Positions 1-64,000 of a stretch of 64,000 bases of DNA are shown piece by piece. Origin of the DNA: Waterburya sp. (GTDB lineage: Bacteria; Cyanobacteriota; Cyanobacteriia; Cyanobacteriales; Xenococcaceae); the NCBI GenBank assembly GCA_965217895.1, contig CBDCJV010000002.1:288001-352000 (forward strand). Reading direction: 5' to 3'. Positions within the stretch are counted from its first letter, which is position 1. The number at the start of each line of letters is the position of its first letter. Under the pieces are notes generated by a model. It worked only from the letters and a program-made list of their open reading frames with translations. It made no database searches and was not told where the DNA came from. The translations under genes were made by a program, and so were the position numbers.

Positions 1-459
1 ACTGAAACTAGTTCTTTATCTTTAGAGTCTCAGGTGAAAAAATCTACTTCTTTAGACGTGGCTCTAAACAATAATAAACCGACCCTGACGGAGTTTTATG
101 CAGATTGGTGTACTAGTTGTCAGGCGATGGCGACCGATTTGGGACAAATAAAACAGGCTTATGGCGATCGCGCTAATTTTGTGATGCTCAACGTAGATAA
201 TACCAAATGGCTGCCAGAAATGCTCCGTTACCGAGTTGATGGTATTCCTCACTTTGTATTTATGGATAATGAGGGAAAAGCGATCGCCGAATCTATAGGA
301 GAACAACCTCGCGGAATTTTAGAGGCGGATTTGGATGCTCTAATTGCTAACAATCCTATTCCTTACGCTAATAACCGAGGTCAAGTTTCGCAGGTAGAAT
401 CAAAAGTTACGGTTACCGACAACAGCGATCCTCGCAGTCATGGTGCAGATGTTAAATAA
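1..459 (+). CDS. txlA: Thylakoid thioredoxin-like protein TxlA/HCF164 family (5' end outside window)
   Basis: FYADWCTSC thioredoxin motif, VDGIPHF cis-Pro loop and C-terminal DPRSHG typical of cyanobacterial TxlA; frame is open from base 1. Confidence 0.8.
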   Translation, partial: TETSSLSLESQVKKSTSLDVALNNNKPTLTEFYADWCTSCQAMATDLGQIKQAYGDRANFVMLNVDNTKWLPEMLRYRVDGIPHFVFMDNEGKAIAESIGEQPRGILEADLDALIANNPIPYANNRGQVSQVESKVTVTDNSDPRSHGADVK

Positions 460-838
460 CTAATAGGTAATGACCTCGTGTGCGATTTTTAATCAGAAAT
501 AAGTTTTGAAAACGAATTGGATAAACAAAGTGGTAATTAAGTCAAAAAGCAACAGTATGTGCCAGAAGTGGGCGATTGATACGACTAGTAGATATGGGCG
601 TAAATAGAGTAACTATTCAGATGGGATTTTCATTTTCAAATTAAAAGTTGCACACGGCACATATACTACGATAAATATAACTTCTACCTCAATCTCTCTA
701 GATAAATACTAATAAAATTGCCAGTTAAATATCTGTCCTACGATGTAGATAGTTTTAGCGATATCGAATAATATTAATTACCTAAGCTTGTATAAGCTTG
801 GCTAAAGAATTTGTATTTAATTGTGTGGTGTGAAAAAC

Positions 839-1582
839 ATGAATATTAAAACTAGTATTTTGGCAGCATTGGCTGTAGCGATAGTTCCCGCAGCAGTTCA
901 AGCGCAAGAAACTAACGGCTATGAAAACTATAAGGTAGCCTGTGAATCTGGTGCTAATTGCAGCGATTTTAAGGTGGATTATCAGCAGCCTAACAGCAAT
1001 GACGAAATTGCTCAGTATGGATCTGAATACGGAAGAACCAGAAGAACTCGTCGCACTCGCAGTACTTTTGATAGTCAGTTGAGCAAGATCTACGTGAGAG
1101 GAAATCTTGGGGTATTTCTTCCTGGTGGTAATGCAAATACAGGTTTTGGTGGAGGCGGTTTGGTTGGCTACAACCTCACCAAGAACATTGCAGCAGAATT
1201 AGAAATTTTTGACTATTTTGGCGGCACGGATGTAGATAATCTCGATTATAACTATCTGGGCATTGTTGCCAACGGTGTGTATAAATATCCTTTTGGTACC
1301 GATTCAAAAAGTCCCTACGCTTTTGGTGGTGCGGGCATAGGTGTTGGTGTCAGCAATCTTAGTGGCAGCGTTGCCGATGCGGTTGATGCTGTAGGTGGTG
1401 ACACTAGTGGAACAGGCTTTTTGTTTCAAGGTAAAGTTGGTGCAGGCTATCCCATTACAGATAAGATCGATGCTGTTGGTCAAGTGCGGTACGTCAATAC
1501 GTCTACTGATTATGCTGTAAGCGGTGTAAGCGGTGTTGATGATTCTTTCGCTATCGATCTAGGTGCAACATATAAGTTTTAG
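839..1582 (+). CDS. Outer-membrane beta-barrel protein (OmpA/OmpW-like 8-stranded)
   Basis: Signal peptide ending AVQA, alternating amphipathic strands, PYAFGGAGIG, C-terminal YKF. Confidence 0.75.
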   Translation: MNIKTSILAALAVAIVPAAVQAQETNGYENYKVACESGANCSDFKVDYQQPNSNDEIAQYGSEYGRTRRTRRTRSTFDSQLSKIYVRGNLGVFLPGGNANTGFGGGGLVGYNLTKNIAAELEIFDYFGGTDVDNLDYNYLGIVANGVYKYPFGTDSKSPYAFGGAGIGVGVSNLSGSVADAVDAVGGDTSGTGFLFQGKVGAGYPITDKIDAVGQVRYVNTSTDYAVSGVSGVDDSFAIDLGATYKF

Positions 1583-1624
1583 TTTGAATCACAGCTAGGT
1601 TACTAAATCTATAAATCGATCTGG

Positions 1625-1654
1625 ATGGAAGCTTGAAATCAAGCTTCCATTTTT
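1625..1654 (+). terminator. Intrinsic terminator
   Basis: ATGGAAGCTTG-AAAT-CAAGCTTCCAT perfect stem followed by a T run, between convergent genes. Confidence 0.75.
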
Positions 1655-1678
1655 GATGTTTATTTATTGGCAATTGAA

Positions 1679-2113
1679 TTATAGATATTTCTGCACTACA
1701 TCCCAACCTGTCCAGGATACATAAGCTAACCCAACAAACAGAATAGCATTAGTAGTAATGTGAAGCGATCGCGCCCAGCTATTACGGGAATCGATCTGGT
1801 TAGCACTCCAGGCAGACAGACAAATTAGCCCAACGACAAATAATCCTGCCCATAAATGGGAAGAATGCCCAAGACTGCCATAGTAGCCTACTGTACCAAC
1901 TATACCGATCGCCAGCAGCAAAAGAACAAGAAAGACAATTATAATTCCGCTAACAAAATGTGCGTTTCTCAGCCAAGCAGGACGACCAATTTTCGTAGCA
2001 CGTCCATAAAACATCCAAGTTCCTGAAAAGAGAAGCAGAAAGTAAAAAGCGATCGCGCCTCCCATTGCCCAAGCAGCAATTTTCCACAGCCAAATAAAAG
2101 ATGGTAAATCCAA
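1679..2113 (-). CDS. DUF4079-like membrane protein
   Basis: Four TM helices with spaced His residues; conserved cyanobacterial MDLPSFIWLWKIAAW start. Confidence 0.65.
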   Translation of the reverse strand: MDLPSFIWLWKIAAWAMGGAIAFYFLLLFSGTWMFYGRATKIGRPAWLRNAHFVSGIIIVFLVLLLLAIGIVGTVGYYGSLGHSSHLWAGLFVVGLICLSAWSANQIDSRNSWARSLHITTNAILFVGLAYVSWTGWDVVQKYL

Positions 2114-2234
2114 ACCAATTTATTACACAAAATTTTGCATCTATCTCTTAGTATAAACATAGGGGCCGCTAAATATAGCAACCCCACAAAATATGCTCTT
2201 TAATTTGAATCAATTTTCTAGCTTGTTAATAACT

Positions 2235-2588
2235 TTATACGGAAATGTTGAATGACGTAGAAACTTTCTGACTATTTTGGGAATTATTTTCTATTTGCTT
2301 ATCTTCTTGATTCTTTTTTTCCTTTTCATCTATTGCCTGTAAAGCAAGTCTAAGACAAGGAATAGTATCAGAAAGTATTGAGCTTGCCATCATTCCTGAA
2401 TGTATTTCTAAAATAGCCTTGATATTTGCTTCAAACACTAATCTTTGACCAGGAAAGACGACTCGTTCAAAATACCAGTTCGGTATATTAGTAATTCTAG
2501 CGATCTGAATTTGGCTAGTTGCGTTTACATAACAACATAAAATGCTGTCATTTTCATCATTTGGCAGAGGATCTAAAATTTGTGACAT
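2235..2588 (-). CDS. DUF1830 domain protein
   Basis: CCYVNATSQIQIARITNIPNWYFERVVFPGQRLVFEA signature; likely start MSQILDPLP. Confidence 0.8.
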   Translation of the reverse strand: MSQILDPLPNDENDSILCCYVNATSQIQIARITNIPNWYFERVVFPGQRLVFEANIKAILEIHSGMMASSILSDTIPCLRLALQAIDEKEKKNQEDKQIENNSQNSQKVSTSFNISV

Positions 2589-3017
2589 AGCTGTTGAAGA
2601 GAGTTGTTTAAAAACGTTTTTTATTGGCTTATATAAGCTAACATTCTCCGATCCCAATTAGTTGTAAAACTAGCTACCGATGGATATTTATCTGTTCTTT
2701 GATTGGTATCTATAAAGACAGGATTGAAGATTTCTCTTTAAAAATTTTTTCTGATTTTCAAAAAATAAATAAATCTAAACATATTTTTGCAAAATTGGGC
2801 AACTAAAAATTTTGTATTTATATTTACAAAAAGCCTTTACAGCTTCAATAGAAAAATAGGGCTGATTTATAAACATTTTGCAGATTTGGTTGATCGTAGT
2901 AAATAATATCGCTAAAGTTAAGTTATATGAATAAATTATTCTCACTGAAAGCTAAAAATAGATATTTGCCGCCCATAAGCTCATAAAGTTTGTAAAAATT
3001 AATAATATAATTAAGCT

Positions 3018-4589
3018 ATGACTCAACGGATTCTCTATGTTCGTCTTCCCTGTAACCCAATTTTTCCAATTGGGGTAGTATATTTAGCCGATCACGTTCA
3101 TAAGCTGTTTCCTCAAGTTCAGCAGAAGATATTTGATTTAGGTACAGTTCCTCCCTTAGATTTTAATAATGCCTTAGATAAATGTATTGATGAATTTAAA
3201 CCATCATTATTGGTCTTTTCTTGGCGAGATATCCAGATTTACGCACCAGTAGGAGGAAGAGGCGGAAATCCTTTACAAAACGCTTTTGAACTTTACTATG
3301 CCAAAAATCCTCTGATCAAACTTAGAGGAGCGTTAGGTGGTTTAAAAGTAGCTACTGCTTATTATGGAGAATTATGGCGAAACGTAGGTTTGGTTAAACG
3401 AGGACTAAAAAGAGCCAGAAAACATACCCCAAAAGCCCGTACTATTGTTGGAGGTGGTGCAGTCAGCGTATTTTATGAGCAGTTAAAACAAGATTTGCCC
3501 AAGGGAACAATTGTTTCTGTTGGGGAAGGAGAACAGTTGCTAGAGAAAATTTTAAATAATCAGGAATTCCGCGACGAACGCTGTTATGTAGTAGGAGAGA
3601 ATAACATTAGGGACAGGCTAATTCATGAATGGCCTACTCCTATTGAAAAAAGTGCCTGCAACTACGACTATATTGCCACTATTTGGTCTGAATTTGCCTA
3701 TTATCTCCAAGAAAACGATTTTTACATTGGAGTGCAAACTAAAAGAGGTTGTCCTCATAATTGCTGCTATTGTGTCTACACAGTGGTAGAAGGTAAACAA
3801 GTAAGAATCAATCCTGCTGATGAAGTAGTCAAAGAAATGCGTCAGCTTTATGAACGAGGGATTCGCAATTTTTGGTTTACTGATGCTCAATTTATTCCCG
3901 CCAAAAAATATATTCCTGATGCCATCGAATTACTCCAGAAAATAGTTGATTCTGGAATAAAAGATATTCATTGGGCAGCATATATCAGGGCAGATAATGT
4001 AACTCCTGAACTAGCTGATTTAATGGTTAAAACAGGAATGAATTACTTTGAGATTGGTATTACCAGCGGTTCACAAGAACTTGTTCGTAAGATGCGGATG
4101 GGCTATAATCTGCGGACTGTTTTACAAAACTGTCGAGATCTCAAAACAGCAGGCTTTAACGATCTGGTTTCGGTTAACTATTCTTTCAACGTTATCGACG
4201 AAACCCAGGAAACAATTAAGCAAACTGTTGCCTATCATCGAGAGTTAGAAACAATCTTTGGTGCAGATAAAGTAGAGCCGGCAATTTTCTTTATCGGTTT
4301 ACAACCCCATACTCATTTAGAAGAATATGCCTTTGAGAAAAATATTCTTAAGCCTGGATATAATCCGATGAGCTTAATGCCTTGGACAGCCAAAAAACTG
4401 CTTTGGAATCCTGAACCATTGGGTTCTTTCTTTGGTGAAGTATGTCTTCAAGCCTGGAAGCAAAACCCCAATGACTTTGGTAGAGAAGTGATGCAAATCT
4501 TAGAAAATAAGTTAGGTAAAGCTCCTCTAGAAGAAGCGTTAACTGCTCCTGTAAAATTAGATCGGCAAAAGATCACTGCTGCTGTTTAA
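3018..4589 (+). CDS. B12-binding-type radical SAM protein (photosystem II high-light acclimation family)
   Basis: RGCPHNCCYC CxxxCxxC motif, N-terminal PIFPIGVVYLAD; conserved context next to DUF1830. Confidence 0.85.
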   Translation: MTQRILYVRLPCNPIFPIGVVYLADHVHKLFPQVQQKIFDLGTVPPLDFNNALDKCIDEFKPSLLVFSWRDIQIYAPVGGRGGNPLQNAFELYYAKNPLIKLRGALGGLKVATAYYGELWRNVGLVKRGLKRARKHTPKARTIVGGGAVSVFYEQLKQDLPKGTIVSVGEGEQLLEKILNNQEFRDERCYVVGENNIRDRLIHEWPTPIEKSACNYDYIATIWSEFAYYLQENDFYIGVQTKRGCPHNCCYCVYTVVEGKQVRINPADEVVKEMRQLYERGIRNFWFTDAQFIPAKKYIPDAIELLQKIVDSGIKDIHWAAYIRADNVTPELADLMVKTGMNYFEIGITSGSQELVRKMRMGYNLRTVLQNCRDLKTAGFNDLVSVNYSFNVIDETQETIKQTVAYHRELETIFGADKVEPAIFFIGLQPHTHLEEYAFEKNILKPGYNPMSLMPWTAKKLLWNPEPLGSFFGEVCLQAWKQNPNDFGREVMQILENKLGKAPLEEALTAPVKLDRQKITAAV

Positions 4590-4661
4590 GGAACATAATA
4601 TATTTACTTAAAGGTGTATTGTATTCAATCGCGCTTTAATTTAATTAATTATTTATTTACT

Positions 4662-6035
4662 ATGCTGGAAGGTTCAATATTACAGAGATTAGACGAAGCT
4701 CATCGTCACGGCAAACGACCTTTAAACTTTGGAGTTTATTACAAAAACACTTTAGTTGCTCTATGTCATGCGCTAGAGGACTTCATTTTAGATTCAAATA
4801 GCCCACCTCTGATGGTAACAGCTTTTCAGCGTGGTAAATGGTATTTAGAAGAAGCCGATCGCTATAATGATCTGGCAGATAAATCAAATCATGTAGTCAT
4901 AATGGCAACCCCCGAAGCTGGGTTTGATAGCCATCCTACTAGCCAGAAAGAAAACGTATCCCTAATCGATCTCAAGCCAGAAGATCCCGTTGCCGAAGAG
5001 TGGCATTTGATGATTCTTTCACCTACCTATACAGCCATGGTGCTATGCCAGGAACTGTCTGATGCTGATTATGGTAATAACAAACCCCAAAAAGATTTAG
5101 AGCGAAAATTTTATGGCTTTTGGACGTTTGAACCAAAGTTAGTGCGCGAAACAGTCGAACTGGCGATCGATCATATAAGAGGCTACAATTCAGAGCTAGC
5201 TGAAATAATGACAACAAAAGTAGCTAAAATGACTGCTGAGTCGGGTACAAGACAAAGAGATGACTTAGATGCAGTGGTGTCTCAGGTAGTCAAGTATCTG
5301 CAAGACTCCAAAAAAACTCTCCATCAACCAGGGCAAGGTTCTAGCTTCAAAGGTTTTGAAGATTTGGATGAAAATATCGTGTCCAATGAGATGCAAGCCT
5401 TCTTACGCATGGCGCAGCTACTAGATACTACTGACGTTAGCAATCCGATGGCTGCATCTGAGGTGGCAGCAATGGCTGAAGCAATGGCACAATTATTGGA
5501 TCTTCCTGCTTGGCAGGCAAAACGACTTTATTTATCGGGATTGTTGCATCGCGTTGGGTTACCTGAAGTAACAAGAAGCCATAATAAGCAGTCTCAAACA
5601 CAAGCAAAAACTTCAGATCATAGTAAATTTTTGCCTAAAGCCTCAGTATTACGAGCTATGTCCCAATTAGAAGCCGTATCAGAAATACTCATCCATCAAA
5701 GGGAAGCTTGGGATGGTTCGGGGATTCCTGCGGGGCTAGCTTACGATGCTATTCCTTTAGAGTCGAGAATCTTGTGTTTATTGGCAGACTTTCAGCAAAA
5801 AATGAAGGCATACAAGCAGTATTCTGGGGATAAAAATCCTGCTGCTAAAGCTTTAGAAGATTGTCAGGCCTTAGCAGGTAAGAGATACGATCCTAAACTG
5901 TTAGATGCTTTGTCGCTTTTGGTTATGGGTATACAGCAGGGTATGACTCTTGAGACTTATCGACCTAAAATTGCTGCTGGAATGTGGTTAGTAGATTCGG
6001 AAAATGCTCGTAAAAATAAGACAACATCTTCTTGA
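4662..6035 (+). CDS. DICT sensory domain protein with degenerate HD-GYP-like domain
   Basis: N-terminal LCHALED/AFQRGKWY/EWHL DICT motifs; C-terminal HQREAWDGSGIP...IPLESRI...YDP. Confidence 0.75.
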   Translation: MLEGSILQRLDEAHRHGKRPLNFGVYYKNTLVALCHALEDFILDSNSPPLMVTAFQRGKWYLEEADRYNDLADKSNHVVIMATPEAGFDSHPTSQKENVSLIDLKPEDPVAEEWHLMILSPTYTAMVLCQELSDADYGNNKPQKDLERKFYGFWTFEPKLVRETVELAIDHIRGYNSELAEIMTTKVAKMTAESGTRQRDDLDAVVSQVVKYLQDSKKTLHQPGQGSSFKGFEDLDENIVSNEMQAFLRMAQLLDTTDVSNPMAASEVAAMAEAMAQLLDLPAWQAKRLYLSGLLHRVGLPEVTRSHNKQSQTQAKTSDHSKFLPKASVLRAMSQLEAVSEILIHQREAWDGSGIPAGLAYDAIPLESRILCLLADFQQKMKAYKQYSGDKNPAAKALEDCQALAGKRYDPKLLDALSLLVMGIQQGMTLETYRPKIAAGMWLVDSENARKNKTTSS

Positions 6036-6121
6036 ACAATTTAAGACTTATAGCTAAAAGCCTAAAGCTTTTAAATAAAATCCATCTTTAATCTTTAATA
6101 AATACCGAAGCAACATTTACA

Positions 6122-6772
6122 ATGACCGTAGAACAAATTCGCACAGGACAACAAAAGCACTTTCCTGGTATAGATTTAGAAGATGAAGAATTAGATAATT
6201 GTCAACTGGAAAAAATTAATTTGGCTGGGGCAAATTTAGTCGGAGTCGATTTTTCTCACTCTAATCTCAAAGGAGCAAGATTGGATGGAGCAAATCTTTT
6301 AGGAGCAAATTTTAAGTTAACAGATCTTCGAGCAAATCTTTTGGGTGCTAATTTAATGCAGGCTGATCTTAGTAATGCGGATTTGCGCGGTAGTAATTTA
6401 CGGGGAGCAAACTTAATGGGGGCAAAATTGTCTCAAGCCTCCCTTTCTGGAGCATTCTTAAGTGGAGCAAATTTAACTGGAGTTAATTTGAAAGGAGTGG
6501 ATTTGCGAGGTGCGGACTTGCGAGGGGTAAACCTTAATAGTGCTAATCTCAAAGGCGCAAACTTATCTCAAGCTGATTTACAGGGGGCGAACCTTAGTGA
6601 TACCAACCTGGAAGAAGCTGATTTAAGAGGTGCAAACTTAGCTGGGGCTGACTTATCGGGGGCTAATCTACTTTGTGCTGAATTAGAAGGTAGTAATTTA
6701 AATGGTGCTAACTTAGAGCGAGCCTGTATGTTGGGTACTGAAATATCAAGTAATTTGAAAGAAAAACGCTAG
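6122..6772 (+). CDS. Pentapeptide repeat protein
   Basis: Continuous A(D/N)LxG pentapeptide repeats. Confidence 0.95.
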   Translation: MTVEQIRTGQQKHFPGIDLEDEELDNCQLEKINLAGANLVGVDFSHSNLKGARLDGANLLGANFKLTDLRANLLGANLMQADLSNADLRGSNLRGANLMGAKLSQASLSGAFLSGANLTGVNLKGVDLRGADLRGVNLNSANLKGANLSQADLQGANLSDTNLEEADLRGANLAGADLSGANLLCAELEGSNLNGANLERACMLGTEISSNLKEKR

Positions 6773-6928
6773 AGGTAATTGACAATTTGGAAAAGGAAAT
6801 AGAATCAACTGATATTTCCAAACCTAGTAAATCTTTGGTTCAGTTGTGTTGAGTTGTTTTTCAAGTGGGCATAACGCTTATTTATTAATCAGACCTTTAA
6901 TGTCCACTTGATTTTAATCAATCGACTA

Positions 6929-8044
6929 TTACCTAATTTCTTCTACTTTTCTTAGTTCCTCAACATATTGACCGTTGGTTAGAAAGTTAACCCTAGCTTT
7001 TAGGAATTCGCTATATCTATAAATATCGTCTAAACAATTAATTCCTTCTTTAACTCCTTGGTCATTAACGCCCATAACGAATATACTTTGATTTTTTGAA
7101 TTAAGATAAAGTCTGCAAATAGTTTGATTTACCCTTCCATCTAAATTTATGCCAAAGTAGTTCACTGTATCTTTATATTGCAATCTGTTGATATCAAAAA
7201 CTTCTCGAAGAATTGCTTTAACAATATAAAATCCTTCTAATTCCTGTTCTGTGGTCACAATTTTCTTGTCTTCGGGATCATCAATCTTAGGCTCTGCTTT
7301 TGATTTTTCTTTGGTTGAGGTGTCGTTATCATCATCCATTGCAGACTTAATTTTTTCTGCAATTATTTCATTGATAAACTCTTTTAGCGATGTTTTAGTA
7401 ATTTCAGTAAACTTTTCTACTGCGAGTGCGGTCATACTTTTAGAATAAACTTGCCTACCAAAAAATTTGACAAAATCAGGAGAGGGATTTCCTAATTGCT
7501 CTGCCATAATTCGTTTAATTTCTTTAGTAAACAAGAGGGTTTCAGCAGCATTACTCAACACTTTGGGGTCAAAACTTGTTTTGGAAAATCCTTTTAGTTC
7601 ATTTATATCTGAATCACCAAACTTGAGCATATTAAACTCAAAAAATGGTTTGGTGTCCATAACATGGTTTTTATCAATATCTGTGTAGAAACGATAAACA
7701 ATACCATTGGTCAAGATGCCAAATCTTGCTTCTGTATTTTGAAAATATTTGTGTAACTGTGCAGTATGTCTTACGTTATCTAGTTTATCGTGACAACATT
7801 TACATTCAATCAACATTATTGGTTTGCTATCTGCCAAAATTGCGTAATCTACTTTGTCATTTCTTAATACTGGAATATCAGCGGTAAACTCTGGAAACAC
7901 TTCAAAAGGATCACGAGTATCGTATCCCAAAGCTTCTATAAAAGGCATAATAAAAGAGTTTTTTGTAGCTTGCTCATTTAAAGCTCCGCCTTTTATCTTT
8001 TCAATATTTTGAGCTATTGTTTTTATTTGATCTACAAAGTCCAT
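6929..8044 (-). CDS. Type I restriction enzyme HsdR N-terminal domain protein (PD-(D/E)xK nuclease, stand-alone)
   Basis: NEQATK..FIMPFIEALGY, KVDYAI, IECK, QLHKYF, GILTNG motifs; no helicase domain. Confidence 0.8.
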   Translation of the reverse strand: MDFVDQIKTIAQNIEKIKGGALNEQATKNSFIMPFIEALGYDTRDPFEVFPEFTADIPVLRNDKVDYAILADSKPIMLIECKCCHDKLDNVRHTAQLHKYFQNTEARFGILTNGIVYRFYTDIDKNHVMDTKPFFEFNMLKFGDSDINELKGFSKTSFDPKVLSNAAETLLFTKEIKRIMAEQLGNPSPDFVKFFGRQVYSKSMTALAVEKFTEITKTSLKEFINEIIAEKIKSAMDDDNDTSTKEKSKAEPKIDDPEDKKIVTTEQELEGFYIVKAILREVFDINRLQYKDTVNYFGINLDGRVNQTICRLYLNSKNQSIFVMGVNDQGVKEGINCLDDIYRYSEFLKARVNFLTNGQYVEELRKVEEIR

Positions 8045-8422
8045 AAAATTGACCTACACAAAATATTTTAATTCATAAGCCAATTTTCTCAAAAAATAAA
8101 ACTTGAGGCAGGATCTCGATCACTTTATCGACAGATTTTATTTTTCTTAGTACATATTTGAGCGATCGCCATATTCCACGTTTTAGAAGGGTACGCTATA
8201 CGGTACATGATAAAATCCATTTCCATGAAACCATTTACTGTCAGAGAAGCAGAAAATATAGTTCGAGTCTTAAAAATGGGTCGTCATTACGAGTATTTGT
8301 CAGCTAGGATGTCTATATCTAACTAGCAATCGCTGTGTTTGCTCCCCCAACATTTTCTTAAATTACTTCAAAAAAGTAGGATATTTGTTCTATAGTGATG
8401 CTGTAAGAATCCAAAGTGATTA

Positions 8423-11242
8423 ATGGCAGAAATAAATAACTTACCTCCAGCTAGTATCGAGGCAGAAGAAGCAATCTTGGGCGGCATCCTGTTCGATCCA
8501 GAGGCAATTACTAGAGTTGCAGAACTAGTGGTTAAAAATGCTTTTTATGTTAAAGCTCATCAAGAGATATATCAGGCTGCATTGACGCTTAACAGCAAAG
8601 GGAAACCCACCGATTTTATTTCTCTTAGTACATACTTGAGCGATCGCGATTTACTAGAGCAGGTTGGCGGTATAACTAAGTTAGCACAGCTACTTAACCG
8701 TACTGTGTCGGCGGTTAATATCGATCGCTATGCCAACCTGATCATGGAAAAATATATCCGTCGTCAGTTAATCACTTCGGGACACGAAATTGTCGATCTT
8801 GGCTACGATAACGCCACCGAATTAGAAGTAGTCTTAGATTCTGCCGAACAAAAGATATTTCGCCTAACTCAAGAACGTCCTCAAGAGGGTTTAGTTCCTA
8901 TTGCCGAAACTTTGGTAAATACCTTTAATACCATTGAGGAACTACATCAGAATACAGCTTTACCTGGTGTTCCTTCTGGTTACTATGATTTAGATGCCAT
9001 GACTAGCGGTTTTAGTCGTTCTGACCTAGTTATTATCGCTGGCAGACCATCAATGGGAAAATGTTTGGCTGCTGATGCGGAATTAGTCTGTCAAGACGGC
9101 AGCGTTAAAACTATCGAAGAGATTTATAATCGTCAACAAGATTCGCTATTGACTCTACAATCTGACTGGCGATTTACCTGGACAAAACCATCAGCTTTTG
9201 TTGACGATGGCATTAAACCTGTCTATCAGGTGACTACTCGTTTAGGCAGGAAAATTACAACTACTCTAACTCATCCTTTTTTGACTATTCACGGCTGGCG
9301 TAGTTTAGGAACATTGCAAGTGGGAAATAAAATTGCTGTCCCGCGACAGATTAAGGTGTTTGGAGATCAAAGAATTTCTCAAGCCAAAGTCAAGTTGCTA
9401 GCTTATTTAATTGGTGATGGATGTTTAACGAAAACCTGTCCAGAGTTTACTAACAATAGTCCAATCTTACGAGAGGATTTTGTCAATGCCGTTGCTAGTT
9501 TATCTGGACTTACCTCAAAAGAATATGACTCTAACGGCACAAGAACAATATCTATCAGAGTTAGTAAGAATCGAGCTTTTCTCGATCATCAACGTCAAAT
9601 TTTTGCTCGAAATTTAAAAGAGGCAATTAATGATCAGCATCGTTCTCTTGCTCAAATTGCTTCATTATTAAAAGTCAGTTCTTCACTAATTAGATTTTGG
9701 ATTAAGGGAGTTTGCGTCCCCAATCAAGAAACATTTATACAACTATGTAAACTGCTAGAACTTAATCCTCAAAATCTTACCTCAGAAATATTAGCAATTA
9801 GTAAAAATAGTCCAAATACCCTAACTCTTTGGCTGCAAGAACTTGGTTTGTGGGGTAAGAATGCTCATGCTAAAACTATTCCTCAGCTTGTATTTGGGCT
9901 GCAACCTAATTTAATTGCTTTGTTCCTCAACCGTTTGTTTGCCACTGATGGTTGGGCTACTGTATTAACTAGCGGTCAATCTCAATTAGGTTATGCAACC
10001 GTCAGCGAAAAACTGGCTAGACAAATACAGCATTTATTATTGAGATTTGGGGTTATTGCTGCCTTGAAAAATCGTTCTATTAAATATCAAAATGAGCGTA
10101 GACAAGTTTGGCAGCTAGATATTACTGATGCCAAATCGATTAAGAATTTTATTGATGAGATTGGAATTTTTAGTAAAGAAAAAGCTATCAGTGCTGTTCG
10201 AGAAGCGATATTGAAAAGAAGATATCAGACAAATAAAGATTTAATTCCTGTAGAAATTTGGCAAGAGTTAAGGCAGGTAAAAAGTGAAGAACCTTGGGTG
10301 TCTGTCGCCAAACGTTCAGGAATTCAAGGACATAGCAATATTCATGTAGATAAACGAGCTTTATCCAGAGAAAGATTATTTAAGCTAGCTTATGCCTTAG
10401 ACGATATTCCCTTGCAAAACTTGGCAACTAGTGAAGTCTACTGGGATGAGATTGTCAGTATTGAATATGTAGGAAAACAACAGGTTTACGACTTGACTAT
10501 TCCTGAAACCCATAATTTTGTAGCTAACGATATTTGTGTTCACAATACGGCATTTGCTTTATGTGTGGCATCTAACATTGCTAGAGATTCTAAGTTACCT
10601 ATCGCTGTATTTAGTTTAGAAATGTCGCGGGAACAGCTAACCCAAAGACTGCTATCAAGTGAGGCGAGGATTCCTAGCAACCGCCTGCGTTCGGGTAGAA
10701 TTGCTCAAAATGAGTTTGGACAATTGATTGACGGTGTAGAAAAACTATCAGAGTTGCCAATTTATATAGACGATACGGCTAACTTAACTGTAATGCAAAT
10801 GCGATCGCAAGTACGCAGACTTCAAGCGCAGCAAAAAGATCCTTTAGGCTTAGTAATGATCGACTATCTTCAGCTAATGGAAGGGGGCGATAACGACAAC
10901 CGTGTACAGCAGCTATCGAAGATGACGCGGAGTTTGAAAGGTTTAGCTAGGGAGTTGAATGTGCCAATTGTAGCTTTATCTCAGCTAAGTCGCGGGGTAG
11001 AACAAAGAACCAATAAACGCCCGATGCTATCTGATTTGAGAGAAAGTGGCAGTATTGAGCAAGACGCGGATTTAGTGATGATGATTTATCGCGATGAATA
11101 CTATAATCCTGATACGCCCGATAGAGGCATTACTGAAGTTAGCATTGTTAAGCATCGTAATGGTCCAGTTGGAACAGTTAAATTATTATTTAACGCTGAA
11201 CTTACTAAATTTGAAAGTTTAGCCAAACCAAGCGGATATTAA
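8423..11242 (+). CDS. dnaB: Replicative DNA helicase DnaB (intein-containing)
   Basis: PPASIEAEEAILGG N-terminus, GRPSMGK/T Walker A, IDYLQL, LSQLSR, RESGSIEQDAD, KHRNGP. Confidence 0.97.
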   Translation: MAEINNLPPASIEAEEAILGGILFDPEAITRVAELVVKNAFYVKAHQEIYQAALTLNSKGKPTDFISLSTYLSDRDLLEQVGGITKLAQLLNRTVSAVNIDRYANLIMEKYIRRQLITSGHEIVDLGYDNATELEVVLDSAEQKIFRLTQERPQEGLVPIAETLVNTFNTIEELHQNTALPGVPSGYYDLDAMTSGFSRSDLVIIAGRPSMGKCLAADAELVCQDGSVKTIEEIYNRQQDSLLTLQSDWRFTWTKPSAFVDDGIKPVYQVTTRLGRKITTTLTHPFLTIHGWRSLGTLQVGNKIAVPRQIKVFGDQRISQAKVKLLAYLIGDGCLTKTCPEFTNNSPILREDFVNAVASLSGLTSKEYDSNGTRTISIRVSKNRAFLDHQRQIFARNLKEAINDQHRSLAQIASLLKVSSSLIRFWIKGVCVPNQETFIQLCKLLELNPQNLTSEILAISKNSPNTLTLWLQELGLWGKNAHAKTIPQLVFGLQPNLIALFLNRLFATDGWATVLTSGQSQLGYATVSEKLARQIQHLLLRFGVIAALKNRSIKYQNERRQVWQLDITDAKSIKNFIDEIGIFSKEKAISAVREAILKRRYQTNKDLIPVEIWQELRQVKSEEPWVSVAKRSGIQGHSNIHVDKRALSRERLFKLAYALDDIPLQNLATSEVYWDEIVSIEYVGKQQVYDLTIPETHNFVANDICVHNTAFALCVASNIARDSKLPIAVFSLEMSREQLTQRLLSSEARIPSNRLRSGRIAQNEFGQLIDGVEKLSELPIYIDDTANLTVMQMRSQVRRLQAQQKDPLGLVMIDYLQLMEGGDNDNRVQQLSKMTRSLKGLARELNVPIVALSQLSRGVEQRTNKRPMLSDLRESGSIEQDADLVMMIYRDEYYNPDTPDRGITEVSIVKHRNGPVGTVKLLFNAELTKFESLAKPSGY
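9062..10546 (+). mobile_element. Intein with LAGLIDADG homing endonuclease in the DnaB Walker A motif (495 aa)
   Basis: Starts CLAAD after GRPSMGK; TLTHPFLT block B; YLIGDG and LFATDG LAGLIDADG motifs; ends VYDLTI..HNFVANDICVHN followed by Thr. Confidence 0.93.
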
Positions 11243-11829
11243 AGTTGTAAAAATTTTTCTATAGGACGAACATCCCATATCTGGGCTTCGATGAAACGAT
11301 CATAACGCCATGCTTCTTCAACTTTCCATTTATTCCCTGGTAGCCCATAGGTTTTAACAACCTCAATTATCTCATCTTTGGTAAAAACTTTACCGTGAAA
11401 TGGTTTTAAATAAAATTCACCTCTTTCTGTTCGAGGAATATTAAAACTAGGCATACTGTCAGGATATGTAAATGAAATCATATCACTGTCAAAAAGCGAT
11501 AGAGGAATACTTAATTTAGCAGGGTTAGCTGAAGAAAAGAAACCACCTTTTTGAAATAAATCATCATGTTCTCCGAAAACAAAATAAAGAGGATGTTGAA
11601 GATATGGTTTTTTCCCTTTATTGGTAAAATCATTGTAAAGCCATGCTTCAATTTCGCGCCGTTCTTCGAGATATCCAGGATGTAACCAGGTTCTTTGTCC
11701 AGATTTAGATAAACTAGTTAATATTGCTTGTGCTTCAACATCATCGTAGTTGCAAATATTCTTGAGCTGAATATTTCCTTCTTCGTAGTAATAAGTAAGA
11801 TAGTCAGGAATACTATGTATTTTATTCAA
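11239..11829 (-). CDS. Hypothetical protein
   Basis: 196-aa ORF with conserved-looking HPLYFVFG, FTYPDSM and FIEAQIW motifs; its stop overlaps the dnaB stop. Confidence 0.7.
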   Translation of the reverse strand: MNKIHSIPDYLTYYYEEGNIQLKNICNYDDVEAQAILTSLSKSGQRTWLHPGYLEERREIEAWLYNDFTNKGKKPYLQHPLYFVFGEHDDLFQKGGFFSSANPAKLSIPLSLFDSDMISFTYPDSMPSFNIPRTERGEFYLKPFHGKVFTKDEIIEVVKTYGLPGNKWKVEEAWRYDRFIEAQIWDVRPIEKFLQL

Positions 11830-11878
11830 TTTAACCTTTAATTATTATCTTGTGGTAAATAAAATCATGAGAGATTCT

Positions 11879-13321
11879 TTAATGATTTTCCTGAAAAGTA
11901 TTATATTGCTTCTCTGTAATGCGTCCAGCTTCGTATAAAGTATTGGTAATTTCAGAAATACTAAGAACTGAATGAGCGCGATAACCATTATCTGCTAGGC
12001 GATCTTTTACTCCACCTTCGTGATCGATAAAGACGACAATATCGTTAATTATTAAACCAGCAGACTTAAGCTTTTCTGCCCCTTCCATCACGCTTTTGCC
12101 ACTAATTAAAATGTCGTCAATTACAACCACTTTTTCCCCTGGATTAAAACCACCTTCAATCAAACGTCGAGTACCATGAGCTTTTACTTCTTTGCGGGGA
12201 AAAATCATCGGACGCTGAAGATTTAACGCTAGTCCTGTTGCCGTAGGTAATGCACCATAGGGAATGCCTGCAATCCGATCAAATTCCAAGTTCTGCACTA
12301 TATCGCCGTAGGCACTCAATACCTGATTAAAAATTTGCGGATTAGAAATTATTTTACGCAGATCTATATAGTAAGAAAAAGTTGCTCCCGAAGCCTGGAC
12401 ATATTCTCCAAATAGTAAACAGCCAATATCAAATAGCTGGAGAATTAAAGACTGATAGGGATGCTGGGTAAACAAACATACATTAGATGTCCAAAGCTCA
12501 CAGCTTGACCCCTGCTTGATTCTTAACTCTCGATACTTGTTAACATTTTGATTAAGTTGTGCAACCTCGGCAGCAAGATTATTTGTAGCCAAAAAGTCCT
12601 GGGGAATGGGAATTAGTAATCCTTCACCATTGTCATCTAACCCTGTATTAATTAGGAATTCAAAATTATTACTACTCCAAAGACTACGGAGTAAAATTGT
12701 CCTTTCTGGTGCGATCGCTCTAATTCTACTCAATATTTCAGGATTAGTTGTCCCTACTTCTAGATATAGCTGTTTTGGAGTTGCCCAAGTTTGAGCTTCT
12801 TTAACTACCTGTAGATAAAAGGGTTGCTCTTGACTAGGATATCTTTGTAGCTTTTCTGCTTGAGGATTGGAGGTATGGCTAAGAATAAATACGGCTTTAT
12901 CTGAATAAACTAAAAAAGGTGCAGCGTGATCTTGTCCTGCAAAGGGAGTCAGGGTTACAGCATCTACCTGCCAGCGAGCAAAAATAGTTTCAGCAAAGAC
13001 AGTACTGGTATTAAGATCGCTGTGTTTGGCATCCAAGATGACGGGAATTGCTGCGGGAATAGCCAACAAAATACGCTCTAATAACTGTAACCCCTCTACC
13101 CCTAGTGCTTGATAAAAACCTAAAGTGGGTTTGTAGGCGCAAACGCGATCGCTAGTTGATTTAATTACCCACAATAACCAAGCTTCTATAGAGCTAATTA
13201 GATTATCGTCATCTTTTTTTAGATAATCAGCAGGCATCATTTCAGGATTAGGATCGAGTCCCACAACCAAGAGACTGTTATTCGTGGCGATCGCCTGATT
13301 GAGTTTTTCTGTAAAGTGCAT
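11879..13321 (-). CDS. pyrF: Bifunctional orotidine-5'-phosphate decarboxylase / orotate phosphoribosyltransferase
   Basis: VGLDP, AYKPTLGFY and ILDAKHSD (OMPDC); YYIDLR, RKEVKAHG and VVIDDILISG (OPRT). Confidence 0.93.
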   Translation of the reverse strand: MHFTEKLNQAIATNNSLLVVGLDPNPEMMPADYLKKDDDNLISSIEAWLLWVIKSTSDRVCAYKPTLGFYQALGVEGLQLLERILLAIPAAIPVILDAKHSDLNTSTVFAETIFARWQVDAVTLTPFAGQDHAAPFLVYSDKAVFILSHTSNPQAEKLQRYPSQEQPFYLQVVKEAQTWATPKQLYLEVGTTNPEILSRIRAIAPERTILLRSLWSSNNFEFLINTGLDDNGEGLLIPIPQDFLATNNLAAEVAQLNQNVNKYRELRIKQGSSCELWTSNVCLFTQHPYQSLILQLFDIGCLLFGEYVQASGATFSYYIDLRKIISNPQIFNQVLSAYGDIVQNLEFDRIAGIPYGALPTATGLALNLQRPMIFPRKEVKAHGTRRLIEGGFNPGEKVVVIDDILISGKSVMEGAEKLKSAGLIINDIVVFIDHEGGVKDRLADNGYRAHSVLSISEITNTLYEAGRITEKQYNTFQENH

Positions 13322-13502
13322 TTTGAATCAAAAAAGAGAAACAGCCGAATACAGGAAGATTCTTTATTGGTATACTTTACATTGTCTTGAAATACAATGA
13401 AGATATAAACTAATCTCCTAATCTTAAACGAGTAAACATCTAAATAATTTAAGGTTGGCTCGTAAAATTTTAGGTTTAAATTGACACCAAGACTAACTAC
13501 TA

Positions 13503-14105
13503 GTGTTTACAGATATACTAAACATTTCCATCGATCGCGATCGCGCCAGTCGTGCCGACCAAATTTTAAGTTTGGCAGAAATGACCTGGGATGATTACGA
13601 AAAACTAACTCAAGAATATTTAGAATATCGCATATCGTATTTAGATGGAGTAATAACCATCGTGTCTCCAAGCAAAAACCACGAGAGGATTGCCGAGGTT
13701 ATTAATGGTTTGATTAAAACTTTTTGTCGTAAGTATGATTTGGCTTATTTTCCCATGGGTTCGACTACATTAAAAAATCCTCCCTTGGCTGGTAAAGAAC
13801 CAGACCATAGTTTTGCTTTCGAGACGGATAAATCTCTGCCAGATTTGGCTATAGAAGTTACTTATACTAGCGGTAGTCTGAGCGATCTAGAAAAGTACAA
13901 ATATTTGGGCATTCGAGAAATTTGGTTTTGGCAAAACGGAAAAATCAGCTTCTACTATTTAACTGGTGGTGAATATAAAGCAGTAGATGAAAGCGTTTGT
14001 TTGCCCCAACTGAACGCAGATTTTTTAATTATTTTCATTAATAGAGGATTGACTGAAACCCCCCTGACTATTGAAGCAGATTTTTATCGACAACTAGACT
14101 CGTAA
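13503..14105 (+). CDS. Uma2 family endonuclease
   Basis: MTWDDY, PSKNHE, KEPD, PDLAIEV, KYKYLGIREIWFW. Confidence 0.9.
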   Translation: MFTDILNISIDRDRASRADQILSLAEMTWDDYEKLTQEYLEYRISYLDGVITIVSPSKNHERIAEVINGLIKTFCRKYDLAYFPMGSTTLKNPPLAGKEPDHSFAFETDKSLPDLAIEVTYTSGSLSDLEKYKYLGIREIWFWQNGKISFYYLTGGEYKAVDESVCLPQLNADFLIIFINRGLTETPLTIEADFYRQLDS

Positions 14106-14124
14106 CTTTTTTGGTAGATATAAT

Positions 14125-14526
14125 TTAGTCAAAAAATATTGCAGGAGAAACATGAAATCGTTCCGCTAACATTTGAATCTGTCTTACATTTAACTTTCTT
14201 TTGTCGTTGAGGATTTCGGAAACAACTCCCTGAGAACCTATTTCTGGCAAATCAGATTGTGATAAAGAATGTTCTTCCATTAGATAAATTAAAGCGTCTA
14301 TTCCCCTGCAATTTGGTAGTGGGAAATGTTCGTTATCATAAGATTCAATTAATATCCCTAAAGTATCTAGTAAGCTATAAAGAGGATGAGATTCATCATC
14401 TCCCACTTGCTCAAGCAGAAAGTTAAGTCTTTCTACCGCTTCATCGTATTCTTGCTCGTTGGTAATCGTTAAATAAGGCGCGATTGCCTTCCATTGTCGT
14501 TTTAATTCTGGTGCAATAACTGTCAT
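14125..14526 (-). CDS. higA: HigA-type antitoxin (HTH transcriptional regulator)
   Basis: ITNEQEYDEA...LIESYD; HTH LSQSDLPEIGSQGVVSEILNDKRKL; ATG overlaps the stop of the higB remnant (ATGA). Confidence 0.85.
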   Translation of the reverse strand: MTVIAPELKRQWKAIAPYLTITNEQEYDEAVERLNFLLEQVGDDESHPLYSLLDTLGILIESYDNEHFPLPNCRGIDALIYLMEEHSLSQSDLPEIGSQGVVSEILNDKRKLNVRQIQMLAERFHVSPAIFFD

Positions 14527-14636
14527 AATTTCCAATTACCTTTATCGTATTCAGCGTGAGTTAATATATGACGAATGTAGACTTTGTGGCGATTAAAGTG
14601 GATAGCAGCAATTAACCTGTATTTGTTTCCTCTGAT
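14523..14636 (-). pseudogene. higB: HigB toxin C-terminal remnant
   Basis: Hand translation IRGNKYRLIAAIHFNRHKVYIRHILTHAEYDKGNWKL*; 5' half missing. Confidence 0.85.
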
Positions 14637-14651
14637 CTAATTTTTCATAAC

Positions 14652-15038
14652 CTAACTTTCTAGCCAATGATATGGAAGCAGATCGCTTAGCTTTATAGTT
14701 CGAGTGTGAGAAATTATGATGTCAGTATTTCGGTTTTCAAAATTAGTCAGCATGATTAATTCTCGGCAACGTCCACAAGGAACACGAACTTTTTCTATAT
14801 CTACAGCTACAATTTTGATAATTCGAGTTTCGCGATGTTTAAGCATTTCTGCCACGGCTGCGTGTTCGGCACAAAAACCTAAACTACAGGCATAGTCCAG
14901 ACAAATACCACTATATATATTTCCTTTAGCTGTAAGTAATGCTGCACCTACTCTTCCTGCGGAACTTCCATTACTATTGCTAACAAAAACTTCCCCTACG
15001 AAAGATCTAGCAAAATCGATCAATTCATTGTTTTTCAT
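14652..15038 (-). CDS. Cytidine deaminase family protein
   Basis: VGAALLT, FCAEHAA and PCGRCRE zinc-binding motifs. Confidence 0.85.
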   Translation of the reverse strand: MKNNELIDFARSFVGEVFVSNSNGSSAGRVGAALLTAKGNIYSGICLDYACSLGFCAEHAAVAEMLKHRETRIIKIVAVDIEKVRVPCGRCRELIMLTNFENRNTDIIISHTRTIKLSDLLPYHWLES

Positions 15039-15091
15039 CGCAAATTTTTTAATTGCTTTGATCAATAAAAGACTGACGGAAACCCTCATGA

Positions 15092-16108
15092 CTATTGGAG
15101 TAAATTGCGATCGGTAACTGAACTCGTAACTTTTACTTTCATTGATTGAACAAACCAGTTTACAGCTTCGGTTAAAGCGAGATTAATATCAGACTGGGGT
15201 AATTTTAATTCTCGAACAGCTTTACTCGGATCATAAAACATCTTTTGTCTTGACATTCGCACCCCATCTATAGCAATCGTCGGCTGCTTACCCAGTCTTG
15301 CGACAACGTTTTCTTCTAGCCAAGCAACACTATAAGGTATCCAATAGGGAATAGTAGATTTTGGTGCGGGTAAACCTGTAATTTTGGCTAGCTTATCAAG
15401 TAATTGGGCAAAAGTTAAATTTTGATTGCCTAAAATATAGCGATCGCCTGTTACACCTTTTTCTAGTGCCAAAATATGTCCCCAAGCTACATCCTTGACA
15501 TCAATTAAATTTAATCCCGTGTCCACGTAAAAAGGCATTTTTTGCTGCAAAAACCTGACAATAATCTCCCCTGTGGGAGTTGGTTTAAGATCGTACGCAC
15601 CTATAGGCGTACTAGGGTTAACGATTACTATATCTTGTCCCTGCTGGGCTGCTTTGACTGCTTCTTGTTCGGCGTAATACTTAGACTTTTTATAATATCC
15701 CACCAGCTTATCTACGGGGCTTTGATAGGTTTCGTTGACTGCCACGCCATCATTGACTCCAATCGCTGCTACTGAGCTAGTATATACAGTTCTCTCAATA
15801 CCTGCTTGACGGGCGCAGCTTAAAATATTGCGCGTACCCAAAACATTGCTACGGTAAAGTAATTCGCGATCGCTTTGCCACAGAGAATATTGAGCAGCAA
15901 CATGAAACAATACCTGACAGTCAGACATTTGTTGATCTAAATGGCGATCGTTTAGATCTCCTTGCACAATTTCTACATCCAAAGATGCCAGGTTATCTAA
16001 ACAGCTATTTTCTCTTACTAAAGCTTTAACTACATACCCTTGCTGTAACAACAGCCTAACTAAATTTGCGCCGATAAAACCTGTTCCACCCGTAACAAAT
16101 GCCCGCAT
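15092..16108 (-). CDS. hpnA: Hopanoid-associated sugar epimerase / NAD-dependent dehydratase
   Basis: TGGTGFIG, YKKSK, VNPSTPIG..D.KPTPTG. Confidence 0.85.
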   Translation of the reverse strand: MRAFVTGGTGFIGANLVRLLLQQGYVVKALVRENSCLDNLASLDVEIVQGDLNDRHLDQQMSDCQVLFHVAAQYSLWQSDRELLYRSNVLGTRNILSCARQAGIERTVYTSSVAAIGVNDGVAVNETYQSPVDKLVGYYKKSKYYAEQEAVKAAQQGQDIVIVNPSTPIGAYDLKPTPTGEIIVRFLQQKMPFYVDTGLNLIDVKDVAWGHILALEKGVTGDRYILGNQNLTFAQLLDKLAKITGLPAPKSTIPYWIPYSVAWLEENVVARLGKQPTIAIDGVRMSRQKMFYDPSKAVRELKLPQSDINLALTEAVNWFVQSMKVKVTSSVTDRNLLQ

Positions 16109-16217
16109 TTATTTAATCTACGATCCTAAAATATAAAATTCCTTGATTCTTGGTCTGAATCAATTACGCTATCTTTAAAGAATATAAGCAAACTTTAATA
16201 AATAACTTGATTAACAA

Positions 16218-16430
16218 ATGAATAGTCAAGAATTGGCTCAATATATTGAAGCTACTGACGGTATATCCAAACCTTGGTTGTTAGTGCAGTTAAGATTAAA
16301 AAAATTACAAGAACGCAAAGACGAAATTCCACCCCAAGAATATATGAAAGAATTAGAAGATATTCAAGCTGACTTGCTTAAGTTAGGGGAATGGTGGAAA
16401 GGCAGAGAAAGCGAAGTTTTTGGTTCATAA
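16218..16430 (+). CDS. Small conserved cyanobacterial hypothetical protein
   Basis: 70-aa ORF, KPWLLVQLRLKKLQE...LGEWWKGRE. Confidence 0.75.
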   Translation: MNSQELAQYIEATDGISKPWLLVQLRLKKLQERKDEIPPQEYMKELEDIQADLLKLGEWWKGRESEVFGS

Positions 16431-16437
16431 TCAGCAA

Positions 16438-16500
16438 GTAGGGTGGGCAAACTAAAAGTGAAGTTTAACAGCCTACTTGAACAACAATCTTGCCCACCTT
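16438..16500. repeat. GTAG-type REP-like inverted repeat (GTAGGGTGGGCAA...TTGCCCACC)
   Basis: Inverted arms around an AT-rich spacer; related copies at 28194-28255, 43421-43477 and about 6865-6908. Confidence 0.7.
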
Positions 16501-16504
16501 ATAA

Positions 16505-17046
16505 GATTGTGTTTCAATAACAGCATTAGTAAGATATACAAACATTTCAGCACCTCTACGGGCTAAATACTGCCATTGTGCAGGAAAGCGAATTTCACGA
16601 CAAAGTTGAATTCATAGCCTGATACTACGATCATCAAAGTCAAGTTCGACTAGAGAAAGTTGAGAACCTGCGGTAAATACAGAGTACGTTCACTCGTTGC
16701 TAGATTAACTTTACGCTAGACAAATCGCTCTTGTCGTGAACCGTAATATATCCCAGCATTGTACCACTTCCAATTTTCCAATAAACAAGACCCAAAGATT
16801 AAATGGATGGATCTCAGACTGTACAACTACTTCTTGTAGTTTCCGCAATGAAAGTTCCAGAAGTTGTTGATTTATTTTATGAAGAAATTCTATGTCTTCT
16901 GCATAACCAGAGAGTGCGCCTTCAGGCAATATGACGAGCGTATTAGGTTCGGCTTGTGAAAGAATAGACAAAATAGTATCCAAATTGTGTTGGATATCAA
17001 GCATCACTGGAAATTGTGCTACAAGTGTAAAAATAAAGTTACTCAT
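16505..17046 (-). pseudogene. Carbon-nitrogen hydrolase (nitrilase family), frameshifted and truncated
   Basis: VAQFPV...ILPEGALSGY N-terminus; downstream out-of-frame CREIRFPAQWQYLARRGAEMFVYLTNA. Confidence 0.8.
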
Positions 17047-17392
17047 CTTTTTTTGTCTAAGAATCTCGCCTTCATTGTGACAGATAGGGGACAAGGCTTT
17101 ATTTTTCAAGAATAAGTTTAGAACTAACGCAATCAAACCTATAAGTTTAGCTAAATTTCTTTAAACTGACTATTTAGAAATTTTTAACAATTGGTTACAG
17201 TACCGTGATATGATCGCTGGGGACTGCGACGTAGAAGCATTGCTACCAGGTTCGTAGTAATGCCAAGTAACACTTTGGTAAACAACTGTTTGGCTGAGGT
17301 GAACTGCATAATCCGTCTGGATAAGTAGTTGCTTGAATTGATACATTAAATATAGATGTAGAAAAATCAGGTTGCAGTAACCAAAATACAGA

Positions 17393-17866
17393 ATGAGTCA
17401 GCATTCGAGAAAGGTAACTTTGTCTAATCAATCTCACGAACCATTACCAGTTCAAGAGCAAATTACTCCTGATGATTCTAAGTCTTTAGAAGATCGTGAC
17501 TCAATGGCAGATTTTTATCAGCTACAGCGATCGCTGTTGTTGACTACTCTGGCATTGACAGGAATACTTGTTTTTCCTGTGTGGTATTTTTTCTCGCTCA
17601 ATATTGCTTTCAACTATTTAGTTGGTGCAGTTGTCGGACTGGCGTATTTGAGAATGTTAGCCAAAGATGTTGAACGCCTAGGTCAACAACGCCTCGGTGC
17701 TAAAGGATTAGGACTTTTTGTCATCCTGATACTGGTCGCTAGTAAATGGCAGCAGTTGCACATTCTTCCTGTCTTTCTTGGATTTCTAACTTATAAGCCA
17801 GCAATCATTATCTATACTGTAAAGTCAATTCTTTGGCCCGCAGAAAAATCAGAAAATGACGCTTAA
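17393..17866 (+). CDS. atpI: ATP synthase protein I (Atp1)
   Basis: FYQLQRSLL..., GFLTYK; first gene of the atp operon. Confidence 0.85.
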   Translation: MSQHSRKVTLSNQSHEPLPVQEQITPDDSKSLEDRDSMADFYQLQRSLLLTTLALTGILVFPVWYFFSLNIAFNYLVGAVVGLAYLRMLAKDVERLGQQRLGAKGLGLFVILILVASKWQQLHILPVFLGFLTYKPAIIIYTVKSILWPAEKSENDA

Positions 17867-17931
17867 AATAAGGGATTTTTAAAGAAACCACCAGAAAGAT
17901 TTTAATTTAATGTTTTGCTTAATCTAGGTAT

Positions 17932-18672
17932 ATGGAAATTCTAGGTGCTTTGACTTTTCTAAATATTTATACCCTGGCTGAATTAGAAGTTGGCGAACAT
18001 TTTCTTTGGAAAATCGGCAATTTTTCAGTTCACGGACAGGTTTTTCTCAATTCTTGGATAGTAATAGCTCTTTTAGTAATAGCTTCTTTAGCTGCGACTC
18101 GGAATATTCAAAAAATTCCGAGCGGCATCCAAAATTTCATGGAGTATGTCCTCGAATTTGTTCGAGATTTGGTGAGAAATCAGATCGGCGAAAAAGAATA
18201 TCGGGACTGGGTGCCTTTTGTCGGCACTTTGTTTTTGTTCATTTTTGTGTCAAATTGGTCAGGTGCGCTGGTGCCTTGGAAACTCATTGAGTTACCATCT
18301 GGTGAATTGGCTGCCCCCACAAACGACATCAATACAACGGTGGCTCTAGCATTGCTCACTTCCTTGGCGTATTTCTACGCTGGGTTGAAAAAGAAGGGAC
18401 TAGGGTATTTCAAGCACTATATTGAACCAACTCCTATTCTTCTTCCCATCGCAATCTTAGAAGATTTCACCAAGCCTCTTTCTCTAAGTTTTCGTCTCTT
18501 TGGTAATATTTTGGCTGACGAACTAGTAGTTGCTGTATTAGTACTTTTGGTTCCGTTATTTATACCATTACCAGTGATGGCACTAGGTTTATTTACCAGT
18601 GCAATTCAGGCTTTAGTATTTGCTACCCTCGCAGGAGCATATATACACGAGGCTTTAGCAGATCACGATTAA
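17932..18672 (+). CDS. atpB: F0F1 ATP synthase subunit a
   Basis: [26 protein letters not shown]. Confidence 0.97.
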
Positions 18673-18776
18673 GAGGTTTATTTTGGAAGTAACTTAGCTT
18701 CTAAATTTTGTTTAAGTGTTGAAGCATATTATTTTTATAGCTTCACTTCATTTTCGAGTTCTCTCAGTAAATTTAA

Positions 18777-19031
<255 letters not shown>

Positions 19032-19042
19032 GCTTTTTTAAG

Positions 19043-19072
19043 GTCTGTGGAAATGCCAACGTTTCCACAGAC
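19043..19072 (+). terminator. Stem-loop after atpE (partial terminator or mRNA stabiliser)
   Basis: GTCTGTGGAAA...TTTCCACAGAC perfect 11-bp stem. Confidence 0.6.
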
Positions 19073-19105
19073 TTTGATTGTTCAATCCAATTTGTCATAT
19101 AAAAA

Positions 19106-19537
19106 ATGTTTGATTTTGATGCAACTTTACCTTTAATGGCAGTGCAGTTTTTGCTTTTAACAGCACTGTTAAACGTAGTATTTTACAAGCCATTAATGAA
19201 GGTGCTGGATGAACGAGAAGAATATCTTCGTGGTGGCGATACTGGTTCTAAAGAAAAGTTAGCTAAAGCTGAAAGCATAGTCAAAGAATATGAGAAACAG
19301 ATAGCCGATGCGCGCCGAGAATCTCAAAATCTAGTACAAAAAGCCCAAGCTGAAGCGAAAGAAATTACTGCTAGCAAAATAGCAGCGGCACAGCAAGAAG
19401 TTCAGTCCCAAAGAGAAGCAGCAACTCAAGAAATAGAGCAACAAAAAGCGACAGCTTTTGAAACTCTAGAGCAGCAGGTAGATTCTTTGTCTCGTCAAAT
19501 CTTAGAAAAAATACTCGACCCAGAATTAATTAAATAA
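19106..19537 (+). CDS. F0F1 ATP synthase subunit b'
   Basis: [15 protein letters not shown] start, coiled-coil stalk, operon position. Confidence 0.95.
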
Positions 19538-19591
19538 AAATGATTAATAGCTGGCATAAATGAAAAAAATAACAAAACTCAAGATCTGGGT

Positions 19592-20131
19592 ATGATAGAG
19601 ACTTTATTATTTCTAGCAGAAGCGCACTCAGAGGTTGAAGGCGGTTTTGGTTTAAATTTAAACATTTTTGAAACAAACCTAATCAACCTCCTACTTTTAG
19701 TAGGAATACTAATTTATTTTGGTAAACCCTTACTAACCAAAATTTTGAGCGAAAGACGTTCAAAAATTGCCGAGCAAATCAAGGCAGTTGAGCAGAAACA
19801 AAAGCAAGCTGAAGTAACTTTAGCTCAAGAACAGAAGAAGCTAGAATCAGCTAAAGAAACAGCAGCTACAATTCGCTCCCAAGCCCAAGCTAATGCTCAA
19901 AAAGCCAGAGAAACTATCTTGGCTCAAGGAGAAAAAGAGGTCGAACGCCTCAAAGAAGCGGCAGGTAAAGATCTAAGCTCCGAACAGGAAAGAGCGATCG
20001 CTCAATTAAGAGAGCGTGTTGTCGCTTTAGCTCTAGAAAGTGCCAAATCCCGTGCGGGGGATGCGCTAAGAAATGAAGCCGAAGCACAACGCAAGCTAAT
20101 CGATAGCAGCATCGCTAAATTAGGAGGTTAA
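19592..20131 (+). CDS. atpF: F0F1 ATP synthase subunit b
   Basis: [16 protein letters not shown]; operon position. Confidence 0.95.
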
Positions 20132-20136
20132 TAATC

Positions 20137-20688
20137 ATGAGTGGAACTTTAATTAATAGCGAAGTTGGCGAACCCTATGCTCAGGCATTGATGTCTTTAG
20201 CACAGCAAAACGACTTAACCAACCAGTTTGGCGACACCTTTCGTTCTCTAAGTTCTCTTCTATCAGAGTCGAGAGAATTTAAAGACTTTGTTCTTAATCC
20301 AGTAGTAAAAGGAGAAGACAAAAAAGCAGTACTAAAGCAAGTATTGGGTAACGACGCAAATCCTTACTTGGTAAATTTTATGATGCTGCTGGTTGACAAA
20401 AGACGAATTGTCTTTCTAGAACCGATTGTGGAGCAATACCTCAGCTTATTACGTAAGTTAAATCAGACCGTTTTAGCCGAAGTTGCTTCTGCCACCGAAC
20501 TGAATGAAGAACAAAAGCAAAACGTAATTGGGAAAGTAAAGTCGCTCACTGAAGCTCATGATGTAGAGCTAAAAACTAGCGTTGACCCCGATTTAATTGG
20601 GGGAGTCATCATTAAAGTTGGCTCAAAAGTAATTGATGCCAGCATTAGTGGTCAACTCCGTCGTATTAGCATCAGCTTAAATCAATAA
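20137..20688 (+). CDS. atpH: F0F1 ATP synthase subunit delta
   Basis: [28 protein letters not shown]. Confidence 0.95.
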
Positions 20689-20752
20689 ACCACAAACTAG
20701 GCGCAGGATCTTAGAGTGATTGCGTCTTTAGACTGAGATAAACTAAAACTAA

Positions 20753-22288
<1,536 letters not shown>

Positions 22289-22334
22289 TTAGCGATCTGG
22301 GACAGGGAATCAGCGATAGGGGGTTGTAGCAAAG

Positions 22335-22502
22335 GTAAGAGTAAGTAACAAATAATATTTACCTATTACCTATTACAAAAAGTTGGTAGTTCGTAGTGAG
22401 TAGTAAGTAGTTTGAAAAGACTACAAACGACAAACTAACAACTACTAACTAGTTATTACCTATTACTTTTTCCTCATCCCTCATCCTCCATCCTTCATCC
22501 TT
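22335..22502. repeat. STRR-type 7-nt tandem repeats in the atpA-gamma spacer
   Basis: TACCTAT, CAAAC(G/T)A and TCATCC(C/T) heptamer runs; similar runs at about 28174, 35205, 42256 and 61765. Confidence 0.7.
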
Positions 22503-22509
22503 TAAAATC

Positions 22510-23451
22510 ATGGCTAATTTAAAAGCGATTCGCGATCGCATCGCGTCGGTAAAAAATACGAAAAAAATCACAGAGGCAATGCGTCTGGTTGCTGCTGCTA
22601 AGGTTCGTCGCGCCCAGGAACAGGTAAACTCTACTCGTCCTTTCGCCGATAGTTTGGCACAGGTTCTTTACAATATTCAGAATAAACTTCAGTTTGAAGA
22701 TGTCGATCTACCTCTCTTGGAGCAAAGAGAAATCAAAAAAGTTGCTCTTTTGGTAGTCAGTGGCGATCGCGGTTTGTGCGGTGGCTATAACACAAACGTA
22801 ATTCGTAGAGCCGAGATCAGAGCTAAAGAACTTGAAGCACAGGGCGTTGAATATACCTATGTTTTGATTGGACGCAAAGCCAAGCAACATTTTCAAAGAC
22901 GTAATGCTCCGACTGAAAAAACCTTTATTGGTTTAGAGCAGATTCCTACCGCTCCTGAAGCAGCAGAAATTGGAGATGAATTGCTGTCTCTTTTCTTAGC
23001 TGAAGAAGTAGACAAAGTAGAGCTTATTTATACCAAGTTTGTATCTCTAATTGCTTCTAAGCCTGTGATTCAAACTTTACTCCCTTTGACAACTAAAGGA
23101 TTAGCAGTAAAAGATGATGAAGTTTTCCGTTTAACAACCAAAGGTGGAGCATTTGGCGTAGAAAGAGAAAGCGTAACTTCAAAAGTTGATGAATATCCTC
23201 AAGATACAATTTTTGAGCAAGATCCAGTGCAAATATTGGATGCTTTGCTTCCTTTGTATCTCAATAACCAAATTTTGCGTTCTTTACAAGAAGCAGCAGC
23301 TAGCGAACTTGCAGCCAGAATGACTGCCATGAACAACGCTAGCGAAAATGCCAGCGAATTAATGGATAATTTAACCTTGTCCTACAACAAAGCAAGACAG
23401 GCAGCAATTACCCAAGAACTTTCTGAAGTGGTTGCAGGTGCAAATGCTTAG
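22510..23451 (+). CDS. atpG: F0F1 ATP synthase subunit gamma (cyanobacterial name atpC)
   Basis: [35 protein letters not shown]. Confidence 0.97.
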
Positions 23452-23510
23452 TAATTCTCTAGCTATTAGCTCTTAGCTTAATTGTGATTCGTCTTTTATT
23501 ATATTTATTC

Positions 23511-23538
23511 AACGTCTAGGTTAACCTGGGCGTTTTTT
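23511..23538 (+). terminator. Intrinsic terminator of the atp operon
   Basis: AACGTCTAGG-TTAA-CCTGGGCGTT followed by a T run. Confidence 0.7.
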
Positions 23539-23949
23539 AATTGTTTTTGGATAAAGGAAAATTTGCTAAAAAATGGAATATCTTTTACTTCTGAGTCTTA
23601 TCTAGATAGTGGGGATATCAAGGAAGCTTATCAGAGGCGATCGCCAGAGCCTGATGTAGATATTAAAGTCTTGAATTATTGCTACAAATTTCTTTCCAAA
23701 AGCGATCCAAATCACATACCAGCATAAAAACACAAGATATATCAGATATATAAACAAACAAATGAGAAAAAACAATGTATAGTAAACTTCAGCAATTCAG
23801 ACACTTTGCAAGACATTCTAAAATTAACAAAAGCTGGAAAGCTAATTTAATCGTCGGAGTTTCTTTTTACTTGTTTGCTGCCATTTGTATGACAAATTGG
23901 CACTTGAGCGAGATAGGGATAAGAAACGGAGGGGTTGAAGTTAAGCTAG

Positions 23950-24164
23950 GCGATCGCTTTGACCAAATAGATAGAAAACTAGAGAATCAAATCAATGAGA
24001 TCAAAATAGAGATAGTCAAAGTAGAATCTAAATTAGGTTAAGAGATAGCCAGAATTAAAGTTGATGTTAATTGGGTCAAATGGCTGTTTGGGGGACTACT
24101 CAGTGTAGTTTTAATTTTGTTGAGCATAATTACTTTACTATTTCCTGAATGTGCGATCGCCTAG
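23950..24164 (+). pseudogene. Degenerate partial copy of the downstream coiled-coil membrane-anchored gene
   Basis: Near-identical to 24240-24480 but with CAA>TAA at 24039-24041, one repeat unit only, and bounded by HIP1 sites. Confidence 0.75.
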
Positions 24165-24194
24165 ATTTAAAACCAAAACCGCTACAATATTTTT

Positions 24195-24515
24195 ATGGCT
24201 ATTGAAAAAGAGACAGAAATTGAGAGATTGATAGTTGCTCGCTTTGACCAAATAGATAGAAAAATAGAGAATCAAATCAATGAGATTAAAATAGAGATAG
24301 TCAAAGTAGAATCTAAATTGGGTCAAGAGATAAACAAAGTAGAATCTAAATTAGGTCAAGAGATAACTAAAGTAGAATCCAAACTAGGTCAAGAAATAGC
24401 AGGAATTAAAGTTGATGTCAATTGGATTAAATGGTTGTTTGGGGGATTACTCAGTGCAATTTTAATTTTGTTGAGCATTATCATTACTATTCTTTTTAAG
24501 CTAGTCAATCCTTAA
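24195..24515 (+). CDS. Small coiled-coil protein with 11-residue repeats and C-terminal TM anchor (DUF1640/CCDC90-like architecture)
   Basis: KVESKLGQEI(N/T/A) x3 followed by a hydrophobic C-terminal helix. Confidence 0.7.
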   Translation: MAIEKETEIERLIVARFDQIDRKIENQINEIKIEIVKVESKLGQEINKVESKLGQEITKVESKLGQEIAGIKVDVNWIKWLFGGLLSAILILLSIIITILFKLVNP

Positions 24516-24579
24516 TTTTGAGCATAATTGCTTTACTATTTCCTGAGTAGGCGATCGCCTGGTATGAGTGATCCGATCT

Positions 24580-25452
24580 CTAAACGCTACTTGGTGAAGA
24601 CCTCACTACAAGATATTGCAAATAGGATTCAAGGTCAGACAGTGCGGGAAAATCATGCTTTAACTGAGCAAAATCTGCTGTATAGCCTACTTTCTCAAAC
24701 CAGCGAAACATAATTGTCACTTCTTCGCCTGCTTGCTCCTCGAAGGCTTCAAATGGAATTTGTTGATACTCGACTTTTTTGCCTAAAACGTGGCTAAATG
24801 CTGTCGCAACCTCTGGCATAGTCATCTCGACGCTGGCAACTTCGATCGCACGATTGGCAAAATCTACGGGACGCTCGAACACCTCGGCAACCATCATGCC
24901 ATAATCTTCTTCGGACAGTTGCTGCAACTTAGTATCAGGGCTGAGGGGCTGGGGTAATGTGCCATTTTCAACCATTGGCAGCATCCCTTTATAGTTGTAA
25001 AAGAAAAACACTGGACGCAAGATAATGTGAGGCAAACCGAGTGAGCGGATATATTCTTCGACTTGAAACTTGCTATCGAAATGGGGAATCTCCGTGTTAC
25101 GTTCTGCACTTCCTACCGAACTGTAGACAAAATGCTCTATGCCAGCTTCTGAGGCTGCATCGGCAACCGCCTTGCCCTGACGGATTTCGACTTCCGCGCC
25201 ATCGCGAAAATCCTGCATCGAAAAGATGCCGTAAACGCCCTGCATAGCCCGATCTAGTGACGCGCGATCGTTGAAGTCGGCTTTAATAAGTTCTGCACCT
25301 AGTTCTTTGAGCGCGATCGCAGCAGGTTTACTTTCATTACGAACCATTGCTCGCACCTTGAATTTACCACGTTGTAAAAGATGACGGGCGATCGATCCAC
25401 CCTGGTTGCCAGTTGCACCAGTTACTAAAATTGTTCGATTTAAATTTTCCAT
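24580..25452 (-). CDS. NmrA/HSCARG family NAD(P)-binding protein
   Basis: ILVTGATGNQGG, HFVYSSV, IPHFDSK. Confidence 0.9.
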   Translation of the reverse strand: MENLNRTILVTGATGNQGGSIARHLLQRGKFKVRAMVRNESKPAAIALKELGAELIKADFNDRASLDRAMQGVYGIFSMQDFRDGAEVEIRQGKAVADAASEAGIEHFVYSSVGSAERNTEIPHFDSKFQVEEYIRSLGLPHIILRPVFFFYNYKGMLPMVENGTLPQPLSPDTKLQQLSEEDYGMMVAEVFERPVDFANRAIEVASVEMTMPEVATAFSHVLGKKVEYQQIPFEAFEEQAGEEVTIMFRWFEKVGYTADFAQLKHDFPALSDLESYLQYLVVRSSPSSV

Positions 25453-25734
25453 GATAATTTTTGCTAACTATTTACTTACAATGAATTTAAATCAAACAGA
25501 TAGAGCGTCGCTTCCGTATTCTTGCTTCAAGTTGCCAAATCTTGCACTGTGCGAGCGAAAGATATGTCTGCAAAGAGATAGTCAATTAAAGAGTCTTGAT
25601 TAAATTCTTGAGGCTGCTCTATCTGGGCAATTATTGGTTGTTGCGATCGCCCTTACTCATATTAGTTCTATTGACCACAAAATCTGTAAAATCTAGAGCA
25701 GTAAATTTAGTAGCGCGTTCTAAATACTGTTTAA

Positions 25735-26919
25735 CTAATTTACCATTTTACGTCTAAATTCAACGTCATCATATTTTAGGTCTTCTAAGTCAATCTCTTG
25801 GTTTCCAACTAAGTACTTTTCAAAAAAACAAGAGTGATAATTAGTAATAATTTCGCGAAATTCATATTTTTCTCTTTTTCCTATTTGATTAATTATATTT
25901 ACTTGTCTTGATATAAACAGTCCATCGGAATAACCTAAATGTTGCGTATCATCTAGAGTCACTATATATGCGTCTTTAGTGTTATATATGTAGGTCGTTC
26001 GGGAAATATTTTTGATTAAATGAGTCCCCATAAGCATGAAGGGTTTATTAATATCTTTATATAAAAAGTCTCCACAACTTCCTCCATCAATATTTATTCT
26101 GGCCACGAATCTATCACTATTTAGACAAGCTTGAGCAGCAGTTGCACCTCCATAGGAATGACCTGTTATTCCAATACCTAGATCGAGCTTTAACCTATTT
26201 TCAAAAATAGATTCTATTTCACCTTTATTTAAAGCGGATAACTGTTCGGCAACAAAGACAGAATCTTCTACCCATATTTTGACATTCTTATTCAAATCTT
26301 CAGCAATTTCTCTATAAATATAATCTGCTATTTTCATCGCTTTAATATCTGAATAATATTCTTTAGTAGACGCTTTCAACATTTTTACAAAATATTGAAA
26401 AGAAATGCCAGATTTTACACTTTGTTGAGCAGTTTTATTCATTATAATAACGCTGCCGTCCAAGTATTTTATCCCTAAAGACTCGTAGGGATGACCAACA
26501 GAAACAACTATGTATCCTAAACTAGCTAAATCGGAGCATAGTACCGTACTCTGCATCATATAACCACCATATCCGTGATTAAAAATAATAACTGGATAGT
26601 TATTTTTACTGCCTGAAATTGGTGTATTTTGATAACAATTAGTCTTGACTTTAGCGACACTTTTTGAGATGAGTCCGAATGTCATTTTACTCAAAGCCTC
26701 TAATAATTCTGGAGAGGAATAAGGTGCGCTATCTTTACCGCGATCGCTCTCTGCTGGATAAAAGATAGTTACAGGAATCTTTCTAAATGCGTTATCTTCT
26801 TCAAATTGAAACACCTTGGTTCGACTTTTATCAGTAAAATCCAACTGTGTGATTCCAACAACATATTTACCGACTGGTTTTGGTAGTTCTGTTAAATTTA
26901 CCCACAAATTCCCCAACAT
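25735..26919 (-). CDS. Alpha/beta hydrolase (PAF-acetylhydrolase-like)
   Basis: LPKPVGKYVVG, IFNHGYGG, LASLGYIVV, GHSYGG nucleophile elbow, NIDG. Confidence 0.85.
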   Translation of the reverse strand: MLGNLWVNLTELPKPVGKYVVGITQLDFTDKSRTKVFQFEEDNAFRKIPVTIFYPAESDRGKDSAPYSSPELLEALSKMTFGLISKSVAKVKTNCYQNTPISGSKNNYPVIIFNHGYGGYMMQSTVLCSDLASLGYIVVSVGHPYESLGIKYLDGSVIIMNKTAQQSVKSGISFQYFVKMLKASTKEYYSDIKAMKIADYIYREIAEDLNKNVKIWVEDSVFVAEQLSALNKGEIESIFENRLKLDLGIGITGHSYGGATAAQACLNSDRFVARINIDGGSCGDFLYKDINKPFMLMGTHLIKNISRTTYIYNTKDAYIVTLDDTQHLGYSDGLFISRQVNIINQIGKREKYEFREIITNYHSCFFEKYLVGNQEIDLEDLKYDDVEFRRKMVN

Positions 26920-27249
26920 AATGGTTTCCTCTTTTCTAATTACATTAAAAAGTATTCGTACCCAAAGTATGTCAAGTTAAATTTAGGACTGTTCATCACC
27001 AGCCTTAATTACTTCTGCTTCTATATCTCGATTATGAGCTTGAAGAATTTTCGCCACCTTAGCTAAAATAATAAGTCAGGCATTTCCTCCTTCTCAAAGC
27101 GTTGCAGAAATATAAAATATTGTAATCGGTGGATTGCAGAAAATGGATGTTCTAACTACTGCAAAGATCCAATCGAGCAACCATTAAAGTTTCCTATAAT
27201 AGAATATTAAGTCGCTTTCAAATAGGGTTTAGCTTAAAAAGATCCTAAA

Positions 27250-28086
27250 TTAATTGAGAAACTTAGGTCTAGCTTCGTTATTTTTCTGGAGTATCTGTTC
27301 TAAATCGCCCCAATTTTCGGACTCAATCAAAGTAGTAATCTGCTCTAAATTATCTCGGTAATTATAAAGCGATCGCAATAACTCAGTTCGATTGTATTTT
27401 GCCATCATTACCCCTAATTCTGGATTTCCAGCACCAACACGACTAGTATCTCGAAAGCCTGAACTAGCTAGAGTTTGTGACAATTCTAAAGTGTCTGGTG
27501 GTTCTTGTAGACAAGCCTGTATTAAACTTGCACTAATCATCACGGGTAAGTGAGAAATATAGCTAACGGCGCGATCGTGTACTTGAGCATCGCAAATATA
27601 GGGAACAGCATTTAAATCTAGGGCGATCGCTTTTAATTTGGCTATATTTTCACGCTTAGTCTGTTCCGTAGGCGTAAATACATAGGCTGCACCTGTGAAC
27701 AAATTTGCCTGTGCTGCCTCAATACCGCTTTCGGCTGTTCCTGCCATGGGGTGTCCACCAATAAAGTTTGACCACAGCTGGCTACAGGTTTCGACTACAG
27801 GATATTTGACAGAGCCTACGTCAGTAATGATAGTATCAGGATAAAGATGGGGGATTATTTGCTTAATGGTAGATGCGATCGCCGAAATGGGAGTACAGAC
27901 AATTACTAGCTCTAAATCTTGCAGCAAATCAAATTTGGTACTAGCTCGATCCACAACGCCTTTAGTGATGGCAGTCTTACAGGTAGTTTCTTGACGGGAA
28001 ATGCCTGTGATCTGGTGTCCTTGCGATCGCAAATCGATGCCTAAAGAACCACCGATTAAACCCAAGCCCACAATACCAATTTTCAT
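27250..28086 (-). CDS. tyrA: Prephenate/arogenate dehydrogenase
   Basis: GLGLIGGS, TDVGSVK, GGHPMAG, HDRAVSYISHLP, SGFRDTSR. Confidence 0.93.
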   Translation of the reverse strand: MKIGIVGLGLIGGSLGIDLRSQGHQITGISRQETTCKTAITKGVVDRASTKFDLLQDLELVIVCTPISAIASTIKQIIPHLYPDTIITDVGSVKYPVVETCSQLWSNFIGGHPMAGTAESGIEAAQANLFTGAAYVFTPTEQTKRENIAKLKAIALDLNAVPYICDAQVHDRAVSYISHLPVMISASLIQACLQEPPDTLELSQTLASSGFRDTSRVGAGNPELGVMMAKYNRTELLRSLYNYRDNLEQITTLIESENWGDLEQILQKNNEARPKFLN

Positions 28087-28193
28087 TATCAATTTTATTG
28101 CTCAAAGGAATAGGATACAAAACTGGGGATCGTTTTAGGATAGCAGCTAGAATTGGCTTTTGAAGAAAATTTATAGCCTGTAGCCTGTAGCCT

Positions 28194-28349
28194 GTAGGGT
28201 GGGCAAAGTAATGATACCAGCAAATTAGCGTTTCAAAAACAGCTTATTGCCCACCAAATTAGACCATCATCTATCTTGGTGCAGTTGCAGTGGTAGGCAT
28301 TACAATGTTAATCTTTTTGTTCTACATATCTTTCCAATGCCTACCCTAC
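28194..28349. repeat. Pair of GTAG-type REP-like inverted repeats
   Basis: GTAGGGTGGGCAA..TTGCCCACC (28194-28255) and GGTAGGCATT..AATGCCTACCCTAC (28292-28349). Confidence 0.7.
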
Positions 28350-28849
28350 GTTTTGCTGGAAGCGCGAGAGCGATCTGTTTAATCGATCGCACTATAGACA
28401 AACCTAATTTCTGATAGAAATAAATACTTAACAAAAGTTTTTGTTATCGAGACGTTATTAACCATCAATTCAATTGTCAGAACATATATCCTGCAATTGT
28501 TTGGTAGATTTTATATCTTGAGAAAAAGCTAGAAATATATCTAATAATTACTAAGACAAGTTAAAGATTGCTAGACAAAAATGGGGATCGTTTTAGGATC
28601 GTAACCAGAAACAAATAATAAGGAGTAGTTTTATTGTCAAGATACTTTAAGCAAAGTAAAGACATATCTATATAAAAATGTTTCCTTAACATAATCGTTA
28701 AAGCCTTAAGTTTTAGTGAAATAAAATCTATAAAGTTTTCTTTTCCCTTCAAAATATATAGCTACAAATTGTTGAAATTAGCATCTAATCATTGCTAATC
28801 TTAATTTTCTAGTTCTTATATTTACCATCAACATTATTTAGGAGAATCT

Positions 28850-30439
28850 ATGACCGCAACTGTCGATAGGCAAACACAGGATAGCAATCAGCCACAAGGT
28901 AAGCAAGCTCCTCGTAAAATTGGCATACCAAAAGAAATATATAACAATGAATGCCGTGTCGCAGCTACACCTAATACAGTTAAAAAGCTACAAAAACTAG
29001 GCTTTGAAATTTTAGTAGAAAGTAATGCAGGGGCAGCAGCTAATTTTACAGATCGAGCCTATCAAGAATCAGACTGTACCATTGTCAGTGATGCAGCCTC
29101 TCTTTGGTCAGAAGCGGATATTATCCTCAAGGTTCGCGCCCCTGAAGATTCCGAAATTGAGGTGATGCCTGAAGGTAAAACTATTATCAGCTTTATTTGG
29201 CCCGCACAAAATGAAGAATTATTAAACAAGCTAGCAAATCGCCAAGCAACAGTTTTGGCGATGGATGCAGTGCCTAGAATTAGTCGCGCCCAAAAGATGG
29301 ATGCTCTATCTTCGATGGCGAATATTGCTGGCTATCGGGCAGTTATTGAGGCTGCTAATAACTTTGGTCGTTTCTTTACAGGTCAAATTACTGCTGCGGG
29401 TAAAGTTCCTCCTGCAAAAGTGATGGTAATTGGTGCTGGAGTAGCAGGTCTAGCAGCCATCGGCGCAGCTAGAAGCCTTGGTGCAATTGTGCGGGCTTTT
29501 GATACTCGTCCTGCGGTGAAAGAACAGGTAGAAAGCCTGGGTGCAGAATTTTTGGAACTTGAGTTTGAAGAAGACGGTAGTGGTGCTGGTGGCTACGCCA
29601 AAACCATGAGTAAAGAGTTTATCGATGCCGAGATGGCTTTATTTAGAGAGCAGGCTAAAGAGATCGATATTATTATTACTACGGCTTTAATTCCAGGCAG
29701 ACCAGCACCTAAACTGATTCTTACTGATATGGTAGAGATGATGAAGGAGGGTTCTGTAGTTGTAGATTTGGCTGCCGAACAAGGCGGTAACTGCGAAGTT
29801 ACCAAACCCAACGAAATCTATAAATATAACGGCGTAACTATTATTGGTTTAACAGACTTACCTAGTCGTATGGCGGCACAGTCTAGTCAGCTATATGGGA
29901 CAAACCTTTGGCACTTACTTAAAGATATGGGTGGGGCAGAAGACTATAAAGTTGACTACGAAGATCAGGTTGTACGGGGTGCATTAATCGTCCACGAAGG
30001 CAAAGTAACTTGGCCCCCTCCAAAAATCGACAACCCTTCGCCTACGCCTCCTGCCAAGGCAAAATCTGTAATTACCCCCGTTGCTCCAAAAGAGAAAAAA
30101 TCTAGCGGGCTTTTATGGGTAATCATCGCTGGTTTAGCTTTACTGGGAATCGGTATTGGTGCGCCTACCTCTTTCTTATCTCACTTTACCGTTTTTGTCT
30201 TAGCTTGCTTTATCGGCTATCAGGTAATTTGGAATGTTTCTCCTGCTTTACATACACCTTTGATGAGTGTAACTAACGCCATTAGCGGAATTATCATTCT
30301 TGGCGGTATGTTACAGATTTCGGGTGAAATAACTTCACCTTCGGTAATTCTAGGCGCGATCGCAATTCTAGTAGGAACAATCAACATCTCTGGTGGCTTC
30401 CTCGTTACTCAACGGATGCTCAAAATGTTCCAGAAATAA
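28850..30439 (+). CDS. pntA: NAD(P) transhydrogenase subunit alpha
   Basis: [41 protein letters not shown]. Confidence 0.97.
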
Positions 30440-30462
30440 CCGATACATATTATATACACCCT

Positions 30463-30490
30463 GTAAGGGCGTTTCGCGAAACGCCCCTAC
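30463..30490. repeat. REP-like palindrome
   Basis: GTAAGGGCGTTTCGCGAAACGCCCCTAC. Confidence 0.7.
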
Positions 30491-30514
30491 AATTCATCTT
30501 CACAAAATAAATTC

Positions 30515-31930
30515 ATGACAAATAATCTTGTGGCGGTTGCCTATATTGCAGCCAGTGCCTTATTTATCCTCAGCCTGGGAGGATTATCCAACCAGGAAAC
30601 AGCCCGTCGGGGTAACCTGTTCGGAATTATTGGTATGGCGATCGCTTTTGTCGCTACTGCCCTTAGCGCGCAGGTAAACGGTTACGGAGTTTTGGTTGGT
30701 GCGATCGTTCCTGGGGCTATTATTGGCTCAGTTCTCGCTGCTAGAGTAGCTATGACTTCTATGCCCGAACTTGTAGCTATTCTCCATAGTTTTGTTGGTT
30801 TAGCTGCGGTATTGGTTGGTTTAGCTACTTATCTTCAGCCTGAAAACACTCTAGTTGGTGTAGAAGCTACTATTCACGAACTAGAAATCTATATCGGTAT
30901 CTTTATTGGTGCTGTTACCTTTGCTGGTTCAGTTGTGGCTTTTGGTAAGCTAAACGGTTCTTTTGGTAGCAAGCCTCTTATGTTACCCGCCCGTCACTTA
31001 ATTAACATTGCTTTATTGGTTGGTTCTGTTGTTCTCGGCGTACAGTTTATGCAAACCGCCGATGGCTTACAGCCACTATTAATCATGACTGGATTAGCCT
31101 GTGTACTGGGCTTCCTTCTCGTCATGGGTATCGGTGGTGCAGATATGCCCGTGGTAATCTCCATGCTCAACAGCTATTCAGGCTGGGCTGCTGCTGCTGC
31201 TGGCTTTATGCTTTCCAACGACGTACTGATCGTAACTGGCGCATTAGTAGGTAGTAGTGGGGCAATTCTGAGCTACATTATGTGTGAAGCCATGAATCGT
31301 TCCTTTATCAGCGTTATTCTTGGCGGTTTTGGGGAAGGTTCTGCGGCAGCACCTACAGGTGAAGCTAAACCCATGGGTGAGGCTACTGTTACTAATGTGG
31401 AAGAAGTAGCAGAAATGCTTAACGATGCGAAAAGTGTGGTTATTGTACCTGGTTATGGTATGGCGGTTGCTCAAGCACAACATTCTGTTTCCGACATTAC
31501 TAAAATCCTGCGTAAGCAGGGCAAAGAAGTCCGTTTTGGTATCCACCCCGTAGCAGGAAGAATGCCTGGACACATGAATGTACTCTTAGCAGAAGCTAAT
31601 GTACCCTATGACATCGTATTAGAGATGGACGAGATTAACGATGATTTATCCGATACTGATGTTGTCTTGGTAATTGGCGCAAACGACACCGTTAACCCCA
31701 GCGCATTAGACGATCCTACCAGCCCCATTGCAGGTATGCCAGTAATGGAAGTATGGAAAGCTCAAAACGTAATAGTTATGAAGCGTAGTCTCGGTATTGG
31801 TTATGCAGGAGTAGATAATCCTTTGTTCTACATGGATAATAATCAAATGTTATTCGGTGACGCGAAGGCTAATGTTAGCGCGTTGTTAAATGAGTTATCT
31901 AAGACTGAGAAAGAATTGGTTGCTGCTTAA
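30515..31930 (+). CDS. pntB: NAD(P) transhydrogenase subunit beta
   Basis: [43 protein letters not shown]. Confidence 0.97.
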
Positions 31931-32131
31931 TTTGGTTTAAGTTATTTTTGATTCCTCCTAGTTTTTAGGGGGATTTTTTTGGTCTCGCGCAAAGTCGCAA
32001 AGACGCTAAGGGATTATTTGTTTGGTGTTGGTAGTTGGAGGAGAAGGAAAAAAAGGATTGTTCTGTGTTTGATATGGTTTTACTAGAAAAGGGAATTCTT
32101 TTTGTATAGATAATTCTCTTTGGATTTTTTT

Positions 32132-32818
32132 ATGGCTGTTAAAGACAAAAATTACAAACTTGAAATTTTGGAGTACGCTATTAATCAATCTATTGATCGC
32201 CTTCTACCTCAAAATAATGAAGATGCTTTGAATGTCATTGTACATAAAAGTAATGAAGTTGTCTGGAGAGTTGCGACAGACATATATTCTAAAAGTGGGC
32301 ATCAAATAGATTTTTTGTTTATTAGAGACGTTTTAAATTTACGAATTGAACCATTACGAAATAAGATTGCGGAAAAAGAAAGAATTAGGAAAGAGAAAGA
32401 AGCTGAAGAAGCAAGAATTAGAGCTAGGTTAGAAGCTCAAAGGTTAGCTAAAGAAGCTGAAAATAAAATAATTAGGAAACAACAACAGGAAGCAAGACAA
32501 AGAAAACTTCAAGAATTGTGTGAAACGTATTCAAATGTCTCTATCGAAATCTTTTCAAAAATTGAATCAATAATTGTTGACCAGCTAGAGATAGACGCTG
32601 GAAGAGTAACACTTGATGCCAATTTAACTTTAGATTTAGGTGCAGACGATCTGGATATTACAGAACTCATGATGGCATTAGAAGAAGAATTTGATATAGA
32701 AATACCAGATGATTTTACAGGGGTTTATTTATCTTTTGCTGGTTCTTGCGTTCCTCCAAAATTGAAGCCTATTAGTGTTGGGAAAATTGTAGATTTAGTA
32801 TTTGAAAAAATACAGTAA
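32132..32818 (+). CDS. Coiled-coil protein with C-terminal acyl-carrier-protein-like domain
   Basis: [47 protein letters not shown] matches AcpP except for Asp at the DSL serine. Confidence 0.75.
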
Positions 32819-32920
32819 AAATCATTTTTAGTAAATTTCACGCAAAGACGCAGAGACGCAAAAGATTTATTTGTTTTGTGTTGGGAATTATAGGAGGAGC
32901 AAGCAAAGGGGTTATCTGCT

Positions 32921-32983
32921 ATGAGAGAGAATGAGATTAGTAGGGAGATTGTAGATGCTGCGTTTAAGATCCATTCTTTCTGA
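32921..32983 (+). pseudogene. GxxExxY family nuclease N-terminal remnant
   Basis: MRENEISREIVDAAFKIH then an early stop next to the IS630 remnant; preceded by CACGCAAAGACGCAGAG repeat. Confidence 0.6.
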
Positions 32984-32989
32984 TTCGTA

Positions 32990-33556
32990 ATTGCCAAGGT
33001 TTTTTTAAACGCTTCTCTTTGATATAGTTTCTGCTTGCTATTCTCAGGACGAGCTACTTTTAACTTGGCTTTAAGCCGATAGCGAGTCATTTGATACACC
33101 GCATGATATTCTGCTTCAATTCCTAACGTTTCAGACAACCACTGTTGCACTGCACCATAACTGGCGAAACCATGATTATGTTCTTGTAATCGCTTTTGCA
33201 AAGCCTTTTCTGCCCATTGAGGAATTATTCGTACTCCTCCAGGAGATGATTTTATTTCTAGCATCGAATCTATTCCTTCTTCTCTATATATTGATAACCA
33301 GCTTTGTACCGTACCTCGATGTTTTCCCAAAGAATTGGCGATCGCTTTAATCTTCGGTGCCGGTTCATGCTTGAGCCAATAAAGTACCTGCAATCTTTCT
33401 TTTTCCCTCAGAGTTTTGGCTTGACGTAATCTTTTTTCCAGTTCTTCCCAACTTTCTTTTATTTGTACCGAAGTTACACCTACCATCGCTTAAAAAGAGC
33501 TAAACTGCTTTCTTTAGTCTAGTTTATCTGTCATGTATTTAATTTAAATTGGTATA
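32990..33556 (-). mobile_element. IS630-family element remnant (HTH ORF A; DDE half deleted)
   Basis: ERLQVLYWLK..HRGTVQSWL..Y HTH, LKAKLKVARP, TTTAAAAAAAC slippery site at the truncation point, end TATACCAATTTAAATT with TA. Confidence 0.85.
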
Positions 33557-34490
33557 ATTAGAGTTCAAAGTTTTAACTTATTCCTACAATATTTCTTGAA
33601 AGTTTTGTCAGTCAATCAGTGCTAAGGCATAGCCGAAAGAATAACTATTACTTGGAAGTGAATCAGTACATTGTTTAATAGGAGGTTTAATAGAGGAAGA
33701 AGGACTAGCATGGAACGTCACACAGCAGATTGCTGCAAAAAACAAGTTAACTATATTCATCAAATTAAGATTATTAATTCCAACTGAGTTGAGGCTAACA
33801 ATACTAGAAGCATAGAAATAGTTAGTAACTTTGGAATTTTCCTTTGTTGTCAGAAGAAATTAAGGTGATTTAAATCGCTGGCAAAAAAGCAATTTAAACT
33901 ATCAATCTGTATCTTTTATAACATTTAAGAATAGTAAAATGTCAATAGTTATATTTAGCTAGCCTTTATTATCTAACCATGTAATCTATATTACTTATTT
34001 CTAATATTTTAGGTATTTTCAATTAATTAATAATTTCATGTTTAAGTAATTACTAGCAGGCGAAATATTTATCAGTTAAAATTACTGTGAGATAAATTAC
34101 ATTAATCTAATTCAAATTAATTCATGGTAGTTTTTCTTTCTAGAATTAGAACTTAAAAAAAGATGATTAGATTTTTATAGCGATCGCAACTAGAGAAAAT
34201 TAATCAATAAATTATAATTTTAAAAAGCGATCTCAATTGCAGAAAATTTGTTTTATTTGGTGGACAAATTAAAGTCATTATAAATCATGCTAATTATTGA
34301 TTTTTTGCCTACCTACAGGGCGATCGTATCTATCGACCATCTTCATACCAAGGCAATTTCAATTGGAAAATATAAAAGATGATTAGCGACTCTAGCCAAG
34401 CGATAAGTCAATAAGATAGTTAACAAACAAAAGCGATCGCTCTTTTATTGGTCAGGCGATCGCTATCTTTGCGATTCATAAACCCTAAAA

Positions 34491-35183
34491 TCATTGATTT
34501 TTGGTTAAAGGCGGAAAATTAGATAGCCAGTATCGATATACATCTTTCCAAACTTTTTCGAGGTTTTGGTAAGCAGCCTGTGTATTTGGTGTGTCAACTG
34601 GTGTAGAGAATAATATCCAAAGACAACGGCGATCGCGTATGCTAGCCTTGCCTCTTAACCAATCCCATCCTACTTTCCACCGTAAATCATTCTGATAACG
34701 ATATTGAGAAAACTGCTTTTGAGTTACATTACTAAAGCTGCGGGGACTAATACAGCTACTCAAATAAGCTTTATTTTGACCAGAAAATAAAGCATGATAA
34801 CCCACTCTATCTAGTTGTTTAACTTTCTTAGCTTTAACAACCTCTGGGGCAATGTCAGTATAGTTACTTAAGTATGCCTCTACATCTCCTCTAGTACCAA
34901 CCAAATAGCTGATGTCCAGGTGCATTTTTGTCTCACTGCCGATATACTGATATCCTTGCTGAGATTTAATTACTTTTTGGTCTTTTGATTTTATTACGTC
35001 CTGACCTAAAGCTGATTGCTCCAATGCTATGCCATGATTAAGTCTCAAACGTTCAGGAAACTCATAATCAGCCACAGTGCGATTACCTACTTTAGGGATA
35101 ATCACTGCATATATAACAGCAGCATTAATTCCAACACTGGCAACAGCCAAAAAATAACTACGCCATTGAGCTTGATTAATCAT
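34491..35183 (-). CDS. Cyanoexosortase A system-associated protein
   Basis: N-terminal TM, AYLSSCISPR, RDRRCLW; directly downstream of the exosortase. Confidence 0.85.
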   Translation of the reverse strand: MINQAQWRSYFLAVASVGINAAVIYAVIIPKVGNRTVADYEFPERLRLNHGIALEQSALGQDVIKSKDQKVIKSQQGYQYIGSETKMHLDISYLVGTRGDVEAYLSNYTDIAPEVVKAKKVKQLDRVGYHALFSGQNKAYLSSCISPRSFSNVTQKQFSQYRYQNDLRWKVGWDWLRGKASIRDRRCLWILFSTPVDTPNTQAAYQNLEKVWKDVYRYWLSNFPPLTKNQ

Positions 35184-35216
35184 ATCTTCAAGTTAGCCAT
35201 AAATATTTATTACTTA

Positions 35217-36086
35217 TTACTTATTACTTATTACCTGCCTTTGTCCTTGCTTCGTTTCTAAAAACAAATAACAAAAACCTGCAAAAATCGCAATTGCCAA
35301 GGTAGAAAATATTTGCGAACCCTGCGCCCCATGCCAATAATTGAAATGTGTTGGGTTTGGTATTGATAATGTCAAAATACAAACTCTAATTACTCCCAGA
35401 AAAAAACCTAAGCCAACTGAAAACATGGGAATAAGTATTTTTTGCTTGATTGATAAAGTTATCAAACTTACTAGCAACAGTGACAACTTCAGCATCAGCA
35501 AAATCATTGGTATTCCCGCACAAGAATAATTGACGATCGCCTCAACATTTCCTGATTCAGGTAACGATAATAATACTTGATTGCCTTGACTAGCTGCATT
35601 AAACCCAATGTAGTATAAAAAATAGCTAGCTAACTGAGCATTGAGAACGGTAATATGAACTATACCATCAATAAAAAAGCCGATTACTGCTGAGGGGAAA
35701 AACAAAAACCAGACAAAAAACAACTCTTGCAGATATTGACCCAAACCTTTTAATCCAGAAGCGATTAGACCTAATGCGATCGCAGCACTTAGAGGTAATA
35801 TGGGTAATAGTATTGATTCAAACCAAAAAAGCGAAAAAGCTTTAGATAAAATTAAACCTAGCAACAGTAAGCCAATAAAACTAGATAAAGGATCGCTACG
35901 ATAATCTAAATCATCCTTTTTGCGCCATAGCAGCCAAAAAATTGCTCCCCAAAACAAACTTTCTGTAGTCAATTGGTCAAGATCACCTGTGGTTTTCCAA
36001 GTCAGGTTGAGATAGAGAATAGCTATGCCAACTAAACTAGAAAACAACCAAAATTTATGATGATTGCTGATATTTTTGGTGTACAT
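35217..36086 (-). CDS. crtA: Cyanoexosortase A
   Basis: Multi-TM protein with exosortase Cys/Arg/His triad: YSCAG, VIRVCIL, YWHGAQGSQIF. Confidence 0.85.
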   Translation of the reverse strand: MYTKNISNHHKFWLFSSLVGIAILYLNLTWKTTGDLDQLTTESLFWGAIFWLLWRKKDDLDYRSDPLSSFIGLLLLGLILSKAFSLFWFESILLPILPLSAAIALGLIASGLKGLGQYLQELFFVWFLFFPSAVIGFFIDGIVHITVLNAQLASYFLYYIGFNAASQGNQVLLSLPESGNVEAIVNYSCAGIPMILLMLKLSLLLVSLITLSIKQKILIPMFSVGLGFFLGVIRVCILTLSIPNPTHFNYWHGAQGSQIFSTLAIAIFAGFCYLFLETKQGQRQVISNK

Positions 36087-36159
36087 TAATATTTTTATTT
36101 ATTGCCAAAAAACCTATTACATCTCTTGCATAGATAAACGACTAACCGTTTTAACTTCT

Positions 36160-36188
36160 GTACGGGCGAACGGCCGTTCGCCCGTAAC
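36160..36188. repeat. REP-like palindrome
   Basis: GTACGGGCGAACGGCCGTTCGCCCGTAAC. Confidence 0.7.
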
Positions 36189-37406
36189 CTATAAAAGTGA
36201 CTCTAAAACATAAAATGTCACTCCTCCATTTCCTTCAATTTGGAACTGAGGCTGAGTTTGACTCAAAACGTTAAATTCATTAGTGTCAGTAGTAAACAAA
36301 TGCGATCCTGTCTGCGTATTCAACATTCTATACAAAGGAATTGTCTCTATATTTTCTGGTTGAGCATCAAAAGCATAGTAAGCGACATCTTCAAAGCTGT
36401 AATAACCTAAATTCTGGCGAATATAATTTTTCTCATTTTTGTCCATAGTATAAAGATGCGCTCCAGTAACTTGATTAAAGAAGCGATAAACTGGAGCTGA
36501 ATTCTGAATTTTTTCTCCAGTCAAGGTGTCTGTATCCTGAGCTAAAACGTCATAGGCAACACCTTCATAGGTATAAGGTAATTTTCTTGCTTCACTCAAC
36601 TCTGTGACTACCTTTTGTTCATTTGGATCGGCAGTATAAAAATGAAATCCCTTATCGTATCGAAAGAATCGATATACCTCAGTCCTGGGGAGGATATCGT
36701 AGCCAATATCAGATAAGATTGCTAAATCTAAATTCGTTGGCAGATTTCTTTCGCCAAAGGTAAAAGATTTGTCTAATAAAGCATCCCTTCGAGGATCTAA
36801 AGAAAAGCCATCCTGAATATGGATTCGATCCTTGTCTAAAGGTATTGGTTGAACATTATTTAAGAGAACGCTATGTGGACCAACAAATTTTCCCTCTTGA
36901 ATCTGGTTGGCAAAAGCATCAGAAGTACCAATTCCCAAAACATGACCAATTTCATGCAGACATAAACTCAGAAAATCTTGTTTATCTGGGGGAATATCAT
37001 TATCAGTTTTGGGAGTTTTATCGAAGTATAAATTATCTACCGCATTGGTATTAAACTCAATCGTACCTAGCCAAGGTTCAAAATCGCTTCCTTTAATTCT
37101 TGACTCGCGATCGCTTCCATTAATAAAAGTAGCATGAAAAGATCCTTCTCCAAAAGTCAATGAATCAGAATTTAAGTTAACTGAAGAGACAAAAATAATT
37201 ATGTCGTCAATTGATTTATTTAAAATGACCTCTCGTTCTGAGTTATTGATTGGAAATCTTAAAACTTCCTCTGCGGGAATTGGAGTAAAGTCATCTTGAA
37301 TATAAGAACTCCAAATATTACCTGCTTGTTCTAATATTGCTTTTCTTTTTGCTGTAAAAAAATTAGCATCATCAAAACGATAGTCAAACTTGATATTAAA
37401 ACTCAT
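36189..37406 (-). CDS. Zincin metalloprotease with C-terminal DUF5648-like repeats
   Basis: HEIGHVLGIG zinc motif; three YR(F/M)..(T)G.H(F/L)(Y/F)T.D..E repeats. Confidence 0.75.
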   Translation of the reverse strand: MSFNIKFDYRFDDANFFTAKRKAILEQAGNIWSSYIQDDFTPIPAEEVLRFPINNSEREVILNKSIDDIIIFVSSVNLNSDSLTFGEGSFHATFINGSDRESRIKGSDFEPWLGTIEFNTNAVDNLYFDKTPKTDNDIPPDKQDFLSLCLHEIGHVLGIGTSDAFANQIQEGKFVGPHSVLLNNVQPIPLDKDRIHIQDGFSLDPRRDALLDKSFTFGERNLPTNLDLAILSDIGYDILPRTEVYRFFRYDKGFHFYTADPNEQKVVTELSEARKLPYTYEGVAYDVLAQDTDTLTGEKIQNSAPVYRFFNQVTGAHLYTMDKNEKNYIRQNLGYYSFEDVAYYAFDAQPENIETIPLYRMLNTQTGSHLFTTDTNEFNVLSQTQPQFQIEGNGGVTFYVLESLL

Positions 37407-37956
37407 AAAAATTTTCTAAGTATATTTTCATATTTTTTTGGTGACTTCGGAAAATTTAGCTACAAATACTTAGTTTTTTAGTCATCTATTTTAAAAGATA
37501 TAAACCTCAAAATAGTAAACGACAAAAGTACGCTTTTATGAAATACCTTAATAACCTATTTAAAATCTAATTTAACCTCAAATAATAGTATTGTCTTGTG
37601 TGTAAATAATTAAAATCGATCAAGGCTTTTAGCGAAGCTAGTTGATTTCATATCAGTATTTACAAGCATTTTTGGCTGTCATAGCATTTTTAAACACCGT
37701 AAAAAGACTTAGTTTGTCAGTGATAATATCTATTTTCCTTATATTTTTGATTTATACATTGAGGATTTACAAAATATGAAGTATAACAGCAAAAGTACGA
37801 CTTAATCTTGCTAATTATCAACTAAATAAAAATAGAAGCCTGTAATACAATAACCTAATTAATTAACGTTATTGCTTTATTTGATTAACAAAAAATAGGC
37901 TTTCTGCCAGTTGATATTTTTATTGTAAGTACGATTATATCTGTTCCTATGAATTT

Positions 37957-38880
37957 ATGCGTATATTAATTTTTGCTAGCTCTATAGCTGTATTTTTGCC
38001 TCTTTTAAGTTTAAATGCTTGGGCAAATCCAGCTAATCAATCTCAACCACCAACTTCAAATTTTTCGCCTACTAAAAACCAACAAATATCTCAAGAAAAA
38101 TCAACGGTAACTGCTGATAATTCTTGGAGTAATTCTAATCAAAAAGAATTAGAAAACGTCAAATTTCGACTGCAAGATATTAGTCAGCGTAATTTCACCC
38201 CTAGTCGCGGTGTCCCAAGTTTAACTATTGCCAATCCTTATGGATTTGGTGCAGATAGAGGATTTTTTAGCGGTTTAAGCTATCAGACAGATACTCGTGG
38301 CGGACTCGATGGAGTCAACAATCAGGATGGAACTTGGGGATTTGGGGTAGGTCTGGGAAATGCCCAAAAGTCTGTTGGTGCCGAACTTAGCTACAACGTA
38401 GCCAGTTTTGGTCAGAATGGTCGTGACTTTGGTTCTGGCGGTTTTAACCTAAAGCTGCATCGCAAGATTGCTGATGGCTGGGGAGTTGCTGCTGGATGGA
38501 ATAGTTTTCTTTCAATTGGTGATGGCAATGACCTTAATGACTCTTTGTATCTGGCTACCACCAAAATTTTTAGAACCAGAGAAAATGTCAATTCTGCCTT
38601 TAGCCGAGTTGGAGCAACTATTGGCGTTGGCAACGGACAATTTCGCACCGAAGACTCAATCGTTAATGGTGACAATAATTTTAACGTTTTTGGTAGTCTA
38701 GCTTTTCGTGTAGCACGACCAGTTAGCTTTATTACGGAATGGACGGGGCAAGACTTGGGGATGGGTTTATCTGTTTCTCCTTTTCGTACTGTCCCACTGA
38801 CTATTAATCTTGGTGCCAGAGATATTGTTGGTGCTGGAGATGGAGCGCGTTTTGTTTTCGGAATTGGCGCAGGAATTTAA
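37957..38880 (+). CDS. Secreted or outer-membrane beta-rich protein
   Basis: Signal peptide (NAWA), Gly/aromatic beta strands, C-terminal FVFGIGAGI. Confidence 0.65.
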   Translation: MRILIFASSIAVFLPLLSLNAWANPANQSQPPTSNFSPTKNQQISQEKSTVTADNSWSNSNQKELENVKFRLQDISQRNFTPSRGVPSLTIANPYGFGADRGFFSGLSYQTDTRGGLDGVNNQDGTWGFGVGLGNAQKSVGAELSYNVASFGQNGRDFGSGGFNLKLHRKIADGWGVAAGWNSFLSIGDGNDLNDSLYLATTKIFRTRENVNSAFSRVGATIGVGNGQFRTEDSIVNGDNNFNVFGSLAFRVARPVSFITEWTGQDLGMGLSVSPFRTVPLTINLGARDIVGAGDGARFVFGIGAGI

Positions 38881-38918
38881 GTTTATTTGTAGATCAATTT
38901 TATCAGGACAATTATGTT

Positions 38919-39719
38919 ATGCGCTATAAGCAATTATTACGGCTAAGTTCTTTAGTTGCCTTGGAAATACTTACCGCAACTACGTCTGTTACAGCAAAGC
39001 CAGTCCCCAATCTTTCTGATACTTCTGCATATCAGACCTATAGCTCTCCTGCAGTCAGTATAGATAGTAATAACGGTAATGGCATACCGTCAACTACTCA
39101 ATATAATCCAGCCACAGGAGAATTTGTAGGCGGTGGAATAAAAAATCCGATCACATTTGGTTCAGCCAGAGGTTCTGGAAGTTCCATCGGTAGCGCTCGC
39201 AGAAATGTTTCTGGGGATGGTTCTGGGAATGGTTCTGGGAATAGTTCTGGGGATGGTTCTGGGGATGGTTCTGGGGATGGTTCTGGGAATGGTTCTGGGA
39301 ATGGTTCTGGAAATGGTTCTGGAAATGGTTTTAGAGAAATAACCCTTAATGATGCTGCCACTTTATTAGAGGGTAGTCTCAATAACTCCTTAGATAATTT
39401 GGCAGCAGCAGAACAAGCAAGCCAGGCAGGACAGACAGCAAGTGCAACTCCTAATAATCCTAGACGAATTACCAGAAGAAATTCTGATAGCGATAATCGA
39501 GCCTGTGGCTGCGCCGATCCAGCATCTTCTAAGCCCAGACATATTGTTAGAAGTAGTTCTACAGCTTGTGGTTGTGCTAATCCTGGTTCAACTGCTGAAG
39601 CTCGTCAAATCGAAGACCGTGAAATTCAAGCTCGTCAAATTGTTGAAAAACAATTAGCTGAATCAAAAAAATTCATTCGACAAGTTAACCAGATCGATCC
39701 TGATAAAAATATTTGGTAA
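38919..39719 (+). CDS. Secreted Gly/Ser-rich hypothetical protein
   Basis: Signal peptide, GSG(D/N) repeats, duplicated ACGCA.P motif. Confidence 0.7.
   Translation: MRYKQLLRLSSLVALEILTATTSVTAKPVPNLSDTSAYQTYSSPAVSIDSNNGNGIPSTTQYNPATGEFVGGGIKNPITFGSARGSGSSIGSARRNVSGDGSGNGSGNSSGDGSGDGSGDGSGNGSGNGSGNGSGNGFREITLNDAATLLEGSLNNSLDNLAAAEQASQAGQTASATPNNPRRITRRNSDSDNRACGCADPASSKPRHIVRSSSTACGCANPGSTAEARQIEDREIQARQIVEKQLAESKKFIRQVNQIDPDKNIW
39210..39330 (+). repeat. 12-nt coding tandem repeat, about 10 units
   Basis: TCTGG(G/A)(G/A)ATGGT repeated. Confidence 0.9.
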
Positions 39720-39842
39720 CAAAAGCAAATTTATCAGGCGATCGCTCTGCACTTTTGCACTCGAATAGATAAGGATTAGCCCCAGGTATCCCGCCAACGA
39801 ATCCCGCAATTACAACTAAAATTATTCTCCAAATTAAACACT

Positions 39843-40562
39843 ATGATTAAACTTAATTGGACTTATATTGGTATATCTTTTGGTACATTAGGATTACTAA
39901 ATGCTATGAGCCTTGGAGCAGTAGCAGAAGATGTTATAAGCAATAAGGGTATTACGTTTCAAGAAGACACAATTATTGAAATGGAATTTATTGAATCCCA
40001 TGGCGCATATCAATCTACTTTTGGCGTTGTGGATTTAGATACTTGTCAAACAAGTGCTTCACAAACAATTAATTATGATACTTGCTCTAAAACTCCTTTA
40101 CTTTCTGAGGTAAAAGCGTCTGATAGCTTTGATAATGTTTATCGTCGCTCTACTTACGAAACTAATTTAAAAGAAAGCCGTAACAATGATTTTTTAGGTA
40201 CTCCTGGCAATACTGTTCCTAATTTCAAAACGGAGTTTTTATTTAAAGCCAATAAAAGATATGCTTTTTATTTAGAGTCTGAGTTTAATGGCAAACCCGC
40301 TGGAACAGTTTACACTACAGACTTGTTGAATTCTCAGGGTAATCGTCAGGCTTTATTTAATGAAGCAGGTTTAGATACTGAAGCTGTAGCTAAACGGCGC
40401 AATAATCCTCAATTTGATGCTAATAAGTTTGACGCTCTAATCAAAGGCGGCTTATTGCTTAATATGGATGATACTGGCTCAAATTTGGTCAAAAATGCCG
40501 ACGAAGATGCCGATTTTGATGATTTTATTGTTGGTATTGGCGGAGAATATGGCTGTAATTAA
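39843..40562 (+). CDS. Secreted hypothetical protein with acidic C-terminal DxDFDD motif (DUF4114-like)
   Basis: Signal peptide; FIESHGAYQSTFGV; MDDTG...DADFDDFIV. Confidence 0.6.
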   Translation: MIKLNWTYIGISFGTLGLLNAMSLGAVAEDVISNKGITFQEDTIIEMEFIESHGAYQSTFGVVDLDTCQTSASQTINYDTCSKTPLLSEVKASDSFDNVYRRSTYETNLKESRNNDFLGTPGNTVPNFKTEFLFKANKRYAFYLESEFNGKPAGTVYTTDLLNSQGNRQALFNEAGLDTEAVAKRRNNPQFDANKFDALIKGGLLLNMDDTGSNLVKNADEDADFDDFIVGIGGEYGCN

Positions 40563-40817
40563 GTTGATAAATCTGAGCGGATATTAATAGCAATCTTAGT
40601 TTGCGATCTAAATACACCTATAAATAATTTATACAAGGGATGGTAGCTGCTTTTTAGCTGATAGCCACCCTTTTTTTTTAAAAGTTTTGAATTCTCAGTA
40701 ATTTCTCGGAATATTATTTCTTAAATGCTATGTTATCGTGATGCAGTCAGATAGTTATCCGTTAAATTACGGCAGAATTATCGCTGATACCTGAACGAGA
40801 AGTTATGGAAAGGCTTC

Positions 40818-41363
40818 ATGAATGTTATTCAAACGACAATTCCCGATGTTTTAATCATTGAATCAAAAGTATTTGGTGATGACCGTGGTTTTTTTCTGGA
40901 AAGCTTTAACGCCAAGACTTTTGCTGAAAAGACTGGAGTTACGAGTCAGTTTGTTCAAGATAATCACTCGCGCTCGGCTCAAAATGTTTTGCGGGGTTTA
41001 CATTATCAAATCAAACAAGCCCAGGGAAAATTAGTTAGAGTGGTCTTAGGCGAAGTATTGGATGTAGCGGTAGACATCCGCAAAAGTTCGCCAACTTTTG
41101 GACAGTGGACTAGCTGTATTCTCAGCGAAACTAACAAAAGACAATTTTGGGTTCCTGCTGGCTTTGCTCACGGTTTTGTAGTGCTATCTCAAACAGCAGA
41201 TTTTTTATATAAAACAACAGATTATTATGCGCCAGAGTACGAACGTTCAATTTTGTGGAACGACCCTGCTCTTGATATAGACTGGAAAATAACGGGCGAA
41301 CCGATCTTATCGAACAAAGATAAAGAAGCTGTACCTTTAGAGCAAGCGGAGGTGTTTGCGTGA
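40818..41363 (+). CDS. rfbC: dTDP-4-dehydrorhamnose 3,5-epimerase
   Basis: FGDDRGFF, VQDNHSRS, LRGLHYQ, GFAHGF. Confidence 0.96.
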   Translation: MNVIQTTIPDVLIIESKVFGDDRGFFLESFNAKTFAEKTGVTSQFVQDNHSRSAQNVLRGLHYQIKQAQGKLVRVVLGEVLDVAVDIRKSSPTFGQWTSCILSETNKRQFWVPAGFAHGFVVLSQTADFLYKTTDYYAPEYERSILWNDPALDIDWKITGEPILSNKDKEAVPLEQAEVFA

Positions 41364-42244
41364 CCAAGATCTTGCTAACGGGAATTACAGGACAAGTCGG
41401 ACAAGAACTGGAGCAAACTCTGACTTCTGTGGGAGAAGTTATCGGCGTTGGTCGTCAAGAATTTGATTTGAGCCAGCCAGCCCAAATAAAGCAAAAGATT
41501 GCCGAGATAAAACCGAATGTGATTGTCAATGCTGCTGCTTATACGGCTGTAGACAAGTCAGAAAGTGAAGTTGAACTAGCTATGGCAATCAACGGCAACG
41601 CACCAAAAGCGATCGCTAAAGCGGCACAAGATATCGGCGCAACCCTTTTGCATATATCTACTGACTATGTGTTTAATGGTCAAAATCACACTCCCTACTT
41701 GGAAACAGATAAAACCGATCCCCTGGGAGTATATGGTAAATCTAAACTCCTAGGAGAAATAGGAGTTAGGGATTGCGATCAACCTATTATTTTGCGGACT
41801 GCTTGGGTATATGGCTCAAAAGGACATGGTAACTTTGTCAAAACTATGCTCCGACTTGGTAAAGATCGAGAAGAGTTAAAGGTAGTTGCCGATCAGGTGG
41901 GTAGTCCATCATGGTCTTATGATATTGCCCTGACAATTACTCAGCTAGTAGATAAATCTCTAAATGATTCAAATATCAGGGGAACTTATCACTACACCAA
42001 TAGTGGTGTTTGCAGTTGGTATGATTTTGCAGTGGCTATTTTCGCAGAAGCCAAACAGCTCGGATTTCCGCTAGCAATTGAAAGAGTTTTGCCTATTACC
42101 ACAGCAGACTATCCCACCCCAACCCAACGTCCAGCGTATTCAGTCTTGTCTAAAGTCAAAATTACAGAAACACTAGGAGTTTATCCTCCTCACTGGCGTG
42201 AATCTTTGAAAAAAATGCTGACTGAATTAAGGGATGAAGGATGA
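41360..42244 (+). CDS. rfbD: dTDP-4-dehydrorhamnose reductase
   Basis: NAAAYTAVD, ISTDYVF, YGKSKLLGE, RPAYS. Confidence 0.95.
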   Translation: MTKILLTGITGQVGQELEQTLTSVGEVIGVGRQEFDLSQPAQIKQKIAEIKPNVIVNAAAYTAVDKSESEVELAMAINGNAPKAIAKAAQDIGATLLHISTDYVFNGQNHTPYLETDKTDPLGVYGKSKLLGEIGVRDCDQPIILRTAWVYGSKGHGNFVKTMLRLGKDREELKVVADQVGSPSWSYDIALTITQLVDKSLNDSNIRGTYHYTNSGVCSWYDFAVAIFAEAKQLGFPLAIERVLPITTADYPTPTQRPAYSVLSKVKITETLGVYPPHWRESLKKMLTELRDEG

Positions 42245-42334
42245 GGAATAACTTAAAAGCTGATAGCTAAAAGCTAAAAGCCAAAAGCTGATAGCTACCA
42301 AAATAGTCTAATTATCAACGAAGCTAATAAAACA

Positions 42335-43408
42335 ATGAAAGCAATTATTCTCTCTGGTGGTAAAGGTACAAGATTGCGTCCCCTGACTTATACAGGAGCG
42401 AAACAACTTGTTCCCGTAGCTAACAAACCGATTCTTTGGTACGGTATTGAGTCCATTGTGGCAGCAGGAATTACAGAAATTGGGATTATTATTAGTCCCG
42501 AAACAGGAGGCGAAGTAGAGTTCAAAACAGGTAATGGCGATCGCTTTGGAGCAAATATCACTTATCTTAGACAAGATCAGCCTTTAGGACTGGCACACGC
42601 GGTAAAAGTAGCTCAACCGTTTTTAGGAGATTCTCCCTTTGTAATGTACCTGGGAGATAACCTAGTTCAAAGTGAATTGGATCAGTTCATCGACAAATTC
42701 AAGTCTCAACACCTTGATGCTTTAACTTTACTCTGCGAAGTCGAAAACCCCTCTGCTTTTGGGGTAGCGAAAGTAGATGATCGGGGTAACGTTTTGCAGC
42801 TAATCGAAAAACCCAAAAATCCGCCTTCAAACTTGGCACTAGTAGGAGTGTATTTATTCTCTTCTGAAATTCATCAGGCGATCGCCAATATTCAACCATC
42901 TCCTAGAGGTGAATTGGAAATTACCGATGCCATCCAATATCTAATCGATCAAAAGCAAAAGGTAGCATCTTTTCAATTATCAGGCTGGTGGCTGGATACA
43001 GGGAAAAAAGATGATTTGCTCGCAGCCAACCAAATTATCTTAGATACTTGCTTAGAATCAACTCACGAAGGAACGATAGACAAAGAAAGTAAGGTTAGTG
43101 GTCGAGTTCACGTAGGGAAAGGCTCTCAGGTCAATAACTCCATGATTCGTGGCCCTGTAACCATCGGTGAGAACTGTAAAATTGAAAACTGTTTTATTGG
43201 TCCTTATAGTAGTATCGCTGACGACACGACCCTAATTGATATCGACATTGAGCATAGCGTAGTGCTTAAAGGTGCAACAATTGAAGGCATCAATAGCCGT
43301 ATTGTCGATAGTTTGATTGGCGAAAGAGCGCATTTAAAAGCTGCTCCCAAACGTCCCAAAGCATTACGCTTTATGATTGGTGATGATTCTCAAATTGAAT
43401 TATCGTAG
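42335..43408 (+). CDS. rfbA: Glucose-1-phosphate thymidylyltransferase (long form)
   Basis: GGKGTRLRPLT, EKP, RGELEITDAI, C-terminal hexapeptide region. Confidence 0.92.
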   Translation: MKAIILSGGKGTRLRPLTYTGAKQLVPVANKPILWYGIESIVAAGITEIGIIISPETGGEVEFKTGNGDRFGANITYLRQDQPLGLAHAVKVAQPFLGDSPFVMYLGDNLVQSELDQFIDKFKSQHLDALTLLCEVENPSAFGVAKVDDRGNVLQLIEKPKNPPSNLALVGVYLFSSEIHQAIANIQPSPRGELEITDAIQYLIDQKQKVASFQLSGWWLDTGKKDDLLAANQIILDTCLESTHEGTIDKESKVSGRVHVGKGSQVNNSMIRGPVTIGENCKIENCFIGPYSSIADDTTLIDIDIEHSVVLKGATIEGINSRIVDSLIGERAHLKAAPKRPKALRFMIGDDSQIELS

Positions 43409-43508
43409 AAGTAAAAGAAATAGGTGGGCATAAAAAACAATTATGTATTGAGATACAGAGTTTAATTTATACCCACCGAAAAGCTAAGACAATATAATCT
43501 ACAAAGCT

Positions 43509-44963
43509 TTAGTCCGTAGTCCCAGTTTGCAAAGATTCCTTGGCAACTCTTGTCCACTCTGTATGAGAAAATTCACCTCTTGGTGTATCTACTCTTTCAT
43601 AAGTATGTGCGCCAAAGTAATCCCTTTGAGCCTGAGTTAGATTCTGAGGTAGACTAGCACGGCGATAACTATCAAAATAGTCCAAAGAAGAACTAAAAGC
43701 AGGAACAGCAATACCTAACTTGTTGGCAGTTGCCAAAACTTCACGCCATGCAGCCTGGCGATCAACAATTGACTGTTTAAATTCTGGCGCAAGGAGTAGA
43801 TTAGGCAGATCGGGATTTTCGTTAAACGCATTTTTGATTTTGTCTAAAAAAGCTGCCTTAATAATACAGCCTCCTTTCCAGATTCGGGCTATTTCTGCCA
43901 AGTCGAGGTTAAAGTTAAACTCAGCCGATGCCTTGCTCAACAATGCCATACCTTGAGCATAGGAACACATTTTGGAGCAGTATAAAGCATCTCGGACTCG
44001 ATCGATAAAGTCTTGCTTATCTCCCTCGTATTTAGCGGTTGGACCGCTAATCTCTTTAGAAGCAGCTACTCGTTCTTCTTTATATGCAGACATGACGCGA
44101 GCGTTAACCGCAGCATAAATAGTGGGAATTGGCACGCCCAACTCCAGAGAACTTACTACTGTCCATCGTCCTGTACCTTTTTGTCCCGCAGCATCTAAGA
44201 TTGAATCTACTAAAGGTTGGTGCGTTTTGGGATCGATGTTGCTAAAAATGTCGGCAGTAATTTCAATCAAAAAAGAATCTAGTTCATCAGTATGATTCCA
44301 CTGGCTAAAGACTTCTTCTAACTCTTTGCCATTTAAGTCTAAAGTGGTTTTCATTAGGTCATAGGCTTCGGCGATTAGCTGCATATCCCCATACTCAATG
44401 CCGTTGTGTACCATTTTGACATAGTGACCAGCACCACCAGGACCAATAAAAGTGACACAAGGGCCATCATCAACCTGAGCGGCAATTTTAGTTAAAATTG
44501 GCTCTAGGTCACGATAACCAGCCTCTGTGCCTCCAGGCATCAAACTAGGTCCTTTAAGTGCGCCTTCTTCGCCACCGCTGACTCCCATACCCACAAAACC
44601 TAGTCCTGTTGACTCTAGATCTTTAGTCCGTCTTTCAGTATCGTTATATAAAGAGTTTCCGCCATCGATAATAGTGTCTCCTTTGTCTAGTAGTGGTTTT
44701 AACTGATCGATAACCGCATCTACTGGTTTACCTGCTTTGACCATTACCAAAATATTACGGGGACGTTCTAAAGTCTGCACAAATTCTTCTAAGGAATAAG
44801 CAGCTTTAATGTCCTTGCCTTTAGCCCTGACTGCCATAAATGTCTCGGTTTTAGCAGCAGTACGGTTATATACAGCGATCGGAAAACCGCGACTTTCTAC
44901 GTTGAGGGCGAGATTTTCCCCCATAACGGCTAAACCAATTACACCAAAAGTTCTCTTTGCCAT
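43509..44963 (-). CDS. gndA: NADP-dependent 6-phosphogluconate dehydrogenase
   Basis: GLAVMG, VSGGEEGA, VKMVHNGIEYGDMQ, QRDYFGAHTY. Confidence 0.97.
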   Translation of the reverse strand: MAKRTFGVIGLAVMGENLALNVESRGFPIAVYNRTAAKTETFMAVRAKGKDIKAAYSLEEFVQTLERPRNILVMVKAGKPVDAVIDQLKPLLDKGDTIIDGGNSLYNDTERRTKDLESTGLGFVGMGVSGGEEGALKGPSLMPGGTEAGYRDLEPILTKIAAQVDDGPCVTFIGPGGAGHYVKMVHNGIEYGDMQLIAEAYDLMKTTLDLNGKELEEVFSQWNHTDELDSFLIEITADIFSNIDPKTHQPLVDSILDAAGQKGTGRWTVVSSLELGVPIPTIYAAVNARVMSAYKEERVAASKEISGPTAKYEGDKQDFIDRVRDALYCSKMCSYAQGMALLSKASAEFNFNLDLAEIARIWKGGCIIKAAFLDKIKNAFNENPDLPNLLLAPEFKQSIVDRQAAWREVLATANKLGIAVPAFSSSLDYFDSYRRASLPQNLTQAQRDYFGAHTYERVDTPRGEFSHTEWTRVAKESLQTGTTD

Positions 44964-45297
44964 AGTATTAAAATTGTCTAAAATTGCCTAAAAATTTCTT
45001 TGTTTGTCTGGAAAATAACAACCTAGGAAAAGGCTAACGCAGTTTCATGGATGAGAATCGTTTTTTAATTAACTCTTTTATTTTCTAGAGGCACAAAAAT
45101 AATTTGCCTGCTTGCTTGAGCAAAAATCGGTGTTGAATTACACAGTTATCTCTTGGGTCTAATAAATTTGCTATACATTTTGTAACCTGATATCTCGACA
45201 ATTTACAAATTAATTAATAATTGGTGAAGGATTATGCGTTATCGCTAATTGCCCCAATATTTGAAAAGCTGTTTTTGCCAAACTTTTACTAGCTTTT

Positions 45298-45474
45298 GCC
45301 CCCCAGCCCCCAAGCTTGGCGAGCGACCCCGCGTCGCCGTTAGGCGCAAACGCCAGTTCCTTCGCCCTCAGCAGTCGCTCTTTGTTGGAAACCAACAAGA
45401 TCGCGCTGCTTCGTAAGTCGGGAAACCCGCCCAACGGACTGGCTTGGGAATGCGCGAGTTGGGATTTAGAGGGC
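45298..45474. repeat. Nested small dispersed repeat (SDR-like) cluster
   Basis: GC-rich nested hairpins sharing CAGTCGCT...CGCGCTG and AAGTCG...ACCCGCCCAAC cores with the IS982 insertions. Confidence 0.7.
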
Positions 45475-45665
45475 TTTTGTGTAGCAAATTTGACTTCTCA
45501 GACGACCTCTAAGTAGACTTAATGGATTCTTTCGAGGTAACTGAGAAAAACTAATAAGTTACGTTTTCAAGACCTAGATACGAGGCGATTTTGTGAAACT
45601 ATGAAACCATAACCTAAACTCATTCCACGGTTAAAAACATATTTAAAATTGAGGCAAAATTTACG

Positions 45666-46022
45666 ATGACATGGACTAAAACTTTGGCTGCTGATGCCCT
45701 CGCACCTGGCACAAGACAAGTAGTAAAATTACAACAGCGATCGCTTTTATTGCTCAATGAAGCAAATAATATCTACGCGATTGATAGCATTTGCCCCCAT
45801 ATGAAGTTACCCTTGAAAAAAGGCAAAGTCACCGCAGATGGCTCGATTGTCTGTCCTTGGCATCGGAGTGAATTTGACCTTAAGACTGGCAATGTCAAAA
45901 ATTGGTGTACTTTTCCTCCTGTTGTGGGTAATATTTTAGGCAAAATTTCGGCAGAGCAATCCTTGGGAGTTTTTCCAGCAAAAGTAGAAGATGGACAAAT
46001 TCTGGTGGATTTACCCGTTTAA
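45666..46022 (+). CDS. Rieske [2Fe-2S] ferredoxin-like protein
   Basis: CPHM and CPWH motifs. Confidence 0.9.
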   Translation: MTWTKTLAADALAPGTRQVVKLQQRSLLLLNEANNIYAIDSICPHMKLPLKKGKVTADGSIVCPWHRSEFDLKTGNVKNWCTFPPVVGNILGKISAEQSLGVFPAKVEDGQILVDLPV

Positions 46023-46327
46023 AAATTAGAACGTTAAAGATAATTAGTTAAAAAACCCCCAAACTCTCGCGTATAGGCGACTTGAGCCTTTGTTTTGGCA
46101 GGTCGCTCGCCAGATTTTTTGGGGGATAAGCACGATTGTCTGGAATCTTAAGTCCATTTTTGACAATCAGGCGATCGCTGATATGATGATCATCTTTGAG
46201 ACTATAATCATTCTAATTTAGTTGGCGTATGGTAGTTTTGTATTGATAACCAGATTAAATGCTAATCATTACTCATTACTTTTTCCCAAAACCAACTGGT
46301 TGCTATTTAAAATGACTACAATTTACA

Positions 46328-47482
46328 TCAGGCGTGATGTAATAATTCAGTTAATTTATTCAACAACTCTTTTTCGTCATATGGTTTAGAAAAATAAGCT
46401 GAAGCTCCTAAATTCATGGCTAGTTTTTTGTGTTTTTCATTACTGCGAGAAGTCAGCATTGCTATTGGAAGATCGGCAAATTCAGGTCGCTCTTTTATTT
46501 CTTCGAGAACTCCATAGCCATTTAGTCTTGGCATTTCTAGATCGCAGATAATAGCCTGTACAGCCAGCCCGCTAATGAGCTTATCTACAGCTTCTTGACC
46601 ATCTTTGGCTTGTTCAACTTGATAACCTGCTCTTTCTAAAGTTAGACTCAGGTAACGACGTACATTAATCGAGTCATCGACTACCAAAATAGTTGGTGCG
46701 GTCTTTATGTTACTAATTTCTGGCAAATCTAAGCTAGATCGATCCTCAGCCAAGAAATTAATTGCACTTTTATCAGCTAACGCCATCGGGTCGATCAGAG
46801 GAATAACTTTACCATCACCAAAAACCACAGAACTAATTATACCAGGAGGTAAAGGAATCGGACTTTCTATGGTTCTGATAGTGGATTCTTGCTCATTCCA
46901 AAAACGTGCAATTTTTAAGGCAGCATAAGATTGTTTATCCCCAACCACTAAAGTCATCGGGCGATTAATTGTAGGTTCTCCTGTCAAATAGAGAGCATTA
47001 TGTGAACGACCATAGACAAGTATTTTTTCTACTTCTATCAGGGGAATTTCTGACTGATTCCAATCTACTGTTTTGGTGTTTTCTGAAGTTAAGATTGGCT
47101 CTAACTCCAGAGGTATTAACTCTCGAATACTATTAGCGGGAATAGCAAAAATCATGTCTCCCTGTTCAATAATTGCTACCCGTAAAATAGATAATGAAAA
47201 AGGAATTCTGAGGGTGAAAGTTGTTCCTTTTCCTGGTTCAGTAGACACCTGAACATTACCGCGAACTTCTTGCAGATTGGTTTTTACAACGTCCATACCC
47301 ACACCTCTACCTGAAAGTTCTGTAACCTGTTGTGCCGTACTAAATCCAGGCTCAAAAATGAAGTTTAGTAGTTCTGCTTCTGGTATTTGGGCTATTTCAG
47401 ATTGGGAAACGCCCATCTGACGGACGCGATCGCGAATTTTATCAAGACTAATTCCCCCGCCGTCGTCGCTTAGGGTAATGAC
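46328..47482 (-). pseudogene. CheA-like hybrid histidine kinase, 5'-truncated (HATPase C-part, CheW, REC)
   Basis: Frame runs back to VITLSDDGGGI at the IS4 junction; IFEPGFST, SGRGVGMDVV, REC domain; Hpt and dimerisation domains absent. Confidence 0.85.
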
Positions 47483-47485
47483 GCT

Positions 47486-48400
47486 CTAAGTACAGGACAA
47501 AAGTTTTAAAGAATCAAAAAATTCAGACTGTTTTAAATCCAGATCTAAAAAAATAGATCGTAAGTAGTCCAAACCATAGCGAAAAATGCTTTTGGCTAAT
47601 CTTCCATGCTTCTTAATTTTAATGGGATTAGATTGATGTAACCATTCACCCATTTTGATTGCCCAGCATAGAGCCAGAGACATGAGAGCGACAAGCTTAC
47701 TTAACCGTTCTGGGTCAATAAAATGAGTAGACTCAAGACAAAATCCCCTAGTTTTGAACATTCCGAACAATGTTTCAATTGCCCATCGTTTTCCATAGTC
47801 GGAAATAGCTGTTTGAGAAGGGTCAGGGGCAACAACAATCAGCAATTCTCCGTTATCTAAACGCAGAGCAGAAACGTAAACAGAACGTCCCCAAACCCAG
47901 CGACGACCTGATAAAACCTGAGTCTGACCTGGTTTTAAGTTAGCGAAGATAATCGAAGCTCTTAAATCTTGTTTACCATTATTGATGCGATCGCTATGAC
48001 GTATTCTCAATCGAAAGGGAATAGTCGGCTCAATCAGAAGGTAAGTTAACCATTGTTTACCGACGAACTCTCGATCGCCTGTCAGAAAAGCTATTTCAGC
48101 CTCAGGAAACCTCTCATAGAAACTATCGAGTAAATCCATTCTTTCATCACTATTGGAATTACCCTTCTTCTTCAGCATTTTCCAGACGACAGGGTAGGCT
48201 ACACCTACACCATCATGAACTATTCCCAGCATCAAAATATTAAAGCGAGTTTGCCCAAATGACCATTCAGTTCTATCTGTACTTAGAACCCATGGTTGTG
48301 GAATCTCCATTATCTTCACTATTGCTTTAGCAATGACGGAGTAATCTAAGTCAAAATTACGAAAAAATCGCTGTAGACGCTTGTAACTAGAATCAGTTTT
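47486..48400 (-). mobile_element. IS4-family transposase element, 5'-truncated
   Basis: DRTEW, GDREFVG, YGKRWAIETLF (Y-2-R-3-E); end TTGTCCTGTACTTAG; frame extends upstream (DSSYKRLQRFF) to the IS982 IR. Confidence 0.88.
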
Positions 48401-48401
48401 A

Positions 48402-49932
48402 ACCTGAGTTCGGGATAAGGAAAGGGACAGGTAGTAAGCTGAAAATAACTACTTTATTCAACCAACCTGTCCTATGTTTAGTCTAGACGCTTTGTTTTGT
48501 GATGTAGATGATGTCTTGATTCAGTCGCTTCAAGTCGAGAAAGGGGTACTCCCCGCATCTGACCCGCCCAACGCGCTGAATCGCTTTTTGTCATCATTTT
48601 GAGCCTCAATGGAAAGCAAGATTGTTACATCATGGAGGAATTAAAAGAGTTAGGGCAAAAAGTCTCTGTCTGAGCGAGATTATGACAATTTTAATTGCCT
48701 TTCATCAGAATCATTATCGTACCCTCGTCAGTCGCTACAACGTGTCACAGACCCGCAACGCGCTGACTCGCAATTTCAAGCATTTCTATCTCGACTATGT
48801 AAAACAGCATTGGAATACGGCTTTTCCAGGACTTCCTAGCTATCAAAGGTTTGTCGAATGGACTCCTTCAACTCTCGTTCCCTTATGTGTCTATCTCAAA
48901 CATTGTTTTGGAAGCCCGACAGGTATTGGCTTTGTTGATGCGACTAGCCTCAAAGTTTGTCAACACGGTGGTTGTATAAGCTGGGGAAACCCCAGCATAC
49001 CCCACCGTCACAATCGCCGAATCAAACGGCATAAAGTCTTTGACGGTTTAGCTGCTCGTGGCAAAACATCAGTCGATTGGTTTTTTGGTTTCAAACTTCA
49101 TCTAATTGTTAATGAAGTTGGTCAATTATTAAATGCTCAATTAACTCCTGGCAATGTAGATGATCGTCGCCCTATTCCAGAAAGGACTTGTCCGCATCTA
49201 TTACTCAAAGGTCTTTTTGGTAAATTTTTCGCAGCTCGTGGCTATGTCTCCCAAAAGCTCGCTAATCAATTACTAGAAGAATTTGGGATTCAGTTTTTTG
49301 CTAAACCTCGGCTTCACAAGTAGCAGATAACAAGTAGCGCAGCCTGGAGGCTGCCGACGTTGCTCCGCAACGGCCAGACGCGAAGCGCGTCTGCAAGTTC
49401 AACCTCTGCCACAGCAAGCAAAGCTTGCAAAGTCGTCGAAGACGACGACATGGAGCGATAGCTCCTGTGTCAGACAAAGGGCTTGCCCGCATGTATTCAA
49501 GAGTTGAATTATTTTTTCACCTTTTCCTCATCAATGAAGAGGCTGCATATCCAACTTCGGAGTTTTTCTTAATTGCTATCTGCGCGAACGGTCGTTCGCC
49601 GCCTTTGCGAAGGAAAGTCGAGCCGCTCCACGCGGCTGCTACTTGCTACTTAACTCCGAAGGAGTTTGGTAACATGAAGAACAAGCTGATGCGTCTTCAT
49701 GACAAACTTCTTTCCCGTCAACGCTCTATTATTGAAACTATTAATGACCAACTGAAAAATATTTCTCAGATCGAACATTCTCGTCATCGATTGCGAAGCT
49801 AGCCGAAGGCATCGCCAGTCAATTTTTGCGTCAATGTTCTCTGTGGATTAATCGCTTATTGTCATCAACCAAAAAAACCTAGTCTGCGTCTTGATTGGCT
49901 TTTACCTCAATCTGCCTAACCCGAACTCAGGT
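48402..49932 (+). mobile_element. IS982-family insertion sequence carrying six internal hairpin insertions
   Basis: Terminal IRs ACCTGAGTTCGGG (48402) and CCCGAACTCAGGT (49932); transposase motifs [28 protein letters not shown]. Confidence 0.9.
48474..49919 (+). pseudogene. IS982 transposase interrupted by insertions
   Basis: MFSLDALFCDVDD...LLPQSA* reconstructed after removing 567 nt of inserts (879 nt left); the second DDE Asp appears as Ala (FAARGY). Confidence 0.88.
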
Positions 49933-50072
49933 TAACTAGCTTATAGTTCCCAAAGTAAGCTAATAATCGATCGATTTACTGATAATTTTTTTTCAAGATT
50001 TGTGCAAAGGAATTTTGTCAAAGATTCTAAGGATTTATGTTGTTTAAAACACAGTCTATATTTCAATGAAAA

Positions 50073-52382
50073 TTATTTCAGTTCTTTGAATTTGTCCAAT
50101 CCTCCCAGGAATTGCTCTGTCATAAGACTCCATACGGTACGATTTTCATTGATGCGAATATTAGCCTGAACTTCCATCCCAGGCTGAAGATATTTTTTTT
50201 GTCCTTTGATCTTGAGATAGTCTTTGTCTAGCTCAATATTGGCTACATAACGGAAAAAATCATAGGGAGCTTCGGGTTTTAAGGCACTAGCACTAATAAA
50301 CTTGACTTTGCCCTTAATATCCCCATACTCACTATAGTCAAAAGCACTAATTCGCACGTCTGTAGACATTCCTTTTTCAACAAATCCAATATCTTTGGGA
50401 GTAATAAAGATTTCGGCGATTAAATTTTCTGTCGGCACAATTTGCAATACAGGACTAGCTGCCTGACCAGAAGGAGGAACGTATCCAGGATATGCCTTCA
50501 GGTCAAAAACATCTCCTGTTACAGGAGCTTTTATCGTCTGATATTTGAGGTTTTGTTCGGCACTGCTGACTTGACTATTAATTTCGGCTATTTGTTTATC
50601 GTTTTCAACGATTGTTTTATTGAGTTGACTGTCAATGTCTGCTAGTCGTTTGCTATTTTCGGCTCGTCGATCGTATAAATCTTTGGTCGAGAGAGTACCC
50701 GTATTATCTAGCTGCTCTTTAGCTTGAGAAATATCTAGGCTCAATCGCTGTTCTTCTTGCAAGAGGCGATTAATTTCTGATTGTAAGGTTGTTACCTGCT
50801 GTTGCTGGCGATCGCGTTCTAGATTACCTTGCTTGAGATCATCAACCATTGTTTGCTGGCGATCGTTAATTCTTTGTCTTTGCTGATCTACCTGAAGTTT
50901 AGCAATTCCTCCTTGTTTATAGACAGGAACAATAGCTTTTAAAGTTCCCTCTTCAATTTTCAAGCTGTCTTCAGCCTGTTGTCTTGCTTCAGTGTTACGC
51001 TCTATAATTTCTTTTAAGTTTTGTTTACCTGTAGCTAACTGCGCTCGATTGTCCCCTAGCTGAATTTTAGTTTGTTCTAGCTGTTTTTCTAGTTGTTCAA
51101 CCTCTAGTCTGGCCGAGGCGGTTCTTTGTTGCAAATCTGCTCTTGATGCTTCTAATCTAGCCTGTTGTTCTGGAGCTAGTTTTTGATTGGAATTGCCTAA
51201 AAGAGAATTAAACATTTCGTTTTCCTCTTTTAATGCTGCTCTATTGCGAGTGAGTTCTGATACTTCTCTAGGGATTTTTAAAGAGGCAATCACTTCATCA
51301 ATACTTTCGGTATCAATTTTTTCTGACATCAAGGCGCGATAAAATTTGTTTTCTTGTTGCAAAGACTGTCGCACTTTACCCAGGGAATTAACCTGAGCTT
51401 TAGAGGTTGTAGAATCTAAGACTAGTAAAACATCACCTTTTTTTACTCGTTGCCCTTCTTCTACCTTTACTTCTGCGACTACACCATTGGTAGGCACCTG
51501 TATTTCCTGTAGCTTATTAGTAGGCTGAATTATACCTTGGGCAGGAATTACTCGTTCAATCTTGGCAACCAAAGACCAAACAATGGTAAAGATAGTGACG
51601 CCCATAATTCCTGCCATAGTGGCTCTAGACCATCTAGGAGAAGGACGCAAAATTACTGTTTGCTCAAACTTGCGAGATTTAATTGAGGCAGGATCTCGTT
51701 TAATTAAAGAACCATTATCCCCAGAGGCTGTAGTAACAAGCTGTCCAGGGGGATAAGAGCGTTCTTTGAGAGTTTGAGTTTCTGTCTGACTTTTGATTAC
51801 CAACGGAGATATTGCAGGGAGCTTGTTAGCTTCTTGCGTTTGAGGCAAGGCTAGGTTGCGATAAATTCCTGGCCCAATTTGAGCATAACCACGATGTACC
51901 GATCTAATCGCATCGGTAAGTTCTTTGGCGGGAGTGCCTTTGAGTAAATAACCCATTGCTCCAGAGCTAAGAGAGCGAGCAACATATTCCTCAGTATCAA
52001 AGGTACTAAGCACCAATACTTTAACGTCAGAAAATTTCTGGCAAATGATTTTAGTTGCTTCCATGCCGTTCATTCCCGGCATCTCCATATCCATCAAAAC
52101 AACATCAGGCTCAAGTGACTGTACCTGTTTTACAGCGTGTTCGCCATTTTCAGCAACGCCAACTATTTCAATATCTGTTTCTGTTTTGATTAGGGCTTTT
52201 AATCCTTCCCTAATCATTTTTTGATCGTCAACGATTAAAATACGAATTGAACTATTAGAAGAATCGACAGCACGATCATTTCCATAATTAGATTGCCCTT
52301 GATTAAGCAATTTATCCCGTTTAGGTTGAGGCAAACTATTGCCTGAAAGGTAGTCGGTGCTACCATTGCTAGATGAGTTCAT
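50073..52382 (-). CDS. Response-regulator receiver domain fused to HlyD-family membrane fusion protein
   Basis: ILIVDD/LMDMEMP/GYLLKG REC domain; TM helix; VEEGQRVKKGDVLL lipoyl half, long coiled coil, IKAPVTG, LQPGMEV. Confidence 0.85.
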   Translation of the reverse strand: MNSSSNGSTDYLSGNSLPQPKRDKLLNQGQSNYGNDRAVDSSNSSIRILIVDDQKMIREGLKALIKTETDIEIVGVAENGEHAVKQVQSLEPDVVLMDMEMPGMNGMEATKIICQKFSDVKVLVLSTFDTEEYVARSLSSGAMGYLLKGTPAKELTDAIRSVHRGYAQIGPGIYRNLALPQTQEANKLPAISPLVIKSQTETQTLKERSYPPGQLVTTASGDNGSLIKRDPASIKSRKFEQTVILRPSPRWSRATMAGIMGVTIFTIVWSLVAKIERVIPAQGIIQPTNKLQEIQVPTNGVVAEVKVEEGQRVKKGDVLLVLDSTTSKAQVNSLGKVRQSLQQENKFYRALMSEKIDTESIDEVIASLKIPREVSELTRNRAALKEENEMFNSLLGNSNQKLAPEQQARLEASRADLQQRTASARLEVEQLEKQLEQTKIQLGDNRAQLATGKQNLKEIIERNTEARQQAEDSLKIEEGTLKAIVPVYKQGGIAKLQVDQQRQRINDRQQTMVDDLKQGNLERDRQQQQVTTLQSEINRLLQEEQRLSLDISQAKEQLDNTGTLSTKDLYDRRAENSKRLADIDSQLNKTIVENDKQIAEINSQVSSAEQNLKYQTIKAPVTGDVFDLKAYPGYVPPSGQAASPVLQIVPTENLIAEIFITPKDIGFVEKGMSTDVRISAFDYSEYGDIKGKVKFISASALKPEAPYDFFRYVANIELDKDYLKIKGQKKYLQPGMEVQANIRINENRTVWSLMTEQFLGGLDKFKELK

Positions 52383-52804
52383 AGTTTAAATAATTAGTAA
52401 CTTCGTGTCAGTTTTTAGTTTCGAGCCAGTTGCTAAAAAAAACAACAATTGTAGTTAGCTAGGTCACACAGAATATCTTTAAGCACTTTTGCTTGAGTCT
52501 CGATCTTATAAATTGATACTATTTTGAAAGAAATATACTAATACACATCACCCGTTACCAAATTTTGGTATAAATTACAAATTAAATACATCAGAATAAC
52601 TTTTAATATTTAACATAACTAGTCCTTTATAACTAATATTTTAGATATTCGACATAAAAAAATTCCAATTGGCAGAGGGTTAATTGTTTTCTAATGTCTT
52701 GATAGTGTTCTATAGCCACAACATAAAGTAAAAAGCTGAAATAATTTTCTTTAATCATTACAAACCGACAGCGATCGCTTTTTCTAATTGATGACACACC
52801 CTAG

Positions 52805-55393
52805 TTACGAGTTCAGAATCAATTGCCGACGATGTACATTAAGTAACTGAAATTCAAGATTAGCAATCTTTTCCAGCATATAAACCAGATTATCTGGCGA
52901 TAGGTTTGTACCATCATTGCGACAGCTACCAGTAAAGTGAATTATTGCTTTGTTACCCTCTTCAGATTCTAAAGAGAGAGAAAACAGGCGATCGCATAAA
53001 TTAACGACTTTTTTATTCCCTGACTTGGTAAATTTTTCCCATAATATTTCTTGACTGTTGTTAATAGCATCTATCCACTTTTCCCAGGTTGCATCTATAT
53101 TTTCTTCTGTCTGTACCGTAATCAAATACTCTGCTTTATCCATCAAACGACTAGCATTCAAAGACTTGGGATCGACATCTTCGACTTGATAAATCGGAAT
53201 ATTCTCTGGTAGCTGGGCAGCTAATTTAGTGCGAAATTCTTCTACATCCATGTCTTCTGTCAATTCAAAATCAACAATTTCACCATTACTAGTAATTCCC
53301 AAAGACAAGGCATTGGCAATAGAAATCTTAGGTCCTGGATGATATCCGCCAGTAAAAGAAATAGGCAAGGCTGAACGACGAATTGCGCGATCAAATAGAC
53401 GAACTAAATCTAGGTGGCTGATTAAGCTCATTTCAGCTATTTTTCCGAACCACATTCTGATTTTTTGTTCTTTGTGCTGATTAGGTTTAAAATGTCCTGC
53501 AAAGTTAGGAATTTCAGGCGGTTTAACAACAATATTGTGTCCGAAATCTGTACCGCAAACACCACAATGAGAACAACCTTCATAGGCGCAGTCAGGCACA
53601 GTAGCAGCGTCTAAAGCTCTCTGCAAGTCTTCTTTTAGCCATTGTTTATCTATCCCTGTATTGATATGATCCCAGGGTAAAGGCGCATCAGTGGCATCGG
53701 CAATAGAGGTCGCTGTATCGGCATCTAAAAATATATTCCATTCACCATCTTCTACCTGACGATATTTCCAGGTTAAATCCGCTTCAGCGATCGCCTGTGA
53801 CCAAGCACCATAGGCTTTATCTAAATTTTCCCACCAGGAATCCATGCCTGCGCCTAATTCCCAAGCCCGTTTGACTACAGAGGCTAAACGGCGATCGCCT
53901 CTACCGACAAAATCTTCCATGGCTGAGATACGCACATCTGTGTAGTTGATTTTTACACCTTTGATACGGCGAAATTCTTCTTTGAGTAATTCTTGTTTGC
54001 GTCGAAACTCACTGGTAGATACGGAGTGCCACTGAAAAGGCGTATGGGGCTTAGGAGTAAAGTTAGAAATAGTAATATTAAAGTTAAGGCGTTTACTACT
54101 AAGCTGACTACACTCACGGCGTAACCAGCGCACCGTTTCAGCAATACCAGCTACATCTACATCAGTTTCTCCAGGTAAACCGATCATGAAATACAGTTTG
54201 ACCTTATTCCAGCCACGGGCAACGGCAGTTTGGATACCTCTGAGTAGTTCTTCGTTAGTTAATCCTTTATTCACTACATCTCGCATTCGCTGTGTACCAG
54301 CTTCGGGGGCAAAGGTTAGCCCAGACTTTCTCAAGCCACCAATGATATCGGCAATGTTGTCATCAAAGCGATCGACTCGCTGGCTAGGCAGAGACAGAGA
54401 TATATTCTCTTCTTGCAAGCGATTTTTGATCTCCATACCCACAGCAGGTAGTGCTAGATAATCAGAGCAACTCAAAGAAAGTAAAGAGAATTCATTATAG
54501 CCAGTGGCACGCATTCCTTTTTCAATTGCATCTACCACTTTGTCTGGTTCAACATCCGTCGCTGGGCGAGTTAACATTCCTGGCTGACAAAAACGACAAC
54601 CACGGGTGCAGCCTCTTCTTATTTCTACCGTAAGGCGATCGTGTACGGTTTCAATAAAGGGAACTAAGCCAATAGAATAGGCAGGAATAGGCGTAGCAAC
54701 CCGACGCAATATACGTTTAGGTACTTTAGGAGTAGTAGGATGAACTGAGCCATCTTGCGCCATTTCATAGAATCTGGGGACGTATACTCCAGGAACTTGC
54801 GCTAGATCTAGCAATAAATCTGCTTTACTTAGTCCTGCTGCCTTAGCCTCTTTGATAACCAAACCAATTTCGGGTAAAAGTTCTTCTCCATCACCCAAAG
54901 CAATAAAGTCAAAGAAATCTGCATAGGGTTCGGGGTTAGAGGTAGCAGTTTGTCCTCCTGCAAAGATCAACGGATAATCCCCTGTCTCTCTTTCCTTCCA
55001 GGTAAGGGGAATATTCGCCAAACTCAGCATTTCTAAAATATTGGTCGCTCCTAACTCATAGCTAAGGCTAAAGCCTAGAATATCAAAGTCTAAAAGCGAT
55101 CGCTTTGATTCTAAAGCAAACAAAGGAGTATTAGTCTCTCTTAACTTAGCTGATAAATCGGGTGCAGGAAGATAAGTGCGATCGCATAACTGCTGAGGTT
55201 GAGCATTAATTATATTGTAGAGAATAATATGACCCAGATTTGATGCCCCTACCTCATAGACTTCAGGATAAGTCAGCACCCAACGCACCTCAGCTTCTGT
55301 CCAAGGCTTATGGACTGCGCCAAGTTCGTTGCCCAAGTATCTGGCTGGCTTAGCTATATTGGCATCAACAAGGTTGTCAAAGGTAAGGGTCAA
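52805..55393 (-). CDS. TIGR03960-type B12-binding radical SAM protein fused to DUF2344 domain
   Basis: KPARYLGNE, RGCTRGCRFC, FAPEAG, KPHTPFQW, ISHLDL. Confidence 0.9.
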   Translation of the reverse strand: MTLTFDNLVDANIAKPARYLGNELGAVHKPWTEAEVRWVLTYPEVYEVGASNLGHIILYNIINAQPQQLCDRTYLPAPDLSAKLRETNTPLFALESKRSLLDFDILGFSLSYELGATNILEMLSLANIPLTWKERETGDYPLIFAGGQTATSNPEPYADFFDFIALGDGEELLPEIGLVIKEAKAAGLSKADLLLDLAQVPGVYVPRFYEMAQDGSVHPTTPKVPKRILRRVATPIPAYSIGLVPFIETVHDRLTVEIRRGCTRGCRFCQPGMLTRPATDVEPDKVVDAIEKGMRATGYNEFSLLSLSCSDYLALPAVGMEIKNRLQEENISLSLPSQRVDRFDDNIADIIGGLRKSGLTFAPEAGTQRMRDVVNKGLTNEELLRGIQTAVARGWNKVKLYFMIGLPGETDVDVAGIAETVRWLRRECSQLSSKRLNFNITISNFTPKPHTPFQWHSVSTSEFRRKQELLKEEFRRIKGVKINYTDVRISAMEDFVGRGDRRLASVVKRAWELGAGMDSWWENLDKAYGAWSQAIAEADLTWKYRQVEDGEWNIFLDADTATSIADATDAPLPWDHINTGIDKQWLKEDLQRALDAATVPDCAYEGCSHCGVCGTDFGHNIVVKPPEIPNFAGHFKPNQHKEQKIRMWFGKIAEMSLISHLDLVRLFDRAIRRSALPISFTGGYHPGPKISIANALSLGITSNGEIVDFELTEDMDVEEFRTKLAAQLPENIPIYQVEDVDPKSLNASRLMDKAEYLITVQTEENIDATWEKWIDAINNSQEILWEKFTKSGNKKVVNLCDRLFSLSLESEEGNKAIIHFTGSCRNDGTNLSPDNLVYMLEKIANLEFQLLNVHRRQLILNS

Positions 55394-55480
55394 AACTTAA
55401 ATCTCCTAATGGATCGAGTAATCATCTTAAATATCTACTATATCGAATATCTAGATGCTCTTATCCAAGCAGAAACATAA

Positions 55481-55894
55481 TTAATTACTCATAAAACCAA
55501 AAAATTTGGCTGCACCGCCAAGAATTACTAAAATTAGTCCCACTAGTACGCCACGATTTGTAAACTCTTGGTTACTGACTCTTTTGTCTAACCCGCTTAC
55601 CGTAGCTTCTAAAGCATCAATTTTTCCAGAAAGTCTGTCATCAACTGATTTAATCTGACCAGATAACTTTTCATCGACTGACTTAATTTGACCAGACAAT
55701 TTTTCATCAACTGACTTAATCTGACCAGATAACTTTTCATCAACAGCGTTGATTTTTCCTTCTAGCCTGGCTTGACCAACTTTCAATTCTGTAACGTCGT
55801 CCGTTAGTTTATCTAGCTTGCCATCTAGCTTATCTAGTTTTTGGTCAAACTTAGCAAAGATTTCTTTTAAGTCTGACTCTATTTGAATGCTCAT
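55481..55894 (-). CDS. Coiled-coil protein with 11-residue repeats and C-terminal TM anchor (DUF4164-like)
   Basis: VDEKLSGQIKS x3-4 (33-nt repeats), NQEFTNRG then a TM helix. Confidence 0.75.
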   Translation of the reverse strand: MSIQIESDLKEIFAKFDQKLDKLDGKLDKLTDDVTELKVGQARLEGKINAVDEKLSGQIKSVDEKLSGQIKSVDEKLSGQIKSVDDRLSGKIDALEATVSGLDKRVSNQEFTNRGVLVGLILVILGGAAKFFGFMSN

Positions 55895-56019
55895 TTATGT
55901 AATTTTGATAATGATAAAAATGAAGAAAACAAAAATCTCTTCGCTGTTTAGTTAAGAATGAATTGCGCTACCTAAACTCCAGTACCATCAACAGCAGAAA
56001 ACTCAAGATGAACTTGTTT

Positions 56020-56370
56020 TTAATTAATATAATATCCTGACACCCTCCATTTGCCGTCTAAGTCTTTCATAGGTGTAACAGTTTCCACAGCAGATGACTT
56101 ATGCTGAAAAGAGGTATTAAATTGAATTACTACATATTCTCCATCAGGTACTCCTGGCAGAGAGGTTTGATATTGCTTTGATTGAACATTTCGAGAAAGC
56201 TTTTGACCGAGGGGATTTTTGACTGAGTTTAAAGATGAACACCATTGTTCTTTAGATACTGCATCTTGAAAATATTTAGCTGCTCGATCCCAACTTTCAG
56301 CATATTTTTCGCGATCTACAAGTTCCAGCCATAATTTCGCTGCTTCTACGGCCGTATTTTCTGCTAACAT
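56020..56370 (-). CDS. DUF4019 domain protein
   Basis: WLELVD..YAESW, LPGVPDGEYVVIQFNTSF, ETVT, WRVSGYYI. Confidence 0.85.
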   Translation of the reverse strand: MLAENTAVEAAKLWLELVDREKYAESWDRAAKYFQDAVSKEQWCSSLNSVKNPLGQKLSRNVQSKQYQTSLPGVPDGEYVVIQFNTSFQHKSSAVETVTPMKDLDGKWRVSGYYIN

Positions 56371-56470
56371 CGATCTTTTTTACCTCGCTATGTTTTAAAT
56401 ATATTGATTATAATTTATTGCCAATTTAAATTAAGAGACAGGACCTCGATTATCAATTATCGATTAACTA

Positions 56471-56986
56471 ATGAAGACACTTTACCTATTATGCGGAATG
56501 CCATTTTCGGGAAAAACAACTTTAGGCAAGTCTGTTTCAGAATATTTAAACTCTCTGTATATTAGCCTGGATGAAATCAACGAAGCACGAGGTATTTGCG
56601 GTGGAGAAGGTATTCCAGTCGAGGAATGGGAAAAAACACATTCCCTTGCAATGCAACAATTATAAAGCTTAATGCCGTCGCAGCAAGATATAGTATTAGA
56701 TGATACTAGTTGTTTCCGTTGGTTACGAGACCAATGGCGCAATTTTGTCGAGCAGTATGGCTATCAAACAACAATAGTTTTCTTAGATATTCCACTTGCT
56801 GAAATTAGAAAAAGAATGGAGAAAAATGAGAAGACTCAAGCCAGACACAGCGTAAGACAAGATATTGTTGAAGAGATGGCAAAAACATTTGAACCACCAC
56901 AAGAAGATGAAAGCATTATTAGATATTATGCTAAACAGTCAATTGATGAGTGGATCGCTGAACATTTTGTCAGCAATTTAGATTAA
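56471..56986 (+). pseudogene. AAA_33 / P-loop nucleotide kinase split by one in-frame TAA
   Basis: LCGMPFSGKTT in the first ORF and IVLDDT..FEPP in the second, same frame, stop at 56663-56665. Confidence 0.8.
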
Positions 56987-57067
56987 CTGCAATACTCATC
57001 GAATAACTTTGTTCTCAACCTGGTTTATCATTTAGACTATAATTAGCTAAGTTTACTAAACTAAGTT

Positions 57068-57307
57068 ATGAAGCAAATTAATATTCACGAAGCAAAAACG
57101 AACTTATCTAAGTTGTTAGAAAAAGTAGAGTCTGGAGAGCAAATTATCATTGCCAACCGAGGAGTACCTAAAGCCATACTTAGCAAATATATTGCTGAAG
57201 ACAATTTAGTTCATCATAGTCCTCTAGGTAGATATGCTGGTCAAATTAAAATTAGTGATGATTTTAATGAAGAAGATGAAGACATCAACAATCTCTTTGG
57301 TGTTTAG
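57068..57307 (+). CDS. Phd/YefM family antitoxin
   Basis: NIHEAKTNLSKLLEKVESGE. Confidence 0.92.
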   Translation: MKQINIHEAKTNLSKLLEKVESGEQIIIANRGVPKAILSKYIAEDNLVHHSPLGRYAGQIKISDDFNEEDEDINNLFGV

Positions 57308-57313
57308 TCAGGA

Positions 57314-57700
57314 ATGAAATGCTTACTAGATACTTGTGCTTGGATTTTTTTACTGACTAATGGCGAGGAATTAAGCGACAGACAAAAAGAGGTGATTTTA
57401 GATTCAAACAACACAATTTACCTGTCTGTTGTTTCCGCTTGGGAAATGGCGATCAAGATCTCAAAAGGAAAACTTAAATTACCCAAATCACTAGATGATT
57501 TAATTTTTGAGTCTTGCATTAAAGATGGATATATAATTCTCGATCTAGATATTTTCAGTGTTTTAAATACCAAAAATTTACCCAATCATCATCGAGATCC
57601 ATTTGATAGAATGCTTATTTCCCAAGCAATCAATCATAATTTAACTATCATTACTACCGACTCAGTATTTCCTCAATATGATGTCAAGTTAATTAAATAA
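57314..57700 (+). CDS. vapC: VapC PIN-domain toxin
   Basis: LLDT, SAWEMAIK, HRDPFDRMLISQA, ITTD. Confidence 0.92.
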   Translation: MKCLLDTCAWIFLLTNGEELSDRQKEVILDSNNTIYLSVVSAWEMAIKISKGKLKLPKSLDDLIFESCIKDGYIILDLDIFSVLNTKNLPNHHRDPFDRMLISQAINHNLTIITTDSVFPQYDVKLIK

Positions 57701-57838
57701 CAATACTGCTATTAAGAAAGTCCCAAGATTTGGCTACGTTGCCAAGAATTACTAAAATTAAGCTTACCGATCACCTGCAATTTTAAAAAAGGCAATTTTT
57801 TGGTAGAGGAAAATAACAAAACGCGAATCCTAATATTC

Positions 57839-59305
57839 ATGAGTCAATGGCAAGAGGCTTTTCAAAATGCAGTTAAAAATTCCGTAGAGAGTATATTTCA
57901 AATTTTAGAGCTGCCAATAACATTTAATATCTTTATTATCGGTGTTCCTATTGCTACTCAAAATGTTGAGCAAATTTTCTTACAGCCAGAAGATTGTGGA
58001 TTTACTCCCGATAAATTTAAGCAAGTTTTCGACCTGGCAAAAGATACATTTAACAACGATCCCGAACAATTATTTTTTATAGACACTGCACATTTAAATC
58101 AAGTCCATAAAGATTCTCTTTATCCCAAAGCACTACGCAAAGCTGTTCAATCTATTTTAGAAAAACGCGATCGTCATTCGGAACAAATTTCTTTTTGTAG
58201 TTTTCCCCTTCAGAAAAACGAACATTGGATTATGACAGTTATTCAACTTGAGAGACAAGACTTCGATCATCAATATAGATTAACCAAAAAAGAGCATGAG
58301 CTATATTCTATGCGCAAGTACAGAATAGATCGTTGTTTTCTAGAATCAGTAATTTATCGGATTTTAGCAGAAAGTGAATTAGAGCTTCAAAAACCATCGG
58401 CGGAAGAAACTTTTTTATTAGCTAATCCTAAACGAGTTATCGAAGATGCTGCATCCAGTTTACTCAAATCGGTAGAGGTTCACGTCAACCAGTGGAATAG
58501 TGTAGACTTATTATCTTTTGCCAATGCTGTAGCTGCTGAACGTTATGAAGGCGCATTTAGTAAAGGCAGATTAATAATTTGTCCAACTAATCATCCAGAT
58601 ATTTTTACCAAGATTAAATTAAAAGTGCCAATTATGATTGATGACTATAGAGGCATCAGAAAACTGCTCGAAGTCTCTAGCGCTGAGATGGCTTTATTGT
58701 GTGATGTTGAGACTGTCTGGGGGTTTGGAGTTCCACTAGATACGTATCAACCCAGCTTAGAAAATTTATTTGAAATCAGATTTACCGAACACTACACTTG
58801 GGAGTTAGCTCATGCTGAAAATATTATGCTGCGGGTTAAGTATCGAGAACCAAGATTGCCGAGAGAACGTTTTAACAAAGAGCAATTTTATGATTACGTA
58901 TATCGGCTTTTTGAAGTTAACCAAGCAACAGTAGCTAGATTAGTAATAGCTGTTGAGGCAGCGGTAAAACAACGCCATGGCACAATATTAGTTATAACCC
59001 CAGAAGCCGAGCAAGAAACAAAAAGATTAGCTGCTCAAAGCACTGCAATTGACGCAGTAACCGTTACTGAAGAAATGATTTCCCACATATCTAGCATTGA
59101 TGGCGCAATTTTGATGTCTCCTGGTGGTGTTGTACATTCGTTTGGAGTAATACTTGACGGGAAAGCTACTAAAAATGGCAATTCTGCCAGAGGAGCAAGA
59201 TACAATTCTGCTATTCGCTATATTGATGGAGAAAAGGCTCGCAACGTTGATTGTTTGGCTCTTATTGTCTCTGAAGATGGCTATGCCGATCTTTATTCTA
59301 CTTAA
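57839..59305 (+). CDS. Diadenylate cyclase (DisA_N/DAC) domain protein with large N-terminal region
   Basis: HGTILVI, SSIDGAILM, GVILDG, RGARYNSA, IVSEDG. Confidence 0.8.
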   Translation: MSQWQEAFQNAVKNSVESIFQILELPITFNIFIIGVPIATQNVEQIFLQPEDCGFTPDKFKQVFDLAKDTFNNDPEQLFFIDTAHLNQVHKDSLYPKALRKAVQSILEKRDRHSEQISFCSFPLQKNEHWIMTVIQLERQDFDHQYRLTKKEHELYSMRKYRIDRCFLESVIYRILAESELELQKPSAEETFLLANPKRVIEDAASSLLKSVEVHVNQWNSVDLLSFANAVAAERYEGAFSKGRLIICPTNHPDIFTKIKLKVPIMIDDYRGIRKLLEVSSAEMALLCDVETVWGFGVPLDTYQPSLENLFEIRFTEHYTWELAHAENIMLRVKYREPRLPRERFNKEQFYDYVYRLFEVNQATVARLVIAVEAAVKQRHGTILVITPEAEQETKRLAAQSTAIDAVTVTEEMISHISSIDGAILMSPGGVVHSFGVILDGKATKNGNSARGARYNSAIRYIDGEKARNVDCLALIVSEDGYADLYST

Positions 59306-59332
59306 CCAATAAATAAATAGTATTGATAATTG

Positions 59333-60667
59333 TTAATTGTTCCAGCTATCAAAAAAAGAGTCTTGACTAATGCCTGTTAGACGGCGATATTGAATTACGG
59401 CTTCTGCTTCGCTCAACCCTGCCACAATATCTACAGCCATGCGGGTTTTTTCTTGAGTAATTTGGGTAGGGTTAGCTATATTTTCTTCAATTTCCAGAAA
59501 TTCGCGCACAAAACGAGGGGGAATGAAGCTTAAATCGCGATCGCCAATTGCTCCTAGATAAATGTCAAACAGGGTTTTGATAATTCTTTTTTGTCCGTAT
59601 CTTTGAGTAGCCATGCGGGGATTAGAAATTACGTAAGCCCAAACAATACGCTGAAGAAACTTTAGTTCTTCTTCTCGTTCACGATTATATTTCAAATAAC
59701 CGCGATCGCCATATTTACGGCTCAACTTAACTGACTGGACATAAGTTTGAATTAATTGAGAACTAATCCGTTTAATCTGAGCTTTTTGTTCAAAAGAACC
59801 AGGACGATATTGTCCCTTAAGATTATAGGTAGCATTAAGAAAGCGTTGAAATCGCCGAGTGTCAGCTTTGACTACTTTTGCCACGCGATTATTAGGAAAC
59901 TCCCTCAACCATTCTAAGATAAAACGATCTAGCTCATCTCCATCTGTTGCCAACAACTCTAAAGGAATTAAACCAGCCAAATAAAAATCTTCCAAATCAT
60001 GAACGCTGTAGGTAATATCATCAGCAAAATCCATAATGCTAGCTTCAATTGATTGAGCATCATTAGGTTGGGAGCGAGCAAAATCAAAGGCTGATTGATC
60101 TAAAGTATATATAGAATACTTGCGATGTTTCTTAGAAGTAGGATCGGGCGATCGCAACCAAGGATATTTAAGAACTGCATTTAAGGTAGCTTTAGTCAGA
60201 TTTAAACCATAATAGTCAATCCGATGGATTGCCAATCTAGTCAAGATCCGAAAAGACTGAGCATTGCCTTCAAAACCATCTGCCAAACCTGCCTCTACAG
60301 CGCAAACATCTAATTGTTCTTCGGCGGTGTGTCCAAAGGGAGGATGCCCTAAATCATGAGCCAAGGCAGCAGATTCAACTACATCAGGGTCAACTCCGCC
60401 AATCTTTTCGGCTATATCTGGCTGTTCTGTTGCTAGTCTTTCTGCTAATCGACGGGCTACCTGGGCTACTTTTAGAGAGTGGGTAAGACGGTTATGAAAT
60501 ACATGACCCTCTTGAGAAGTTACTACCTGGGTGATGTGTGCCAAACGTCGAAATGCTGAAGAATACAAAATGCGATCGCGATCAACCTGAAAAGACTTGC
60601 GACTATCTCCTGGTTTATCGCCTCGATTCCCAAAAGGATTATGTTGTCTTTGATGTCTATCCAACAT
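59333..60667 (-). CDS. dgt: dNTP triphosphohydrolase (dGTPase)
   Basis: DRDRILYSSAFRRL, HNRLTHSL, AHDLGHPPFGH, FEGNAQ, ADDITYSVHDLED. Confidence 0.93.
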   Translation of the reverse strand: MLDRHQRQHNPFGNRGDKPGDSRKSFQVDRDRILYSSAFRRLAHITQVVTSQEGHVFHNRLTHSLKVAQVARRLAERLATEQPDIAEKIGGVDPDVVESAALAHDLGHPPFGHTAEEQLDVCAVEAGLADGFEGNAQSFRILTRLAIHRIDYYGLNLTKATLNAVLKYPWLRSPDPTSKKHRKYSIYTLDQSAFDFARSQPNDAQSIEASIMDFADDITYSVHDLEDFYLAGLIPLELLATDGDELDRFILEWLREFPNNRVAKVVKADTRRFQRFLNATYNLKGQYRPGSFEQKAQIKRISSQLIQTYVQSVKLSRKYGDRGYLKYNREREEELKFLQRIVWAYVISNPRMATQRYGQKRIIKTLFDIYLGAIGDRDLSFIPPRFVREFLEIEENIANPTQITQEKTRMAVDIVAGLSEAEAVIQYRRLTGISQDSFFDSWNN

Positions 60668-60750
60668 AAATAATCCCTACCATCAAAAAGCGTACTTTCA
60701 TCTAGATAGTACGCTCTAACAAACTTTTTAGCTGCATTTCTGGTAAAAAA

Positions 60751-60966
60751 CTACAAAATCTCTAAATCCCAAGTAGAATTAAATTTAGCTTTTCCCTCTT
60801 CAACTAATCGCCATGCAGCCTCTTTAAGAGTACGATGAGACAGTTTTGATTGACCGCCTAAGTTAAGCCCCAAATCCTGTAGGCTCATGGGCGTTTGTTG
60901 TTCCTTTAGTTGAGTTAATAGTAAGCTTCTTGCTTGTTCTGCTTGTTCGACAGAAGATAATTTCAT
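60751..60966 (-). CDS. Small hypothetical protein, possibly winged helix
   Basis: 71-aa ORF with RBS (TCCTCCT-like region upstream is weak); LKEAAWRLVEEGKA. Confidence 0.6.
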   Translation of the reverse strand: MKLSSVEQAEQARSLLLTQLKEQQTPMSLQDLGLNLGGQSKLSHRTLKEAAWRLVEEGKAKFNSTWDLEIL

Positions 60967-61232
60967 TGCAGGTACTGATCAGATTGATAATTTAGGAGGA
61001 TGTATACTATATGTAGCGGTTAAAGATAATTCTTTTTACTTCAAACTCTATCTATAGTGCCACACATCATTATGCAATAAGATTAGCAAATTTGTACCTT
61101 ATCAGATAAAAGTTTTAACCGTTTCCTGACATTAAACCTTTTTGATGCTATCGAAAGAAACGCACAATACAGTAACGAAGCCAATAAAGTTTTTCATAGG
61201 GCGATCGCGCCTACAGCTTCTATAAATCTTTC

Positions 61233-61340
61233 TTAAACAACATCAATAAATGCTTGAGCTTGACTAACATCACGGTTAGCATAGTACTGAACAGCGTCAG
61301 AATATTCATTCAGAGCTTCTGGGTGAAAAAGGTATTTCAT
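61233..61340 (-). pseudogene. RelE/ParE family toxin, truncated
   Basis: MKYLFHPEALNEYSDAVQYY...FIDVV*; ATG overlaps the antitoxin stop. Confidence 0.75.
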
Positions 61341-61567
61341 TGTTCAAGTATTTGTCTTACTTGAGCTAAAGCCTTATCACCTGGTGTTGTTTGAACAGTT
61401 CTGTTAACGATCTCGTCTCGTCTCTGCTTTGCTTGAGCTATCCAAGCCGATTAAGTTTGTTCGTCTATGTTAAACTCTAGGCTGGCAATGAGTTTTTCTA
61501 CTAATTCAACTTTTAAATTGCTAGGCAATGCCAAAGCATCTCGAGTAATTTTTTCTATCGGTGACAT
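61337..61567 (-). pseudogene. Addiction-module antitoxin with internal stop
   Basis: MSPIEKITRDALALP..LVEKLIASL..EQT*SAWIAQAKQRRDEI..PGDKAL. Confidence 0.8.
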
Positions 61568-61848
61568 GGATTTTGTGTTGGCAATCTTTTATATTGATTT
61601 TGATTATCTCATTTCTAAAAAGTTTTTCATACAGCGATCGCCTGAATCTAAGAATTAGACTTGACGTTCAAGACAATCGCTTTTCCCAGTTATCACAAAA
61701 TAATGAGTACGTAACATCCTCTCGCGCCCTATAAGGGCGGAGTTTCTGGTTTTTAGTTTTTAGTACTAATTGACTACTAATGACCAATGACTACGAGCAA
61801 GTACCCCTTTAGGAGTAGGCTTTAAACCCAGAACGATGGTAACATCAG

Positions 61849-62688
61849 TTAATAATTACCTTTAAATACTTCTGTAGCCGAACCAGTCATATACACCTTG
61901 CCATCAGCTTCAGACCAGTCTATTTGCAAGCAGCCTCCTGGTAATTCTACAGTACAGTGGCGATCGCATTTCCCATTTAATACTCCCGCGACTACAGTTG
62001 CACAAGCACCAGTCCCACAGGCTAAGGTAATACCAGCACCTCTTTCCCAAACTCTCATCTTCAGATAGTCCGATCTCACTATCTCAACGAACTCCACATT
62101 AGTTCGCTGCGGAAAAACGGAGTGATGTTCAAATAAAGGTCCAATTTTGGCTAAATCTATGGCTTCGCTATTTTCAACAAATATAATACAGTGAGGATTG
62201 CCCATACTAACTGCTGTAACTGACCAAGAGCGATCGCCAACTGTTAAAGATTGAGCCACAACTTTGTCGTCAGAAGAATTTAAGGTTGTAGGAATTTTGG
62301 CGGCTGCTAGCTGGGGTTTTCCCATGTCAACCGTAACTTCTCCATTGTTTTCAAGTTTAGGTATAATTTCCCCTGCTAGAGTATTAATTCTGTAAGATTT
62401 ATTAATTCTTGCGTTTCCCTCAAGATCGGCGATAAACTTAGCTAGACAGCGGATACCATTGCCACACATCTCTGGTTCTGAACCGTCGCAATTATAAATT
62501 CTCATGGCGTATTCTGTATCTTCTTTGCCTGGCAAGGCGAAAATAACCCCATCTGCACCAATGCCAAAATGGCGATCGCACATTTTAGCTGCTTGTTCGG
62601 GAGTGACTATGGGTTTGGTGGCATGACGATTATCAATCAAAATAAAATCATTGCCTAATCCCTGATATTTGCTAAACTCGATTACCAT
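61849..62688 (-). CDS. dapF: Diaminopimelate epimerase
   Basis: KYQGLGNDF, EMCGNG, GNPH, ERGAGITLACGTG; likely start MVIEF. Confidence 0.96.
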   Translation of the reverse strand: MVIEFSKYQGLGNDFILIDNRHATKPIVTPEQAAKMCDRHFGIGADGVIFALPGKEDTEYAMRIYNCDGSEPEMCGNGIRCLAKFIADLEGNARINKSYRINTLAGEIIPKLENNGEVTVDMGKPQLAAAKIPTTLNSSDDKVVAQSLTVGDRSWSVTAVSMGNPHCIIFVENSEAIDLAKIGPLFEHHSVFPQRTNVEFVEIVRSDYLKMRVWERGAGITLACGTGACATVVAGVLNGKCDRHCTVELPGGCLQIDWSEADGKVYMTGSATEVFKGNY

Positions 62689-62722
62689 CTTTGACTTTCC
62701 TCTATATTTAACGAAAATTGAT

Positions 62723-62935
62723 ATGTCTGAATTTGATACCGCTTTGCCAGGAGTAATCCAAATCCAAAAATATGTTAAGGACAAACAGGAGGTGGAACTA
62801 AAGTTAGTCACTGATGACCTTGTGGTTGGCAAAATAATTTGGCAAGATGCTGATTGTCTTTGCGTAGTCGATCATTACAATCAGCAGACAATTATTTGGC
62901 GACAGGCTCTTGTCTTTCTCAAGCCAAAAGCGTAA
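62723..62935 (+). CDS. hfq: Cyanobacterial Hfq-like protein
   Basis: MSEFDTALPG..Q, GKIIWQD Sm-fold pattern; divergent from dapF. Confidence 0.85.
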   Translation: MSEFDTALPGVIQIQKYVKDKQEVELKLVTDDLVVGKIIWQDADCLCVVDHYNQQTIIWRQALVFLKPKA

Positions 62936-62955
62936 TTTTTAATTATAAAAGAGAC

Positions 62956-63321
62956 TTAGAAGCTTTCCAAGTTGTTTATATTTTTGCTACCAGACAGACT
63001 TGCTGTTAAGACTTGGGCAATCTGTCGGCGATAAATAATTGCTCCTGCGTTAATCAATAAGCAAGTTGTTCCTAGTCCGAACAAAATAAAGGTAACGGGG
63101 GTAATTACGCCGATCGCAAACCAGGTTGAAACGTGCATAAACAACGTCACAGCAAAGATGGAAGCAAATCTCACCGATCTATTGATTGCTGATAAGGAAT
63201 GGCTTTTGACCACTAAGGTTATGGTAGTAATGGTAGCGATTAAGTTAGCTGGAACTAAAAACGAGCAAATTGCTACACAGTTGTGACGAGAAAATTCAAA
63301 TATCGGTTCTAAATTGAGCAT
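62956..63321 (-). CDS. Hypothetical membrane protein
   Basis: CVAICSFLVPANL, HVSTWF; three TM helices. Confidence 0.7.
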   Translation of the reverse strand: MLNLEPIFEFSRHNCVAICSFLVPANLIATITTITLVVKSHSLSAINRSVRFASIFAVTLFMHVSTWFAIGVITPVTFILFGLGTTCLLINAGAIIYRRQIAQVLTASLSGSKNINNLESF

Positions 63322-63384
63322 AGGTCGTACATGAGTTTGTTCATAGTCTAGTAGAAATTTAAAACTTTGAGATCGACAAGTAAT

Positions 63385-64000
63385 TTAACTTTTGGACTCA
63401 GTTTCTAAAATTTCTTTAGCGGTAACTCCATCTCCCTGAAATCCGAAATACCATAGCGAAGCAGCAGCTTCGGCGCGAGTTACAGGTTTTTGAGGTTGAA
63501 AAAGAGTAGTATAGCCAAAAATACGCCGTACGTTAGAGCGATCGCCATTTTGGAAATCGGCATACAAAGCCCTAATTGCCGTAGAGTCAATTTTCCCTGC
63601 ATCTTGAAACCCCCAGCTTTCTTTTATAGCCTCAATTGAGGCTTTTGGTAAAGATTGGCGCATATCTAAAGGAACTTTCCAGGCAAGCAAATCTTCTCTG
63701 GTTAAAGGTGCATCTGGTTTAAATAAGACATTATTACTATCTTCCGTTAGCCGAGAAGGTATCAGCCCAGCTTCGGCTAAACTTTGGATAGCTTCAAAAT
63801 CTGGATTATTTGGCTTCACGTCCTGAAAGGCAGGTTCATTAGTTGTACTAGCAAGATAAATCTTTTTATCCGAGCTATCTTGAAAATAGCGATTATTAGC
63901 TGTAATGAGCCAATGAGCATATTCGCCTCTAGTAATTATTTTGTTAGGAGCAAACTTGCTTAACTCAATATTGCCGTCGCCAGTATAGGGAGTCAAAATG
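63385..64000 (-). CDS. S-layer homology (SLH) domain protein, 5' end outside window
   Basis: FAPNKIITRGEY, FKPDAPLTRE, FQPQKPVTRAEAA SLH motifs. Confidence 0.88.
   Translation of the reverse strand, partial: ILTPYTGDGNIELSKFAPNKIITRGEYAHWLITANNRYFQDSSDKKIYLASTTNEPAFQDVKPNNPDFEAIQSLAEAGLIPSRLTEDSNNVLFKPDAPLTREDLLAWKVPLDMRQSLPKASIEAIKESWGFQDAGKIDSTAIRALYADFQNGDRSNVRRIFGYTTLFQPQKPVTRAEAAASLWYFGFQGDGVTAKEILETESKS

What the first reader, a model, noticed from the sequence alone, without database searches (positions are those of the whole stretch)
48402..49932. IS982 transposase carrying six precise hairpin insertions: a hotspot or vehicle for tiny mobile elements
Seen: inserts at about 48513-48585 (73 nt), 48721-48771 (51), 48961-49008 (48), 49183-49200 (18), 49313-49668 (356) and 49790-49810 (21). 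All are GC-rich and self-complementary, with no obvious target duplication. Removing 567 nt leaves an 879-nt frame and a 964-bp IS with intact IRs. Four inserts are multiples of 3. Motifs recur: CAGTCGCT..CGCGCTG twice and AAAGG-n-CCGCAT three times, two of them nested inside other inserts. The adjacent 900-bp IS4 remnant shows none. Established: very small dispersed repeats (SDRs) of unknown mobility mechanism are described in cyanobacteria such as Nostoc. Inference: an uncharacterised insertion system that targets this IS and silences it, or rides it as a non-autonomous carrier. Insert boundaries are inferred from my recollection of the family consensus.
Basis: partly seen in the sequence, partly recalled or inferred. 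Interest (0 to 1): 0.9.

Follow-up and report, generated by a model that had tools for sequence, protein, structure and literature searches.

The report
Tiny hairpin parasites filling dead transposons
A dead jumping gene in a cyanobacterium has collected five tiny (21 to 53 base) mobile hairpin DNAs and one 356-base mini-element; the hairpins land at exact short motifs in many kinds of dispensable DNA, one family appears to pick its landing site partly by base pairing, and the enzyme that moves them is still unknown.

Summary
All six inserts (73, 51, 48, 18, 356, 21 nt; 567 in all) are real, and natural empty alleles fix the junctions. They are not an IS982-specific system. Each belongs to a genome-wide family of small-dispersed-repeat (SDR)-like elements that also sit in ISAs1, IS5, IS701, IS4, IS630, spacers, host genes and each other. 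The 21-nt one fits SDR5's published length and HIP1 position. IS982 has the highest load in this genome (2.5/kb against 0.6 for other DDE IS and 0.29 intergenic), but that excess vanishes when the catalogue is not seeded from IS982. Catalytically dead copies still multiplied, so the IS is a sink and passive carrier. New anatomy: the same codons are hit repeatedly in IS982 lineages only 55-65% identical. Some families replace 3-5 target bases. In the genus-restricted 48-nt family the target's -4 base tracks a base at the hairpin foot (Fisher p about 4e-4 and 3e-4 in two sets), like guide-based targeting in IS200/IS605. No link to Y1/RAYT genes was found. The scan noted similar micro-inserts before in other genomes.

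The parts
48402..49932 (+). IS982 element, dead (frameshift after codon 13 from I1; catalytic Asp2 to Ala); 964-nt backbone plus 567 nt of inserts
   Evidence: (NF033520)
48399..48417 (+). left inverted repeat (element starts ACC at 48402)
   Evidence: (19 nt, 95% complementary)
49917..49935 (-). right inverted repeat; overlaps the transposase stop at 49917-49919. No matching direct repeat around this copy
48513..48585 (+). I1, 73 nt: CAGTCGCT..CGCGCTG family unit (about 53 nt) at codon 12-13; the same insert (71 nt) is at this codon in several G020 lineages
48538..48560 (+). 23-nt AAAGG..CCGCAT unit nested in I1
   Evidence: L078 has the un-nested parent
48721..48771 (+). I2, 51 nt: ACCCTC..TCGC subfamily at codon 57; target about ATCGY^AAW; also found outside IS982
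48963..49010 (+). I3, 48 nt: member of the genus-restricted 'YCA-48' family at codon 121 (4-nt junction ambiguity); three-stem imperfect hairpin
49179..49199 (+). I4: 21-nt unit A[CG]AAAGG-hairpin-CCGCAT[GC]T, net +18 nt (49182-49199)
49234..49236 (+). second catalytic Asp codon changed to Ala (GCT); shared with the copy at C2:169.2-170.3 kb
   Evidence: (site 49235)
49313..49668 (+). I5, 356 nt: non-coding mini-element with asymmetric ends (TTCACAAG left; subterminal hairpin right), always followed by GTAA, no TIR or TSD; contains 7-mer repeats and nested SDRs; 26 family members in the genome
49474..49494 (+). 21-nt AAAGG..CCGCAT unit nested in I5 (absent from the copy at C2:1876138)
49790..49810 (+). 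I6, 21 nt: SDR5-like unit between bases 3 and 4 of a near-HIP1 site (TCG^ATCGC); brings an in-frame TAG
47486..48399 (-). IS4 remnant cut at its 5' end by the IS982; carries no insert

Best explanation
The IS982 is an old, dispensable sink whose usable target motifs have been filled one by one by several families of gene-less, SDR-like hairpin elements. SHOWN: each family inserts precisely at a short motif, in both orientations in transposase genes. It either inserts cleanly with a 2-4-nt end that mimics the target (48-, 51- and SDR5-like 21-nt units) or replaces 3-5 target bases (21-nt AAAGG unit, 56-nt unit). The same conserved codons are hit again in unrelated IS982 lineages. In the 48-nt family the target base 4 nt before the junction tracks the base at the foot of the element's stem. 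Dead, insert-bearing IS copies were then multiplied. INFERRED: the donor is a folded single strand that a trans-acting nuclease/ligase grafts into one strand of the target. The target is read partly by protein (fixed CA^A core) and partly by pairing with the element's own 5' foot, the logic of HUH peel-and-paste transposases. Transposase genes accumulate the elements because hits there are not purged. Copies spread further by trans-mobilisation of the dead IS and by recombination among IS copies. The enzyme is not identified.
For: Genome-wide families with near-zero reversed-sequence controls. Inserts in ISAs1, IS5, IS701, IS4, IS630 and 40 host-gene hits. Same insert with 1-3 differences on backbones 56-63% identical at codons 84, 121 and 249, with flank identity as short as 0-2 nt on one side. 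A different internal variant (11-13 differences) at codon 57 in G013, and different variants at codons 146-147 in different genomes. Replacement: parent site GGA in 26 of 26 empty copies against a 21-22-nt unit in 11 filled ones; a 56-nt unit (52-99-nt variants) in place of TAYGG in 4 genomes. Stem covariation: 14 of 18 pairs change on both sides, 92% of cells paired; terminal AC..GT 48 and AG..CT 19 of 91. Target -4 base equals the element's -4 base in 19 of 28 sites (7.7 expected) and 15 of 29 new sites (8.6 expected), with no excess at -5 to -7. Catalytic Asp lost in 4 insert-bearing lineages, 3 of them multi-copy. Perfect 6-7-nt direct repeats around 3 of 8 copies.
Against: No mobiliser was found. 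RAYT loci are flanked by GTAG-type REPs (50 motif hits in 76.6 kb) and not by these families (1 hit). The Y1 transposase count does not track the 48-nt family (rho -0.14, p 0.38, n=39). Base replacement is not a known outcome of peel-and-paste (own knowledge). For the roughly 50-nt units the exact variant is often confined to the homologous codon (I2, I3, codon 46), which allelic transfer explains more simply than independent jumps. IS982 is still about 4-fold above other DDE IS in the union catalogue (10 in 4.0 kb; Poisson p 2e-4, or 0.013 counting 7 alleles), so a pure neutral sink may be incomplete.
Confidence: 0.55

Rival explanations
1. Allelic homing or short-patch gene conversion: each insert entered an IS982 site once and was then copied into homologous empty alleles, by recombination among IS copies or by annealing of single-stranded fragments, sweeping through and inactivating the family.
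For: All 9 full or near-full IS982 copies of G000 carry inserts and no insert-free parent remains. Exact variants are confined to homologous sites: the I3 21-mer was found in 2 loci of the GTDB collection, both after the same IKVC motif; the IS701 insert is identical in copies about 75% alike. Copies are mosaic. Flank identity at codon 121 between the two 84-86%-identical lineages is 12/14 nt against 5.5/7.1 for empty pairs.
Against: Flank identity of 0-2 nt on one side between 60%-identical carriers; different variants at the same codon; exact 21-nt units at dozens of unrelated sites. It cannot explain first insertions, and is probably a second, contributing process.
Confidence: 0.22
2. A dedicated system targets or silences IS982 (or DDE transposases in general), for example by acting on transposition intermediates.
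For: Highest load in G000. Other DDE IS 0.6/kb against intergenic 0.29/kb (p 0.004). None in 12.6 kb of IS110, group II, RAYT and TnpB genes. The near-HIP1 site is filled in 5 of 5 such IS982 copies, against 12 of 964 intergenic HIP1 sites.
Against: With non-IS982 seeds IS982 falls to 0.22/kb, below ISAs1 and IS701. The intergenic rate is under-counted because the seeds came from IS. 281 of 396 clusters are intergenic. 0 of 56 HIP1 sites in other IS are filled. The five filled copies may stem from one event. Insert-free IS982 exist in congeners.
Confidence: 0.1
3. The inserts are tiny introns removed from RNA, so insert-bearing IS stay autonomous.
For: Lineages with in-frame stops or frameshifts multiplied without an intact parent in two complete genomes.
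Against: The window copy, its sister and a 5-copy G020 lineage lack the catalytic Asp whatever is spliced. The 56-nt unit deletes the invariant Tyr-Gly codons. Inserts occur in both orientations.
Confidence: 0.05
4. Enzyme-free origin: replication template switching and microhomology-driven patch insertion create and spread the hairpins.
For: Loop inversions are common, and the sister copy's I3 was rewritten by an inverted copy of downstream sequence.
Against: Fixed unit lengths (74 of 91 at 21 nt; 48 nt across 33 genomes), invariant unpaired bases and constant junctions in unrelated contexts.
Confidence: 0.08

Closest known systems
Small dispersed repeats SDR1-8 of Nostoc and relatives (Elhai et al. 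2008, Genome Res 18:1484; paper not held, seen only through citing passages in PMC4390886 and PMC13756078, the rest recalled)
   Same: Very short, gene-less, dispersed, structured repeats. I6 is 21 nt and sits between bases 3 and 4 of HIP1, as stated for SDR5. Nesting in each other, in 7-mer repeats and in mini-elements matches my recollection of the paper.
   Different: Most families here are 42-56 nt (SDRs recalled as 21-27 nt); the genus appears to be non-heterocystous (inferred). Target-base replacement, guide-like covariation and repeated hits at transposase codons were not found in print in my searches, but I could not read the 2008 paper.
IS200/IS605 ends and REP/RAYT (TnpA-REP) (PMC3479197 and PMC6006769, passages read)
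   Same: Imperfect hairpin of similar size with bulges, no TSD, and a short sequence at the 5' foot whose pairing sets the target bases 5' of the cut.
   Different: No GTAG tag or CT cleavage site, no flanking or co-occurring Y1 gene, insertion inside genes rather than extragenic, and some families replace target bases.
Non-autonomous HUH-type mini-elements (IS200/IS605- or IS91-derived; recalled) for the 356-nt insert
   Same: Asymmetric ends, subterminal hairpin, fixed tetranucleotide target (TTAC on the other strand), no TIR or TSD.
   Different: No autonomous partner found: all complete left ends pair with a right end within 370 nt, and there is no similarity to IS200/605 loci of the genus.
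IS982 family (PMC7335449, passages read)
   Same: About 1 kb, IRs starting AC, DDE transposase, direct repeats of variable length.
   Different: No passage on interrupted copies or MITE-like inserts was found with the six terms searched.

Membership tests
IS982 | IS982 transposase profile | tested here: met
   NF033520 137.9 bits, cut-off 130
IS982 | about 1 kb with IRs starting 5'-AC | tested here: met
   964 nt, 19-nt IR
IS982 | intact DDE triad (autonomous element) | tested here: not met
   second Asp is Ala; triad assignment by motif is recalled
SDR5 (for I6) | 21 nt long | tested here: met
   definition from PMC13756078 passage
SDR5 (for I6) | inserted between 3rd and 4th base of HIP1 | tested here: met
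   15 of 25 hits in GCG^ATCGC, 5 in the IS982 TCG^ATCGC site, 5 degenerate; definition from PMC4390886 passage
SDR5 (for I6) | sequence and structure match to published SDR5 | not testable with these tools
   paper not held
SDR1-8 (other small inserts) | 21-27 nt unit (recalled) | tested here: inconclusive
   met by the 21-24-nt AAAGG unit; not met by the 48-, 51- and 53-nt units
SDR1-8 (other small inserts) | dispersed multi-copy with compensatory stem changes | tested here: met
REP/RAYT | 5' GTAG/CGTC tag at the hairpin foot | tested here: not met
   inserts begin ACA/ACC/GTC/AGA/ATT
REP/RAYT | copies flank the RAYT gene | tested here: not met
IS200/IS605-type guide targeting | target bases 5' of the cut set by pairing with a guide at the hairpin foot | tested here: inconclusive
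   covariation for one base, twice; no biochemical test
IS200/IS605-type guide targeting | cognate Y1 transposase present or co-occurring | tested here: not met
   no IS200-type TnpA in G000 (one weak, frameshifted RAYT-type hit) and no Y1 match in G020, the two richest genomes
Classical MITE (for I5) | terminal inverted repeats and TSD | tested here: not met
Known RNA families | Rfam match | tested here: not met
   0 matches at E<=1 in 47000-51000

The most novel reading that the evidence does not exclude
The genus harbours an undescribed single-strand grafting enzyme that moves 21-56-nt hairpin cargos with no Y1/RAYT gene. It reads part of its target by pairing with the cargo's own stem foot (so the target is reprogrammable by one base pair) and can swap 3-5 target bases for the cargo. 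Repeated hits at conserved codons make it a de facto brake on DDE transposons.
Probability: 0.3. Interest if true: 0.85.

Novelty: new variant of a known kind. Interest (0 to 1): 0.62.

Why it matters
How SDRs move has been open since 2008; a 2026 paper still calls SDR5's function unknown (PMC13756078). This locus and its relatives give matched empty/filled alleles, defined families and two testable rules: one target base pairs with the hairpin foot, and fixed 3-5-nt replacement. That turns the question into a trap assay. A precise, TSD-free insertion of about 50 nt with partly DNA-programmed targeting would be a new mechanism and possibly a tool. The restriction of the 48-nt family to one genus points to where the enzyme should be sought.

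Tried and rejected
Rfam: no match. RNA: no RNA holder listed; the runs laid were contigs only, so nothing on expression or splicing follows. A k-mer catalogue was too noisy (12,017 loci) and was replaced by seed-based catalogues, which are biased towards their seeds. Search for a gene flanked by SDRs on both sides: 10 genes, none a recognisable nuclease by eye. Candidate enzymes in G000 (2 IS110 frames, group II RTs, 2-3 RAYT genes of which one has an open frame, 1 TnpB): no catalogue hit near the RAYT, Y1, TnpB or IS110 loci; RT and IS110 co-occurrence across genomes was not tested. A longer guide (positions -5 to -9) was not supported. TSD as the source of the flanking YCA repeat is rejected: the 3' copy differs from the target in 9 of 28 and 14 of 29 sites, yet pairs with the element's own stem. 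The L068 row at codon 57 is a nested IS and is not counted as a divergent lineage. The genus-wide comparison (IS982 70 inserts in 45 kb; ISAs1 12 in 38; IS4 8 in 33; IS630 2 in 24) is not like for like, because the IS982 set was partly fetched by similarity to the window and included broken copies. It is not used as evidence of a hotspot. Elhai 2008 and its supplements could not be read and may already describe some of these points.

Full report
Observation. The window lies at G000:C2:288001-352000 of a 5.29-Mb, 39% GC genome with 5,880 HIP1 octamers. The region 48402-49932 is an IS982 (NF033520 above cut-off; 19-nt IRs). Aligned to a natural uninterrupted 967-nt element from a congener (L104; itself with Asp1 to Asn and an early stop), it shows exactly six insertions of 73, 51, 48, 18, 356 and 21 nt. 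The backbone is dead on its own account: I1 shifts the frame after codon 13, and the second catalytic Asp is Ala. By folding energy only I3 beats shuffles (z -5.25).

Other copies in the genome. All 9 full or near-full IS982 copies carry inserts. The sister copy at C2:169 kb has I2, I3 (rewritten by a template switch), I4 and I6 but not I1 or I5. A triplet 99.7% identical has I3, I6 and another 48-nt unit at codon 147. A second triplet, and an 85%-identical decayed copy, share a 48-nt unit at codon 46. Three of 8 copies have perfect 6-7-nt direct repeats. The catalytic Asp is lost by a GATC to GCTC or GAGC change in four insert-bearing lineages, three of them multi-copy. Dead copies were therefore multiplied in trans or homogenised by conversion. 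That is the true part of the 'vehicle' idea: 23 SDR hits in IS982 reduce to 7 site-alleles.

The inserts are members of genome-wide families. The AAAGG..CCGCAT unit has 75 hits (control 1); its terminal pair covaries (AC..GT 48, AG..CT 19 of 91) and 74 of 91 are 21 nt. Inside a parent repeat the empty site is GGA in 26 of 26 copies and the filled site holds the 21-22-nt unit in 11, so 3 bases are replaced. The same is seen between L045 and L072 and among I5 copies. At the window's own site the empty allele does not distinguish replacement from an 18-nt insertion. A 56-nt unit (52-99-nt variants) replaces the five bases TAYGG at IS982 codons 145-146 in four genomes. I6 is 21 nt: 15 of 25 hits lie in GCG^ATCGC and 5 in the IS982 near-HIP1 site, matching the length and position given for SDR5 in passages of PMC4390886 and PMC13756078. 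The I2 pattern has 13 exact hits in 7 of 39 congeners, 7 at IS982 codon 57 and 6 elsewhere (frames that I recognise from memory as IS6, Uma2-like and glycogen-debranching genes). I5 belongs to 26 elements with fixed asymmetric ends and a 3' GTAA target; 14 lie in IS (4 events: IS982, ISAs1, IS5, IS701) and 12 outside.

Recurrent sites. Across the genus the same codons are hit repeatedly. At codons 84, 121 and 249 carriers whose backbones are 56-63% identical differ by 1-3 bases in 48-49-nt inserts, with mean flank identity of 1.7/4.5, 0/2 and 1.0/10.7 nt. That argues for targeted insertion without co-conversion. Different variants at one codon (57, 146, 147) argue the same. Against this, exact variants of the longer units are mostly confined to homologous sites, copies are mosaic, and the two 84-86%-identical lineages share longer flanks at codon 121 than empty pairs do, so allelic transfer probably contributes.

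The 48-nt family. A structural pattern finds it in 33 of 39 genomes of the genus (controls 0) and in 0 of 199 other cyanobacterial genomes searched. In 27 distinct sequences 92% of cells pair and 14 of 18 pairs change on both sides, far above slid controls; three pairs were fixed by the pattern and relatedness inflates the shuffle test. The element ends in NYCA and inserts after NYCA, before A (23 of 28). The target's N equals the element's N in 19 of 28 sites (7.7 expected) and in 15 of 29 newly fetched sites, one per genome (8.6 expected; homologous sites not collapsed, at least two pairs look related). Purine guide goes with pyrimidine target and the reverse in 24 of 28 and 25 of 29 (Fisher p 4e-4 and 3e-4). 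Positions -5 and beyond show nothing. Empty alleles show that the upstream base is native at codons 46, 121 and 249. Because the 3' copy pairs with the element's stem and often differs from the target, it is not a TSD. The simplest reading is target selection by pairing with the stem foot, as described for the guide of IS200/IS605 and TnpA-REP (PMC3479197, passages). This is inference from covariation at one base.

Hotspot test. Counting each IS lineage once, the union catalogue gives IS982 10 in 4.0 kb (2.5/kb), ISAs1 1.3, IS701 0.9, IS5 0.8, IS4 0.5, IS630 0.25, ISKra4 0, IS110/group II/RAYT/TnpB 0 in 12.6 kb, intergenic 0.29 and CDS 0.01 per kb (genes from a simple caller). The excess over other DDE IS has Poisson p 2e-4, or 0.013 for 7 alleles. 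But seeds not taken from IS982 give IS982 0.22/kb, and the IS982-seeded catalogue missed real ISAs1 inserts. An IS5 in G019 has four inserts in 1.07 kb and an IS701 here has three. The window copy is the top of a continuum; a modest IS982 excess is possible but unproven.

Mobiliser. G000 has two IS110 frames, group II RTs, RAYT genes and one TnpB, but no IS200-type TnpA. RAYT loci of 25 congeners are flanked by GTAG-type repeats, not by these families. Y1 counts do not track the 48-nt family. So the elements work like guide-bearing HUH substrates, but membership of REP/RAYT or IS200/IS605 is not met.

Literature and earlier notes. Elhai et al. 2008 was not held; what I say of it beyond SDR5 is recalled. 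I read passages of PMC4390886, PMC13756078, PMC3733652, PMC7335449, PMC3479197 and PMC6006769, and only listings for the rest. Searches returned no description of replacement-type or guide-covarying SDRs. The scan has noted similar micro-inserts in transposases of other cyanobacteria, Opitutales and a Truepera-like genome; these are unchecked leads, and one prompted the replacement test.

Verdict. The IS982-specific reading is not supported, the passive-carrier reading is. The new, testable part is the junction and targeting rules. Interest 0.62.

Noticed in passing
window 49234-49236; L062, L067-L071, L072: The catalytic Asp codon lies in a GATC (often HIP1) and was lost by an A:T to C:G change at the GATC adenine in four lineages; methylated-GATC hypermutability (recalled) is a possible cause.
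   Followed up: partly
window 46328-47484: The IS4 remnant cuts a CheA-like hybrid kinase gene; its 5' part is not beside it, and the gene is continuous in the organism of runs X3-X5. A motif search found only one other such region in G000.
   Followed up: partly
G000:C2:597.9-599.0 kb and five sister copies: A recent IS630 expansion carries a 48-nt unit with an in-frame TAG near the N-terminus in every copy that covers the site; no insert-free parent was found.
   Followed up: partly
G000 ISAs1 copies, e.g. C2:2374615-2376520: Seven to eight copies share a 48-nt unit, a 42-nt unit and the 356-nt element, and sit inside a palindromic repeat (flanks CCCCCAA..TTGGGG).
   Followed up: partly
G000:C2:3520726-3521286 (L227): A RAYT gene with a GTAG-type REP inserted in frame within it and REPs on both sides, as described for subclass 2.4 (PMC6006769 passage).
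   Followed up: no
G000:C2:2364727-2364887 and runs X3-X5 (joint 48473-49890): Short elements with IS982-type inverted repeats (about 160 nt in G000; a deeply covered internally deleted form in the other organism), probably IS982-derived MITEs.
   Followed up: no
window 45307-45458: A cluster of nested SDR-like repeats between gnd and the Rieske-type gene, including a CAGTCGCT..CGCGCTG unit; a near-identical cluster lies at C2:802.5 kb.
   Followed up: no
genus-wide: Genomes richest in the 48-nt family (G020, G000, G006, G017) have 0-1 Y1 transposase matches, while some Y1-rich genomes have none of the family; weak negative trend (rho -0.47, p 0.09, 14 better assemblies).
   Followed up: partly

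Follow-up and report, generated by a model that had tools for sequence, protein, structure and literature searches.

The 356-nt non-coding insert at 49313-49668 of the window (the whole 64,000-nt stretch of Waterburya sp. DNA analysed here) is real and mobile, being found in 28 copies at 17 sites of the genome and missing from an exact empty site. It is very probably a PATE, a non-autonomous element of the IS200/IS605 kind, and belongs to a cyanobacterial family whose ends have become stretched and filled with repeats. PATEs are gene-less elements moved by Y1 transposases (PMC4810608), and the family displays all four features by which they are recognized in PMC3119063. A preliminary description had offered a choice between a nest of mini-elements and a single structured element, MITE-like or ribozyme-like; it overlooked that the element is multi-copy, that TTAC in the flank serves as a target motif and that the minus strand appears to be the meaningful one.

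Boundaries, copies and target

The boundaries given in the preliminary description proved exact. As it had also noticed, the insert splits a codon of KPR-R-NMK; the codon is CGT and the host gene encodes a DDE transposase (PF13612). Comparison with a sister copy of the host transposon (G000:C2:169439-169444, G000 being this genome) revealed a site without precisely these 356 nt and without target duplication. Three more-diverged host copies were likewise empty. In the assembled contigs of three of the four sequencing runs, of which X1 and X2 represent one sample, 49312 was joined directly to 49669 with 0 shared letters; since these joins are accounted for by the sister copies, they fix the boundary but do not demonstrate excision. 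No circle junction occurred among the contig joints listed, contigs being liable to drop rare variants.

The host insertion sequence, which we take to belong to the IS982 family, carries other small inserts. One of 73 nt in the transposase gene (48512-48584) is missing from the sister copy and has one 87% relative at G000:C2:4432702-4432776, and further small hairpin inserts lie at about 48721-48771, 48959-49006, 49182-49199 and 49790-49815, the middle part of that at 48959-49006 being inverted in the sister copy. A second DDE transposase gene (PF01609; 47486-48319, minus strand) adjoins the host. The sole long frame through the window copy, of 125 aa on the plus strand (49425-49802), begins within the element and reads on, without a change of frame, into the final portion of the host transposase; it is probably incidental. 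With sizes of 112-363 nt, the elements are too short to encode a transposase.

A BLAST search of the element against the genome returned 15 long copies, which occupy 8 distinct sites. GTAA stands immediately 3' of every copy on the plus strand, and on the minus strand TTAC precedes the element at 8/8 of these sites. With the first 24 minus-strand bases as query and TTAC not required, 17 left ends were recovered and TTAC stood before every one of them, against a background of 0.005 per position. The full set comprises 28 copies, 167-363 nt in length and distributed over 17 sites, and every copy ends in TGAA; the search that produced this set demanded TTAC, and it was therefore not used as evidence for the target. 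A profile search of the genome gave the same 28 copies and one partial match. Half of the copies (14/28) are passive duplicates within three multi-copy hosts, and near-identical 300-nt copies are found in unrelated flanks at C2:141175 and C2:4809092. At three of the 17 sites the element lies in a DDE transposase gene, in the host sense at two and opposite at one. The GC skew of the genome is flat.

There is no terminal inverted repeat at the extreme ends, near-terminal palindromes being present at both; the paired arms are subterminal, starting near +18 and stopping 5 nt short of the end, and vary between lineages. A classical MITE was rejected, as the very ends lack a terminal inverted repeat and the target is not duplicated. 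On the minus strand, TTAC before the element, TGAA at its end and no target duplication are the signature of IS608/IS605.

Anatomy, predicted fold and cassettes

Read on the minus strand, TTAC is followed by hairpin 1, the left heptamer arm, an optional cassette, a block complementary to the 5' end, the left guide position and the left hairpin; beyond an A-rich spacer come the right guide position, the right hairpin, a second optional cassette, the right arm and TGAA (Table 1).

Table 1. Features of the window copy and its host (window positions).
Feature	Position	Strand	Evidence
Host insertion sequence (DDE, decayed), which carries several more small inserts	48400..49934	+	PF13612
Whole element, 356 nt; very probably a PATE-type non-autonomous IS200/IS605 derivative	49313..49668	-	Empty site; 28 copies
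Target/left cut motif TTAC, host DNA, unduplicated	49669..49672	-	8/8 BLAST-only sites; 17/17 left ends
Hairpin 1; 3' strand may instead pair with 49551-49564	49652..49666	-	Predicted
Left heptamer arm (AAGTAGC x2), continued at 49571-49583 beyond the cassette	49638..49651	-	Arm parse, alignment, fold
Left three-hairpin cassette, copy-variable, containing the core of the REP-like repeat	49584..49637	-	Copy comparison
Conserved block complementary to the element 5' end, closing the left linker	49551..49564	-	Type agrees with hairpin 1 in 34/43 rows; 2 mismatched, 7 unclassified
Left guide position, GCAG in this copy and AAAG in the majority of the family	49543..49546	-	Guide count at 17 sites
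Left subterminal imperfect hairpin, IP_L-like	49520..49542	-	Alignment A1: both-sided changes in 5/6 pairs
Small TTCAA/TTGAA hairpin; its end is the right guide position GAAT (49495-49498)	49495..49508	-	
20-nt hairpin insert in place of the normal right-hairpin foot	49475..49494	-	13 copies inside elements, 0 outside (this genome)
Right subterminal hairpin, IP_R-like; loop carries three further hairpins (49414-49465)	49403..49480	-	4-nt loop in short copies; alignment helix 3
Right three-hairpin cassette; layout is that of the left cassette read inward	49339..49393	-	Copy comparison
Right heptamer arm, complementary to the left arm	49318..49338	-	Arm parse, alignment, fold
Right cut motif TGAA, final bases of the element	49313..49316	-	17/17 sites

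All nine hairpins named in the preliminary description were present, its pairing of the ends was recovered as pairing of the terminal heptamer arms in the predicted fold, and the match between 49584-49600 and the REP-like palindrome at 36166-36182 was confirmed at 16 of 17 positions. Its emphasis on C-GNA-G loops was not borne out. On the plus strand C-GAA-G closes two of the nine named hairpins, with one more ambiguous, and in the minimum-energy DNA folds C-GNA-G accounts for 1 of 12 hairpin loops on the plus strand and 0 of 14 on the minus. A role for such loops is unsupported; loop orientation flips among the 28 copies, one hairpin reading GAA in 9 and the inverse in 10, and another AAG in 3 and CTT in 13.

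Both BLASTn and folding had been suggested as checks, and these gave a multi-copy element with a fold beyond that of all 100 shuffles (z = -5.69 as DNA and -6.79 as RNA; 0/100 equally stable). The left arm is predicted to pair with the right at a probability of at least 0.5 in 17/17 sites, and the complementary heptamer arms would thereby close the element into a panhandle. The two arms carry the same repeat class in 40 of 53 rows and different classes in none, the other 13 being unclassified, partly through a parser fault, and genome G260 has yet another arm type, again complementary. The mean pairing energy was -10.7 kcal/mol for an element's own arms, -5.2 across classes and -12.0 for arms of the same class from other elements. 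As same-class arms of other elements pair equally well, complementarity tracks the repeat class and not the copy, and the values make no case for selection on pairing. In a 26-row alignment the three helices (arm/arm, left hairpin and right hairpin), which were derived from these same rows, were paired in 87.2% of cells, compared with 76.2% when shuffled (0/500) and 38-48% when slid, and the 13 pairs with two-sided changes were not exceptional (42/500 shuffles).

Spacing is wide in this genome, the left guide being at +68 to +129 from the cut and the right hairpin 27-90 nt before the end, as against about 15-16 and 10 in IS608. Compact relatives (L372, L389, L430 and L434) have AAAG about 16 nt after TTAC, and guide spacing is described as flexible in GstTnpA in the accessible text of bioRxiv 10.1101/2023.03.14.532601. 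When the left-end fragment was folded, the 5' end was predicted to pair onto the core beside the guide (probability of at least 0.8 at 13/17 sites), while in the whole minus strand hairpin 1 was favoured at 12/17 sites with the arms paired, two rows being mis-anchored in these counts. As modelled, pairing of the 5' end beside the guide would bring back an IS608-like spacing, and the alternative pairings could form a fold switch.

The loops hold swappable cassettes, some of which also occur outside the element, and to this extent the idea of a nest of mini-elements was well founded, but the whole is one mobile unit. The REP-like core has 43 copies outside elements in the genome and is present in only two element copies; the middle hairpin of the left cassette has four copies outside. 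Copies that are otherwise near-identical carry different cassettes. At C2:1715540, a copy with the same flanks as seven siblings nevertheless has a left cassette of the window type, which indicates that cassettes were exchanged after insertion; odd guides could have arrived in the same way. The stretch at 49475-49494 has many short matches across the genus.

Similar repeats were also seen independently of the element. The REP-like palindrome at 36160-36188 is represented by about 43 core copies genome-wide, flanked mostly by GTAG and its complement. Three-hairpin cassettes occur in heptamer arrays outside the element at G000:C2:2542437, 4086831-4086915 and 3392155, one of the three having a right-end-like TGAA with the left end absent.

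Guides, cut sites and the search for a transposase

Guide and cut motif are related by base pairing, including a pairing rule for the fourth base. Among the 17 sites of this genome, AAAG forms the left guide at 11, GCAG at 3 and TGCG at 3, and the right guide is CAAT at 5, GAAT at 11 and AAAT at 1, every site ending in TGAA. The window copy is mismatched at both guides, with GCAG and TTAC on the left and, before the disturbed right hairpin, GAAT and TGAA on the right; as a family member it is degenerate or non-canonical. Across the host family, right ends usually combine GAAT with TGAA.

At the level of the whole family, guide bases match cut motifs, and the four bases at the hairpin feet and the cut sites covary. 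Outside this genome TTAC precedes hairpin 1 in 32 of 36 parsed elements, the profile having been seeded with TTAC and the parser having skipped 4 of 57 rows and cut or mis-anchored some others. As read by eye, the left guide AAxA is associated with TTAT at 13 of 17 sites; the exceptions have TGAT (L426), TTAA (L176) and TAAC (L374), with L428 ambiguous, while L390, L420 and L431 are exceptions with AAAG or AAAT guides. On the right, CAAT accompanies TGAA at 17 of 20 distinct sites from other families (misfits L392, L425 and L427; L378 and L379 being one site), AAAT accompanies TTAA in 8/8 copies of G260, CAAG accompanies TGAC in 2/3 and GAAT accompanies TCAA in L389; these covarying sites are clustered in few genomes and so are not independent, and boundaries other than TTAC come from flank comparison and not from empty sites. 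This covariation is the strongest evidence that a TnpA shaped the family. In IS608 the left cut motif TTAC has the guide AAAG and the right cut motif TCAA the guide GAAT, the guides stand at the 5' foot of each palindrome and the donor is restored without gain or loss; the first two guide/cut-site base pairs of our guide test were taken from this published work (accessible text of PMC3201880 and PMC5934647).

The skeleton of the element is more widely distributed. Matches at E 0.01, some of them fortuitous, were obtained in 25 of the 61 host-family genomes. Among the genome-collection matches it was recognized in 20 of 25, the remainder being chance matches or bare repeat arrays that were dropped, with record names of Xenococcaceae, Pleurocapsa, Myxosarcina, Hyella, Chamaesiphon and Prochloraceae, and it was also found in metagenome contigs among the matches listed. 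In a phylum-wide sample it was detected in 18 of 150 genomes from five families, at least four of the 26 loci viewed being bare repeat arrays. Every family member viewed was gene-less. Conventional gene-less IS605-like elements from other cyanobacterial families (L079, L081) have two features in common with it: TTGGTCTAAAGCC as the left block following TTAC, and a right end with a GAAT hairpin.

No autonomous parent with these ends was found in pattern scans of 39 genomes of the genus, 401 of the order and 101 of another family, nor in the genome and viral collections or among the metagenome matches listed; all copies obtained were gene-less. A profile search over Y1, TnpB and IscB loci likewise gave gene-less copies and no parent. 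The plasmid collection contained no match to the element. In this genome the sole match to PF01797 (Y1) is weak, short and frameshifted (L001:1998-2530; G000:C2:2354797 onward) and is presumably RAYT-like by motif, and tblastn with the TnpA of three relatives gave no match; by Y1 profile and tblastn, an intact IS605 TnpA appears to be absent from the genome. One intact 408-aa tnpB without tnpA is present (L002:1241-2467, on G000:C2), with ends unlike those of the family. Relatives L361 and L362 are autonomous TTAC-type elements with tnpA and tnpB, and their ends are GAAT/TCAA and not TGAA. An RRXRR (IscB) gene was not found in this genome, although 34 of the 61 family genomes have one.

A RAYT was rejected as the mover, the single Y1 match being short and frameshifted and the REP core being confined to two copies. 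An IscB origin was also rejected, as there is no RRXRR gene here and the end sequences are not shared. In the IscB-family loci L101, L110 and L111 the upstream RNA region appears to begin with TTCAA and not GTCAA, and it is unmatched by the Rfam HEARO model.

Proposed mechanism, alternative readings and known systems

On the mechanism that we infer, two ends of an IS605-group transposon would have been fused around a short A-rich spacer to leave a unit with no gene. A Y1 (HUH) transposase, TnpA, acting in trans, would bind the two subterminal hairpins on the single-stranded minus strand, cut after TTAC and after TGAA, and release a single-stranded circle that would be reinserted 3' of another TTAC with no duplication, with the four-base guide at the foot of each hairpin selecting the cut sites. 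Heptamer arrays may gradually have grown in both linkers, small hairpin cassettes may have entered the arms and loops, and cassettes may have been swapped between copies by recombination. Folding would return the distant cut site to its guide, and the family may be active at present.

The copies with mismatched guides bear on an altered reading of the same ends, in which either the folding of the element itself or a different HUH enzyme would determine the cut sites and the classical guides of these IS605-derived ends would be dispensable; the fold concerned would be either the 5' end paired with 49551-49564 or a panhandle of the arms that brings the two ends together. Consistent with this are the absence of AAAG from 6 of 17 sites here and from at least five TTAC sites in G019, the GAAT/TGAA mismatch common across the host family, the arm pairing predicted at every site, the predicted pairing of the 5' end onto the core in the left-end fragment (the whole element favouring hairpin 1) and the apparent lack of an intact IS605 TnpA. 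However, guides could be overwritten after insertion, as the exchanged cassette at C2:1715540 illustrates, foreign arms of the same class pair as well as an element's own, compact relatives with no left arm still occupy several sites, Haloquadratum PATEs too move without an intact tnpA according to the accessible text of PMC3119063, and the folds are model output. We regard this altered reading as improbable. It is also doubtful, if conceivable, that the element is a self-folding substrate whose arms hold the cut sites together, whose 5' end switches from a closed panhandle to an open state ready for cutting and back, and whose guide-mismatched copies still transpose to TTAC, ferrying foreign cassettes; if that were true, IS200/IS605 targeting would be set by DNA architecture and not by a four-base guide.

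The strong RNA fold also raises the question of an element acting as RNA, whether as a self-splicing, IStron-like intron or as a guide RNA scaffold for TnpB or IscB. The plus strand of the element ends in G, the IscB-family loci of relatives appear to begin with TTCAAC, comparable to the plus-strand start of some copies, and guide RNAs are often encoded by PATEs (bioRxiv 10.1101/2023.03.14.532601, accessible text). Against this, the Rfam scan proposed in the preliminary description gave no match at gathering score in the window and a best E of 3.9 in four loci. HEARO (RF02033) was silent on the element, although as a control it matched 1 of 6 loci and missed 4 of 5 IscB-family loci, so its sensitivity is limited. 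Elements lie in transposase-host frames on either strand, the base preceding the plus-strand start varies, and the A-rich interval between the two hairpins measures only about 25 nt in short copies. An RNA role is thus very unlikely, and a group I or II intron, an IStron and a ribozyme were rejected, there being no Rfam match, both orientations in host frames and no fixed splice-site bases; what stands of the proposed single structured element is a non-coding mobile unit of single-stranded DNA type. It is least credible of all that independent mini-elements and heptamer repeats accumulated in place with no movement as a unit. Cassettes are indeed variable and some are found alone, and half of the copies are passive duplicates in three multi-copy hosts, but the 17 sites have the same two boundaries and order of parts, near-identical copies lie in unrelated flanks, and the sister insertion sequence is cleanly without the whole 356 nt; identical boundaries at unrelated sites already contradict such an origin.

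As a PATE-type family, these elements represent a natural mutagenesis series for single-strand transposition, with two left and four right combinations of guide and cut site, linkers up to eight times the length of those in IS608 and copies at odds with the guide rule; all of the elements are small and easy to test. The cargo tolerance of the IS605 linker is evident from them and bears on TnpA-based tools, and the family is a vehicle for the spread of cyanobacterial heptamer and hairpin repeats. Neither automatic annotation nor a MITE finder that relies on terminal repeats would detect it. Knowledge of the basic mechanism is unchanged unless the mismatched copies are active. A match to a known intron or MITE family had been named in advance as removing the novelty; the kind (PATE, IS200/IS605) is known, and novelty drops accordingly. 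No description of this particular family was found in the literature searched, which included few subscription papers, and the cyanobacterial PATE family is apparently undescribed.

The arms and cassettes resemble, as we presume, the SDR and STRR repeats of cyanobacteria. The SDR and STRR repeats are mentioned in the accessible text of PMC5861425, and the arms and cassettes also resemble the GTAG-type REP repeats known in cyanobacteria (PMC3733652, accessible text); all of these are passengers, whereas in the element the whole unit moves. Nezha-type cyanobacterial MITEs are likewise small, non-coding, stably folded and multi-copy, but as described in the accessible text of PMC3184786 they have terminal inverted repeats and direct repeats, and the element has neither. 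ISC (IscB) elements and IStrons share IS200/IS605 ends with it, and some IscB-family loci of relatives appear to end in TGAA with CAxT at the hairpin foot; unlike these, the element has no ORF and no match to HEARO or a group I intron.

The element shares with the IS608/IS605 group TTAC 5' of the left end, lack of duplication, AAAG and (C/G)AAT at the hairpin feet and a right cut motif inside the element (PMC3201880 and PMC5934647, accessible text). It differs from IS608 in having neither tnpA nor tnpB, in ending with TGAA and not TCAA, and in the mismatched guides of the window copy. The closest resemblance in organization is to the PATEs of Haloquadratum and Geobacillus, which in the accessible text of PMC3119063 and bioRxiv 2023.03.14.532601 are also gene-less, with near-terminal palindromes, no terminal inverted repeat and no duplication, are invaded by smaller repeats and apparently move even where the genome has no intact tnpA. 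Unlike those PATEs, the present family is cyanobacterial, carries mutually complementary heptamer arrays of lineage-dependent type in both linkers, and has cassettes that are swapped between copies.
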